Source of the DNA: Mobula hypostoma
Taxonomy: Eukaryota
Length of the DNA stretch: 64,000 bases
Reading direction: 5' to 3'
Assembly: GCF_963921235.1 (NCBI RefSeq)
Contig: NC_086108.1
Coordinates: 71,426,001 to 71,490,000, forward strand
Shown here: positions 1 to 64,000 of the stretch, piece after piece
Numbering within the stretch: position 1 is the first letter of the stretch
How the letters are laid out: the number at the start of each line of letters is the position of its first letter
The notes under the pieces: model-generated
What the model was told of the DNA's origin: nothing
The model's database searches: none
Seen by the model: the letters and a program-made list of their open reading frames with translations, nothing else
Position numbers and translations under genes: made by a program

Positions 1-300
1 CTGGTTCAGGAGCCTGATGGCCAAAGAGTAATAACTGTTCCTGAGCCTGGTGGAATGGGAACAAATGCTCCTGTACCTTTTCCTGATGGTGGAAGTAAGA
101 AGGGAGCACCGCCTTGATGTTGGATGTTGTTTTCTTGTGGCAACGCTCTTTGTTGATGTGCTCAATGGTGGAAAGGGCTTCTCCTGTGATGAACCGGACT
201 GTATCCACCACATTTTGTAGGCTTTTCCTATCCTGGGCATTGGTGTTTCCATACCAGGCCAAGATGAAACCAGCCAGGAAACTGTCCACTGTTCACCAAT
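1..300 (-). mobile_element. Rex1/Babar-like non-LTR retrotransposon fragment (RT C-terminal part), runs off the window edge
   Basis: Minus strand reads like the decayed ...GFILAWYGNTNAQDRKSLQNVVDT... segment and resembles the copy at about 13310-13570. Confidence 0.65.
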
Positions 301-1923
301 AGGGAGGTACATGGGAACTCAATAAGTTACAAAGAAATAAGTGGGAAACGAGACCGATGGGGATGTTCTGAGAGCTGTATTAACTTGATGGAGTGAATGA
401 TCCTCTTTGTCATAAATAAATATGAAATAATAAATATATAAGATGAAAAATAAGGAGCTCTGTGTACCTTATTAATAATTGAACTGTGGTTATCACTTTT
501 CAAATTGACATCATCTTATCAGAAACTGGGTGATTAACATCTGCATCAAAATTTACTCTGGCATTAAACTGAAGGCATATGAAAGGAAGCAGAGGTGAAT
601 TCATCTTTGCTAAGCAAAGCAATAACATTCTGCCTTGAAACTAATAAGGCAGTGAATTTTCTCCTATATAAAATGCTACTCCTGTCTTGCCTCTGCAAAG
701 TGACTTGGAATCTTTTCCACACTGAAGGCATTTAACAAAAAATGCTGGAATAGCGCCTTGTACAGCAGTAAAGGTCTTCAGAAGAGTCAGAAAATGTAAA
801 AATAAAGTTTTAAAAATACTAATCCTGTCAGAGGAAGCCAAAACAATTCTGAGCTTATATCAGTACAGTACCTAAACCTTTCCGTTTCCTGTCATCAGAC
901 ACAAATCTCCATGGTAAATCTAGATTACTGTTAATAACGCAAGGAAAGTTTTGGCTGTAACCAAATCTCAGTGCCATTTGAGCAGTTTAAAACCAGCAAA
1001 TATGTTCAGTATTTCTAAGCTCAGCTCAAGACCTCCCAGTACCGAGTATTAAGAGCAGAGCTTTCTCTAGTTTGCTTGATTTTTTTCTCTCTGTACTACT
1101 GTGATGTATCAGTAAAAGTGTGCCAGGAAATTTAGTAGATAATTGTATTGCAGGGGCTTTGTTAAGTAATACACATCTTGCGAAATTAGTCAGAACCTAT
1201 TAGATTATTAGTGTCAGCCGATGGTTTTATTGGTGGGACAGCTGTGAATAAACTGGGTGGCGTACATTGAGGCCCAGGTGCTGTGTGCCACTGATTAGAC
1301 CTCAGACACTCAAGACTTTTTGAACACGAGAGGGACAGTATAGGACTGGGCCAGGCCTAAGAATCACAGAGACTAGACGGTAGGGGTGAGGGGAACAAAA
1401 GAGAGAAAAAGAATTGGGGCCAATTGATGGGTAGAAGGAGAAAGATCAGAGAAATTGTCAGTTGCCAGGGGCTGATTAGTAATCAGGGCCTGTGGCGGGT
1501 GAGATATAAAATCTCTAAAAGGTATGTCTACGGGGAGTTACAAATGAGCTCCCAGTGCAAATCTGCCCAAGCAAGTCCCACACCCATCAACCCTGGGAAT
1601 GACTATCCACGGTTCCATTTGTGACTCAAACTCTCCCACACAACTATTGATCACACATCCTTCTTTGTTGCTGTTTAATATGCAAGTAGTTAGAATATGA
1701 CAATCAACCAACAGCAGTAGTTGGTAGAACAAGCTATTTGAAGTTACTCCAAATGGTGCACATGCTTTTCAGAGGGTATATGCATACTGAATATGAACAA
1801 CACTGGTTTCTCTCAAAAAGTACCAAACCTACATTAATTGTCACAATCTCCATATAAGTAGATCAATTTACTATTTACATAAATATATTTGCAATTGTTG
1901 GATACATATAAATACCCACACGA

Positions 1924-4587
1924 CAGCTATAATCAACCTGCACTATTGCGCCCCTCCCCCTTGGGGGTGGTGGGAGTTTCTAAAGGGGTGATAAAGATAA
2001 AGATGATGGGTTGGTGTGCTCAGTAGTGAGGGGGGCAGCTGAGGGATTACAGGTTAATTTAAGAAATCAATTACTTCTTATAAGCATTTGATCCTCAGTG
2101 CCTCATAAAAGATTACAATAATAACCTCAGAACTTGCTAACCCACTGATTTCTTAGACATTGCTTGAAGGTTGTTATAGTCGTGGAAAAGCAATGTGACA
2201 CATTTGGCATATCACGAGAAATCTACCATTCACTACTGTAGTACAGTGTTAGTTAGTACAATTCCCATAATCTAATTATACAGTGACACAATCCCTGTGA
2301 ATTAGGGCAATGGTGTTCAATGGGTTAAAGTTCAGAATCTGCCCTTTTGAATGGTCTTGACCACATTTCTCTAGCCCATGGCCCAACTGAGATATAGCGA
2401 CCCAACCCGGATATTGCTGCTCCATCTTATGTACTTTTCAAGCACAGAGTTGGGTTTTGCCTGAGCTATGATGATGTTGTAACTTCCCCCTTTATTGATT
2501 GTAGTGCTTGAGGTTGCACTTAAACATGACTGATCGTGATCATTAATCCATAATGAAAATGGCAGAAGTAGACTAAACAAAAAAGAAGTGTTAATTGTAG
2601 AGTATGGTGTATCTGAAATATGGATTTACATCAGCAACAAGTAACCAATAGCAGTCAATGTGGCTGTTGTGTGAAAAGGTTTTTCAGGTGAGGCAATGAA
2701 ACCATCCAGGCTCCTTGAACATTTAAAGAGAATACACCCTGATAAAGCAAACAAGAACTTGGTTTATTTTCAGTCATTTTGTGAAAACTGTCAGAAATGG
2801 AAAACAGTTCAAAACATGTTTGCCACGAGTTCACAACAAGACAATGAAGGTTTGCATGGTTCATATATTTTATCACTCATTGCTAAATCTGGAAAACCCC
2901 ATACAATTGCAGAAGAACTAATTCTGCCAGTAGTAAAGGAGGTTCTGAGTGTGGTTTTGCATGAGTCACCAGACCAAATAATTAAAGCGAATCTGCTCAG
3001 TGACAACTCTGTTCAAAAATCAATAGATGAAATGTTTGAGAATGTTTATGAACACAGAATTTGCTCTACAGTTGGAAGAGTCATTTTTACCAGGCAATGA
3101 ATTTTTGCTTCTTGGTTACGTTTGTGTCAGAAAAGATTAAAGCATGGTTCAAGAGTTGTTATTTTCAAGGTAACTAGAAACAGATATGAAGGAGGAGTCA
3201 ATATTTCAGGTTGTTGAGCAATTTTTCAAAGAGAAGGACATTCTATTCACCAACAATTTTGCTTGTGCAACAGATGGGGCACCATCAATGACAGCACACC
3301 ACTGTGGGGTTATTACTTTCTAGAAAAAAGCTGAACTTAACATATTTACCATTTACTTTGTAATTCACAGACCACATCTTGTTGTAAAAACACCAAGTGA
3401 TCAGCTGCACCAATCATTGAATACTGTTATGACAGTGGTAAATAAAATCAAGTTCCATGCTTCAAATTCTCGATTATTTTGAGAGATTTGTATTGAGTAT
3501 GATGAACAGTGTGAACACTTGCTGTTGCACACAGAAGACAGATGGCTCTCAAAAGGAAACTGCCTGAAACACTTTTATGTGCTTTTTGGAAACTGTAATA
3601 AAATTCATTAAAGACTTGCATGCTTCATTCAGTAATCAACTTAAGAATATTAAGGATGACATTGCTTATTTGTCAGGATTATTCACAAAGTTTAATGAAA
3701 TCAATCTTCAATTGCAAGGAATAGATGTGAATCTTATCAAAGTAAAATCAGTCATCTCCACATTTCCGTCCAAGTTAACCTTATTTAAGTACAACATTGG
3801 CTGTCACTCCCCTTTCCAATTGGAAGAGAAAGAAAGAAAAGCAATTGATGATTTTCAAGTATGTTGTGCCCACCTGGGTAAAGCTGCAGAAAGACATGTC
3901 AGAGAAATTTTATTATCTTCTCTCAATTCAAATTCCAGATTTGGGTAATAAATCCATTCCTGAAAACCCGTACTGAGGAATTATCAGGAAGGATGGAGGA
4001 AGGACTGAATTTGCTACAAAATGACTTTGAACTGAAACCAAGGTTCAAAAAATCATATGAAGACTAGTGGTTACAGAAAAAAATCTCTGATCACTACCCT
4101 GCACTGTGGAAAAAGGTTAAGGTGTTCTTTCCATCATCATTATTTAGTGGAGTGCAGTTCCAGTGCAGTCACCCAACTTCTTCCAAAGCAATGAAACAGA
4201 CTGCAAATTACTGAATATAGGGGTCTGAATATAGGTGTTGAGAAGCTGATATCACTGCTCCAAGTTCATCCATCTCATTGAAAGGTGAAAAATGAATGAA
4301 GTAGTGAATAGTTGGACTGCTAATGTACATTCTAAATTTGTTGATGAAAGTTGCTTTTACTGTAATGAAATAAATAATTTTACTTGTAGCTTTAAATAGA
4401 GTTGAATACTTTTTGCAACTATTTGTCACCACTTTGACTTTTCAGTTCCTATTTTCTTTCACCTGCATTGCTAATAAAAATTATTTATAATTTTATGTAT
4501 TAGCCAGAAAGGGGGGGGGGGGGTGGTGCTGGGGATGTGGTCTGAGAGCTAAGGGGGCGGTAACCCAAAAAAGTTTGGGAACTACTG
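1924..4587 (+). mobile_element. Decayed hAT (Buster/Charlie, ZBED8/SCAND3-like) DNA transposon
   Basis: ORF fragments MKPSRLLEHLKRIHP (BED finger), LIAKSGKPHTIAEELILP and DIAYLSGLFTKFNEINLQLQG, plus CATDGAPSM-like DNA near 3263. The 3' end TTTGGGAACTACTG is a hAT-type TIR. Many stops and frameshifts; the 5' boundary is approximate. Confidence 0.85.
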
Positions 4588-5726
4588 ATATACAAGATTT
4601 CTTAAAGGTGATTTCATTCATTGCAAAGTGTTTTGTTACTGTAGCAGCATTGATTCAGATGATTCACCTCATCCTGTCCCGTAGGCTGTGCATTATTTCC
4701 TCAATATTGGCCCTCAGGTGCCTCCTGAATAATATCCTGTGCAACAATGGCATTTGGCTTTTATGTGAAGGCTACAATAGAGAAATCTGGATGTGAGAAC
4801 AAAATAATCAACATTGGAGTTGCACAGCTATTATTTCACAGTAGCTGACTTTGGCCCAAAGTAATTTATGGTCCATGACCGGGTGTGCAGTCCCTCCCCA
4901 TTAGACATTTCTGAAATCAAACAACGTGCATAATTTAAACTGTTTTCTTTCCACAAATGGTGCTTGTCCTACGGAGTGTGCCAATATTTTCTGTTTTTTT
5001 AAAATTATTCTACCTAATCCTTCTTTACCAATCCTACAAATATTATTCTGAATACTGAGAAATATTACTCTTCAACTGTTTTGGACAATGTGTGTTGTGT
5101 CACTTGAGTTTCACCCAGATCTAGTCAATGGCCAGGAGTAATGCTGATACTTTCAATAATCCAGGTGGCTGTTCAAGAATCTCATGAATTAAGAGCATAA
5201 TATTGCTTAAATGTGGCATCTTCAGGATGATAATGATATGGGGATCCTCTCCATTTTCAAAGATTGCCAGTAACACTTCCACCAAGAAAGATTTAGAATG
5301 GAGTAGAATCAAAGGGAGAAGAATTACTTGTGTCCATGGTAAGGTTTAACTAAATAAATTACAGCAGTGATGATACAATGAGTGAACTTTGGCATATAGT
5401 AAGATTATAAGCGACAATCAGAAGCTCCTTGTCATGGTGTAATTTTCTGCCCTGCCATAAAGAGAGCTCCGTTTTCTATATCCCAAATTCCATTCAAACA
5501 ATGGAAGAGAACTGATGGGTAATCTGGAATGCTTCAGCGATTGCTGGTGGAATAACATTCAATAGTGAATGGGAAAGACCAGGAAATCAGGGGAAGTTAG
5601 TTTAACCAACATGATATAGGCCAAAGGCTATGCTTATGACTCTCCAAGATTTAACATTTAGTTTAAAATTTAAGCTGGCAATGTAGAAGGTGCAATATCC
5701 AAACAATGTGAGGGTACCTTGTAGGA

Positions 5727-5789
5727 CAGGAGTTCCCAATCTGGGGTCCACGGACCCCTTGCCTCGTGGTATTGGTCCATGGCATAAAA
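5727..5789 (+). mobile_element. Truncated hAT/Charlie-type MITE
   Basis: Begins CAGGAGTTCCCAA (hAT TIR-like) followed by the internal palindrome GGGGTCCACGGACCCC; the 3' TIR is missing. Confidence 0.5.
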
Positions 5790-6214
5790 TTCTTTATGGC
5801 AGTCTATCAGACTGTAACATTTCTGGTGAATATATACTGTAGTTCTACCGCAAAGAAAGAATGGGAATTTTACAGCTTATTTTGTCAGTGGCAGGGCTAC
5901 ATTTGCTACTGACAGAAAGATATAGTGGAAACCTCCTCTTTCCTCAACTTAACTGGTCAGGCATCAAATCAAAGCAATCCTTTGGGCCTGGCAGATGTAG
6001 TAACATCAAAATACCTGAGAAAACTGTTACATTGACAGCATATCAAGAAGTAATTTTTAAATATTTTAAACATACTAAATGATTACATGGCACATATCAA
6101 TATGATTAAAAGGAATCCAAAATAAAATTTACTGAGTAAAGATTAATTTAATTCCCCTGTATTTCACAGTATTCGCGTGGGAAGCTAAAATTGAAAAATG
6201 GCTGTCAGTTTTAA

Positions 6215-6620
6215 CATAGGAACATGAGAACATTAGAAATGGAAGCAAGGATAGGACATTCAGCTCCTCATTCCTTCCTTACATTTTGTAATATCATAGT
6301 TGATCTTTTAACCCAATACCACTTTTCTGCATTGACCCTATGCCCCTCAATATGTAAAAATCTATTAATCATTATCTTTAATTTATTCAGGGACTGAGGC
6401 TCCACAGTCTTGCTGGGTAGTGAACTCTAAAAAGGTCATTATCCTGTGGGTGAAGGAATTATTTTCTTAATCTCTGTCCTGAATGGTTGACCCCCGATTC
6501 TGAGACTGTAACCCATGGCTCTAGGCACTCAGCCAAGAAAAACATCACTTCTGCACCTTCTCTGTTGGTCCCTATAAGAACTTCAAAGAGATAATTTCTC
6601 ATTCTCCAAAACTCAACAGA
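6215..6620 (-). mobile_element. Old CR1 3' end fragment
   Basis: Decayed version of the CR1 3' region seen at 60781-61200. Confidence 0.5.
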
Positions 6621-8468
6621 GTCTTGGCCATAATTAAAACTGAAAATGCTGGAAGAATTCTCCAGGTTAGACAGCAATTTTGAAAAGAGAAACAGAGTTA
6701 AAGTTTCACTTTAAAGACCCTTTGTCGGACTGCTTCAATGAAGAGTATTTGACCTGAAGCATTAACTTTATTTCTCATTCCACACGTGGTCTGACCTAGT
6801 ATTTTCTGTTTTTATTTTAGATTTCCATTATCTGTGATTGTTTCTAGAGTAGAGGGCCAGTCTGCTCAAACTCTCGATTAAATGAACACGGGATGTCAGG
6901 AATTAATCTGCTCACCCTCTGTTGCAAATTATACTTTCCTTATGAAGAAAGACTCAGTCTCCTACACATGGTGTTGTTGGCTGAGGGTAAATTACTCAAG
7001 CCATTTTGCAGAAATCTGACTTAATAATCCAGAGACACAAATTTAAATTCCACAGTAGCAGCGGTGGCATTTAAATTCAGCTAATAACCTGGAATCTAAA
7101 CTGTTCAAATCCAGATTGGTTTTCCTTTCTACAGATGCTGACTGATCTAATAAGTAACTCGAGCATTTTCCTTACATAACCAAAGTAGTTGACTTTTAAT
7201 TCCGCTCTGAAGTGGTCTTGTAAGCTATTCAGTTTGTCAAAATTAGGAATGATAAATAAATTGTGGGCTTGCCAATGATGCTGAGATCCCAATAGAAAAT
7301 AAATTTTAACGAAGTTACTGTTTCACCATGACCTAATATAATCCCCATTTTCTACTCTAATTGTCTTGCAGAACTATTTGCCTTCCCTATGGCTTGCATA
7401 AACTTTGAGTTATAATGACCCACAAGGTATTGAATTTTTGCAGGTTCCTCTGAAAGGCAACACCTTTCAATCAGTCACCATTTATACACTTTTTAGATTT
7501 CCATTTAGGTGTTGACTTCACATTTTTCCACATTACTTTTTTATCTGCCATGTCCATGTCCATTTACCTAACCTAATCTTAACCTGAAGCTTCTCTGCAT
7601 CTTCCTCACAGCTCGTACTGCTGCTCAGCTTTGTCTAAGCATTGAATAGGGAGATACTGCACTTTAGTCATTCATCCAAACCACCTTGTGAGCAGCTGGA
7701 GATTCACCTCTGATCCATTGAATTGTAGTGATCAACTGAGTCAAGCATGATGTCCTCCTAAGGGGTTGTCTATTGGTGGGTTCTCAGGCAGCTGGAGAGG
7801 CCGATCGAGGATGTTAGTGCTAATGGAAAGTGCATGTGTATGATTCTATTTAACAGGAGGAGAATGATGCATGGGGAGCCACCACATGGTCCTTGACAGA
7901 CTGGGATCAGGGTCCACTGGCATGGAGTACAAGATGACTGAGGACCCTTCACTGCTGCAGGCTTCATTGCCATTTTGATGTGTTATCACCTTCTGCCAGC
8001 TCCACCACTGAGGTCTTGGTTGGATTACTGTTTGTCTGGAACCTCTGCCTTGACCTTACCACCATGGGTGACCCCACGAGGAGCTAAGTGCTAGATGGCT
8101 AAACTCCAGACAGCATCACACTCAGATACTCTCTAACGTCTCTACCATGACAAGGTGATGATCCTTGGAGAGGGACCCATGCAATACCTCACTATTCACA
8201 GTCTTCCAGCCCGAAAATTACCTACGGTTTTGTCCATTAGGTGATATAAATCCTCCTTAATATAAATTAATGTGGAATAAACACTGGAGCCACAACAGAC
8301 TGCAAATGTAATCTGGAGAAACTCAGCAGGTCTGGCAGGATCTGTGGAGGCAAAGTGATGGTAGACGTTTCTAGGTATTAGGATATCAAGGCAATAAAGT
8401 TGTTTGGGAGTGTAGTAACTGCTGAAATATGATCAATACATGATAATAACCTGAGAACCTGTTCAAAT

Positions 8469-9887
8469 GATGATGTTCCCTTATTCAAGAAAGGGAGTAG
8501 GGGTAGCCCAGGAAATTATAGGCCAGTGAGTCTTACTTCAGTGGTTGGTAAGTTGATGGAGATGATCCTGAGAGGTAGGATTTATGAACATTTGGAGAGG
8601 TATAATATGATTAGGAATAGTCAGCATGGCTTTGTCAAAGGCAGGTCGTGCCTTACGAGCCTGAATGAATTTTTTGAACATGTGACTAAACACATTGATG
8701 AAGCTGTAGGTGTAGTGTATATGGATTTCAGCAAGGCATTTGATAAGGTACCTCATGCAAGGCTTATTGAGAAAGTAAGGAGGCATGGGATCCAAGGGGA
8801 CCTTGCTTTGTGGATCCAGAATTGGCTTGCCCACAGAAGGCAAAGAGTGGTTGTAGATGGGTCATATTCATCATGGAGGCCGGTGACCAATGGTGTGCCT
8901 CAGGGATCTGTTCTGAGACCCCTACTCTTTGTGATTTTTATAAATGACCTGGACGAGGAAGTGGAGGGATGGGTTAGTAAATTTGCTGATGACACAAAGG
9001 TTGGGGGTGTTGTGGATATTGTGGAGGGCTGTCAGAGGTTACAGCAGGACATCAATAGGATGTCAAACTGGGCTGAGAAGTGGTAAATGGAGCTCAACCC
9101 AGATAAGTGTGAGGTGGTTCATTTTGGTAGGTCAAATACGATGGCAGAATATAGTATTAATGGTAATACCCTTGGCAGTGTGGAGGATCAGAGGGATCTT
9201 GGGGTCTGAGTCCACAGGACACTCAAAGCTGCTGCGCAGGTTGACTCTGTGGTTAGGAAGGCATACAGTGCATTGGCCTTTGTCAATCTGGGATTGAGTT
9301 TAAGAGCCGAGAGGTAATGTTGCAGCTATATAGGACACTGGTCAGACCCCACTTGGGAGTACTGTGCTCAGTTCTGGTTGCCTCACTATAGGAAGGATGT
9401 GGAAACTATAGAAAGGGTGCAGAGGAGATTTACAAGGATGTTGCCTGGATTGGGGAGCGTGCCTTAACAGAATAGGTTGAGTGAACTCAGCCTTTTCTCC
9501 CTGCAGCAACGGAGGATGAGAGGTGACCTGACTGACGTGTACAAGATGATGACAGGCATTGATCGTGTGGATAGTCAGAGGCTTTTTCCCAGGGCTGAAA
9601 TGGCTAACACGAGAGGGCATAGTTTTAAGGCGTTTGGAAGTAGGAACAGAGGAGATGTCAGGGGTAATTTTTTTTTACGCAGAGTGGTGAGTGTGTGGAA
9701 TGGGTTGCCGGCAACAGTGGTGGAGGCGGATACGATAGGGTTTTTACCGAGACTCCCGGCTGGGTACATGAAGCTTAGAAAAATAGAGGGCTATGGGTAA
9801 CCCTAGGTAATTTCTAAAGTAAGTACATGTTCGGCACAACATTGTGGGCCGAAGGGCCTGTTTTGTGCAGTAGTGTTTCTGTTTCTA
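8469..9887 (+). mobile_element. 5'-truncated CR1 LINE (RT domain and 3' UTR)
   Basis: [42 protein letters not shown] and KFADDTK motifs; internal stops; CR1-type 3' UTR ending about 350 bp upstream of the LURAP1 ATG. Confidence 0.95.
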
Positions 9888-9939
9888 ATGCTGTTTGAGA
9901 GATAAATACTGCTCAGGGCATTTTTAACAATCCACTGAC

Positions 9940-11550
9940 CTTGGTGCGAAAGACGTCACCTAGGAGACTGCGGCGCTCCCTCAGCAAATGTGGTGGCGAG
10001 GGGAAACTGAAGGCCCAGCCTGCTGGCTATGACAGGCAACAATGGAACAGTTCTCGGCAGTAGTGGCGTGTTTAGGTGCAGTACGGTACAGAGGGGGCGG
10101 GCGCAGTGTCGGCGCCGCCTTCGCCGCAGTGTTCATTCATTCATTCATGGCTGCAGGTGGAAGTCGGCGATGAGGAGGTGCGGGGCAGTCCGTTCAGCTG
10201 GCCTCAACCCTCGTATCGTGTAGACAGCCACCGCCATGGAAGACAGTGTGAGCGAGGCCCTGCCCGAGCTGAAGGACTTAGAGCACAAGGTGGGACGGAA
10301 GATGCCCGACGGCTTACTGCGCTGGCTGCGGGAGGACTCGGCTCGGCCGTCCGGTGACAAGGCGGAAGCTCCCGGTCCCGGGGCCGGCGGTGAGCCCGTG
10401 CCCGTAGCCGCTCCGGGCAGGCGATTGCCTCAGGGGCTGGCGGAGAAGATCCGTGTGCTGAGGCTGGAAATGGTGAGGTGCAGCGAAAGGGGGGAGGGGG
10501 TTGTGGCTTAAAGGTGCAGGTCTTGTCATAGACAGTTTTATTTACACCCCCCTCCCCTTTCTCCGGTGTCGAATCCCCAAAGCGAAGTTCCTCCGAGCTA
10601 CACTGACAATAATCCCTCAACCGTCACCTGAAGGAGGAGCAGACTGACCACCAGCTACATTGGTTCACCGCTTCACGGCGGGAGCAATGACACATATCGG
10701 TAACACACTTGTTAATGTTTCTCATGACAGGAGGTTCCCGCAGGCTGCGAAAGACAACCAAACCTCGCCAAACGCACTCTTCAGGAGCGGCTGACGCCTG
10801 AGCACTATTAACTTTAACTCTTTCCTTTATTGCTTGCAAATACAGAGGGGAAATTGCGGATGGCGGAACGACCCAGCTCCATAACCTATGATCAATTGGG
10901 TGTTTTTAAAAAAAATGTAATTGGCCACTTCGCGCTTAAAGCTTTTCGGCAGAGGCTTGGATGATTTAAGTGGCTGGTTACTCTCTCTGGCACGGGATTC
11001 AAGCTCCCAGTACCGCGATGCCGGTACTCGACTCCGGGTGCGGGTGATTGCTGGAGCTTGCTGTAATGTTTGGGGCTCTCCCTACGTGCCTTTAAGTAGA
11101 AGACGCGGCATTGATCAAATTCTTATAATCAGGGTTGACCCCGGATGCAGATGGGGGCTGCATTTTTTTAAACGCAGATGAGTCATGGTTTTTGTTTGGA
11201 TTAAGTAAATTGGTTAAATTTTTTGCTCTCCCACCCGTAACACAATTCGTAAGTTCTGATCAGTTCACAGTAGAATTCAACAAAACGCACGAGTTAAACG
11301 TAGGAACAACAGGTGCATGAACAAACCAATGCAATTTTATGAACCAGCTTTAAAAAAATCCATTCCTTTCCTTGGTTTGCGGCCAAACCAGTGTTCTCTG
11401 TTTACCTGACTGTGCCGAGGCTGCGGATACTTGAAGCTAAACCATGACCGCGTCTGCAGGTTTATTACGGCTACGGGCACCAGCAGCCTGTCCCATCTTC
11501 AGCGCTGCGTTGCGCCACACGCGCAATCGTCCATTTAAAGCGAGAATTCC
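9940..11550. promoter_or_regulatory. CpG island / LURAP1 promoter and first-exon region
   Basis: Sharp local rise in CpG and GC against a CpG-depleted background; GC box GGGGGCGGG at 10093-10101; start codon in GCCACCGCCATGG context. Confidence 0.8.
10236..10472 (+). CDS. LURAP1: Leucine-rich adaptor protein 1, coding exon 1 (79 codons)
   Basis: MEDSVSEALPELKDLEHKVGRKMPDGLLRWLR...LAEKIRVLRLEM matches the recalled LURAP1 N-terminus (PDLRDVEGKVGRKTPEGLLR...LGDKIMALKMEL). Strong Kozak context; donor ATG|GTGAGG, phase 0. Confidence 0.95.
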
Positions 11551-12129
11551 GTCAGATTTTTAAATAATCTTTGAGTATCATCTGGGTTTATTGTTGGTAT
11601 TTTAATAAGTGAAATTACTGTATCTGGTTTCCCGCTGGAAAAAAACTTGCATCTTCTTCCCTTTTCATTTCTCTCGCCCCATTCCCAACAATTTCACCTG
11701 AGTCCAGAACTAACTTATGAATACCCATTGTTATAAATGAATGGACCCTGATTAGGGCAGTTTGGAGGTGTTTGACGTGGATGCCAGATTTTTTTTATTG
11801 TAGTATTTTTATTATGGCAGTTACGTATGACTTGGCTTGTTTTCTGATCATCTACCGGAAGCAAGCCTTCTCCCGCCCAGATGCTATCAGATCTGTCAAT
11901 TATTTCCAACGTTTACTGTTTTTTTTAATTTTTAGTTTGCTTTTGTTATACTGCTTTTATGAGTTCTAAATGATTGTAAATGATTCATCCAGGATTTGTG
12001 CTGCTTTGCAGGATATAAGCAATATATTAATTATAGATAACTAATTGCCCAAGATGGATGACAAATTATTATTATCTGATAATTGTGGTAATTGTCTTGT
12101 TATTGTCGCATATACTGAGTGCAAACATG

Positions 12130-12650
12130 AAAATAAAAGAGTAAAAGATTTTAGTTAAAAACAAGGTTAAATAGGTTTTGAGTTGGTGTTTAAAAGTGTC
12201 AACTGAGTCTCATCCCTTATAGGTTTTGAGTTCCACAATTTGGGAGCATAGTTTTAAAAGTTTACCTACTAATCATCTTTTGAGGAAGGGTGTTTAAATT
12301 TAAGATACTGGCAGAAGACCTGAGATTTTGAGCAGAATTATAGAATGAAAGTGATTCTGTGATGTACTGTACTTTGGTCCCAGAGTAATGAGAGCTTTAA
12401 AAGCAAGAAAGAGAATGTTCAAACCAATTCTAAAAGATACAGGAAGCCAATGCAAAGTAGCTAGGACAGGAGTGATATTCTATCTCATCTTTGTTTTAGT
12501 TGAGTCTAGCAGCAGCATTCTGAATGAGTTAAAGTTTGTCAATAGATTGCTTTGGAAACCAGTAAAATTTGCATTGCAGTCATCCAGTCTATTCAATATA
12601 GAGGGGGTGAATTAGTTTTCTGTGACAGAAATAGACATACCTTTGCAATA
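12130..12650 (-). mobile_element. L2-like LINE 3' fragment in LURAP1 intron
   Basis: Minus strand gives ITPVLATLHWLPVSFRI...LLAFKAL, the typical L2 ORF2 C-terminal motif. Confidence 0.7.
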
Positions 12651-12989
12651 AATAAATCTTCTCCTTGGTCCTGATGGCAAAAGCAGCCTGAATATCTGAT
12701 ACATTATCTGTCAGATCGCAAACTTTCATGGAGGCCAGCTCTCATTCATAACCAGAGCATTTCCAGAATCACCTACTTCGTGAAACCTCTGTGGAGTGTT
12801 CAACTGAATGAGCTATGACTGATAATCCATTTTATGTTTTCCTTCAACACCAAAGAAATGTGACTGTGTCTGAGTCAATAGACCAGTGCAGGCAAGATTT
12901 GATCTAATTATGCTGGATTCATTGATCTTGGTCAGACCATTTGGGACAACCTAAAATCATCCTTAACTTTGCAAAGAGAAGGAAATCAT

Positions 12990-14210
12990 GAAGTTCAAAG
13001 TGAATTTAATATCAAAGTACATGTATGTCACCATATGCAACCCTGAGATTCATTTTCTTCCAGGCATACTCAATAAATCCAATAACCATAATAGAATCAA
13101 TGAAAGACCACACCAACAGGGTGGACAACCAGTGTGCAAAAGACAACAAACTGTACAAATACAACAAGGACAAAAAGAAAATAATAAATAAAAACAAATA
13201 ACCAATAAATATCGAGAACTTGAAGTGAAGAGTCCTTGAAAGTGAGTGATAGGTTGTGGGAACATTTCAGTGATGGGGCAGGTGACATTGAGTGAAGTTA
13301 TCCCCTCTGGTTCAAGAGCCTGGTGGTTGATGGGTAATAACTGTTCCAGAACCTGGTAGTGTGAGTCCTGAGGCTCCTGTACTTCCTCCCTCATGGCAGC
13401 AGCAAGAAAAGAGCTTGACCTTGGTGTGGGAGACTTTGACGATGGGTGCTGTGATGGACTGTGCTGTATCCACTACGTTTTGTAGGATTTTCCATTGAAG
13501 GGCATTGGTGTTTCCATACCAGGGTGTGATGCAGCCAGTCAATATACTCTCCACCACACATCTATAGAAGTTTGTCAAAGTTTTAGATGTTATGCAAACT
13601 TCTAAGAAAGTAGAGGCAGTTCTGTGCTTCCTTTGCTGTGCCTAGGACAGGTCTTCTGAAATGATAATACTGAGGAATTTAAGGTCGCTCACCTTCTCCA
13701 CTTCTGATTCATCCATTGAGAATTGGCTCAGGGACCTCTGGTTTCCTCCTCCTGAAGTCAATAATCAGCTCCTTGGTCTTGCTGACATTGAGAGAGGTTG
13801 TTGCTGTGGCAACACTCAGCCAGGTTTTCAGTCTCCCTCCCATATGCTGATTCATCTCAGCTTTGATTTGGGTGTTACAGTGGTGTCGTCAGCAAACCTG
13901 AATATGGGAGCGGAGCTGTGCTTGGCCACACAGTCATAAGTGTAAAGTGAGTAGAGCAGGGGCTAAGCACAAGTCCCTGTGGTGAACCTGCATTGATAGA
14001 AATTGTGAAGGAGATGTTGTTGCCAACCTGGAGTCTTCAAGTGAGGAAATTGAGGATCCAATTGCACAAGGAGGTATTGATGCCTATGTCTTGAAGCTTA
14101 TTGACTAGCTTTGAGGGGTTAATAGCATTTATTGCCGAGCTGTAGTGAATAATGAGATTCTGTGCATCTTTGCAGTCCAGATGCTCCAGAGTTGAGTTAA
14201 GTGTCATTGA
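12990..14210 (-). mobile_element. Rex1/Babar-like LINE, decayed
   Basis: TNFYRCVVESILTGCITPWYGN and FADDTT motifs on the minus strand; 3' UTR near 13000-13200. Confidence 0.85.
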
Positions 14211-14289
14211 AATCTGTTGTGGAATTGTAACTTTGTAAAAGGAATAAAATCAGAAATGATCTCAAGCTCCCAAAGTTTAACTAATTTAG

Positions 14290-14575
14290 AGATACAGTGT
14301 GGAACAGGCCTTTCCAACCTTTTGAGTCACGCTACCCAGCAACCCACTGATTTAACCCTATCCTAATCACGGGACAATTTGCAATGACCGATTAACCTTC
14401 TAACCAGCACATTTTTGGACTGTGGGAGGAAACCGGAGGATCCGGAGGAAACCTACGTGCACACAGGAAGGAATGTACAAACCTGTTAACAGTGGACACT
14501 GGATGTGAACTCGGAACCCTGATGGCCCGAACTATAATGCTATACACTAACCATTTCATTACTGTGGCACCCTAA
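14290..14575 (-). mobile_element. tRNA-derived SINE (V-SINE/HE1-like)
   Basis: Reverse complement contains the core CTCCGGTTTCCTCCCACAGTCCAAA shared with the copies at 24050, 29010 and 35280. Confidence 0.7.
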
Positions 14576-15893
14576 TAGGCTAACACTGTTCATAAGTCAA
14601 CATCTCCCTCAATTTCAGGTTGGTGTAAATTTGTAGTTGGATATGTTTGATGTTCTTCTGCAAAGTAAAGAGTATTTTCCTTTGGTGGTCCGTTTCCCTT
14701 TGGCAGAGCTATACTCTTGCAATTATATGATTGCACTTCTGCCTTTCACATTCCTACAGCTATTCCAATTTAGGGTTGGTGACACGGACCTCTTCATTTC
14801 AGAGGGTGTTTGCCACTTGGTGGAGCTACTTCCTATACCAGTTGTGGCAGCATTTATTCCCAGATTTGAAAGGATATGCAGCAGAGATGTTTTAGCTGGG
14901 ATATTTTATATAGCTATAATATTATATTTTTATAGAACTACTTTTCTCAAGTCACTGTACAAGTGTTATCAAGCAAAACATTAGTTAGGTATGTGAAAGC
15001 AGATGGACAAAATCTTGGTCAAAGAACTAGGTTTTAAGGTGATGAGAGAGTGGTGGGAGATTTGGGGATGGAATTGTAAATGTTTATATATTGGCATTTG
15101 AAGATGGCTATGATAGTGATTGCATTTAGGAATGCTTAAGCATATGGTCTAGCATTGTAGATAGGAGGAGGTTGAAAAGTGAGAAGGAGAGAGTCAAGGC
15201 TATGGAGAAAATTGGAAATGTGGCTGAGAATTTTGAAATCAAGGAATGGCTTATGGAGAGTCTATGCAGGTCAGTGAGTGTAGAGGGAAATGGGTTGGCT
15301 GGACGTAAGACACAGGAACAGCGAGAAAATTGTCTCTGTAGTAGATGACAGAAAAGGTCATCTACTGTCAAGAATATGTTGAAAGCACCTGCAGTGCTCT
15401 TCTCCAGAGGGCTGGATATGCTGTTATGATGAAGAGCATTTATATAGTTTAGTTTTGTTTTAGTGGATGTTGGCAGATTAAACAACAAATAAGGCACCAC
15501 TGAAGGTCCACCTAAAGTAGCATAACATTGTTTTGGGGATGTAAAGACAACTACCAATGTCAGTGCCATGAAGAAGTGAATAATTTTGTGTAGAGCAAGC
15601 GTGGCAGCAAGTTATGTTATAAAGACAATCTTACCATCTTGGTATATAAGGTACCTATTTTAATGACTTTCCAATATCTCTCTCATTTGGGAAGAAATTG
15701 GTGATAACGGATGGTTTTATGGAGTAATGCTAACACTGGAAAAATGATAACTTAAGCCCCTTTGACATAATCGTCGATCAGCTATGTGATCTTGTTCGGG
15801 AATGCAAAGGTGTATAATGAGGGAGTGTTTATAATGCTGGAATTTTGGACTATTAATGTGGATGATGTGTTCAAAACAGTTTGAAAATTTGAA

Positions 15894-16085
15894 CAACACA
15901 CATCAAAGTTGCTGGTGAACGCAGCAGGCCAGGCAGCATCTATAGGAAGAGGCACAGTCGACGTTTCAGGTCTCGGCCTGAAACGTCGACTGCGCCTCTT
16001 CCTATAGATGCTGCCTGGCCTGCTGCGTTCACCAGCAACTTTGATGTGTGTTGCTTGAATTTCCAGCATCTGCAGAATTCCTGTT
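15894..16085. mobile_element. Fold-back Penelope-like insert forming a 160-bp near-perfect palindrome
   Basis: Perfect 15-bp TSD GTTTGAAAATTTGAA (15879-15893 / 16086-16100); arms of about 77 bp with one mismatch (15894..16053); same sequence family as 40560 and 44446. Confidence 0.85.
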
Positions 16086-16566
16086 GTTTGAAAATTTGAA
16101 ATTGGGTTTTTAAAAAGATCGAGCTTGTGAAAGCTGAGGTGTTTAAAATTATGCCAAATTTTCCAGAAAAAAATTGGTTCATGGATGTCCTCTCTAGGAA
16201 TCCAAGGAAAAGCTTACTTAATTAAAACTTCCTGCATTGTCCTATTTAAAAAAGAATTGTGTGGGTATGTTAAATAGCAGTTTGTAGATTCTGTATATTA
16301 TCTAGTCTTCTGTGCCAGTAATGATCTCCCCAAAGTAATTATTCCTACTGTCAGATCAATGACAGATTTGTGCTTTGAGTCCTAATTTAAAATATAGGTG
16401 AAAGTGTAATCCTGAATTAATACTGTTAACTGTTGAAGAGTATGAATACAATGATTTGTTATTAAAATGAAGGTGATCAGCAAAATCTTAAATGAGCTTT
16501 ATAAAATTTTATTTTGTAACATAGGCAGTTTTTAATATTTTAGTGACTCTCTTTTTTTACCATTAG

Positions 16567-17154
16567 GCATATCTAAGGGCAGTTGATATCAAGATCATGC
16601 ACCAACTGATGGCCATTAATGAAGGGATTGAGGTGGTGAAGTGGATTTTAGAAGAAAAGGGCACTCTTGCCAGTAGGTGCAGCAGTCTCACTAGCAGTAT
16701 GTACAGCCTCGTTGAGAGCCAGGAGACCTCGAGGAGAGGTAGCTGGAACAGCCTCCAGGATCCGAACGATAAATTGGATGGGATTTCTATTGGAAGCTTT
16801 TTGGATACTCTGGCTGATGATATGGATGAATACTGTCAGACCACTGTAGATCCTTTGTCCTCAATGCCTTCGGGTGGCCCCTTCACTACAATGGAGAAAG
16901 AAGTCTATCCCAATGAGATACACAGCCAACAGAACAATATTGCTAATGGCTTCATGGAAAAACAAGGAAACTTTGTAGCAGATTGCAATGTGGAAAATAA
17001 ATTCTCTCATGATAAACAAATCAAAGATGTTGGGAAACTGAAGGCACAGAAACATGGGAAAAGTGAATATGATAGCTGTAAAAATAAAATGCACATTGAA
17101 TATGATGCCCATTGGCACTGGGTGCAGTCACAAGATGACATAACATTTCTGTGA
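16567..17154 (+). CDS. LURAP1: Leucine-rich adaptor protein 1, coding exon 2 (195 aa + stop)
   Basis: Pyrimidine tract plus CATTAG|GCA acceptor, in frame with exon 1. AYLRAVDIKIMHQL...EEKGTL..CSSLTSS...RRGSW..ISIGSFLDT and the C-terminal HWHWVQSQDDITFL match LURAP1 (recalled HWFWEQCQDDVTFL) rather than LURAP1L. Confidence 0.95.
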   Translation, partial: AYLRAVDIKIMHQLMAINEGIEVVKWILEEKGTLASRCSSLTSSMYSLVESQETSRRGSWNSLQDPNDKLDGISIGSFLDTLADDMDEYCQTTVDPLSSMPSGGPFTTMEKEVYPNEIHSQQNNIANGFMEKQGNFVADCNVENKFSHDKQIKDVGKLKAQKHGKSEYDSCKNKMHIEYDAHWHWVQSQDDITFL

Positions 17155-20100
17155 GAATATCAGGTTGATGTGATATGGTCAAAGAAGTGATACTTTATCT
17201 CCATTGGAACCACTGAGTAATCTCACAGAGCCAAATATAAACATAGGGGGTCAGACTGGTAAAATACAGAAAATCTCTGAATTTAAAGTTACTTTTACAA
17301 TAAAAGTAAAATGTTTCAAGGATCAGAATTGTAACTCTGAGAAAATATCAGTTTTAAGAAATTGGAAAACTAAAATGAAATTTCTTTTAGATTAGAACCC
17401 AAGTCAGTGTAAATAATTTGCACTGTGGTTTACAGCTGTATTATTAATGTAGCTTGAATCTGGGGTGCAGGGTGAATTTGACATTGGAACAAAATGCAGT
17501 CTGGTTAGGCATAGCATTGGACTTACACCAGGAATGTTTAGCTGGAAATGAAGCTGAAAATTTTTATCACAAACTCAATACGCCAATATCATTATAATTT
17601 AAAAATGCATTTTGGTTGTTATGGGTATTAAGGGAAGGCTGTATATCCACTACATTGACTCTCAGTAGATAGAAATGTTGCATGCAGAATACCATTTTGG
17701 GAACAGAAGGGATTATCTGAAATCTTGCATTGAATTTTACTGTTATGTCATGGAAGATATAATGATTTCAGTAATTAGGAAGCATAATAATTGTAATATG
17801 TTTATAACATGGAAAGCACTTCCTTTTGCAGTGTTAGTGCACGTTTGAGGTATTGGCTTAACCATTGAAAAATTAGGCATATTTACACGATCACTCCGCA
17901 TTTAAAGTTTTTTCCACTCACTAAGCTGGAGAGGGAAGTTTCCAAAAGTTCAGCAGGTTTAAATAGTCGTGTAAGCTTAATATCTGAGTTATTCTTGTAA
18001 AACTATAATTCATTCTGTAGATAGTTCTTGCCTTTTATGGGGAGAATTTGTACATACCTCCTCTCTTTTGATTTGATGAAGACTGAAATTCTGTTTCATG
18101 ATTAAATTACAGGTCAATACTGTGAGTTAGTCACTCTCTCTGGCTGGGAATTTTTGTTTGAGTAAACCTTGGAAAGGTTATAAAGGTACCTTTTCTCTCC
18201 AGTAAATTGGACGTATCAATGTCATTTTGCACTTTCGCAGAGATTATGGGCAGGACCATCGTTTCATGTAGAACTTTTTTGGTTGGAGATCTGGTGTAAA
18301 TTTCTTGTTTAGTTTTGAGAAGGTACAAAAATTTATATTTTCAGAGTTTTGAGTGATGCTAACTGGAGAAATTTGCTTTTGCAATACTGTAACTATAATG
18401 TGACTTGATTTATTCAATCACTTCTGGAATACAAGATTTTATTGGATTGTATATCACCTGATTATTCCCTCTATTCAAAAACAAACTAAATTGTGAAAGT
18501 AACAAATACATAATATCTTCTTTGGAGAAAAACATTAATCAAAAACTAGAAAGTTTGGGATAGTTTATAAATAATTAAGAATATAGTCAGTGTTTGAGCA
18601 ATCTCGTGCTCTTGAAATCTTGTTACTGAAATTAGTTGACAAATGTGGGGAGGAAAGGGAAGGGAATATTTTTCAAGACTTTGTCTTGAGCTTTGGTCCT
18701 TTTTAGTCTCAATAATTGAAAGGTATTCATCATACCAACAAATTGGGCATATGCATTCAGCAACGAAGCACTGTATTGGAAGTCATCAGGGATATTAGAG
18801 TGTAGTGGGGTAAAGTTCCTCCTGCAAACCCACAAGCTTTGAGCTTTCAATGTTCGTCTCATTTAGTATGGTTCCAGCACGATGGGTCTGTGGTTTAGTT
18901 GTGCTACCTCTCCATATTTCCCCTGATCTAAGCTCACACAGTACTATTGTATTTTTATTTAGTGGGAGGTATCCTTAATGCAGTTAGTCATTAATGACTG
19001 GTGTACGGTGAACTGTATGTCTAATGCAAAGTTGATAATGGGGCCAAAACGTTTGCGTTCATATTTCTATTTTACCTCCACACTCATAAAGCATAGTCCA
19101 GTTACTAATGTATGCTAATAAATATTAGCAAAATTAAAATCATGTGCATCAATGGCAGCCATTTTGGATTAGGAGGAAATTATCAGTTGAATCAATTTGC
19201 ATTTGGAGTGCAAATTTAGGATTGGATTGAAAACTGGGATAAAGAGTGATCAAATTAATTACGGATAAACTATGTCTGACCTCTATTGTTCAATTGATTA
19301 TTAAATTATCTAGATAGATATTTTGTTGATATATACTGATGCATAAGGTGATTAAGTGTCTGCCAAATTTTAACAGAAGTAGGAAAAGAGACATTCTTTA
19401 GCAAAGCGACATAATGCACTAAAATATTAAAGTTTGATGGTTGTTATGCAATGAAAATTGTGCGTGTGTGTGAGATGTGTATGGTATGTGCCTGTGTGTT
19501 GTATAATTTTCTGAATTTAACTTGTTTAATAATACTGAACTTAATTCTGTTTGGTCTTTGCTGTCATATTTTAGCTAAACTAATATTTGTACAAAACTGC
19601 TTTGATTGTTAACTGTATTTAATATAGGTGATACATTTTATATTTTACTATAAAACTCAAAGCTTAGTTTTATGATTAAAATATAATCATAGTCTGGTAA
19701 TATACTTTTCAATGTTGCTAATGAGTGAACAGATAGCTTTAAAATATTACAGATCAATACGGTTGCAGAGATATTAAACTCTTTACAAATTTCAAGCTGC
19801 GTGTAATTAGATAATGTTTGACCAAACCTTACTAAAATGAGTTCCTTTGTGTGCTTTACTTGTTGTCCTTTTGTCTTTGTGGTCATTATCTAATTATTCA
19901 TTTATGGTGCCAGAAGTGATGAGACGTGTTAGAACCTTAACCAGGATAGAATGCAATGCTGCAACTTGGAGCCCTTCCTGCTACCTACAGCCATAGCCCC
20001 CCCCCCCCACCCCTCCACCCCCATGATATCTTTTGTGAAATATGACAGATGTCTCCAATCTTCCTCTTTTATCCTTGCACAATGTGTGGCTGTTTCTAGG

Positions 20101-20779
20101 GTATTTTGGGACTGTGAATCTGTGTTTCCTGGTTTTTGCATATCATTTCCTGATGCTTTATTTCATTCCACTGGGAGTATATTGAATATATTCAATACAT
20201 AGTAAGTTATTTTGGGTTTAAATCTATTGGTATTGTTTTCTGATTTTGTGTAAAGGAATTTATTCTAATTTTTAAAAAAAGCATGCTCCTTGAATTGACT
20301 GGCATAATAACAATATTGAGACATTCCCTCTATTCCCCCACCCCTCCCCCAACCGCAGCACATCTCATCCTATTGATTAGACCACTTTAAATACTAAATG
20401 ATCCCAAAAGATTTGATTGTGTTATATAGCTGATCACATTTACACTAATCAATCATAACACTTGTTCACTGTGCACAGAATATTTTTGAATAATCGTTTA
20501 TCATCATCACCTCTCATTGCATTTTGCGTAATACATTCATTACAATGGAAGGGTAGCTGTATACTTCACAGTAACACAGTGGGCTGGACAGAACATTCAA
20601 GGCAACTATAATTGCCCTGCGTTACTACCTTCTGCATCTATTGGAACAGAAGTGCCAGTGCTTTCCGGCCTCTGAAGTAGGGGCAGTGAAAGTGCTCACT
20701 GGTCACTTGGTACCACTACTCTTGCTTGGACAATCTGTAAAAGTTTACTTTATTCATGATTTACATAATCATGACATGT

Positions 20780-21170
20780 TCATAGTATGACAATTACATC
20801 CAATGCCACTCATGTTTCCACCTGAAGCAATGCTCCATGAAGCATTGGAGAGGTTGTAACACAGCCACAGTCTCAGAGTATTGAGGTGGCAGCATCCTTG
20901 CCCACAGAGTCTTTGCAGTGGCTGCACCAAGCTTCCCTGTGGCAGACTGAAGTGCGTCTTTCATCAAGTTGATGACCTCGCAGTGGCAGCTGATGTTTGC
21001 CTCAGTACATGTCCTTGAGAATAACCCGTGGAGCATGGAGCAGAGGGTCCTCTGTTACGTAGTGCTGTGGGCTGAACCTCATCAAAGGCAAATGCATCAA
21101 TTTCCAGACCTTGTTGGGAAATGCACAATCCACAAACAGGTGGAAGATCGCATCTGCAGCGTCACAGACA
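20780..21170 (-). mobile_element. Tx1-like (L1 clade) ORF2 C-terminal fragment
   Basis: Minus strand HLFVDCAF..VWK, LHGLFSRTCTEANI..VINLMKDAL.SA and KLGAATAK resemble the recalled Tx1-type C-terminus; internal deletion. Confidence 0.6.
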
Positions 21171-22059
21171 TCTCAAGGACAGAAGGCAGTGTGATTGAGG
21201 CACGTAAAACTATAGCACATGTGACATGGTGCCTGTGGCTTCCTTTACAGCATGATATGGTCTCCAACAAAGGTCACAGCTGCCATATTTATTCCAAAAA
21301 TATTCGTTAGCACATACAATTGGAACATATCCTTCATTATGTTCATTGTATCACCATCTTAATGCATTATCTTATAGTGTATCAGTCCCAATCATTAATG
21401 CATCCATGAAGTATCTGAGGTGCTGTTAACACAGGCTCCAATCTAGCCATATACAGATATGGCAGAAACACAGCTATAGTCTGAGGCTGCAATTCATAGG
21501 CTGCAACTGATGAACAAGCTGCTTTGAATCTCATCTACAGAATTAGCACCAATCCTCCTTTGACGGGCACAAGTTCACAAACTTCCAAGCCTTTGTTCTT
21601 TCCATGGTGCCATTTACGACTTCAGCTAAGTGGTCAAAGGACTGCATTTCATACAATTTATGATTAAAGTATTCAAATGCATTATGTAAAAATATGTGCT
21701 CATGTAAATCTGGGAAACTGAAATAATTAAGAGTTTTAGGTGAAAAAAATTTGGGTGGTAGTAAATCTATCAACTTTAAGTAAAACATGTCAATGTTATG
21801 ATTATGATGTGAATTGTGATCCTGAACTGTGGTAAATGTTACATAATGGAAGAGAATTTCAGGGCTGTTTATCTTGATCTGATTAATTTCCTGTTTTTCT
21901 ATGTACTGTATAAGTATATTAATGAGAAAATGCTATTTAAATACTTTGCGTGCTTCTACAATCAAACTATAAATGAACTGAATTATGTGGTGCGACTTTC
22001 AATTTTATTATCTGAAAAATAATGAAACAACAAAGGAAATCTGTTTAGCTGAGAACAAT

Positions 22060-23184
22060 TTGAGAAAGTAAGGAGGCATGGGATCAAAGGGGACATAGCT
22101 TTGTGGATCTAGAACTGGCTTGCCCACAGAAAGCAACGTGTGGTTGTAGACGGATCATATTCTCCATGGAGGTCTGTGACCAGTGGTGTGCCTCAGGGAT
22201 CTGTTCTGGGACCCTTACTCTTCGTGATTTTTATAAATGACCTGGATGAGGAAGTGGAAGGATGGGTTAGTAAGTTTGCTGATGACACAAAGATTGGAGG
22301 TGTTGTGAATAGTGTGGAGGGCTGTCAGAGGTTACAGCAGGATATTGATAGGATGCAAAACTGGGCTGAGAAGTGGCAGATGGAGTTCAACCCAGATAAG
22401 TGTGAAGTGGTTCATTTTGGTAGATCAAATATGATGGCAGAATATATTATTAATGGTAAGACTCTTGGCAGTGTGGAGGATCAGAGGGTTCTTGGGGTCC
22501 GAGTCCATAGGACACTCAAAGCAGCTGCGCAGGTTGACTCTGTGGTTAAGAAGGCGTATGGTGCATTGGCCTTCATCAATCGTGGAATTGAATTTAGGAG
22601 CAGAGAGGTAATGTTGCAGTTATATGGGACCCTGGTCAGACCCCACTTGGAGTACTGTGCTCAGTTCTGGTCGCCTCACTACAGGAAGGATGTGGAAGCC
22701 ATAGAAAGGGTGCAGAGGAGATTTACAAGGTTGTTGCCTGGATTGGGGAGCATGCCTTATGAAAACAGGTTGAGAGAACTTGGCCTTTTTTCCTTGGAGC
22801 GACAGAGGATGAGAGGTGATCTAATAGAGGTGTACAAGATAATAAGAGGCATTGATCATGTGGATAGTCAGAAGCTTTTTCCCAGGGCTGAAATGGTTGC
22901 CACAAGAGGACACAGGTTTAAGGTACTGGGGAGTAGGTACAGAGGAGATGTCAGGGATAAGTTTTTTACTCAGAGAGTGGTGAGTGTGTGGAATGGGCTG
23001 CCGGCAACGCTGGTGGAGGAGGATACGATAGGGTCTTTTAAGAGACTTTTAGATAGGCACATGGAGCTTAGTAAAATAGAGGGCTATAAGTAAGCCTAGT
23101 AATTTCTAAGGTAGGGACATGTTCGGCACAACTCTGGGCCAAAGGGCCTGTATTGTGCTGTAGGTTTTCTATGTTTCCATGTTT
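22060..23184 (+). mobile_element. 5'-truncated CR1 LINE, relatively young (317-aa open RT C-terminal frame 22140..23093)
   Basis: [29 protein letters not shown] motifs; same subfamily as 8469..9887; (TTTCTATG)-like tail. Confidence 0.95.
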
Positions 23185-24049
23185 TTAAAGTGAAATTATT
23201 CTCCATTTCTGGAAGCTGAAGAAGTTACAAGATACTGGAACCTAATATATATTACAAGTGTCACTGAGTAATTGCATTACATAATTTCCTTCCATATATA
23301 AGTTAAGGGTTTTCTTCTTCATATGTATTGATCTATTTTGACTTCCAGTCCAATTGCCACATTGATCTCCCTTTATCCTTGTATGAGGAGTTCTTTGAAT
23401 ATTATTTGAAGCTTCCTATTTTTATAATGCTGTTGTCACAGCTTTTTGTTTTCAAAGGAAAATACTAAGTAATATGGCAATGCAATTCCAAAACAACTCT
23501 GACTGCAGAAGCTGGGATCGAGAACAAAAAGAATTGAAGGCTTGAAGCATTCAGTGGGTCAAGCAACACCTGTGGAGGGAAATGCTGTAGGTCAATGCTC
23601 ACATCAGTTTGCCGCATTCTTCAGTGAAGCAATTTGGAATTATGTTTTGCAAGAGTTCTTGGAAAAAGACAATTAAATGCTTTTTTCTGATGTGCAAAAG
23701 TGCTGCACTTGAAATTGTGCAGGATGAAATGTATTTGAATTGAAATGGTCTGATGGTTTTGTTCATGATTTTTAATTTTTTTGAAGTAGATTAAAAGGGA
23801 AAATGTGTGAATCCATTTTTGTTGCAAATTCAGGATAATTTTAATCTATGATTTTTATTACCCCAAAGGAGCCACCACTTGATCTGGGTTATTGAGCAAT
23901 TGGTTGAGTGGATGTTTAGAAAATGATTATGAAATTAAAAGACGTGTTAAAATGATCCAACTGAGATCATAACATTGTTTCATTGTCCAGTAGAACGAGA
24001 ATAGGGCAGAAACATGAAGTGGCAATTGGAAACACAACAGATTTTGGGC

Positions 24050-24335
24050 ACCATGGTCACGTAGAGGTTAGTGTGATGCTGTTATGGCTCGGGGCGTTGG
24101 AGTCTAATATTGGCATCATCTGTAAGGAATTTGTATGTGCTCCTTAATGAATGTGTGGGCTTTCCTCGGGCACCCTGGTTTCCTCCCACAGACCAAAGAT
24201 GTACCGGGTAGTTTAACTGGTGTTTGTAAATTGTCCCGTGGTTAAGTCAGAATTGAATCGAGGTTTCTGGGGTGGCGTGCCTTGATGGCCAGAAGGGCCC
24301 ACTTCAGACTGTATCACTAAATAAAATAAATAAGA
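24050..24335 (+). mobile_element. tRNA-derived SINE (V-SINE/HE1-like)
   Basis: GGTTTCCTCCCACAGACCAAAGATGT core; (TAAA)n tail. Confidence 0.7.
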
Positions 24336-24394
24336 ATCCAGTTTATTCAAATTTGAATTATACAGGAAACATTGAAAGGCAGGAGAGTGATCAT

Positions 24395-24545
24395 AAAACA
24401 TAGGAGCAGAATTAGGCTATTCGTCCCATCGAGTCTGCTCCGCCATTTCATCATGGATAATTTATTATCCCTCTCTCAACCCTGTTCTGCCTTCTCCCCA
24501 TAACCTTTGATACCTTATCAACCTCCAGTTTAAATGTACCTAATA
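24395..24545 (-). mobile_element. CR1 3' terminal fragment
   Basis: ATAGGAGCAGAATTAGGC motif shared with the CR1 end at about 60798. Confidence 0.6.
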
Positions 24546-25739
24546 TATTTTAGTTAAACCATTAGCACATAAAGAGAAACACCAGTGCCAACATTATAAA
24601 AGGCCTGTTTTCAGGAGGTAATACTCTATGACTTTTAATCCACATGCTTACTTTGTAAATTTAATTCATTTGCGATAAATTCAAATTCTTCAGATGTTCT
24701 GAATTTGCTCATTAGTTACCAACATGCTTGTTTGCTGTTTTAAAAACTTCATTGGCCTGAAACATTAAATCTGTTTCCCATTCCCCTGATGCTGCCTGAC
24801 CTCCAGTCTGCATCTGGCACTTTAGTTAAGATTTTCAGCAACTGCCTTTTTTTTTGTTTTTCTTTGTGTTATTGCTTTACAATAGAATTGAGATTTTCCC
24901 TGCATGTGGAGTGCTGACAGTACCGAATTGAGCTCAGGGGTCCACAGAGGAGTTATTCTATTTGTAAAGGCATTTTCAACCCTGGTGAATTTTCTTCTTG
25001 ATCTTTTAATGCGGTGGGATACTTCTGTTCTTTTCTGAAAGAAAAGTTGAAAAAGCATTTTCTGTTCTTATAGTTAGTTATACTTAATAGCTTTAGGGTT
25101 AGGTAGGTTTCAACAGGTGCTGGCATTTCATTATATATGTTTGTCTGTTTGAGACATCTATAGTCCAAAACTTTGCCAGTTCACCTTTTAGTCAGTTCAA
25201 AACAACAAAGAATTATCATGGCTATAAATAATGACTTTAGATTACATTTAAAGGATGATGTATGATTCTTGTAATTTAATCTGCTCCTTCTATTACCAAG
25301 AGTAATGCAGTAATATGCTGAATGTATGAGTTAAATCCAGATGCCTAAATGAGGACTGAGCTGCTTTTGAATATTAGAATAATAATTTCAGGAAATATTA
25401 CGGCAAGCAAAGAAATTTTCACATACCTAGCTTTGAAAATTCAGGGCCACCCTTCCATTTCAGTAGGGGCTATGTTTATACCTAGGACATATACATTTCT
25501 TTTTTACTGTCTTTTACCTATTTGTGACATATACATATAGAAATGAATTACTGTCACCGGATCTGGGTCTCAGCATCTTTTTGAGTTGCATATGGAGATG
25601 GCACCTGGTGTAGGCTGTTGCTTTCATTGTCTTTTAAAAATATTGACAAATTTTAATTATAGTAAAATTTTATTCAATATGCTTTGTTATTTTAATGGTA
25701 TCATTGATGGTACTGAATACATTAAGAGCACAACTTGAG

Positions 25740-26420
25740 AATATGGGCTGGTCTGTATAAATTCTCCTCATCAGACACACTCAGTATTTCAGAATGACAT
25801 GATGAGCCCTTATCTTGGATTGGGTAACATTGCTGTGTACAGCTGGTGCAAGAACTCCATTGCACTCAAAATCCTCTCACAAAGCCGACAGCACCCCATT
25901 TCTCTTCATCATTACTTGCTGTATCTGTATGTACTCTTTCAGTGATTTGTGTTCAAGGGTATCCAGATTGTTCTCAGCTTCAATACCTTTCAATCTACCA
26001 CCATTTTTTAAAAAAAACTTTGTTTTCCTTTTTTTGCTACCACAGTGGATGACCTATCACTTTTCCATGAAGCTTTCTGTCAACCATCTCTTTGATCATT
26101 CATAGAACCTCTTTACATTCCTTGGAAGTTCTATGCATACTCTACAGCCTAGTTTTGTCATTGGCAAACTTCGATCCAATATTCTTGATCTCCTCATTCA
26201 AATCGTTGATAAAGTTTCTGAGCATCCGCGGCTCCTGCAATGGGACATCATGAGTTACAGCTTCTCAAACCAAAAGTTAGCCATTTGTTCCCAATCTTTG
26301 TTTTCCTGTTCATTAACCAACTCTCAATCTATCCTCAATGTTGTATGCTCTTATTTTATTTAATAATCTTTTGTGTGCTTAGATATCAAAGATCTTCTGA
26401 ATATGTAAGTATATAACACA
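25740..26420 (-). mobile_element. Old CR1 RT fragment
   Basis: Degenerate KFANDKT and CNGVLAPAV-type CR1 signatures on the minus strand. Confidence 0.5.
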
Positions 26421-29009
26421 ATCCCTTTTTTACCTGGTTGCAACCTCAAAATAAAAAGGATTTTAACAAACTTGTTTCCAAGGAAGGATGAAAGTAGATC
26501 AGGGAAGTATTGTTCTGAAATGGAAAGCATGAGATCTTTGTCATGGGAGACATCAGAAATTCAACCCAGAGATGTATAGAAGGCCAAGAGTTTGATGGAA
26601 ATAGTGGCTGGGGAGGGGAATGAAACTGGGGTAGGCTAACAAATTTGTGGCAAATAGTTGAAGCTAATCACTTGGTTCTTAGATTGTTTAGGTGGAAAAC
26701 ATTGTGACATGACTCATTGTCAGGTAAAACCTGATACTATCTTTTAGATGCACATGGCTTCCTTTGAATCAGTAAAGTGGAAATACTATTCAGGCATATT
26801 CTTGTTGCAGCTGGTCACCTTGAAATGTCTCAATATTATGAATCATGATGTTGTTTTTGAGCAGGTGTCATCTGTTGCAAATGTCAGGATTGGAACCAAT
26901 GTTGTTTGGGGAAGGAAGTGGGGATAGACCAGTTGAGCAGTTTCTAAATTGCTCTAGGTGTTTCAGTCACATCTTCTCCATTCATCATTGGTATCACCTC
27001 ACTGATCTTCCACGTCTAAAGCAGAAAACATCGGCACACTTAAAACTGACATTATGTGCGCTGCACTGGAGGGAGCTGCTCGCCTGATCTGGGTAACAGG
27101 GTCCACTGGCTTCACTACGAGTTTGGAATCCAAATTCAAAGATTGGTGCCAAAACATCTGCGGGAGTCGTTTAGAATTTCTCTACTGCTCCCCACCCTTG
27201 GAACAAGCCCACTCCCCAACAATGTTTATCCGCAGGTGCTCAATTAACAGGGATATTGTGGCCTGAAAATGAACCCACTGAGTATTGGACACAGAGACTA
27301 CTCTTCCTATTCAGCTCCAGTTCCACTCACCACAGGTGTCGTCGGTATCATTGAGATGGGGAGAAAACCCATTCTGCCCTCTGTTGTGACCTGGTGGCCA
27401 CTGTGGAGAAGTACTAGATAAGCCAAACCAAGGATCCCATCCAACTGTGGTGCCCTCCAGTGGGAAGCTGCCTGCTATCATACGTTGCCTCTGCTTGCAT
27501 ACTGTAGTTGAGTTCCTGAGACATCATGGGATTGTACTTCAGCTGGAACAGTCAGGAGAACAAAATGGAGAAAGCAAAACTTTTCAAAAATTGATTCTTT
27601 TTTAGATTAATCAATTTTTAATCTGCAGCTGTAAAAAGAATTGGAATAAAGGATGGAATGGGAGTTTAGAACAAAGGTATGAATGTGTTTGCCTAATATG
27701 TAATTGTTTTCAATTTTTCTATTATTCAATTACATAATTCTTGAAACTATACCGCTGTTTATGTAAGGTATATTTTCTGTTTCACCTACCTAATGTCACT
27801 GTTACATTTTGGAACACTTCTGATATATATTAGAGTCATATGTAACCACAGTTCATCTTTCCTTTTTTAATACTGACCTTTTTTACTCCAATTCTTGCGA
27901 TTTAATATGGCAGGATTAATCTTTTGACAGATGTAAAACAAGATAAATAATTACCAGTGTGATACATCACAAACCTTTTGTAAAACAGTGTCTCTCATGT
28001 ATTAGGTTTCAGTGAGCTCGAGAGTTGTGGGAGTTTCGATGTTTCCTGTTTGAAAAATTATTCTTGTTCATGTGAAAATTTCTTTTGTGTAAAATAGTAA
28101 AGGAATTTCTTGAAAAAGAAATCTAAAGAATTATTTTCAGTTGCCATGCACGTATTTGCTATTCATTTGTTTTGTTGAGATGAATGGATCCATTCATTTA
28201 ATTTATTGATAATTAGTAAAGTACAAACGCTCTTTGTAAAGATATGAATTCATTATCTTATTTTCATTCAGTATCAGTTTTAATTGACACTCTTTGCATA
28301 AATCTCTTTTCGGTGTTTGGAATTTGCATTATCTTTGGAACAATGGCCATACTTAGAAAAATGATCAAGCACAAATCATTCCATGGTAGCATTTTAAGTT
28401 TCGTTAGACTTTAAAGCTACAGATTTATGAGATCACAGTAGATTTTGCACGCTGATGAGTAGATTAAATGCTGTTTTTGTTGGAGATATGCAGTTTACTC
28501 GTTTTGTTGAATCCTTTGAAAGACTTCATCTGTATTGGATTCATTAGAGTACTCATATAATCAACAAATTTTATTGGCACCGCTTTGGATTAGTATATCT
28601 TCTCCATAAATATGTTTTATTTGAAGAAAGTTATGTGGAAAAATGATTTTAAAAAACCTGAAGGGATCTCTGGCCGCAATGGTTGAGAAGAAGAGCTTAA
28701 AAGTCATAATCCTAAAGTGCTTCCATAAAATCGCAACATTTTGTTTAATTGAGAAACAGTGTTCTGAGTAGGAGTGTACAGTATTACAGTGATTTATTCA
28801 CATGAAAAGGGGTAAAATGAATGGGTTTGCATTTAAAGGAATTGAGGCAGAATTTTTCTGGAATAATGATTTTTATAGAGCAAATGAATTCCTAAATATG
28901 AATATAAAATATAGAAAATATGGTGGAACCAATATTTTCTTTGGCCATAATTCTAGTGGTAAAATAGAGATGATCAAAAATTGTGGTGCTGCTCATCTCT
29001 CGATTACAA

Positions 29010-29270
29010 GGGTGGCATGGAGTGTAGTGATCACTGTAACAATATTACAGCACCAGTGAGCAAGGTTTTAATTCTGCCATTGCCCATAAGGTGATTGTAT
29101 GCTCTCTCCGTGACTGCGTGAGTTTTCTCTGGGTGTTCTGGTTTCCTCTCACATTTCCTAACACCTATGGGTGAGTAGGTTAACTGGTCACATGGGTCGA
29201 ATTGGGTGGCGTGGGCTCGGTGGGCTGGAAGGATCTGTTACAACGCTGTATCTCTAACTAAAAAAATAAA
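29010..29270 (+). mobile_element. tRNA-derived SINE (V-SINE/HE1-like)
   Basis: CTGGTTTCCTCTCACA core; A-rich tail. Confidence 0.65.
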
Positions 29271-31189
29271 AAGGTAAATCTTGGGATAAATATGCCAATG
29301 TATCTATTGCACAGCTGGGATTAAAACAAAGTCCTGAGGTCGTGGAAACAGTCATGAAACATGACGAATAGTGGAAAAAGACAAATTATAAACTCTTTCA
29401 GAGTTTGGGCTTGAGTGTATTAAATGCTCGTATTCAGTATCAATCTTGTGATTGTCAACCTCATGGAATATAATGCAGCCAAATATACATATGCAGCAAT
29501 TTTTTTTTCACTCCCAGATCCACCTGCTGTTTTTGATGAATGGAGTAATAATAGACGTTTTTTGCTTTCATGTTAGAGTAGTAAACAGCACAGTGCGGGG
29601 GTGGGGGGGGGTAATGCAACTGAATATTGTGACTCTTTTAAAGTAGAAAAGAATAACTCCTAGAAGTTAGTTTATGGTGTTCTAAAATACTGTGGGCTTT
29701 ATTGCAGTAGCAAAACAAAACACCAAAGCAAAGTTTTAAAATGTTTTGTTTTTGTTGTACTGGATTTTAGTTCTTTGATCATTTATTCCGTCTATAATGT
29801 GCTTTCATAAAGTGTATAGTCCAGGCAAAGTTGCATCATTTTTGATCCATCTTAATGCCTTGGAAAATGCAGATATGAATAGATGTAACGCACACGCATG
29901 TCTACTTCTAAAGTGTTTCAGAAAGCTTAGTTTTGCTAATATTGTGAACTAGGCTGAATATAGGGAAATAGTCTTTTTAAATTGAATTTTTGATTTAAAG
30001 CTATCATTTCTTTCTGTAAGGTTTGATGCTCTCTATAAAAACACCAAAGTTTAGCCTAAAATATTTGGTGCTGCAGGGGGATCTCTAGATCAGATTAGAG
30101 AAACATTCAAAGAATTTGGTCAGTGAGTAACTACTGCTGCTTTCCCTCCTCATCGCTTCATGTGTTTCATATTAAGATCAAGTTAACAGCCATTAATCTG
30201 CTTCAGTTAATAGGGATGTCTGCACTGTAACCTTTCAGAATTTATCAAAATCTAACTTGTGTTTGCTCATGAACTCTATACAGTACTCAATAAAAAAGGT
30301 GTGAAATTCTTCAGCCATGCACTATATAGATACATTCCTGAGCTACATAGAAAGAAGTGAATTTGACATTGAATTTTCAGTTTTGGAATAAAAGGTATTT
30401 ATTTTGTGTGTTGTGACCATCATGCTTTGTAAAATACATTGCTAATAATATATATTTATTAAACTATTATTTCAATAACATTGTAACTGCCTTCTCGCAG
30501 CACAGAAAAATGACTTCTCTGGAATTACTGAACAGAAATAATCTTCATAAATGACACATGTGGTGACCAAGTCTGATAGGCACATTTATGCGTACTGGAG
30601 AAGACAACTTGTCCCATTGCACTTATAAAGCACTTTTAATGCAATAATTGAGTGTGCTCAAATGAAAATTAACCATCAAAATATGTTTGTGAGAAGTTCC
30701 AAGTTTTAAAATGTGTCTAAAAGAGGTGGAATGGTGGGGAATATCACAGAATGTCTGAAGGTGCAGCTGCCGGTGGTGGCCACACATATCAATAACATGA
30801 ATGTTTTTACAGTTCAGTCTGATCAGGCCACATTTAGCATGACAGCTAATTCACTGTGTACCATATCTATCTCTCTGTTGGTCTGAAAAAAGATGGGTTC
30901 AGATTGTGTTTAAACTACACTCACAACACTTGGCAATCAGCTGATACTGAAAAGGCTAAGAGGGACAAAAGGGATAATTTTATGCATTCCCAGTAGAAGT
31001 AAATGAGGCGATCTGAGCCCAATCTTTGTCTGTTTTCTGACTTTAGATGAGGCATAATCGAAGAAGCTGATTAAATTGTTCTCAAGGGTGTTAGGTGATG
31101 ACTGATGCATGGAGCAGATGCATGCTGTTCCAGCAAAGCTAATGGGCCAAGAGGAGGAGGAGTGCAAATGTTTCCCCTTGGACTCTTAG

Positions 31190-31860
31190 TCACGGAGCAT
31201 TACAGCACAGAAACGGCCCATCTAGTCCAAGCTGACCTTCCTGCCTAGTCCCATCTACCTGCACCTGGACCATATCCCTCCAAGGGTTCTCTCAACCATG
31301 TCCCTATCCAAACTTCTCTTAAAAGTTACAAATGAACCAGCATCTACCGGCTTTGCTGGAAGCTCATTCCACACTTGCATCACCGTCTGAGTGAAGATGC
31401 TCCCCTTCAGATGCCCCATAAATATTTCAACTTTCACTCTAAACCTATGATATTCAGTTCTAGTCTCACCCAACCCGTGGAAAAAGTCGGCATGCATTCA
31501 TCCTAGCTATAACCCTCATTACCTTATATATTTCTATACCACCTCCCCACATTCTTCTGTGCTCTAGGGAATAAAGTCCAAGTCTTTTCAACCTTTTTCT
31601 ATAAGTCAGATCCTCACACCCCAGCAACATCCTTGTGAATTTTCTCTGCACTCGTCTAAGCTTACTGACATCTTTCCTATAGGTGGGTGACCAGAACTGA
31701 ACACAATACTCCAAATCAGGCCTCACAACATCATGCACAACTTCAAAATCCCAACTCAGTGCCCTGTTTTATGAAGGCCAATGTGCCAAAAGCTTTCTTT
31801 ATGATCCTATCTGCCTGTGATCCTACTGTTAAGAAGTTATGGATCTGTACTCCCAGCAAT
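31190..31860 (-). mobile_element. CR1 3' fragment
   Basis: VRPDLEYCVQFWSPTYRKDV and VWNELP motifs in minus-strand ORFs. Confidence 0.9.
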
Positions 31861-32289
31861 GTTTCCTCGAAGGTGTGTGTGTGCACACATCTTTTGCTAA
31901 TAGCGTACAAAGGAACTTAAACCGCACACAAAAGGTTGTCACCCTTTACCTCGTTGGCATGCTAAGTATATTTCACGATCGTAGACAATCACATATCCTC
32001 TTTTGGTTTCTGATGTGGATGGTGCTGACAGAATGGAATTTGCACTGATTTGTCTGAAGATTTTAGAACTGGCTTATTTTTACTGTTTTTATTGAAGAAA
32101 TTATTGATTCACTATATCGAATTCCAAAGAAGCAGAGTGCAAAAGAACTGCTATCCGTTCAAAGCGGAATGGCTTATTGTTCTTAGAATAGCTTCAGGGT
32201 TACTTCCACTTAAAAATTCAGTGTTTACATGTTGTTGTAACTGGGCAAAAAATTGTATGGCACAAATTAGAGAGAAGATTAATTCCTAG

Positions 32290-32900
32290 GTCCACCTGCG
32301 AGCCCTACCATTCACTGTGCAAGTCTTCCCCTGATTTGTCCTCTCAAAGTGCACACTTGCTTGTATGAAATTCTATCTGCCAAATTTCAGCCTACTTTCC
32401 CTAGCTGTTCAAGATTATCCTGCAAGTTTTGATAGCCTTCGTTTTGACCGACGTACGGGTGCCTCTAATCTTGGTGTCATCCGCAAACTTGCTATTCCAG
32501 TTTGCCTTAATAACTGTCATCTGAATCATTAATGAAGCTGAGAAGCAACAACAGACCCGGCACTGATCCCTGCAGTATCTCGGTCCCTGTGTCACTCCTC
32601 ATGCCAATCATTCAGTTTTGCCTCATCTCAGTGTTAACTTGCTGAACTCCACTCCCCCCACACCCCACTGCATTGTCACATGGGACCTTGCCAAAAGCCT
32701 AATTAAATTCTATCAGTCACTCTTCCCTTTTTGACCCTCCAAGCTATGTGACCAAAAATTCTCTTGTTGATCAGAAATAACTTTCCTTCAACAAAGCTAT
32801 GCCGACAGTCCTTCACTAATTTGTACTTCTTTGTGATGAAGGGTGTTATGTCCCTCAGAATTAATTCCAATAATTTTTCCATCCCTGAAGTTATATTAGG
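32290..32900 (-). mobile_element. Old CR1 RT fragment
   Basis: SKFADDTKI and MEKLLELILRD...RHSFVEGK motifs. Confidence 0.75.
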
Positions 32901-34712
32901 TGCCTTGTATACTGCAGACATATTTCAATAATAAATGTACCTTGAACCTTGTAATTAGCCAATTTATCCCTTTGAAACTACCTTTTGGGTAGTCCCTTGG
33001 AATTGCAGATGACTTACTTCCAATCTTGCTTTTTGGGTTAATGTTGGTGGGCTGCAAATTAAGTTTGTGAGGTGATGTGCTCTTTCTGTTGCTTACTCAG
33101 GGCCTCTTTGTGTTCCTGATGCAACGTCTTGAGGTCTTGATATCATACTTATTACTGGTCTACTTTGAGCAGTCACAGACCAGAGATTCCCAGGAGTCAA
33201 AGGGGATGCTGGATTTCTTAAAGGACTCTGAGTTCACATCCTTCCCATGTCAGAACTTGGAATAAACTGTCTATATTAAGAGACAGATGTCAGGAATATG
33301 GATTATGTGACCTGCCCTGTGTAATTCACTAATTGCAATAAGCCCTCAATTCTGAAGCTATTGTTTTGGGGAAGGACAACATTGTTAGTCTGCTTATCCT
33401 TCCAGTGGATGTTGCAGAGATACTACAGACACTAGTCTTTCTAGTGCTTTGAAGAGCTTGTTTTAGCTAGGCCCGATCTTAGAAGAATATAGGAAGGCAA
33501 TGATCAGTTCTGCTCATCAGACCATGAGATATGTCCTGAATCTTATCTTGATGTTCAAAAGCACTTTTCCTCAATTGACTGAGGACTCTACTGGCATACT
33601 GAAGCCGGAAAAAGAGGGTGGAATGATGTAGGAAGTCCAGAGGTGTGTAGATGTAGACGTGTAATAGAAAGGAAATTAGGAAAGCAAAGAGCAGACATGA
33701 AAAAATAAAATACTGGCAAAAAAAATCAAAAGATGATTCTTAAGTGCAAAAAGGAAAGAGGATAACAATGTCTTCTTCTTGCTTTTCTGAAGTTGCTCCC
33801 AAGACCACAAAACAATGTTAGCGGTCTTCTAGTCCTTTGGCATTACACCTGCAGACAGAATGGATTAGAAACTAATAATCACCACTGTTGTCATTCTTTC
33901 TTATACTTTTATGATCAGGTTGGTATATACTACATCCAGAGTAGGTAGATTAAGTACTTTCAAAGTTCCAAATGTACTCTACTCTTCTCTTTAGTTAGCT
34001 TCCTGCTCTATGAGCACTTAAGAATAGTTTCCTGAGTTTTCTTTCCAGTAACTATTCATGCCCACTCTTTTCTTTTGTAATTTACTCTCTACTTCAGCCT
34101 TACATTTTCCAAACTCTTCCAGACTTCCTTTTGTGTTGTACTGCCTTTGTCTGGCATAAGTTGCCATTTTTGTCTTCCATAGAACATAGGACAGTACAAT
34201 GGTCTTTTGTCCCACAAGTCTAACTAATCCCAGAATGCCTGCTTGTGGTCCAAATTCCTCTATTCTCTGCCTGTCCATGTGTCTGGCTAAAGGCCTCTTA
34301 AATATTGCCATCGTAATTGCTTATTCTGCCAGTACATTGAAATCTAGGAGACTCTAAATTAGGCATGTTCACCGCTTATCTTATAGGAACATCTTCATCC
34401 TGGCTCATGAATGCCTCCCATTGCTCTGAGATTTGATTTATCTTGAAGTGACTGTTTCTTGTCCACTGTTTCTAAATCTTTTGGCATCCTCAAATTTATA
34501 GCCATCCTCCTGTTTTATATTAGCCTTCCGAATGCAGTTATTTGAAATTGAATTATGTTCACTATTACAAAATGGTACTCCCTCTCAACAGCACTCCTGC
34601 CCTAATTCATTTGTTAATTAAATCAAGAAGCTTTCCCTTTCTCCCACCATCGACTTGTCAGCCTTGCTACGTTTTAATTAAACAAGTTCTCCTGAATGCA
34701 GTTCAGGAATTT

Positions 34713-35256
34713 CGCTCAGTGGGCATTTTATTATGTAACTCCTGTACCTAACAAAGTGGTGTCTGAGTGTATGTTCATGGTGTAAGCCATTCACTACTAG
34801 GTTCAACATGTTCAGAGGTGTGCTTCTGCACACCGCTGTTGTAACACCTGGTTATTTGAGTTACTGTTGCCTTCCTGTCAGCTTGAACCAGTCTGGCCAT
34901 TCTCCTCTAACCTCTCTCATTAACAAGGCATTTTCACCCACAGAACTGCCACTCACTGGATTTTTTTTTTGTTTTTCACACCATTCTCTGTAAACTCTAG
35001 AGACTATTGAGTTTGAAAATCCCACGAGATCAGCAGCTTCTGAGATACTCAAACCACCCTGTCTGGCACCAACAATCATTCCAGGATCAAAGTCATTTAG
35101 ATCACATTTCTTCCCCATTCTGATGCTTGGTCTGCACAACAACTGAACCTCTTGACCATGTCCGCATGCTTTTATGTATTGAGTTGCTGCCACACGACTG
35201 GCTGATTCGATATTTGATTAATGTGCAGGGGTACCCAAGAAATAGGCCACTGAGCA
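34713..35256 (-). mobile_element. Internally deleted Tc1/mariner element
   Basis: MGKKCDLNDFDPGMIVGARQGGLSISEAADLVGFS..VSRVYREW is a Tc1 N-terminal HTH; degenerate TIRs CGCTCAGTGG / CCACTGAGCA. Confidence 0.85.
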
Positions 35257-35279
35257 TATATGTGCTCTGCACTTCCAAT

Positions 35280-35490
35280 GGTGTGGCACACTGAGCTATT
35301 TAGTAGAGCTGCTGCCTCTCAGTTTCAGTGACCCAGTTAAATCCTGCCTTCCAGTGCTCTCTTTGTGGTGTTTGCTAGCTCATTCTCCCCATGAACACAA
35401 GCATTTCTCCTGTGTATCCTGGCTTCCTCCCATTTCACAGATACAACAGGTCAGCAGGTTATTTGACCATGTAAATTGTCACTCATGTAG
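35280..35490 (+). mobile_element. Degenerate tRNA-derived SINE
   Basis: AGAGCTGCTGCCTC head and GGCTTCCTCCCA core. Confidence 0.5.
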
Positions 35491-36410
35491 ATCAGTGGCA
35501 GGATATGGAGGGGAAGAGTTAGTGGGAAAGTGGAGAGAACAAATAATAGGGAAATCATGGAGGATGGAATTGCTTTGATATTTCACATGGACTCAAAGGG
35601 AACGCATTCAGCCCATTATGTCGTATTGGAACATATGCTTTTCACGGTTTATATCACAGTTAATATTAGGGTAATGGAATTCCTGCAGAATGAGACAACC
35701 TTTCATTCTTTTAAACTCCAATTCTGCAGTGACTTTGCTCCTCTTTATGTTAAATCAACAGCCACTACAAGCCAGTCACTTTCCCACAATGGTGTAATCT
35801 GAGAGAAATGTAAACAAAAAATGATTTAAAGTAGAAAAAGAGAATTTGGCGATTTAGAATCAAATAGCATCTTAAGCAGGCATGTCTCTCTCTACCCCAA
35901 GTGATTTTGTCCATTTCTCACCCTACTCTGACTAGAAGTAATCTCCCATTCATCGCAGCCTCATCTTGGATTTGACAACAAGTGCTATAACTAACCACAG
36001 CAAGACTATTCTTTAGGGCCTTCCCTAGATAATTGTGTTAGAGTGAGTTTTTGGGTAGATGATTCATTTACACTTAAATGACTCTGGTCGCCAGTCTTCT
36101 GTTTGACAAAGTACTGTGGATTGAGTTCACAAAAATGTATTTCCTAAAAGTTGTGAATATCTAGTCAGATGCTGCGGATGGAAGTGTGAAGTTTACAGGT
36201 AGTTTCAAAGACAGTATTATCTACACTTTATAATATTAATTGTCCTCTATGTTAGCACGTAAAATACCAAATAAATGTATTGTGGATTTGACTTGCACTC
36301 TTAAAGGCTGTGAGTCCCAACTCAGACATGTTGGTGTCAGAAAGAAAGGATGAAGTCAGAAGTTGGTGATGTTTTGTATGTAGCTTCAAAAGGAAGCATT
36401 GTCTTTGCAT

Positions 36411-36606
36411 TGTCTATAACTTTTTAAATAGCGATTGCCCTTTGTGTTTAGCACATAAATATCGAGCCCACATTGGGCTAGCAGACCTTTCTACCGAAAG
36501 CGTCTCCATCCGTATGATGTCTGCTGTACCTTGTTGTGTCGAGTAAAGAAGCTGCTTTGTATCTACCAGTGACTGTCTCTCCGGTGTTTTCATCCACGCC
36601 ATAACA
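36411..36606 (+). mobile_element. Possible solo or partial LTR
   Basis: TGT...ACA ends, CATAAATA TATA-like motif, AGTAAA polyA-like signal, retained CpGs; no clear TSD. Confidence 0.4.
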
Positions 36607-38651
36607 ATTGTTTCATTTATTCATCTTGTATTGTGTTTGGACTTTGCAGAGTTAAATTACCAATACATTTTGCTTTGCAACCATTGATACAATCTTTACA
36701 CAAAATCATGCACAAGCCTCAAGTCATGCTATTGTTTCACCTTTCTAACTTGCATTGATCATTCTTGCTTGACTAATGGGCGGGCTGCAGCTCACTGCGT
36801 TCTTGAGACTTTGAAGTGTTCTTTAAAAGATACCTCATCTCATTTTATGTCAAAGTAACCAGCTTGTTTGAAATTTGTTTCCCAGAAATTAGCAGGGGGC
36901 TACGGTTCTGATATGAGGGGAGGAGAAGAAGTAAATGGACTGATTGTCCTAGGAACAGAGTTTAAATGGGACCACAGACCCACCTACCTTTTGCTCTGTT
37001 GGATTCTTTCCTTTGCACAACTATGTAAAGAACATGTTCAGATGGAATTATCCATTCTGATCCATTGAATTTCATTTCTTGCTCCACCATTGTAAGGAAC
37101 ATCAGTCTTTTGTCAGTATCTCTTCACAATATCTAGACATGCAGTTGGAAACAGCTTCTTAAGTGAATTGCAAAGATAACGTGCTGCCTAATCAGGATTT
37201 CCTGCCACTTCTAGAGGAGTCAGTGCCTGTGCATAAAAATTCTGCACAACTAGTGAATTCTGTGATTAGGTGGAATGAAGATTTTCTGTCTAAAACTTTT
37301 CTACTACATTACAATGAGAAGTCGGCAACTATGTTTGCCAAGTAAATGGCAGTGTTTGTTACTGACTTTTCCTATTAACAAAGCTTAACGATATCTTTTC
37401 CTTAAACTGGACATCTGCTTCTAACAGAGTAATAAGCTATTAAACAGCATTTTATCTCTCAGCTATGCAAAAGTCAGTTCCGGTGGACTGGCCAGATGAG
37501 ATCATCTACAAGATCCAACCGCCAAGAAGGCAGTGCTGCAACGCTTCATGGAGAACGAAGAGCGTGACAAGGCACAGAAGGTGTCGTGGCTATCCACTGC
37601 AGCCGAGGAAATCTCCAATCGTGACGATCCTTTGTACCATTGAACCAAGATTTCTGAGGCCAAGAGAGTGGAACTGCCCCTGCACAGGTTTTTCAAGCAC
37701 CATGATTGGAAACATTGGACAACCAACCCAAAACCATGACAGCTTTGCAGAATTTTGGAATCTTAGACCTCACTACAAGCTCTTGTCATCAGAGCCAACT
37801 CCATCCTTTCCCCAAGTACAGCCTTGAATTCAAGTGCAGTTATATAAAGGCACCAAAATCTTCAACAAGATAAACCTTGTTACATAACTACCTTTGTCTG
37901 ACAGCATGAAATCAATATAGAAAAAGGAATATTCACTCGAATCTCAAAATGTGATTTGATTGTGAAGAAAGCTGAAGTTCGCAGATTAAAACTGTTTGCT
38001 CTAATAATTCAAGAAGATACAGATTGAGTGCCGCCCTAGGTTCAGGTGATGTTGACTAATGACTTCCTTGGTGTGGACAGAGGCTAAACTTACTGCCTAC
38101 TTTTAGATTGTGTAGATATTTTCCTATCTTCAAGCTCCTTCTATTATCTGATGGGTTTACAAGGTCTTGGCAATGCACGTCCCATTCGATGAACCCGGGA
38201 TAGAGAGATCCCTTGCTCCGGTTACACTTACTCCTTATATGTTGGCTGTTCCTCTGGAGATATGCTGGGCAATCAGGTCTCGCCTCACATGCTTCTTTGG
38301 CAAGGTACTCTGAGGTGACCAACTGAAGGCCTGGTATGTACACTCCGCTAAGGAAACTTGACCAGCAGCTATCACTCAAACAAAGCAATATCGCCTTTGA
38401 CCTATCAACCCTGTGTCACAAACTGATAGATCAGTAGAAAGAAAGGATAGAAGCTAATAGATAAAATACAACCCATTGGCATTAAGAAGACAGAGAAGAT
38501 GACAGAACGTGTTCTCTGTATGATAACTCACCAGAGTGCCAGGTTGACAGAAATGGAGTACGGTCAATAATTTGGCACCCTCAAGTCAGAGTTTAAGTAA
38601 TTGCTGGCAGAACTTAAATGATGTATCTTGAAAAGCTCTGTGATCTACAAT

Positions 38652-39699
38652 GTCATAGTCATAGTCATACTTTATTGATCCCGGGGGAAATTGGTTTTCG
38701 TTACGGTTGCACCATAAATAATAAATAGTAATTGAACCATAATAGTTAAATAGTAATATGTAAATTATACCAGTAAATTATGAAATAAGTCCAGGACCAG
38801 CCTATTGACTCAGGGCGTCTGACCCTCCAAGGGAGGAGTTGTAAAGTTTGATGGCCACAGGCAGGAATGACTTCCTATGACGCTCTGTGCTGCATATCGG
38901 TGGAATGAGTCTCTGGCTGAATGTACTCCTGTGCCCACCCAGTACATTATGTAGTGGATGGGAGACATTGACCAAGATGGCATGCAACTTAGACAGCATC
39001 CTTTTTTCAGACACCACCGTCAGAGAGTCCAGTTCCATCCCCACAACATCACTGGCCTTGCGAATGAGTTTGTTGATTCTGTTGGTGTCTGCTACCCTCA
39101 GCCTGCTGCCCCAGCACACAACAGCAAACATGATAGCACTGGCCACCACAGACTCGTAGAACATCCTCAGCATCGTCCGGCAGATGTTAAAGGACCTCAG
39201 TCTCCTCAGGAAATAGAGACGGCTCTGACCCTTCTTGTAGACAACCTCACTGTTCTTTGACCAGTCCAGTTTATTGTCAATTCGTATCCCCAGGTATTTG
39301 TAATCCTCCACCATGTCCACACTGACCCCCTGGATGGAAACAGGGGTCACCGGTACCTTAGCTCTCCTCAAGTATACCACCAGCTCCTTAATCTTTTTCA
39401 CATTAAGCTGCAGATAATTCTGCTCACACCATGTGGCAAAGTTTCCTACCATAGCCCTGTACTCAGCCTCGTCTCCCTTGCTGATGCATCCAACTATGGC
39501 AGAGTCATCCGAAAACTTCTGAAGATGACAAGACTCTGTGCAGTAGTTGAAGTCTGAGGTGTAAATGGTGAAGAGAAAGGGAGACAAGACAGTCCCCTGT
39601 GGAGCCCCAGTGCTGCTGATCACTCTGTCTGACACACAGTGTTGCAAGCACACGTACTGTGGTCTGCCAGTCAAGTAATCAAGAATCCATGACACCAGG
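38652..39699 (-). mobile_element. Young 5'-truncated Rex1/Babar LINE with open RT C-terminal frame
   Basis: About 300 uninterrupted codons: GAPQGTVLSPFLF, KFSDDSAIVG, RLYFLRRLRSF; (ACTATG)n tail on the minus strand. Confidence 0.92.
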
Positions 39700-40619
39700 A
39701 TTGTACCAATGGATTGTAATGCATAGTGACATATGACAATATTATAAAAGTAGACAATTATTATGCAGGATTTTTGCATTCATTGTGCTCGTGCTTCTAT
39801 TTTGAATTTGCCACTTCGATATCCAAATATGGCCACAAATGAATAGTTGAAACATGAAGAAAGATCTATACACCACACAGCTTTGGTTGTGATGTAGTCT
39901 TACAACATTGGAACTCTGAATTTTGACAGTAGCAACCACTGACAAGTTCATATTGGTCAGGATGTAGGGAGAAATGGACAAAATCAAAAAGGGAATGAAA
40001 GGGAATTTGTTCCCTCAAACTGTTTCAGGATTCATTAAGCACTTAAACCACTGTTTTGTGCCACTAACAGCTCAATGATTCTGTACTGCAGTGTCAAAGA
40101 AGCCTGTGATTATAGTCCTGGTACTTATCGGGAATGATGGTAGTGAGAAATTTGTTGGGACAAGAAACTAGAAATATGGTAAATGTAACAACAGCTACTG
40201 ATGAACCTTAATGAACCAAATTCATTCAGCCCTCACCTCCCATGGATATTGAATAATATATGCCAGCGAGCTCCTCGTTTTTTCTTGTGTGGGATGAGCA
40301 AATTGAAAATAGTTTCCACTGGTGGTTTGAACTGATATCAATAGTAAATTCTTCTGCAAATGGACAGGTAAATTAAAGTAAATCTGATCATAAGGATTAT
40401 GGAATAAGAGAGTATGGATACACAGGAGACTGCAGATTCTGGAATCTGGAGCAACGCACAATCTACTGTGGGTTAAACAGCATCTGTGCGAGGGAAAGGA
40501 GCGGTTGACGTTTTGGGCCAAAATCCTGCATCAGGACCAAAGGACCATAAAGTAATGGAACACACATAAAAGTTGCTGGTGAACGCAGCAGGCCAGGCAG
40601 GATCTCTAGGAAGAGGTAC

Positions 40620-40655
40620 AGTCGACGTTTCGGGCTGAGACCCTTCGTCAGGACT
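40620..40655 (-). ncRNA. Minimal type I hammerhead ribozyme motif
   Basis: Reverse complement AGUC-CUGACGA-A-GGG UCUCAG CCC-GAAAC-GUC-GACU. Confidence 0.65.
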
Positions 40656-41064
40656 AACTGAAAGAAGAGCTAGTAAGAGATTTGAAAGTGGGAGGGGGAG
40701 GGGGAGATCCGAAATGATAGGAGAAGACAGGATGGCACGAACATTGACTTCTCAAACTTCCGCTAATGCCCCACCTCCCCCTCGTACCCCATCCGTTATT
40801 TATTTATATACACACATTCTTTTTCTCTCTCTCCTTTTTCTCCCTCTGTCCCTCTCACTATACCTCTTGCCCATTGTCTGGGCTTTTATCCCCACCTCCC
40901 CCTTTTCTTTCTCCTTAGGCCTCCTGTCCCATGATCCTCTCATATCCCTTTTGCCAATCACCTGTCCAGTTCTTGGCTCCATCTCTCCCTCTCCTGTCTT
41001 CTCCTATCACTTTGGATGTCCCCCCCCCCCACTTTCAAATCTCTAACTATCTCTTCTTTCAGTT

Positions 41065-41100
41065 AGTCCTGACGAAGGGTCTCGGTCTGAAACGTCGACT
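41065..41100 (+). ncRNA. Minimal type I hammerhead ribozyme motif
   Basis: AGUC-CUGACGA-A-GGGU CUCG GUCU-GAAAC-GUC-GACU; stem II weakened to wobble pairs. Confidence 0.6.
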
Positions 41101-43087
41101 GTACCTCTTCCTAGAGATGCTGCCTGGCCTGCTGCATTCACCAGCAACTTTCATGTTTGTTGCTTGAAATTCCAGCATCTGCAGATTTCCTCATGAAGTA
41201 ATGGAGGCTGTGTGTGTCATAAAGTAAGAGGAAGAGATTATAGGAAAGTGGAAGATAGTTGTAACCATGGTGCAAGATAACGAGGTGGCAATGCTCATCT
41301 CCAGACAACATTATGGGTAGTCCAGGAAATGTTTCTGGAAGTGAATGATGATACCGAGAGGGGGCAGAGGGTGTGGTGTGCTCCCTTGCCTAACCAGCTC
41401 CACCTGTCACTGTTGTGGGGGAATTAATGCCAAGAATCCACCAATCCCGTTTGCAAGGTCTGGAGGTTAGAATAAATGTGGTTAAGTTTTTCCATTCGTG
41501 ACTTTGTGCCATGCTCTGTGACCAACAGGGCACAGGTGCAAATTGATTGTTTTATATGAGACCCAATATAATAAGAAATGTAGGTCAAACTTGCTGTGAA
41601 TTTGAAAGCAATGAAAGAGAAATGGCATTTTTCTGCTCTTACATTCGGCATTGTTGTATTCTGTAGACTAACCTGGGGTCACAGGTTGTAAGACTGCCCT
41701 GAAACTTCCTGCTAGTTTAACTGAATTATATCAGTTTACCTTCGGTGTTTGCACTTGAAGATTCACAGAAGCACAATGGGCCTTTGTCACTGCAACCAGT
41801 TACAAAATTATATTTACATACCAACTGAACAATGACCTCTTAAAGTAATGCTCACAGTTTTGGCATCACCATTATTGGGCTAAACCAATAGATTATAGAT
41901 AAGAGCTTAATGTTCTGCCTTGTTTTAGTAGGAAGTTTCCAAGCAAGCTGAGTTAAACAAACATGCCTGGAGTATTCTAATGACACTTGTTTGTTGAATG
42001 TGGCAGGTGCCGTAGTTGAAGTTCTCCTTGTTTTCCTTCAAGAATCTTTAAAAGAATAATCTCTGTTATGCAACGGCCTCAATATATCACCAATTGTTTA
42101 AATTTCCATTTTTCCCCTAGCTTATCAGTGTGAAGTAACACTCTGCTGGCATGACAATTTATCAACTTCCCACCTGTCAGGAATCAGCCAGAATCTCAGA
42201 TTATTCTGGACAGCTGTATAAGTAATCTGGATAAAAGCTGCACACATCTCCTCTTATATATCTCACATATATCTGAAATAATTTATACATTTAGCAGCTG
42301 CAAATGTTATACTGGATCACTTCTCTCGGAGACATTTCAATGATCTCAAAGGAATACATTCAGTGTGTGGGATTAGAGAATTTGGTGTGGCGGGGAGGAG
42401 TGGAAGCAACCGTCCTTTTGTCTTAGTCAGTACAATCTTACCTCAATAAATAAATGGTTCACTGAGGCACGTGCTTATTATACGGCACATTAATTAGAAT
42501 CAGCTAGATTCAAAGTATATTTGCCACACAGATAGTATAATACAAGGAATCAGATAACATCAGAGCAAAAGTTTTAGCAGCTTTGTGGACAGCACACTAT
42601 CTCCATTTGACCTGGTTCAGCTGGGCAGGCATGAGCAGGGTAATAAAAGCTTCCTGCTACCTTTGCTTAGAACTGTTTCTCGGTGTCAGCTCTGCTCTGA
42701 AACAGAAATTGGGGTCTGAAATTAGGCTTGGAATGGGAGCAACTGCCTCACTGACATCGGTGGGGAGTGGGAGCAAATGAGTGGGAATAGCACGAGTGAT
42801 ACAGTAAAGGGAAGGGATGGAAAGGGACTAGTGGCCACAATTATTTCATAAAGAGCAGAGAGTCCAGAGAGGAAAGCAGAAAGAGAAGAAAGAAGGAAGA
42901 GAACAGCACTTCCATGGCATCCTCTTGATTTTATGATTTCAAGGCACCAAAGCCACCCCACAGAAATATTTTGACAAAGGAAACCACAATACAATGTAGA
43001 CAAAAGTGGTGTTAAAGGGAGGAGAAGCAACTCTACAAATAAGATGCCACAAGAAATGAATTATTAGAGTCAGGTAAGTTATATCTA

Positions 43088-43116
43088 ATAATAATGATAA
43101 TAATAATAATTATAAT
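43088..43116. repeat. Short imperfect (AAT)n microsatellite
   Basis: AATAATAATGATAATAATAATAATTATAAT. Confidence 0.8.
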
Positions 43117-44541
43117 CAAGGGTAATGTTACTCAGAAGGCATTTTGAATGCTGCAGCATTCTCTGAAACATAACTAAGATTGAAATCAAATGATGTGGGA
43201 TAGATCTTCATTTTTAGTTGCTAGCACTAAACAAGCTGCTGATGAGTTGTTTTCTAAAATGTTCGGTTGAATCTAACAGATGTCAAACATTGCAGAAGTC
43301 GTTTAATGCTGGCCCCAAAGATAAAATCCGCTCCTAACTGTCTGTCACTGAAGTAAAGTGTGTAGGTTAAGGATTTCTATTGAACAATCATCAGATCAAA
43401 CAAACAACATTTTGAATTGGTAGGTCAGTTGCTTATAAATTTGGATACCATCTATCTTTAACATTAGAGTCCATTTCAGGGTCTTCGTCGTGATTCTAAT
43501 ATCAGCTGAGCCTATAATGTGAGCCGTCAGAAAATTTGGTGTGGAAGATCTAGTCATTTGGACCTACTTGTGGCTAATTACAGTGTCATATTAATAAAAC
43601 CTCAGAGAATGTTTTAATAATCCGTGGAAGCTGTGGAAACTTGGCCCGTTTGTCAGTCCCAGCAGATGGTGACAACTATAAGGAGTGCATTTGGAAATCA
43701 CGGTCAATAGCTTTCACCCACAATGTTCACTCATTGGAACATTACAGGCTTTAAACCCACAGCTTCTCGCAGAGCAGTTCTTATCCTGGTAGAAACACTG
43801 GGATTACAGAATCACTCCTGAAGAACCAACATTATAACTGGCCCTTAATCCAACCCTTTGAAATCTATAATGGGGTAAGCTTTACAGAAAGTGTACAAGG
43901 CACTAATGAGACCACATCTAAAAGACAGTGAACAAGTTGATCCCCATATTCAAGGAAAAATGATATTTTATTGGAGATGGTTTACTTTACTTTATACTTT
44001 ATACTTTATTGTCGCCAAACAATTGGCACTAGAATGTACACTCATCACAGCAATATTTGATTCTGCACTTCACACTCCCTGGATTACAAATGTTAAATAT
44101 TAAAAATATTTAAAATAGTTAAAATTAGTAAATATTAAAAAATTAACTTATAAATCATAAATAGAAAACAGGAAAATGGGAAGTAAAGTAGTGCAAAAAA
44201 GCCGAGAGACAGGTCCAGATGTTTTGGAGGATACGGTCCAGATCCAGGACAGGATCCGTTCAGCAGTCTTATCACAGTTGGAAAGAAGCTGCTCCCAAAT
44301 CTGGCCGTACGAGTCTTCAAGCTCCTGAACCTTCTCCCGGAGGGAAGAGGGACGAAAAGTGTGTTGACTGGGTGGGTCGTGTCCTTGATTATCCTGGCAG
44401 CACTGCTCCAACAGCGTGCGGTGTAAAGTGAGTCCAAGGACGGAAACAACAGGAATTATTCAGATGCTGGAAATTCAAGTAACACACATCAAAGTTGCTG
44501 GTGAATGCAGCAGGCCAGGCAGCATCTATTGGAAGAGGTAC

Positions 44542-44577
44542 AGTCGACGTTTCGGGCCGAGACCCTTCGTCAGGACT
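44542..44577 (-). ncRNA. Minimal type I hammerhead ribozyme motif (best-preserved copy)
   Basis: Reverse complement AGUC-CUGACGA-A-GGGU CUCG GCCC-GAAAC-GUC-GACU: stem I AGUC/GACU, core CUGANGA and GAAA, loopless palindromic stem III ACGU, GUC cleavage triplet. Confidence 0.7.
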
Positions 44578-44665
44578 AACTGAAGGAAGAGTTAGTAAGA
44601 CATTTGAAAGTGGGAGGGGGAGGCCACTCCCACTTTCAAATCTCTTACTAACTCTTCCTTCAGTT

Positions 44666-44701
44666 AGTCCTGACGAAGGGTCTCAGCCTGAAATGTCGAC
44701 T
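44666..44701 (+). ncRNA. Degenerate minimal hammerhead motif
   Basis: AGUC-CUGACGA-AGGGUCUCAGCCU-GAAAU-GUC-GACU. Confidence 0.5.
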
Positions 44702-46619
44702 GTACCTCTTCCTAGAGATGCTGCCTGGCCTGCCGCGTCCACGGACAGAAGATTGGTTTGTGTGATGTGCTGCACCATGTTCATGATCTTCTGCAGCTTC
44801 TTTCAGTCTTGGACAGGACAACTTCCATATCAGGTTGTGATGCACCCTAGAAGAATGCTTTCTACGGTGCATCTATAAAAATTAGTGAGGGTTTTAGGGG
44901 ACAGGCCAAATTTCTTTAGTTTTCTCAGGAAGTAAAGGCGCTGGTGGGCCTTCTTGGCAGTGAGCTCTGCTTGGTTGGACCAAGTCAGGTCATTTGTGAT
45001 ATTGACCCCGAGGAACTTAAAGCTTTTGACCTGTTCCACTTGCGCACCACTGATGTAAATTGGGTCGTGCGGTCCGCTACTCCTTCTGAAGTCAACAACC
45101 AATTCCTTCGTCTTGCTGACGTTGAGGGATAGGTTATTGTCTTTGCACCATGCCACCAGGTTCTTAATTTCCTCTCTGTACTCAAACTCATCATTACCCG
45201 AGATACGGCCTACAATTGTTGTGTCGTCAGCAAACTTAAATATTGAGTTTGATGGAAACTTTGCTACACAATCATGGGTGTACAGTGAGTACAGCAGGGG
45301 GTTGAGTACACAGCCTTGTGGGGCATCGGTGCTCAGAGTGATTGTAGAGGAGAGCTTGTCCCCTATTTTTACAGCCTGGGTCCTGTCTGTGAGGAAGTTG
45401 AAGATTCAGCTGCAGATCTGAGTGCTAAGGCCCAGGTTCCAGAGCTTAAGAATCAGTTTATTTGGAATGATGGTATTAAAGGCAGAGCTGTAGTCAATGA
45501 AAAGGAGCCTTATGTATGTGTCTTTATTCTCCAGGTGTTCTAAGGAGGAACGTAGGGCCAGAGAGATGGCATCTGCCGTTGACCTGTTGCTTCGGTAGGC
45601 AAATTGCAAAGCATCGAGGTTGACCGGTAGGTTGTGGTTGATGTGTGCCATAACCAATCTCTCAAAGCACTTCATAGCAATTGATGTCAGAGCCACAAGT
45701 TGATAGTCATTCAGGCATGCCTTGCTCTTCGGCACTGGGATTATCATTGCCTTCTTAAAGAGGGGATCTTAGATTGAAGCAAGGAGCAGCTGAAGATGTC
45801 AGCTAACACTCCAGCTAGCTCGCTTGCACAGGCTCGGAGAACCCATCCCAGGACGCCATCTGGGCCTGTCGCCTTCCTTGGATTTATCTTCAGGAAGGCC
45901 CTTTTAATGTCCTCCTTGGTGACGATGAATCTCGATGCCACCAGGTCCGGTTCATCCGGAGGGAGCGGGACGCTCCTCTTCTGTTCGAATTTTGCATATT
46001 ATATGTTAAGTTCGTCAGGAAGAGAAGTGCCACAGTTATTGATATTCCCAGCCTTTTCTTTGCGTCCAGTGATCTCATTTAGACCCTGCCATAGTCTACT
46101 AGCATCCCTCTGGTTAGCCTGGGCTTCCAACTTGGCTCGATATTTCCTCTTGGCGCCCTTCCGGAGTGCACGCCTGGATTCCGTATAGCGACTGGTATCC
46201 CTGGACCTCCCTCTTCAGATTCTGTTTGTAAGCCGGGAGGAGGAGTACGGCCTGATGGTCCGATTTTCCTAAGTGAGGTTAATTACTCATGGTCTAGCAT
46301 GGTTGAGGAAAATAGAAAACAGATAAAGTTTAGAAGTTTGAAAGCAGGAGCTGAGGAAATGTGTGTTATGCCAGATCATTTCATAATGAAAGAGTGGAAT
46401 GAAATGAAGGATTAATGATTGGAAATTAATTGCGAGTTTAAGAAAAGGAGAGGACTGAGTTTCAGAAGGCTGAAGAAAGATTTGGATTTGGGGGAGCTTG
46501 GATCATCCTACCCATTGTAAAATGTTGATCTTGCTGACTAAAATGCAGTGATGAGTGATAAGAGGTCAACCTATATGAATCCATTTGTAACATAATGAGC
46601 ACTGATGACTAATGGAACT

Positions 46620-47060
46620 CGGTGCTATAACGAGAGGTTGGACAAACTTGGGTTGCTTTCTCTGGAGCGACAGAGGCTGAGAGGAGATCTGATAAAGTTT
46701 TATAACATTATGAGAGGCATGGATAGAGTAGATAGATAGTATCTTTCTCCTAGGGTTGAAATGTCTACTACCGGGGGCATGCATTTAAGGTGAGGGAGTA
46801 TGCTCAAAGGAGGTTGAGGAGCAAGTGTTTTTACACAGAGAGTGGTGGGTGCCTGGGGTGGTGGTAGAGGCAGATACATTAAGGATTTTTAAGTAACGTT
46901 TAGATAGGCACATGAATGTAAGGGAAATGGAAGGATATGGACATTGTGCAGGCAGAAGGGATTAAGTATTTGATTATTAATTTGATTGGTTCAGCACAAC
47001 ATTGTGGGCTGAAGGGCCTGTTTGTGTGCTGTACAGTCCGGTCCTGTGTTCTATGTTCGG
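46620..47060 (+). mobile_element. CR1 3' fragment
   Basis: ERLDKLG..SLE..RLRGDLI DNA and a CR1-type 3' UTR (GGGCTGAAGGGCCTG). Confidence 0.85.
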
Positions 47061-47618
47061 TGCTTGATGGGCTGTGCTGTTACCTGCACAACACCACCAA
47101 GAAATTTGTCCCCAGTTGGTGGAACTAAGCATACTGAACAGTGACAGCAGTGCTCTGGTTTCAAACTTCATTCTAATGAAATCAATGGGGTGAATCTCAG
47201 AGGTAGAGTATAATGCGTTGTACATTCAGTGTGATTTACTGAGGATGACTGTCTATACAAGTGTGTCTTCGTTGAGCTCAGCCCTCAGCATGGACGTTTC
47301 AGTTTAACATGTCAAAAAACATCACCAAGGAAATGCATTTGTAAATACAACCACTCAAGATATACTAAGACTGATTACTTATGTATATTTGGAGCGGAGC
47401 TGCAATCTTCAAGCTCAATATTCCTTGTCCGGGCTGAGAACAGGCCCTGATTCCTATACTGTCCTGAGGGTCAGGATGAAAGCATGGTCTGATTGGTTGA
47501 AGAGTCACAGCCTGAAACGTTGACTGTTTATTTCTGTCCACTGATGCTGCCTAATCTTCTGAGTTCCTCCACCGTTTTGTGTGTGTTGATCTAGATTTCC
47601 ATATCTGCAGAATCTCTT

Positions 47619-48045
47619 TGTCATGGCCCCGACTGTTAATTCCCCATTTTCTCCTAATTCCCTTTGATGGCAGCACACCTGGTTCTCATCAAGACCAGCA
47701 GCATAAAAACCCCGGCTTTGCATCCACTCATTGCCAGATTGTTGTTTAGCCAGTGTGGTAATTAATGTTCCCAGCCACTTAGGATTGTGTATTCTAAGTT
47801 TTACTTCAGTACTGAGGTTTACCTGTGTAACTCTGTCTCTCCGTGTCAAGAAAAGTATTGTCTACCGCTTGCCTTTCTACGCACTGTGTCAAGATAAGGG
47901 TTGCCTGCCGCCTGCCTTTCCTCTTGCCGTTCAACTCCAGCAACGCTTCGTGTCAGGTTCCAGCTACGCCCACGTCCTCATCTGCATCCTAACTGTGTCT
48001 CCATGCCAGTGTCCTGCATATGGGTTTGCCCCATTCCTTGCAACA
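47619..48045 (+). repeat. 5' LTR
   Basis: TG...CA; ungapped match to 52687..53113 with about 42 mismatches by hand count, mostly transitions. Confidence 0.95.
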
Positions 48046-51000
48046 GAATGATCTGGCCACCATGGACCCAGTGGACACGAATACCCTTCAGCAAGCCCTC
48101 GCCAGCCAAGGTTCCCTACTGGGACAGCATGACCAACTCCTCCGGGAGGTCATGGAGAGCCTCCGTTCCCTGTCTGCTCACGTCACGCAGATCGGTAACC
48201 AGATGGACAAGGTCTACACTCATTTTACTCAACCCACTCCTGGAACCCTGTCTAACCAGCCCAGACAGCCTGTAGCAGCAACCCCCCACGTGTCACCAAC
48301 ACCCCCGACCAGAGAGCCTCACGTCCCTGAGCCGGAGCACTACGCTGGAGATTTAGGGAAGTGCCAGGGTTTCCTCCTTCAGTGCTCCCTGGTGTTTGAA
48401 AAGCAGTCATCAACTTACTCCACAGATAAGTCAAAGATTGCTTATATCATGGGGTTGTTGCGGGGAAGTGCATTAGCATGGGCCACAGCAGTCTGGGACA
48501 ACCAACTGGATATCTGATCTTTTTTCGCCACTTTTATCGCGGAAATGAGAAAAATCTTTGACCACCCCACCTGTGGTAAAGAAGCCGCCAAGCATCTACT
48601 CACTCTCCGCCAGGGCTCCCGCAGTGTTGCCCAATATTCCGTGGAGTTCCGGACATTGGCAGCCGACTCGGGGTGGAACAATGGGTCACTCCAGGGGGTT
48701 TTTCTGAATGGACCCAGCGACATGGTGAAAGATGAGTTGGCGGCAAGAGACGACACCGACAGCCTTATCTCCTGATCTCCTTAGCCACCATGTTGAACAA
48801 TTGCCTCCGAGGATGTCATAGAGAAAGAACTGGTCATCCATCACCTTTGGCTACTTCTCGGCACTCATTTATGCCTCCCACCAGAACAAGCCTCTCTCCT
48901 CCTTCTGCAGCCCGGGTAGCTCCCAGCCCTGCTGTTTCCACTGCCTCGGGAGAGGAACCCACGCAACTGGGACGGAACTGCCTTTCTCCCACAGAACGAC
49001 CCCAGAGAATGAGAGCGGCTGAGTGCCTATATTGCGGTCAGTCCGGCCACTTCCTTGCCACCTGCCCCCTTCGGCCAAGAAGGGAGGACTTACCAGTAGA
49101 AAGGGGACCCCTGGTGAAGGGATCCTGGTCCCTTCCGTACCCCGACCCCGGATGCAGCTTCACTCTGTGTCACAACGACCAGTCCCTGCCTCTGTTAGCA
49201 CTACTGGACTTGGGCACTGAGGGAAACTTTTTGGATGAAAACTTAGCCTTCCAAGCCGGGATTCCACGTGAGCCATTGTGCGCCCCCCCCGCCCCCGGAC
49301 ACCTGGGCACTGGACGGTAGACTACTGGCCCGAGTCACACACTGTATGGAACCTCTTCCACTCCTGCTCTCTGGAAACCATCGGGAACAGGTACGATTCA
49401 ATTTAATTTCCTCTCTTCAAGCCCCTGTAGTTCTTGGTTATCCCTGGTTAAGCCGCCATAACCCCCACATCGACTGGCCCACTGGGAAGATAGTCAGCAG
49501 GAGTTCGTTCTGCCATTCCACTTGTCTACGATCAGCCCTTTCCCCAGTGGAGGTCACTGCGACCTCGTCCGCCTCTGAGCCTCCTGACTTATCCAAGGTT
49601 CCAGTAGAGTATCACGATCTGGGAGAAGTGTTTAGCAAGCAACGGGCTCTTTCCCTGCCTCCACATCGCCTTACGATTGCACAACTGACCTTCTCCTCGG
49701 AGACCCTCTACCCACCAGCCGGCTGTACAACCTGTCCCGGCCAGAAAGAGAAGCTATGGAGATGTATGTGAATGACTCCCTCGTGGCTGGCATTATCCGA
49801 GCCTCATCTTCCCCTGTAGGCGCAGGTTTCTTCTTTGTGGGGAAGAAAGACAGCTCACTGCGACCCCGCATTGACTATCGTGGCCTGAACAGCATCACCA
49901 TAAAGAATAAGTATCCCCTGCCCCTTATCAACTCTGCTTTTGAGCCCCTTCACAGAGCCACAATTTTCTCTAAGTTGGATCTACAGAATGCCTATCACCT
50001 GGTCAGGATAAGGGAGGGAGATGAATGGAAAACAGCTTTTAACACCCCCCCCCCCAGTCATTTCGAATATCCGGTCATGCCATTCAGTCTCACCAATGCC
50101 CCCACCATCTTCCAAGCCCTGGTAAGCAACGTCCTTAGGAACTTTATTAACCGTTTTGTTTTCGTTTATTTGGACGACATCCTAATCTTCACCCGTAATC
50201 TTCAGGAACACACCCACCACGTCTGTTAGGTTCTTCAGAGGCTTTTGGAGAACAAGCTGTTCTTTAAGGCAGAGAAGTGTGAGTTCCATGCCCGTTCTGT
50301 CAGTTTCCTGGGGTACATTGAGAGCAGGGAGGTGAGGGCAGATCCGGAAAAGATCCGGGCTGTGGCGGAGTGGCCCAAACCCATGACGCTCAAACAACTC
50401 CAGTGATTTCTGGGGTTCGCAAACTTCTACCGTCGCTTCATCAGGGATTACAGCCGGGTGTCAGCGCCCCTTACTCAGCTCACCTCTCCTGCGACTCCTT
50501 TTCACTGGATCCCCGAAGTGGACTCAGCCTTCTCGGAGCTGAAGAGGCGTTTCACCTCCACTCCCATCCTGGTCCAGCCAGACCCCTCTCGCCAATTCAT
50601 TGTGGAAGTCGACGCCTCCGACTCTGGGGTGGGAGAGGTCCTCTCCCAACGCTCTGGCCCAGACCAAAAGCTCCATCCCTGTGCCTTTTTCTCTCGCCGT
50701 CTATCCCCCGCTGAACGGAACTACGATGTTGAGTACTGCGAGATGCTGGCCGTCAAACTTGCCTTGGAGGAGTGGAGGCACTGGCTGGAGGGAGCGGAAC
50801 ATCCATTCACCGTCTAGACGGATCATAAGAACCTGGCATACATCCAAACAGCTAAACGCCTTAACTCCCGCCAAGCCCGTTGGGCACTATTTTTTGGCTG
50901 TTTCAAATTCACCCTCACCTATCATCCTGGTTCCAAGAACGGGAAGCCAGATACTCTCTCTTGTCAATACATCTCCGAGGAGGACTCTTCCAACCCTGAT

Positions 51001-52111
51001 ACCATCCTTCCACCATCCTGTGTTGTGGCTGCCCTCACCTGGGAGATCGAATCCATAGTCAAGGAGGCCCAGTGGACTCAACCTGACCCAGGCAATGGAC
51101 CCTCCAATCGCCTCTTTGTGCCTGACTCTGTCCAGTCTCAGGTTCTCCAGTGGGGGCATACTTTCCGTTTCCCCTGCCATCCCGGAATCGATTGAACTCT
51201 GTCCCTTCTGAAGCGACACTTCTGGTGGCCCACCATGGACGCTGACACTTGCTCCTTCGTCTCTGCCTGTTCTGTGTGTGCCCGTGGATAAGTCTCCCAC
51301 CGGCCACCTCTTGGGTTGCTTTGTCCCCTACCTGTCCCTGGCCGCCCTTGGTCCCACATTGCTCTGGATTTCGTCACTGGACTGCCCCCTTCACATGGTA
51401 GCACAGCTATACTCACCGTGGTGGACCGTATCTCCAAAGCCGTGCACTTCGTAGCCCTTCCCAAACTCCCTACAGCCCGTGAGACAGCTGACCTCCTTGA
51501 TCAACACATCTTCCACCTTCATGGAATTCCCTCTGACATTGTTTCTGACCAGGGCCCCCAATTTATCTCTTAAGTCTGGAAACCCTTCTGTCAAGCCCTC
51601 AGGGCTTCAGTAAGTCTGTCTTCCAGTTTCCATCCACGGACTAACGGGCAAATGGAGCGAGCAAATCAGCATTTGGAAGCAGCACTGTGCTGCATATCTG
51701 CCAACAACCTGTCATCCTGGAGCACCCATCTCACTTGGGTGGAGTACGCCCACAACTCCCTGGTCAGCACCGCCACAGGCAGGTCTTCCTTCGAATTATC
51801 AACCCCTTCTGTTTCCTGCCCATGAAGACAACATCACTGTGCCTTCAGTTCAGGCCCATCTCCGCCGGTGCCGCAAGATCTTGAAGGATGCGCGCGCGGC
51901 CCTGCTCCGCTCAGCCGACCGCAACCGGAGGATTGCCGATTGCCACTGAGTTCCAGTGCCCAACTATCAGCCTGGTCAGAAGGTTTGGCTCTCTTCAAGA
52001 CACATCCCTCTCAAGAATGAATCCAAGAAACTCGCCCCTCGTTACATCGGACCATTCGAAATCGTGAGCCTCATCAACCCCTTGGTGGTCAAACTCAAAC
52101 TGCCCAGATCT

Positions 52112-52366
52112 CCTTATTCAGGTGGATATTCTCTAACTGTTGCTGAAGAGCAGCAGGCTTCACATTATAATAGGCAGCCTGTTCCAAGATAAAACATACA
52201 GTTTCCAACACCAAGCGAAGCTCATGCTTTTCCAGACAAAGTGCTGCTTGAAGCTTTTCCTTTTCTTCTTCATTAAGTGAATGTTCACCCTTACGAGACA
52301 GTAGTCGTGGAGATTTGCCAGTATCAAGTTCATTTATCAACACCACAGCTTCCTTTATGCTCTGCG
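52112..52366 (-). pseudogene. COMMD10: Intronless COMMD10 coding fragment inserted antisense inside the Gypsy pol
   Basis: [85 protein letters not shown] matches recalled COMMD10 ([88 protein letters not shown]). Removing it restores Gypsy [21 protein letters not shown]. Confidence 0.92.
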
Positions 52367-52686
52367 TCTATGCACATTCATCCCACGTTCCACGTCTCTC
52401 AACTGAAACCTGTGTCTTTCAGCCCTTTGTGCCCTCCCGCTGAACCTCCTCCACCCACCCGGGTCATTGACGACTACCCAGCCTACACCGTCCGGTGAAT
52501 ACTGGATGTGTGCCGCTGAGGTAGGGGTCTCCAGTACCTGGTCGATTGGGAGCGATACAGTCCTGAGGAGCACACCTGGATTCCCCGCTCCTTCAGCTTG
52601 GACCCTTCCCTCATCCGAGATTTCCATTGAAACAATCTGGACAAGCCTGGTGGTTTGCCTGGAGACTCCCGTTGAGGGGAGACTAG

Positions 52687-53113
52687 TGTCACGGTCCCAA
52701 CTGTTAATTCCTCATTTTCTCCTAATTCCCTTTGATGGCGGCACACTTGATTCTCATCAAGACCAGCAGCATAAAAATCCCGGCTTTGCATCCACTCGTT
52801 GCCAGATCGTTGTTTAGCCAGTGTGGTAACTAACGTTCCCGGCCACTTAGGATTGTGTATTCTAAGTTTTACCTCAGTACTGAGGTTTACCTGTGTAACT
52901 CTGTCTCTCCATGTCAAGATAAGTACTGTCTACCGTTTGCCTTTCTACGCTCCATGTCAAGATAAGGGTTGCCTGCCGCCTGCCTTTCTGTTTGCCGTTC
53001 AACTCCAGCAACGTTTCGTGTCAGGTTCCAGCTATGCTCACGCCTTCGTCTGCATCCTAACCCAATCTCCGTGTCAGTGTCCTGCGTTTGGGTTTGCTCC
53101 GTTCCCTGCAATA
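52687..53113 (+). repeat. 3' LTR
   Basis: Copy of the 5' LTR; terminal CA mutated to TA; preceded by the PPT. Confidence 0.95.
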
Positions 53114-53170
53114 CTCCTGTGTCTCTGGTTGGTTGCTATGGTTTACTAGTGGTCCAGCACCTCTGAGATA

Positions 53171-53698
53171 CAGTATTGTGTTATAGCCTTAGGCACATAT
53201 ATACAGCTTGGGTGCCTAAGATAGGTTGGAGGGGCAACACCTCATATACCATCTAGGTAGTCTCCAGCCTCTTGGCATGAACATCGAGTTCTCCAACTTC
53301 TGGTAATTCCCTCCCCCTCCCTTCCCCTATCCCTATTTCACTCTGCCCCTTCCCCCAGCTGCCTATCACCTCCCTCATGGTTCTGCCTCCTTCTACTACC
53401 CATTGTGTTTTCCCCTATTCTTTCTTCACCTTTCCTGCCTATCACCTGCCTGCTTCCCTTCCCCCACCCCTTTATCTTTCCCCTTACTGGTTTTTCACCT
53501 GGAACCTACCAGCCTTCTCCTCCCCACCCTCCCCCCACCTTCTTTATAGGGCCTCTGCCCCTTCCCTCTTCAGTCCTGACGAATGGTCTCGGCCCGAAAC
53601 GTTGACTGTTCGTTTCCACGGATGCTGCCTGACCTGCTGAGTTCCTGCAGCGTTTTGTGCATGTTGCTAGGGTGCCTAAGACTTTTGCACAGCACTGC
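53171..53698. mobile_element. Tiny Tc1-like MITE split by a Penelope-like 3' fragment (about 53222-53666)
   Basis: MITE ends CAGTATTGTG... and ...CTTTTGCACAGCACTG; duplicated GGGTGCCTAAGA flanks the insert, which encodes LE.QHLIYHLGSLQPLGMNIEFSNF.* (GIY-YIG C-terminus-like). Confidence 0.7.
53571..53608 (+). ncRNA. Minimal type I hammerhead ribozyme motif
   Basis: CAGUC-CUGACGA-AUGGUCUCGGCCC-GAAAC-GUU-GACUG. Confidence 0.55.
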
Positions 53699-54099
53699 AG
53701 TAATTTTATATATTGCACTGTACTGTTGCCACAAAAAAAAATGCATTTCATGACATATGTGAGTGATGAAAAACCTGATTCTGATATGGATCCCTATAGT
53801 GATCTGAGGGTGGGGAGGGAGCAGAGAGAGGGGAATCATGGTTGGGAAAAGAGCAATGGTGAGACGAGGGAGTAGGGAGCACCAGAGAGACATCCTGTAA
53901 TGATCAATAAACCAATTGTTTGGAATCACATGACCTTGCCTGGTGTCTCAGGACTGAGTGTGTCCGCACGCACGTCACACCCCCACCCTCTGCCCCGGCA
54001 CACCTTCTCTGCCACCTGTCGCAAGCCCCTCCTGTGGTTTCCAGCCTCCTTTGCTCCCGCCAGATTTACAACTTGCTCTCCACTTCATGTTGACAAATA

Positions 54100-54163
54100 C
54101 AGTACTGTGCAAAGGTCTTAAGCACCCATATGTTTATGTACCTACGACTTTTGCAGAGTGCTG
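54100..54163. mobile_element. About 64-bp Tc1-like palindromic MITE
   Basis: TA-CAGTACTGTGCAAAGGTC...GACTTTTGCAGAGTGCTG; unsplit relative of 53171..53698. Confidence 0.6.
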
Positions 54164-54949
54164 TGTTTGCTCAAGCTTTGGTGCGTGATCTACTGTAATC
54201 AGCACAGGGACAATTTTCAAAAAGAATGTCTTGTTCTTTTCCAAGAGAGAACCTTCAAACTAACAGAAAGCCAAATGTTTACCGGCTCAGTTAGCTTCCT
54301 GCACAGTTTGGAATGTGTGTCATAAAAATTTGACAGATTAATTGTGAAAAACATAAAAGATGTTGTGAAGGTTACTTTGTAAAAATAAATCCACAGTTCT
54401 GTAACACATGCATTTGTTATTAAAGGCCTGACTTCAGAAATTGCCAGGCTGCTCCCATCTCACACAGTACAGGCTGTTAATGGCAGGTCACAAGCATTCT
54501 AACCATTTATCCCTGGAGTCTGGGTATCATTCCAATCAGATTGCTAGGATATTGTTATTTTTTGAAGACCCTAAGGAAGGAAGTGAGCCCCCATCCCCAG
54601 TTTTCTTGCATCTGTGTCATATTCCTGGTTAAAGTGCCCAAGCTTTTCAAATAAAAAGCAGTCCACGTTAATAAGATTTCCCAATTAGTCTTGTGAAGAC
54701 TGGAGCCCCTTTATGGCCTTCCATGAGCAGTATGCTCTCAACTATTCAGTACTTATGGTTGGGTTTTGCTACTTCAATCACGCCCTCACACACATATAAT
54801 TGGTCTCACCATCAGCGAGAATGGGGATATCTTGGAGACGACACCTCCTGTTGACTGATTACATTTTCATTAATATTTAAAAACCCGATGGGCTGAGTCT
54901 GTTCTTATGTTTATAGTCTAATATTCATGCTACATGTGATATGTAATAT

Positions 54950-55950
54950 GTGGTCGGACCCGTTGTTTCAGATGACCTACACTGGTTCATTGCCCGTTGC
55001 TGTGATTTAGTATACGTGTAGCTCCTGTGCGGCAACTTCTCAGTAGCTAATATGCCATATTGACAGAGCCGGGTGCTGCTCCTGGCATACCTGGTCTACG
55101 CTATTCACTGAGTGGGGTCAATCCCCTGCTCTGAAGGTATCGACATGGTCATGAGGCTACAGACTGCGTGTACACTCCTGCTGCTGCTGATGGTCTACAC
55201 TCACTCATGTACGCTCAGCTTTGAGTGGATAAGCCTGCTCTGACGGCATCCCACTTAGGAAGAGAATGCTGCCACACAACACGATGAAGGGTATCCTCTG
55301 TAGGACGACAGGACTGTACGCTGGTCACTTCTACCAATGCCATCATGAACAAATGCATGGTCGCAGGTAGATTGGTGAGGACAAGATCGAGTAAGTTTAT
55401 TGCTCTTGTTGGGTTGATCCTACTTGTCACAAACAGAATGTAGTAGCTGTTTTCTTCAGGATACATCTAGCTTGGTCAGTCCTTGTGTTATCAAGGCATT
55501 GAACTGCCCCACACACTTTACAGTCTGTGCCCTTGTAACAGCACACATTCCAGGAGCGTGGAGGAGGTCAGCTTGATCAAGTGGGGGAGATAAACATAGT
55601 AATCAGGAGGAAGTTTCCTTGTCTTTGTTTGACCTGTTTGACAGGATCAGGAGTAGATGTTGAGGATTCTGCAGTCAAGGCTACTCCATCCTGTTCACTT
55701 CCCCCGGTACCATCAGTGCTGTTGGGTCTGGATTCACCCAGGGACGGTAATGGAGATAAGGTGCAATTCTGTGACCATGCTTGTGACTGGCTAGCTGTGG
55801 GAAGCTCTCCAAGTCTAAACACCAGATCCCAGAGGAGGACGTTGCAAGGTTGAAATAATTGGGAGTGACTTGGAACCCATGGCCATAATGTATTCCAATC
55901 AATGGAGAACTGATAGAACTTGGCACCAAAGTTGCTCTGCTGGTTTTTAT
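54950..55950 (-). mobile_element. Old CR1/L2-clade LINE endonuclease-region fragment
   Basis: NLLDLVLTNLPA and TEDTLHRVVW...KWD motifs. Confidence 0.55.
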
Positions 55951-55997
55951 ACCCTACTCTTTAGCTACCTTGTTATGGTAAGTCCTGATTCCTTTTG

Positions 55998-56050
55998 TAA
56001 CTTTGGAAAGGAAAATTACTTTTTTAACTTTGGAAAGGAAAATTACTTTT
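55998..56050. repeat. 27-bp tandem duplication
   Basis: TAACTTTGGAAAGGAAAATTACTTTT occurs twice in tandem. Confidence 0.9.
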
Positions 56051-57769
56051 CTACTAATTATCAACATTGTTAATCAATAGCTAAACGAAACGGGAGTGAA
56101 TAATGCAAAATCTTTTATCAGCTCTGCAAGATGAATGTTGATATTAAAATATGAAGTCTACAATGTTTTAAAATCTTTGATGTCATTACTTATTGCAGCC
56201 CCCTTTATGAAACAACGTGACCTTGACTGTGTGCTGTGTATTTAACATGCTTGAGTGATCTTACTGGTTTTATCTGAAATGGTTACATCAGTTACACCAT
56301 GAGTCCAGCCAAAATTCCACAGTCATGAGCAATGCAAATACAAAAGTAAAATACACTTTATTAGAGAATTGTGGAAAGAAGGATACAGAGCAATAGAGTC
56401 TGGGAAAAAAAAAAGACATCCAACATTAGTACTGGAAAGATTTAGTCTATGACTTAAAGATAATATTGAATGCAACATTAATGTGATGTTTTGAGATTTC
56501 CAACTGCGTATGAATGGGGAATTTATCAACTGATTTATGTGAAACATATTGCTTTTACGTTTAATATTGCTCTCCAGTGTTTCCAATTTGAAAAACGGCA
56601 GAGACAAGGAAGTGGATTAAAATCAGATGAAATCTCTTAAATAGCATGCTTCACAGAAAGATAGTTCAGTGGTTTCAGAGCATTCACAGCTTTTAAGGTG
56701 AGGATGCTTACACACATTCAGCGTCTGGAGGAAATTTTAAAATTTACCCCAAAGTTTTGGAAAAATCATTCAGTTTCATTTAAGAGCTTAATGGGGAATC
56801 TCTAAAATGGGAAAGGGTTGGGATACTTCTTTCCCGCCCTTTAGGACTACAGGGAGCTCAAAGGATTTTCTGGACAAATTTTATCATGATAAGGCCTGGT
56901 TTGGAAGCTTGCCGTATGTTAATTTTGGGAGTTAAGAGTTGTCAGAAAATAAAGAAGATATTCTAAAAATCAAATCAAGTCCTGAGATGTAATTGAAGGA
57001 CACTATATTGTTTCTAGAACACAAAGGTTGCAATTGTTTTTCCCATGGGTTATATGTGTGTAATACCAGATATAGTGAAGATGAAGACACATTCTTGATT
57101 ACTGAGGTCACTTACGTTGACATTGTGGAGCATAGCAGCATTAAGTTACTGGCTAAGTTATGAGTTCATTGTTAAGATGAGTGGAATATTGATTGTTGAG
57201 AAGTGCCCCAGAACTTCATGTCTGTGGAGTAATACCCACACTTACCACTGCCTTATTTGGTTAAAACAAACTTAATTTTTACAGTGTCACTTTTCTGACC
57301 ACACTATTTTGATTCCTAATGACGAGCCTTGTACACAACAGGGTTTTCAAATGTGATGACATCATGTACAAGGGCCAGAATAAACACACTGGCCCCTCAA
57401 GTATAACCTTGCAATAATGTCATGGCTGATCCGATTTCACTCTCATCTCTGTATTCTCACTGCTCTGTAGTAAGCATTAATCTTCCTGCTAATGAAAGGA
57501 CGATCTACTTTTCCTTCCTACCACTGTTTGAGGAAGAGAGTTTCAAAGGTTTTCAGCCTTCTGAAGTAATAAATCATCTCTGTCTGTTATGTTTTCATCA
57601 AGACCCCTTCTCAAACCTTTTCTTCTATACTGTAGTAGGTATAAGCTTAGCTGTCCAAACGTCTGTAGAGGAAATAACTCATCCATTCCAGATCTCAGAC
57701 GTATGGAAGCATCCAAAAGATATTAAAAATCAATCCATTTAATGACTCAAATAGTTTTAAAAGTTCTAT

Positions 57770-60700
57770 GTCTCTTAGTTGCCAGGGAGGTGTTGGACTG
57801 TGTGTAGTGAGAAATGAATTGAAAAGAAGCAGCAGGGGCTGTTGGGATTCTTATGTGTCACAGTTCCCAAGGTGACGTTGGATTGTGCATAGTGGGAGAG
57901 TGATGTTAAAAGAAGCAAGCTGGAAAAGTTGGGACATTCTGTGCGCCACAGTTCCTGAATAGACATTAGGTTATGCGTAGCAGACGAAGGATTTAAAAAA
58001 AATTCAGTGGCAACAGTTGGGACATTCTGCACACTCCAGTTCCCGAGGAGTCATTGGATTGTGCATAATTCGGCACTTGGCAAAGGCCAATAAAAAGAAG
58101 GTAGATTTAAGCGGAGTGGCCATTGTAGGAGTGGGTTAGTGTTAGAGGGAGGAATTGAGGCTTTGATGAGAAGGGATGAAGGATGTAGGTAAATTTTATT
58201 TGTTTAATTTTCTTTCTATCTTTCCCATTGTATTTTTAGAACAGTGGGGATGCCAGACAGGATACCTGAATGCTCCTCTTGTGGGATGTGGGAAGGCAGG
58301 GAGACCTCCACTGTCCCTGACACTATACCTGCGAGAAGTACATCCAGCTATAGCTTCTTTCAGATTGTGTTAAGGAATTGGAGCTGGAGCTGGATGAACT
58401 CCAGATCATTCAGGAGGCTGTGGGGTTGATGGACAGGCCATATAGGGAGATAGTTACACCCAAGGTGCAGAACCTAGGTATCTGGGTTACAATTGGATGG
58501 GGGAAAGGGGATAGGCAGCCAGTTTAGAGTACCCTGTTTCTATTCCCCTCAGTAACCACTATACCACTCTGGATGCAATTGGGGGTGGGGTGGGGGATGA
58601 CATAGCAGAAGAAAGCCACAGCGGTCAGGTCTCTGACACTGTCAGTCTTTGTGGTTCAGTAAGGAAGTGGGGGAGAAGAGGTGAGCTGTAGTGATAGGAG
58701 ATTCAATGGCTAGGGAAACAGGCAGAATGTTCTGTGGACAAGAATGAGATTCCTGGATGGTATGTTCCGTCCCAGCTGCTAGGGCCAGGGACATCTCGGA
58801 TCGAGTCCAAAGCATTCTTAAATGGAAGGATGACCTTGTGGTCCATGTCAGTACCAATGACATGGGTAGGAAGGGTGATGAGGTCCTGCAAAGTGAGTTC
58901 AGGGAGTTAGGTGCTAAGTTAAAGGGCAGGACTGCCAGGGTTGTGATATACCTGTGCCACATGCTGGTGAGGCCAGAAGTGGGAAGATTATACAGTTTAA
59001 CACTTGGCTATGGATATAGGGCAGGAAGGAGATCTTCAGATTTTTGGATTATTGGGCTCACGCAGGGAAGGTGTGACCTGTACATGCAGGGCAGATTGCA
59101 CCTGAACTGGAGGGGGTCTAATATTCTTGTGGGAACGTTTTCCAGTGCTGCACTGCAGGCTTTAAACTGGAGTTTCGGGGGGATGGGAACCAAAATGACA
59201 GAGAAGATAGTGTAGTGGTTGTGGGGAAAGATGTTCTTAAGCCTTCATACAAAGTCAGGAATCGAAATGTTGAGCATAGCAGGACTGATGTTCTGAGTTG
59301 TGTATATTTCAGTGCAAGAGTATTGTAGGAAAGGTGGATCAGTTTAGGGCATGGATCAGCTCGTGGAATTATGACATTGTAGCCTTTAGTGACACTTGGT
59401 TACAGGAGGGAAAGTCCATTGCTTTAGATGTGATAGAGCAGGAGGGATTAAAGGGGAGGGGAACTAGTTAGGGAAAATGCCACGGCAAAGCTCAGACCGC
59501 ACAGGCTGGAGAGTTCGTCACCTGAGGTTATATGGATGGAACTGTGGAATAAGAAATGGGATTATATTATAGATCATCCTATCGTCAGCGAGATTTAGAG
59601 GAGCAAATTTAGGGAGAGATCGCAGACTGCTGCAAGCAACGTAAGGTTGTAATAGTAGGTGATTTGACCTTTCCGCATATTGGCTGGGACTCCCATACTG
59701 TAAAAGGCCTGGATGGGAAAGAGTTTCTCAAAAGTGTTCAGGAAAGTTCCCTAAATTAATAGCTTCTGAAATCAATACACAGAGGTCACAATTAGAAAGG
59801 GTGTGATACTAGATCTCCTATTGGGGAATGAGTCAAGGCATGTAACAGAAGTTTGTGCAGGGGGATTCTTTGCATCTAGTGATCATTATGCATTACTTTC
59901 AAGGTATTTATGGAGCAGAATAGGTCTGGTCCTCAGGTTGAGGTTCTAAATTGTAGAGAGGCCAAATTTGATTACATTAGAAAGGATCTGGCAAGTGCAG
60001 ATTGGGGACTGGTTGTTTTCTGGCAAAGGTGTGCTTGGTAAGCAGGAGGCCTTCAAAGGTGAAATTTTGAGATAGAGTTTGACAGAATAAAAGGCAAGGA
60101 TAACAGATTTATGGAACCTTGGTTTTTGAGAGATATTGAAATGAAGTATTTGAGGAATATAGGAAATGCAAGACGGAACTCAGGAGGGCTAAAAGGAGAC
60201 ATGAGGTTGCTCTGGCAGACAAGGTGAAGGAGAATCCCAGGCACTTCTACATATATATTAAGAGGAAAAGAATAGCAAGGGACAAAATTGGTCCTCTTGA
60301 AAATCAGAGTGGTCGTCTATGCACAGAGCAGAAAGAGTTAGTGGGGGGGGGGGATCTTAAATGGATATTTTGCATTTGTATTTACTCAGGAGGTGAACAT
60401 AGCATCTACAGAAGGGGGACAAAATAGCAGGGAGTTCATGGACCATATATAGATTCCAGAGGAGGAGATGTTTACTTGAAGAGAATTAGGGAGGGTAAAT
60501 CCTCAGAGCCTGACAAGGTGTTCCCTTGGACCTTGTGGGAGGCTAGGGTAGAAATTGCAGTGGCCCTAGCAGAGTTATTTAAAATGTCCTTGTTAATAAT
60601 ATTGTTCTGTTATTTAAAAAGAAAGACTCTAAGAATAAGTCTGGAAATTATAGGCGGGTAAGATTTTGGAAAGTATTCTAAGAGTCTAGATAAGTACGGT

Positions 60701-60780
60701 AAGTATTTGGATAGACAGGGACTAATTAGGGACAATTAACATGGTTTTATGCATTGTATGTCATGTCTAAACAATCTTAG
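57770..60780 (+). mobile_element. CR1 LINE 5' portion: putative 5' UTR, ORF1 (Zn finger/leucine zipper + SGNH esterase) and ORF2 endonuclease; 3' part absent
   Basis: ECSSCGMWE..., KELELELDEL, VVIGDSM and VVHVSTNDMG in ORF1; CVYFSARV, WNYDIVAFSDTWLQ, VVIVGD and SDH motifs in ORF2; decayed. Confidence 0.85.
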
Positions 60781-62990
60781 ACCATAAGACCACAGGATAT
60801 AGGAGCAGAATTAGGCCATTTGGCTCATTCAGTATGCTTCACCATTCCAATATGGCTGATTTATTATCCTTCTCAACTACATTCTCCTGACTTCTCCCCA
60901 TAACCTTTGGTACCCTGACTAATCAAGAACCTATCAACATCTGATTTAAATATACTCCACTTCAACAATGACACGCCAGCACAGATTTACTACCCTCTGG
61001 CTAAAGGAATTCCAGCTCATGTCTGTTCTAAATGGATGACCCTCTACTCTGAGGCTGTGCTCTCTGATCTTAAACTCACCCACTGTAGGAAACATCCTCT
61101 CCACATCCACTTTAACTAGACCTTTCAATATTCGATGGGTTTCAATGAAATCCCCCCCTCATTCTTCTAAACTCCACCAAGTACAGGTGCAGAGCCATCA
61201 AATGTTCCTCATATGTTAATCCTTTTATTCCCAGACTTATTCCTATGAACCTCCTCTGGACCATCTCCAATGCCAGCACATCTTTTCTTAGATAAAAGGC
61301 CCAAAACTGCTCACAATACTCCAAGCGTGTTCTGACTAATACCTTATAAACCTTCAGCATTACATCCTTGCTCTAATATTCTAATCTTCTCAAAATGAAT
61401 GCGAACATTGCATTTGCCTTCCTGATCACTGACTCAACCTGCAAGTTAATCTTTAGGGAACCCTGCACAAGGACTCCTAAGTCCCTTTGCATGTTTGATT
61501 TTTGAATTTTCTCCCTGTTTAGAAAACAGTCTGCAACTTTATTCCTTCTACCAAGATGCATGACCATACATTTCCCAACACTATATTCCATCTGCCACTT
61601 CTCCCAATCTGTCCAAATCCTTCTGCAGGCTCCCTGCTTCCTCAGCACTGCCTGCCCCTCCACTTGTCTTTGTATTGTCTGCAAACTTGGCCACAAAGCT
61701 ATCAATTCCATCATCCAAATCATTGACATATAATATGAAAAGAAGTGGTCCCAACCCAGTCCCTGCAGAACACCACTAGCCAACCATAAAGGCCCTTTTA
61801 TTCCCACTCTTTGCCTCCCACCATTCAACCAATCTTCTATCCATACTTTTACTGGCCCTATAATGCCATAGGCTCTTAACTTGTTAAACAGCGTCATCTG
61901 CAGCACCTTGCCAAAGACCTTCTGAAAACCCAAGTAAACATCTCTTTTGTCTGCCCTTCCCATTATTTCCTTAGAGAATTCCAGCAGATTTGTTAGGCAA
62001 GATTTCCCCTTAAGGAAACCATGTTGTCTTTGGTTTATTTTATCATCTGCCTCCAAGCATCCTGAAACCTCGTCCGTAATAATGGACTCCAATACCTTCC
62101 CAAGCACTGAAGTCAGGTGATCTAGTCTACAGTTTTCTTTCTGCCTCCTTCCCTTCTTAAAGTGTGGAGTGACACTTGCAATTTTCCAGTCCTCCAGAAC
62201 CGTTCTAGAAACCAATGATTCTTGAAAGATCATTACTAATGGCCTCCACAATCTCTTCAGATACCTCTTTCAGAACTCTGGGGTGTAGTCCACCAGATCT
62301 AGGTGATTTATCTACCTTCAGACCTTTCAGCTTCCCAAACATCTTCTCCTTAATAATAGCAACTACACTAACTTCTGTCCTGACACTCTTGAATTTCTGG
62401 CATACTGTTAGTGTCTTCTACAGTGAGGGATGATGCAAAATCTTTTATATGATATGAGAAGTTTATTTTATATAAATGGCTAGCTTCTTTTCATATTTTA
62501 TCTTTTCTCTCCTTATCGCTTTTTAGTTATCTTCTGTTAGTTTTTAAAAGCTTCCCAATCTACTACCCTCCCAATAATTTTCTCTTTTTTGTATGTACTG
62601 TCATTGACTTCCTGCACCTATCCAGCACTTTCTGAATTGCCCCCAGAAACTCCAGCCCCTGCTGTTCCGCTGTCATCCCTGCTTGTATCCCTTTCCAATC
62701 AACTTTGGCCAGCTCCTCTCTCAGCCCCCTGTCATTCCCTTTACTCCGCTTTAATACTGATACATCTGACTTTATCTTCTCCCTCTCAAACTGCAGAGTG
62801 AATTTTATCATATTATGATCACTGTCTCCTAAGGGTTCCCTTACCTTAAGCTCCCTAATCAAATCTGTTTCATTATGCAATGCCCAAGCCATAACTGCCT
62901 TTCCCCTAATGGGCTCAACTACATGCTGCTCTAAAAATCCGCCTAGTAGGTATTGTACAAATTCCTTCTCTTGGGAATCAGAACCAACCT
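60781..62990 (-). mobile_element. CR1 LINE ORF2 (end of endonuclease, RT, 3' UTR), abutting the previous element
   Basis: PLGDSDHNMIKF, QHGFLKGKSCLTNLLEF and LEYCEQFW motifs; (TCTTATGG)-like tail at 60781. Confidence 0.92.
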
Positions 62991-63264
62991 CTACTGCCCT
63001 TAAGTGACTTCAATCCTGAAAAATAGTTCTTTAACCACAATTTTAGCTGTGGCTTCTAATATCTTATTCATTGACATTTTTTTTTAGTTGTTATTCAGCA
63101 GTAGATCACAGTGATTTATCATGGCCAATTGGATTTCTACTTCCTAACGGTAGAGCAAACTGAGACACATTAATGCAAAACATTTCAGTCATTAGATGTT
63201 CTGTTAATAGTATTCCTGATTAAAGTTATTACGCATAGTCATGTACCAAATCGAATTGCATCTG

Positions 63265-63330
63265 CCATGAGACCATAAGACCATCAGACATAGGAGCAGA
63301 ATTAGGCTATTCAGCCCATCGAATCTGCCC
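63265..63330 (-). mobile_element. Very short CR1 3' end
   Basis: GACCATAAGACC...ATAGGAGCAGAATTAGGC, as at 60781. Confidence 0.6.
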
Positions 63331-64000
63331 TTCAAAGTGAGTTGGGCCCTTTGACCAGATTGATAATATCTTTCTGAAGTCTGTTACTATTCTCCATTTT
63401 TGAATATTGCTTCAACTGTATGTTTTAAAGAAAATCCCTAATACCCAAGACAAATTCATGATTATCGATTAAGGAAAGAAGTGGTCCCTATTTTTGAGTA
63501 TTGGCGAATACTTCAAGAAAGTTCCATTTAATCTAGACATAATTCATCAATTTTCTCTGCTCTCAGATGCATCATGTTCACATCGTCATCATTGCTTTAG
63601 TCTTATAGATTTATTTGAGATAAATATTTTACTTTCAAATATCGAAGCACTAAATTTGAAACCAGATTTAAAATATTTTTGACCACCTTCCCAAGTTTTC
63701 TGTCATATTGTCATATCACCTGTTTATTCTTCCCTCTTGTTCATTTTGTCCACACCATTCCTGCTCCTTTGACATTGTTTATAAAGCTTGTTCATAAACA
63801 GTGTGCTTGCATGTATGACCTTCTTGTAGAGAAATGGACTGATGTCAAAGTCTAGACAGAAATATAGGTCATGGTGACATTTTGTCCTTTAACGTAACCT
63901 TCCCCAGCCATCTATATTTTACATAAAACTAATTTATTGTTAAATCAAACCTTCATTTTGTTCCTTGCTTCTCTAACACTTTTCTTGCTTCAGTATATGA

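Follow-up and report, generated by a model that had tools for sequence, protein, structure and literature searches.

The window analysed here, a 64,000-nucleotide stretch of the Mobula hypostoma genome (contig NC_086108.1, positions 71,426,001 to 71,490,000), contains between its positions 47619 and 53113 a retroelement whose reading frames carry numerous stops and frameshifts. The features recognised in and around this element were as follows.

47614..47618, plus strand: left target-site duplication, CTCTT
47619..48045, plus strand: 5' LTR, 427 bases, TG...CA
49636..50226, plus strand: reverse transcriptase remnant (RVT_1, E 2e-24)
50407..50814, plus strand: RNase H remnant (RT_RNaseH_2, E 3e-32)
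51292..51570, plus strand: integrase core remnant (rve, E 4e-9)
51974..52111, plus strand: left part of the integrase SH3_Tf2-1 domain (E 1e-12, profile positions 1-46 of 64)
52370..52414, plus strand: right part of the SH3_Tf2-1 domain (E 0.004, profile positions 51-63, below the cut-off when taken alone)
52526..52627, plus strand: chromodomain remnant (PF00385, E 2e-7)
52687..53113, plus strand: 3' LTR, 427 bases, TG...TA, with 42 differences from the 5' LTR and no gaps
53114..53118, plus strand: right target-site duplication, CTCCT, 4/5 identical to the left one

The two LTRs with their target duplication, the order of reverse transcriptase, RNase H and integrase, and the chromodomain identify the element as a Ty3/Gypsy chromovirus. 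Many of its sister copies (loci L006-L034) have longer LTRs with a tandem unit of about 70 bases that matches window positions 47789-47859.

The integrase SH3 domain is interrupted by a cDNA fragment of the host gene COMMD10, which lies on the minus strand and is thus antisense to the element, whose pol is encoded on the plus strand. The fragment occupies 52109-52369 (261 bases including both AGA/TCT ends) and represents a net gain of 258 bases over the empty site. It is composed of the following parts.

52109..52111, plus strand: left TCT, the target codon and parent sequence too; 3-base microhomology on the mRNA 3' side
52109..52178, minus strand: first 70 of the 156 bases of COMMD10 exon 4, 0 differences; loose ends of the X5 and X12 contigs run into exon 4
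52179..52289, minus strand: COMMD10 exon 3 in full (111 bases), differing from today's parent at 6 positions
52290..52359, minus strand: COMMD10 exon 2, 70 of 91 bases, with a 21-base gap at 52291/52292 (one-base ambiguity)
52360..52369, minus strand: last 10 bases of COMMD10 exon 1, 9/10 identical; the loose end of the X12 contig runs into exon 1
52367..52369, plus strand: right TCT, the same three target bases and parent sequence too; 3-base microhomology on the mRNA 5' side

Alignment to the parent gene, which is intact on contig C59 with exons 1-4 located (the window itself lies on C50 of this 3.5 Gb genome), showed exons 1-4 joined with 9 of 261 bases different and 21 bases missing. Three GT-AG introns of 8712, 3036 and 6161 bases are absent and all three splice junctions are exact. 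The minus-strand frame is open over 52095-52367, giving 90 codons from stop to stop, 86 of them COMMD10; its translation matches the COMM_HN profile (E 1e-10) and solved COMMD10 chains (E 9e-29). Because it unites four exons across three junctions without introns, the insert is a processed fragment of spliced COMMD10 mRNA, and this origin is proven. A preliminary description, made from the letters of the window, had placed 255 bases of AT-richer, mRNA-derived sequence between TCT at 52109-52111 and TCT at 52367-52369, with an unbroken minus-strand frame of the COMMD10 N-terminal domain and no poly(A). The coordinates and the frame proved right, and the three exon-exon junctions bear out the mRNA derivation. 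The GC content is 42% within the insert and 56% and 57% in its flanks, and a search of the insert for poly(A), AATAAA and ATTAAA gave none. A literature search combining COMMD10 and retrocopy yielded no report.

The same description had remarked on seven missing residues, ILQKLHL, and these are absent from the insert and present in 13 of 13 aligned homologues of cartilaginous fishes. The corresponding 21-base gap was considered as a product of alternative splicing and this was rejected, since the missing stretch is not bounded by GT-AG in either register and contigs of both relatives (X5 and X12) contain it. The gap falls for the most part within a predicted hairpin across the exon 2/3 junction (71 bases, -11.9 kcal/mol before any comparison with shuffled sequence); our guess is that the copying enzyme may have skipped this hairpin, and a later DNA deletion would fit too. 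Four of the differences cluster within 12 bases beside the gap (p 0.02). That they arose in one fold-back event was discarded, given that the X12 contig has the insert's letters at 52284 and 52287. Since these letters are common to X12 and the insert, the two differences look ancestral, the change having apparently occurred in the parent line. The insert's letter at 52224 is likewise common to the X5 and X12 contigs; the nucleotide states of relatives are taken from these two contigs only.

The target site could be reconstructed base by base from other members of the Gypsy family. It is contiguous, with a single codon where the window reads TCT-insert-TCT, in 28 of the 29 family copies examined, and the 29th has an 11-base deletion. 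The target codon is TCC in 15 of these copies, TCT in 10 and another triplet in 4. Consequently no element sequence was lost at the insertion site, in agreement with what had been read from the window. Of the other interruptions found in the 29 loci, the 4 examined are nested LTR, LINE and other repeats, with no host mRNA among them. COMMD10 has AGA at both insert ends, and the next base mismatches the element each time, so that the doubled three bases are fully explained by donor sequence. The proposal that COMMD10 supplied the AGA thus holds at both ends, with a correction of one letter: the end of exon 1 reads GAG ACC and not GAG ACG. Among 400,000 random placements, a match of at least 3 bases common to both donor ends and the target occurred in 0.11%. 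As AGA is parental at both ends and a chance match is this rare, microhomology was very likely used at both ends of the insert.

These junctions set the insert apart from the usual products of L1. A canonical L1-type processed pseudogene has poly(A), the mRNA 3' end and a duplication of at least 5 bases, whereas the COMMD10 fragment ends in exon 4, is tailless and doubles 3 bases. It is closer to the tailless retropseudogenes ascribed to L1 internal priming (Noll et al. 2015, PMC5322556; Kojima 2010, PMC2912911), with which it shares 3' truncation, lack of a tail and complementarity between RNA and target. According to the sections of those papers available to us, however, such loci were selected with duplications of 8-35 bases and a TT/WAAAA-like site, and the COMMD10 target has 3 bases and only the T/A step.

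Read contigs were used to ask how firmly the intron-free form is anchored in the genome. A 1192-base contig of run X12 (a related organism; the run was assigned to RNA by guess) spans the whole insert with 21 extra bases. Contigs of two DNA runs, from one sample that is possibly the assembly's own, contain both the exon 2/3 junction, deletion included, and the exon 3/4 junction, without a single difference; therefore the intron-free form exists as DNA. The junctions between Gypsy and insert were bridged by no contig among the matches listed, and one contig of run X3, 438 bases long, follows the window over 52247-52361 but departs from it beyond that point, as would be expected if the piece were real but wrongly placed by the assembler. 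However, the 31-base run 52331-52361 is common to genomic exon 2 with its acceptor, the X3 contig departs exactly where this run ends and the X4 contig stops there, and we read the departure as a branch in a short-word assembly graph. Taken with the exactness of the DNA-run contigs and with junctions that fall to the base on an SH3 codon, this makes an assembly artefact very improbable. A 799-base X12 contig from related organism E aligns to window positions 51960-52488, represents the same Gypsy family at about 90% likeness and is without the insert.

The insert is a single copy, i.e. a chimera without amplification. A DNA search of the assembly returned four candidates, which were the window and three parent exons (4/4), and a protein search returned the window and five parent exons. 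A search for the Gypsy family with 881 bases gave 833 candidates, of which 40 were scored, and the insert was in none of the 39 other scored copies. The preliminary description had reasoned that shared inserts would mean capture followed by amplification and a unique insert a post-integration event; on that reasoning the uniqueness points to the latter.

The ages of insert and element were then compared. Over 255 sites the insert shows about 6 private changes and no more than 8, i.e. 2.4%, or 3.1% if 52284 and 52287 are counted. The element carries 91 non-CpG changes in 2254 sites (3.8% per LTR, 4.2% in pol). For the LTR pair, K2P is 0.108, half of which is 0.054, with 29 non-CpG differences in 385 sites; against the column majority of 29 copies, pol shows 55 non-CpG changes in 1220 sites and 7 in 264. 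The point estimate puts the age of the insert at about 0.6 of that of the element, and with so few insert sites the difference in divergence gives p of 0.23-0.61 and a likelihood ratio of 0.65-1.56 for same age against later arrival. The insert is too short for dating to separate a patch made after integration from a detour made before it. Five of the approximately 6 private changes alter amino acids conserved in other species (sharks and skates); the insert has decayed since its arrival and gives no sign of selection. If the X12 letters are ancestral, the copying would predate the split of the organism B line from that of this genome. No function is indicated: the insert is decaying, spans only a portion of the N-terminal domain and points against the LTR promoter.

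Since the mechanism has to be judged against what else happens to mRNAs in this ray, we surveyed retrocopies in seven family searches (RPS3A, GAPDH, RPLP, RPSA, EF1A, HSP90 and chaperonins). No retrocopies of RPS3A or GAPDH were found in the assembly (0 each); RPLP and RPSA gave one each (the RPLP parent was not located, and RPSA had no 85% match at a parent locus). Among 30 chaperonin loci out of 55 matches none was a retrocopy at 85%. Two loci, L156 (C1:168228608-168230092) and L157 (C12:106360503-106362011), contain intron-free chaperonin-family frames of 589 and 584 codons with no stops; at 85%, neither matches the DNA of the other loci retrieved, and both are possibly old retrogenes. EF1A has 6 retrocopies (L057-L062), 5 of them reaching the mRNA 3' end and 4 with tails of at least 8 A; target duplications of 10-16 bases were seen in 4 of 6 and inversions in 2. 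This pattern points to an L1-like machinery that would mobilise mRNAs in trans. The HSP90 family has three intron-free pieces, all of them 3'-truncated and tailless (3/3 in a stricter first look). None of the 11 surveyed retrocopies matched the proteins or DNA of this Gypsy, a test that is blind to pol-less elements of other families, as is known from the SUDS3 Gypsy family, which it missed too.

One of the HSP90 pieces is a close analogue of the COMMD10 insert. It comprises about 285 bases from three exons (L131:4997-5281, on C5 at about 171199997-171200281) and lies antisense in the 3' UTR of an L1-like LINE, with 6-base microhomologies at both ends and no loss of target. None of 19 LINE copies examined has the piece, nor does any of 39 scored, and it is as diverged as its host LINE (8/275 vs 13/397, ratio 2.2 for the same age). 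It thus repeats the COMMD10 signature (antisense, tailless, double microhomology, no loss, single copy) in a non-LTR host. A second piece (L132:4582-5443, on C12), tailless and of at least 5 exons, abuts in antisense orientation the 5' end of a truncated LINE, which could be due to twin priming on a cellular mRNA or to a later LINE insertion. The third (L133:3795-5723, on C63) is an HSP90B1-like retrocopy with an intact 5' end, cut at the 3' side inside an exon and without tail, and a 14-base word repeats just downstream of it.

Gypsy elements in this genome also capture mRNA at scale, as shown by 119 Sds3 matches among 150 scored of 331 candidates. Within the SUDS3-carrying family, 9 of 30 loci bear an antisense piece of RNF213. 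Only one of the nine carriers keeps both junctions, namely L120:337-1282 (on C58 near 64646400-64647300), where 946 bases are flanked by a 12-base duplication with two mismatches; the eight others are shorter, and those checked miss about 400 bases on one side.

Classic LTR-mediated capture, by two switches onto a co-packaged sense mRNA during minus-strand synthesis, would account for a piece that lies inside an element with two LTRs, is truncated at both ends, lacks a tail and has microhomology at both junctions. Sense mRNA copied in minus-strand synthesis ends up in sense orientation to the element RNA, which the COMMD10 insert is not, and antisense RNA cannot carry sense-strand GT-AG junctions; the doubt about orientation that had been voiced at the outset is therefore well founded on the known mechanism. 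Moreover, RNase H removes the RNA template behind the reverse transcriptase, so the return point tends to lie ahead and element sequence is replaced. In the available text of Tan et al. 2016 (PMC5131818), 15 of 15 LTR captures in flies took the place of element sequence, with no case of an insert interrupting a continuous element, and the absence of replacement is used there as a mark of insertion into a pre-existing element. Those retrocopies resemble the COMMD10 insert in being partial, spliced and tailless with both LTRs flanking and microsimilarity at both junctions; as far as they are described in that text, they differ in a median microsimilarity of 6 bp and in replacement, where the COMMD10 insert has 3 + 3 bases, replaces nothing, is antisense and was not amplified. 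Template-switch capture by the Gypsy element, which the preliminary description had considered, thus gives way as the leading reading before the lack of any loss and the recurrence of the signature in a LINE, and we consider it highly improbable in this classic form.

We favour instead, as the probable origin of the insert, the repair of nicked or broken DNA within an already integrated Gypsy copy by an RNA-templated patch. This weight is given because the insert is unique, tailless fragments occur outside LTR elements and the same signature was found in a LINE; the weights placed on competing readings are judgements and were not calculated. In the model, a staggered break would have left TCT as a top-strand 3' end, and this end would have paired with AGA in exon 4 of COMMD10, on the mRNA itself or on a cDNA already made from it. 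From there a trans-acting reverse transcriptase, for which a LINE ORF2 protein is the most plausible candidate, would have extended it by 258 bases as far as exon 1 and probably jumped the 21-base hairpin on the way. The new TCT end would finally have paired with the bottom-strand AGA overhang, and repair would have filled the remainder. Since the break would be primed and closed by the same bases, the three bases are target duplication and double microhomology at once. It also follows from the model that orientation is a coin toss and that the Gypsy copy is a mere bystander which records the empty site.

The insert has the features by which RMDR or class 2 TSI events are recognised: it is truncated at both ends and tailless, has microhomology and an intact donor, and left the target with little or no change. 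The closest precedent is that of Ono et al. 2015 (PMC4516963), who, in the part of the article available to us, describe a repaired break that had taken up a spliced piece of Pcnt, reversed in orientation and with 3-bp microhomology, and propose a double-microhomology model. Both cases involve a partial spliced mRNA, truncated at both ends, tailless, with short microhomology and in reverse orientation. In the material seen from that article the breaks were induced in mouse zygotes and a retroviral enzyme was suggested, whereas the COMMD10 event is natural, old and germline and its break is a deduction; in addition, the same three bases serve both ends in COMMD10, a difference from the case as given there. 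Class 2 templated insertions, as outlined in the accessible portions of Onozawa and Aplan 2016 (PMC5110952), likewise have a distant and intact donor, no poly(A) or polyadenylation signal, and microhomology. The gain of 258 bases falls in the range of 73-414 given in those portions for induced insertions. Class 2 events are defined there without target duplication and often show a micro-deletion, while COMMD10 has 3 bases twice and none lost.

Some results count against the patch. The divergence data do not show the insert to be younger than its element (p 0.23-0.61), the HSP90 analogue is antisense and as old as its LINE, as a detour by the host element's enzyme would predict, and 3 bases fall far short of the 10-16-base duplications of EF1A and below the 8-35 bases that define tailless retropseudogenes. 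Furthermore, as Gypsy mRNA capture is frequent here, the prior for an element-linked capture is not small. We therefore also considered that the element's own reverse transcriptase made the chimera before integration: the plus-strand end (TCT) would have left the minus-strand DNA for an AGA in COMMD10 mRNA packaged with the element, been extended there by 258 bases and come back to the same AGA. A switch onto COMMD10 cDNA during minus-strand synthesis would give the same product. As the DNA template is not destroyed behind the enzyme, a loss-free return and the antisense orientation would follow, and orientation, zero loss and double microhomology would be explained in one step. All three inserts with no loss or a duplicated target (COMMD10, RNF213 and HSP90) are antisense, although two were chosen because they had been flagged as antisense and only HSP90 was found blind. 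On the other hand, the chimera was not amplified, the same signature appears in a non-LTR host, the point estimate makes the insert younger than its element, and no loss-free case is mentioned among the LTR captures in the text available from PMC5131818. A literature search found no description of such a plus-strand detour. We keep this detour as possible though unlikely because ages overlap in both dated cases, the blind analogue is antisense and Gypsy capture is frequent. More tentative still is the general form of this idea, in which retroelement reverse transcriptases make a "second-strand detour" onto cellular mRNA and leave short, antisense, loss-free patches as old as the element copy, so that COMMD10, HSP90 and perhaps RNF213 would be three fossils of one route; we regard this as doubtful.

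Another route would copy DNA from an older intron-free COMMD10 pseudogene, since lost, through polymerase template switching in repair. Double microhomology and the internal deletion would fit such DNA-templated repair too, but the assembly has no second intron-free copy and an extra unseen event would be needed, which leaves this route quite improbable.

Most likely, then, the insert belongs to a known kind of RNA-templated insertion, of which it is a clean case, and no new system is involved. As a patch made after integration it would be an ordinary fossil, one more sign that reverse-transcribed mRNA sometimes fills breaks in the germline of a vertebrate outside the mammals. The modest value of the case lies in the hundreds of sister copies, which give the empty site base by base, and in the warning that a retrocopy within an LTR element does not by itself prove LTR-mediated capture. 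Should such patches turn out to be biased towards antisense and to match their host copies in age, they would uncover a route of capture during plus-strand synthesis; and if the second-strand detour is true, the route would differ from capture by sense-strand replacement and would supply antisense RNA directed at host genes. Antisense pieces also arise in chimeras of antisense RNA and LINE-1 that have been ascribed to twin priming (Law and Burns 2026, PMC13174262), which, like COMMD10 in the patch model, become antisense via priming from a second DNA end. As characterised in the available part of that paper, those chimeras form at the junction of a new LINE insertion, whereas COMMD10 sits well inside an LTR element. 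Transcription of this Gypsy copy, if it occurred, would give RNA about 97% complementary to COMMD10 mRNA, a situation comparable to Pxyfem of the diamondback moth (PMC9674220), where the accessible text likewise describes spliced host cDNA among LTR remnants, antisense to its parent. Pxyfem is, by the same text, multicopy and yields silencing RNAs, in contrast to COMMD10, which is single copy and known here from sequence alone.

Outside the element, a scan of 28 long window frames detected no host exon besides one of a LURAP-family gene at 16567-17151 on the plus strand (E 6e-46), about 30 kb before the Gypsy element. Furthermore, a repeat of about 120 bases forms head-to-head inverted pairs at 15882-16089, 40546-41191 and 44444-44792; such pairs, which may be Penelope-like ends, recur in the window and at other loci.
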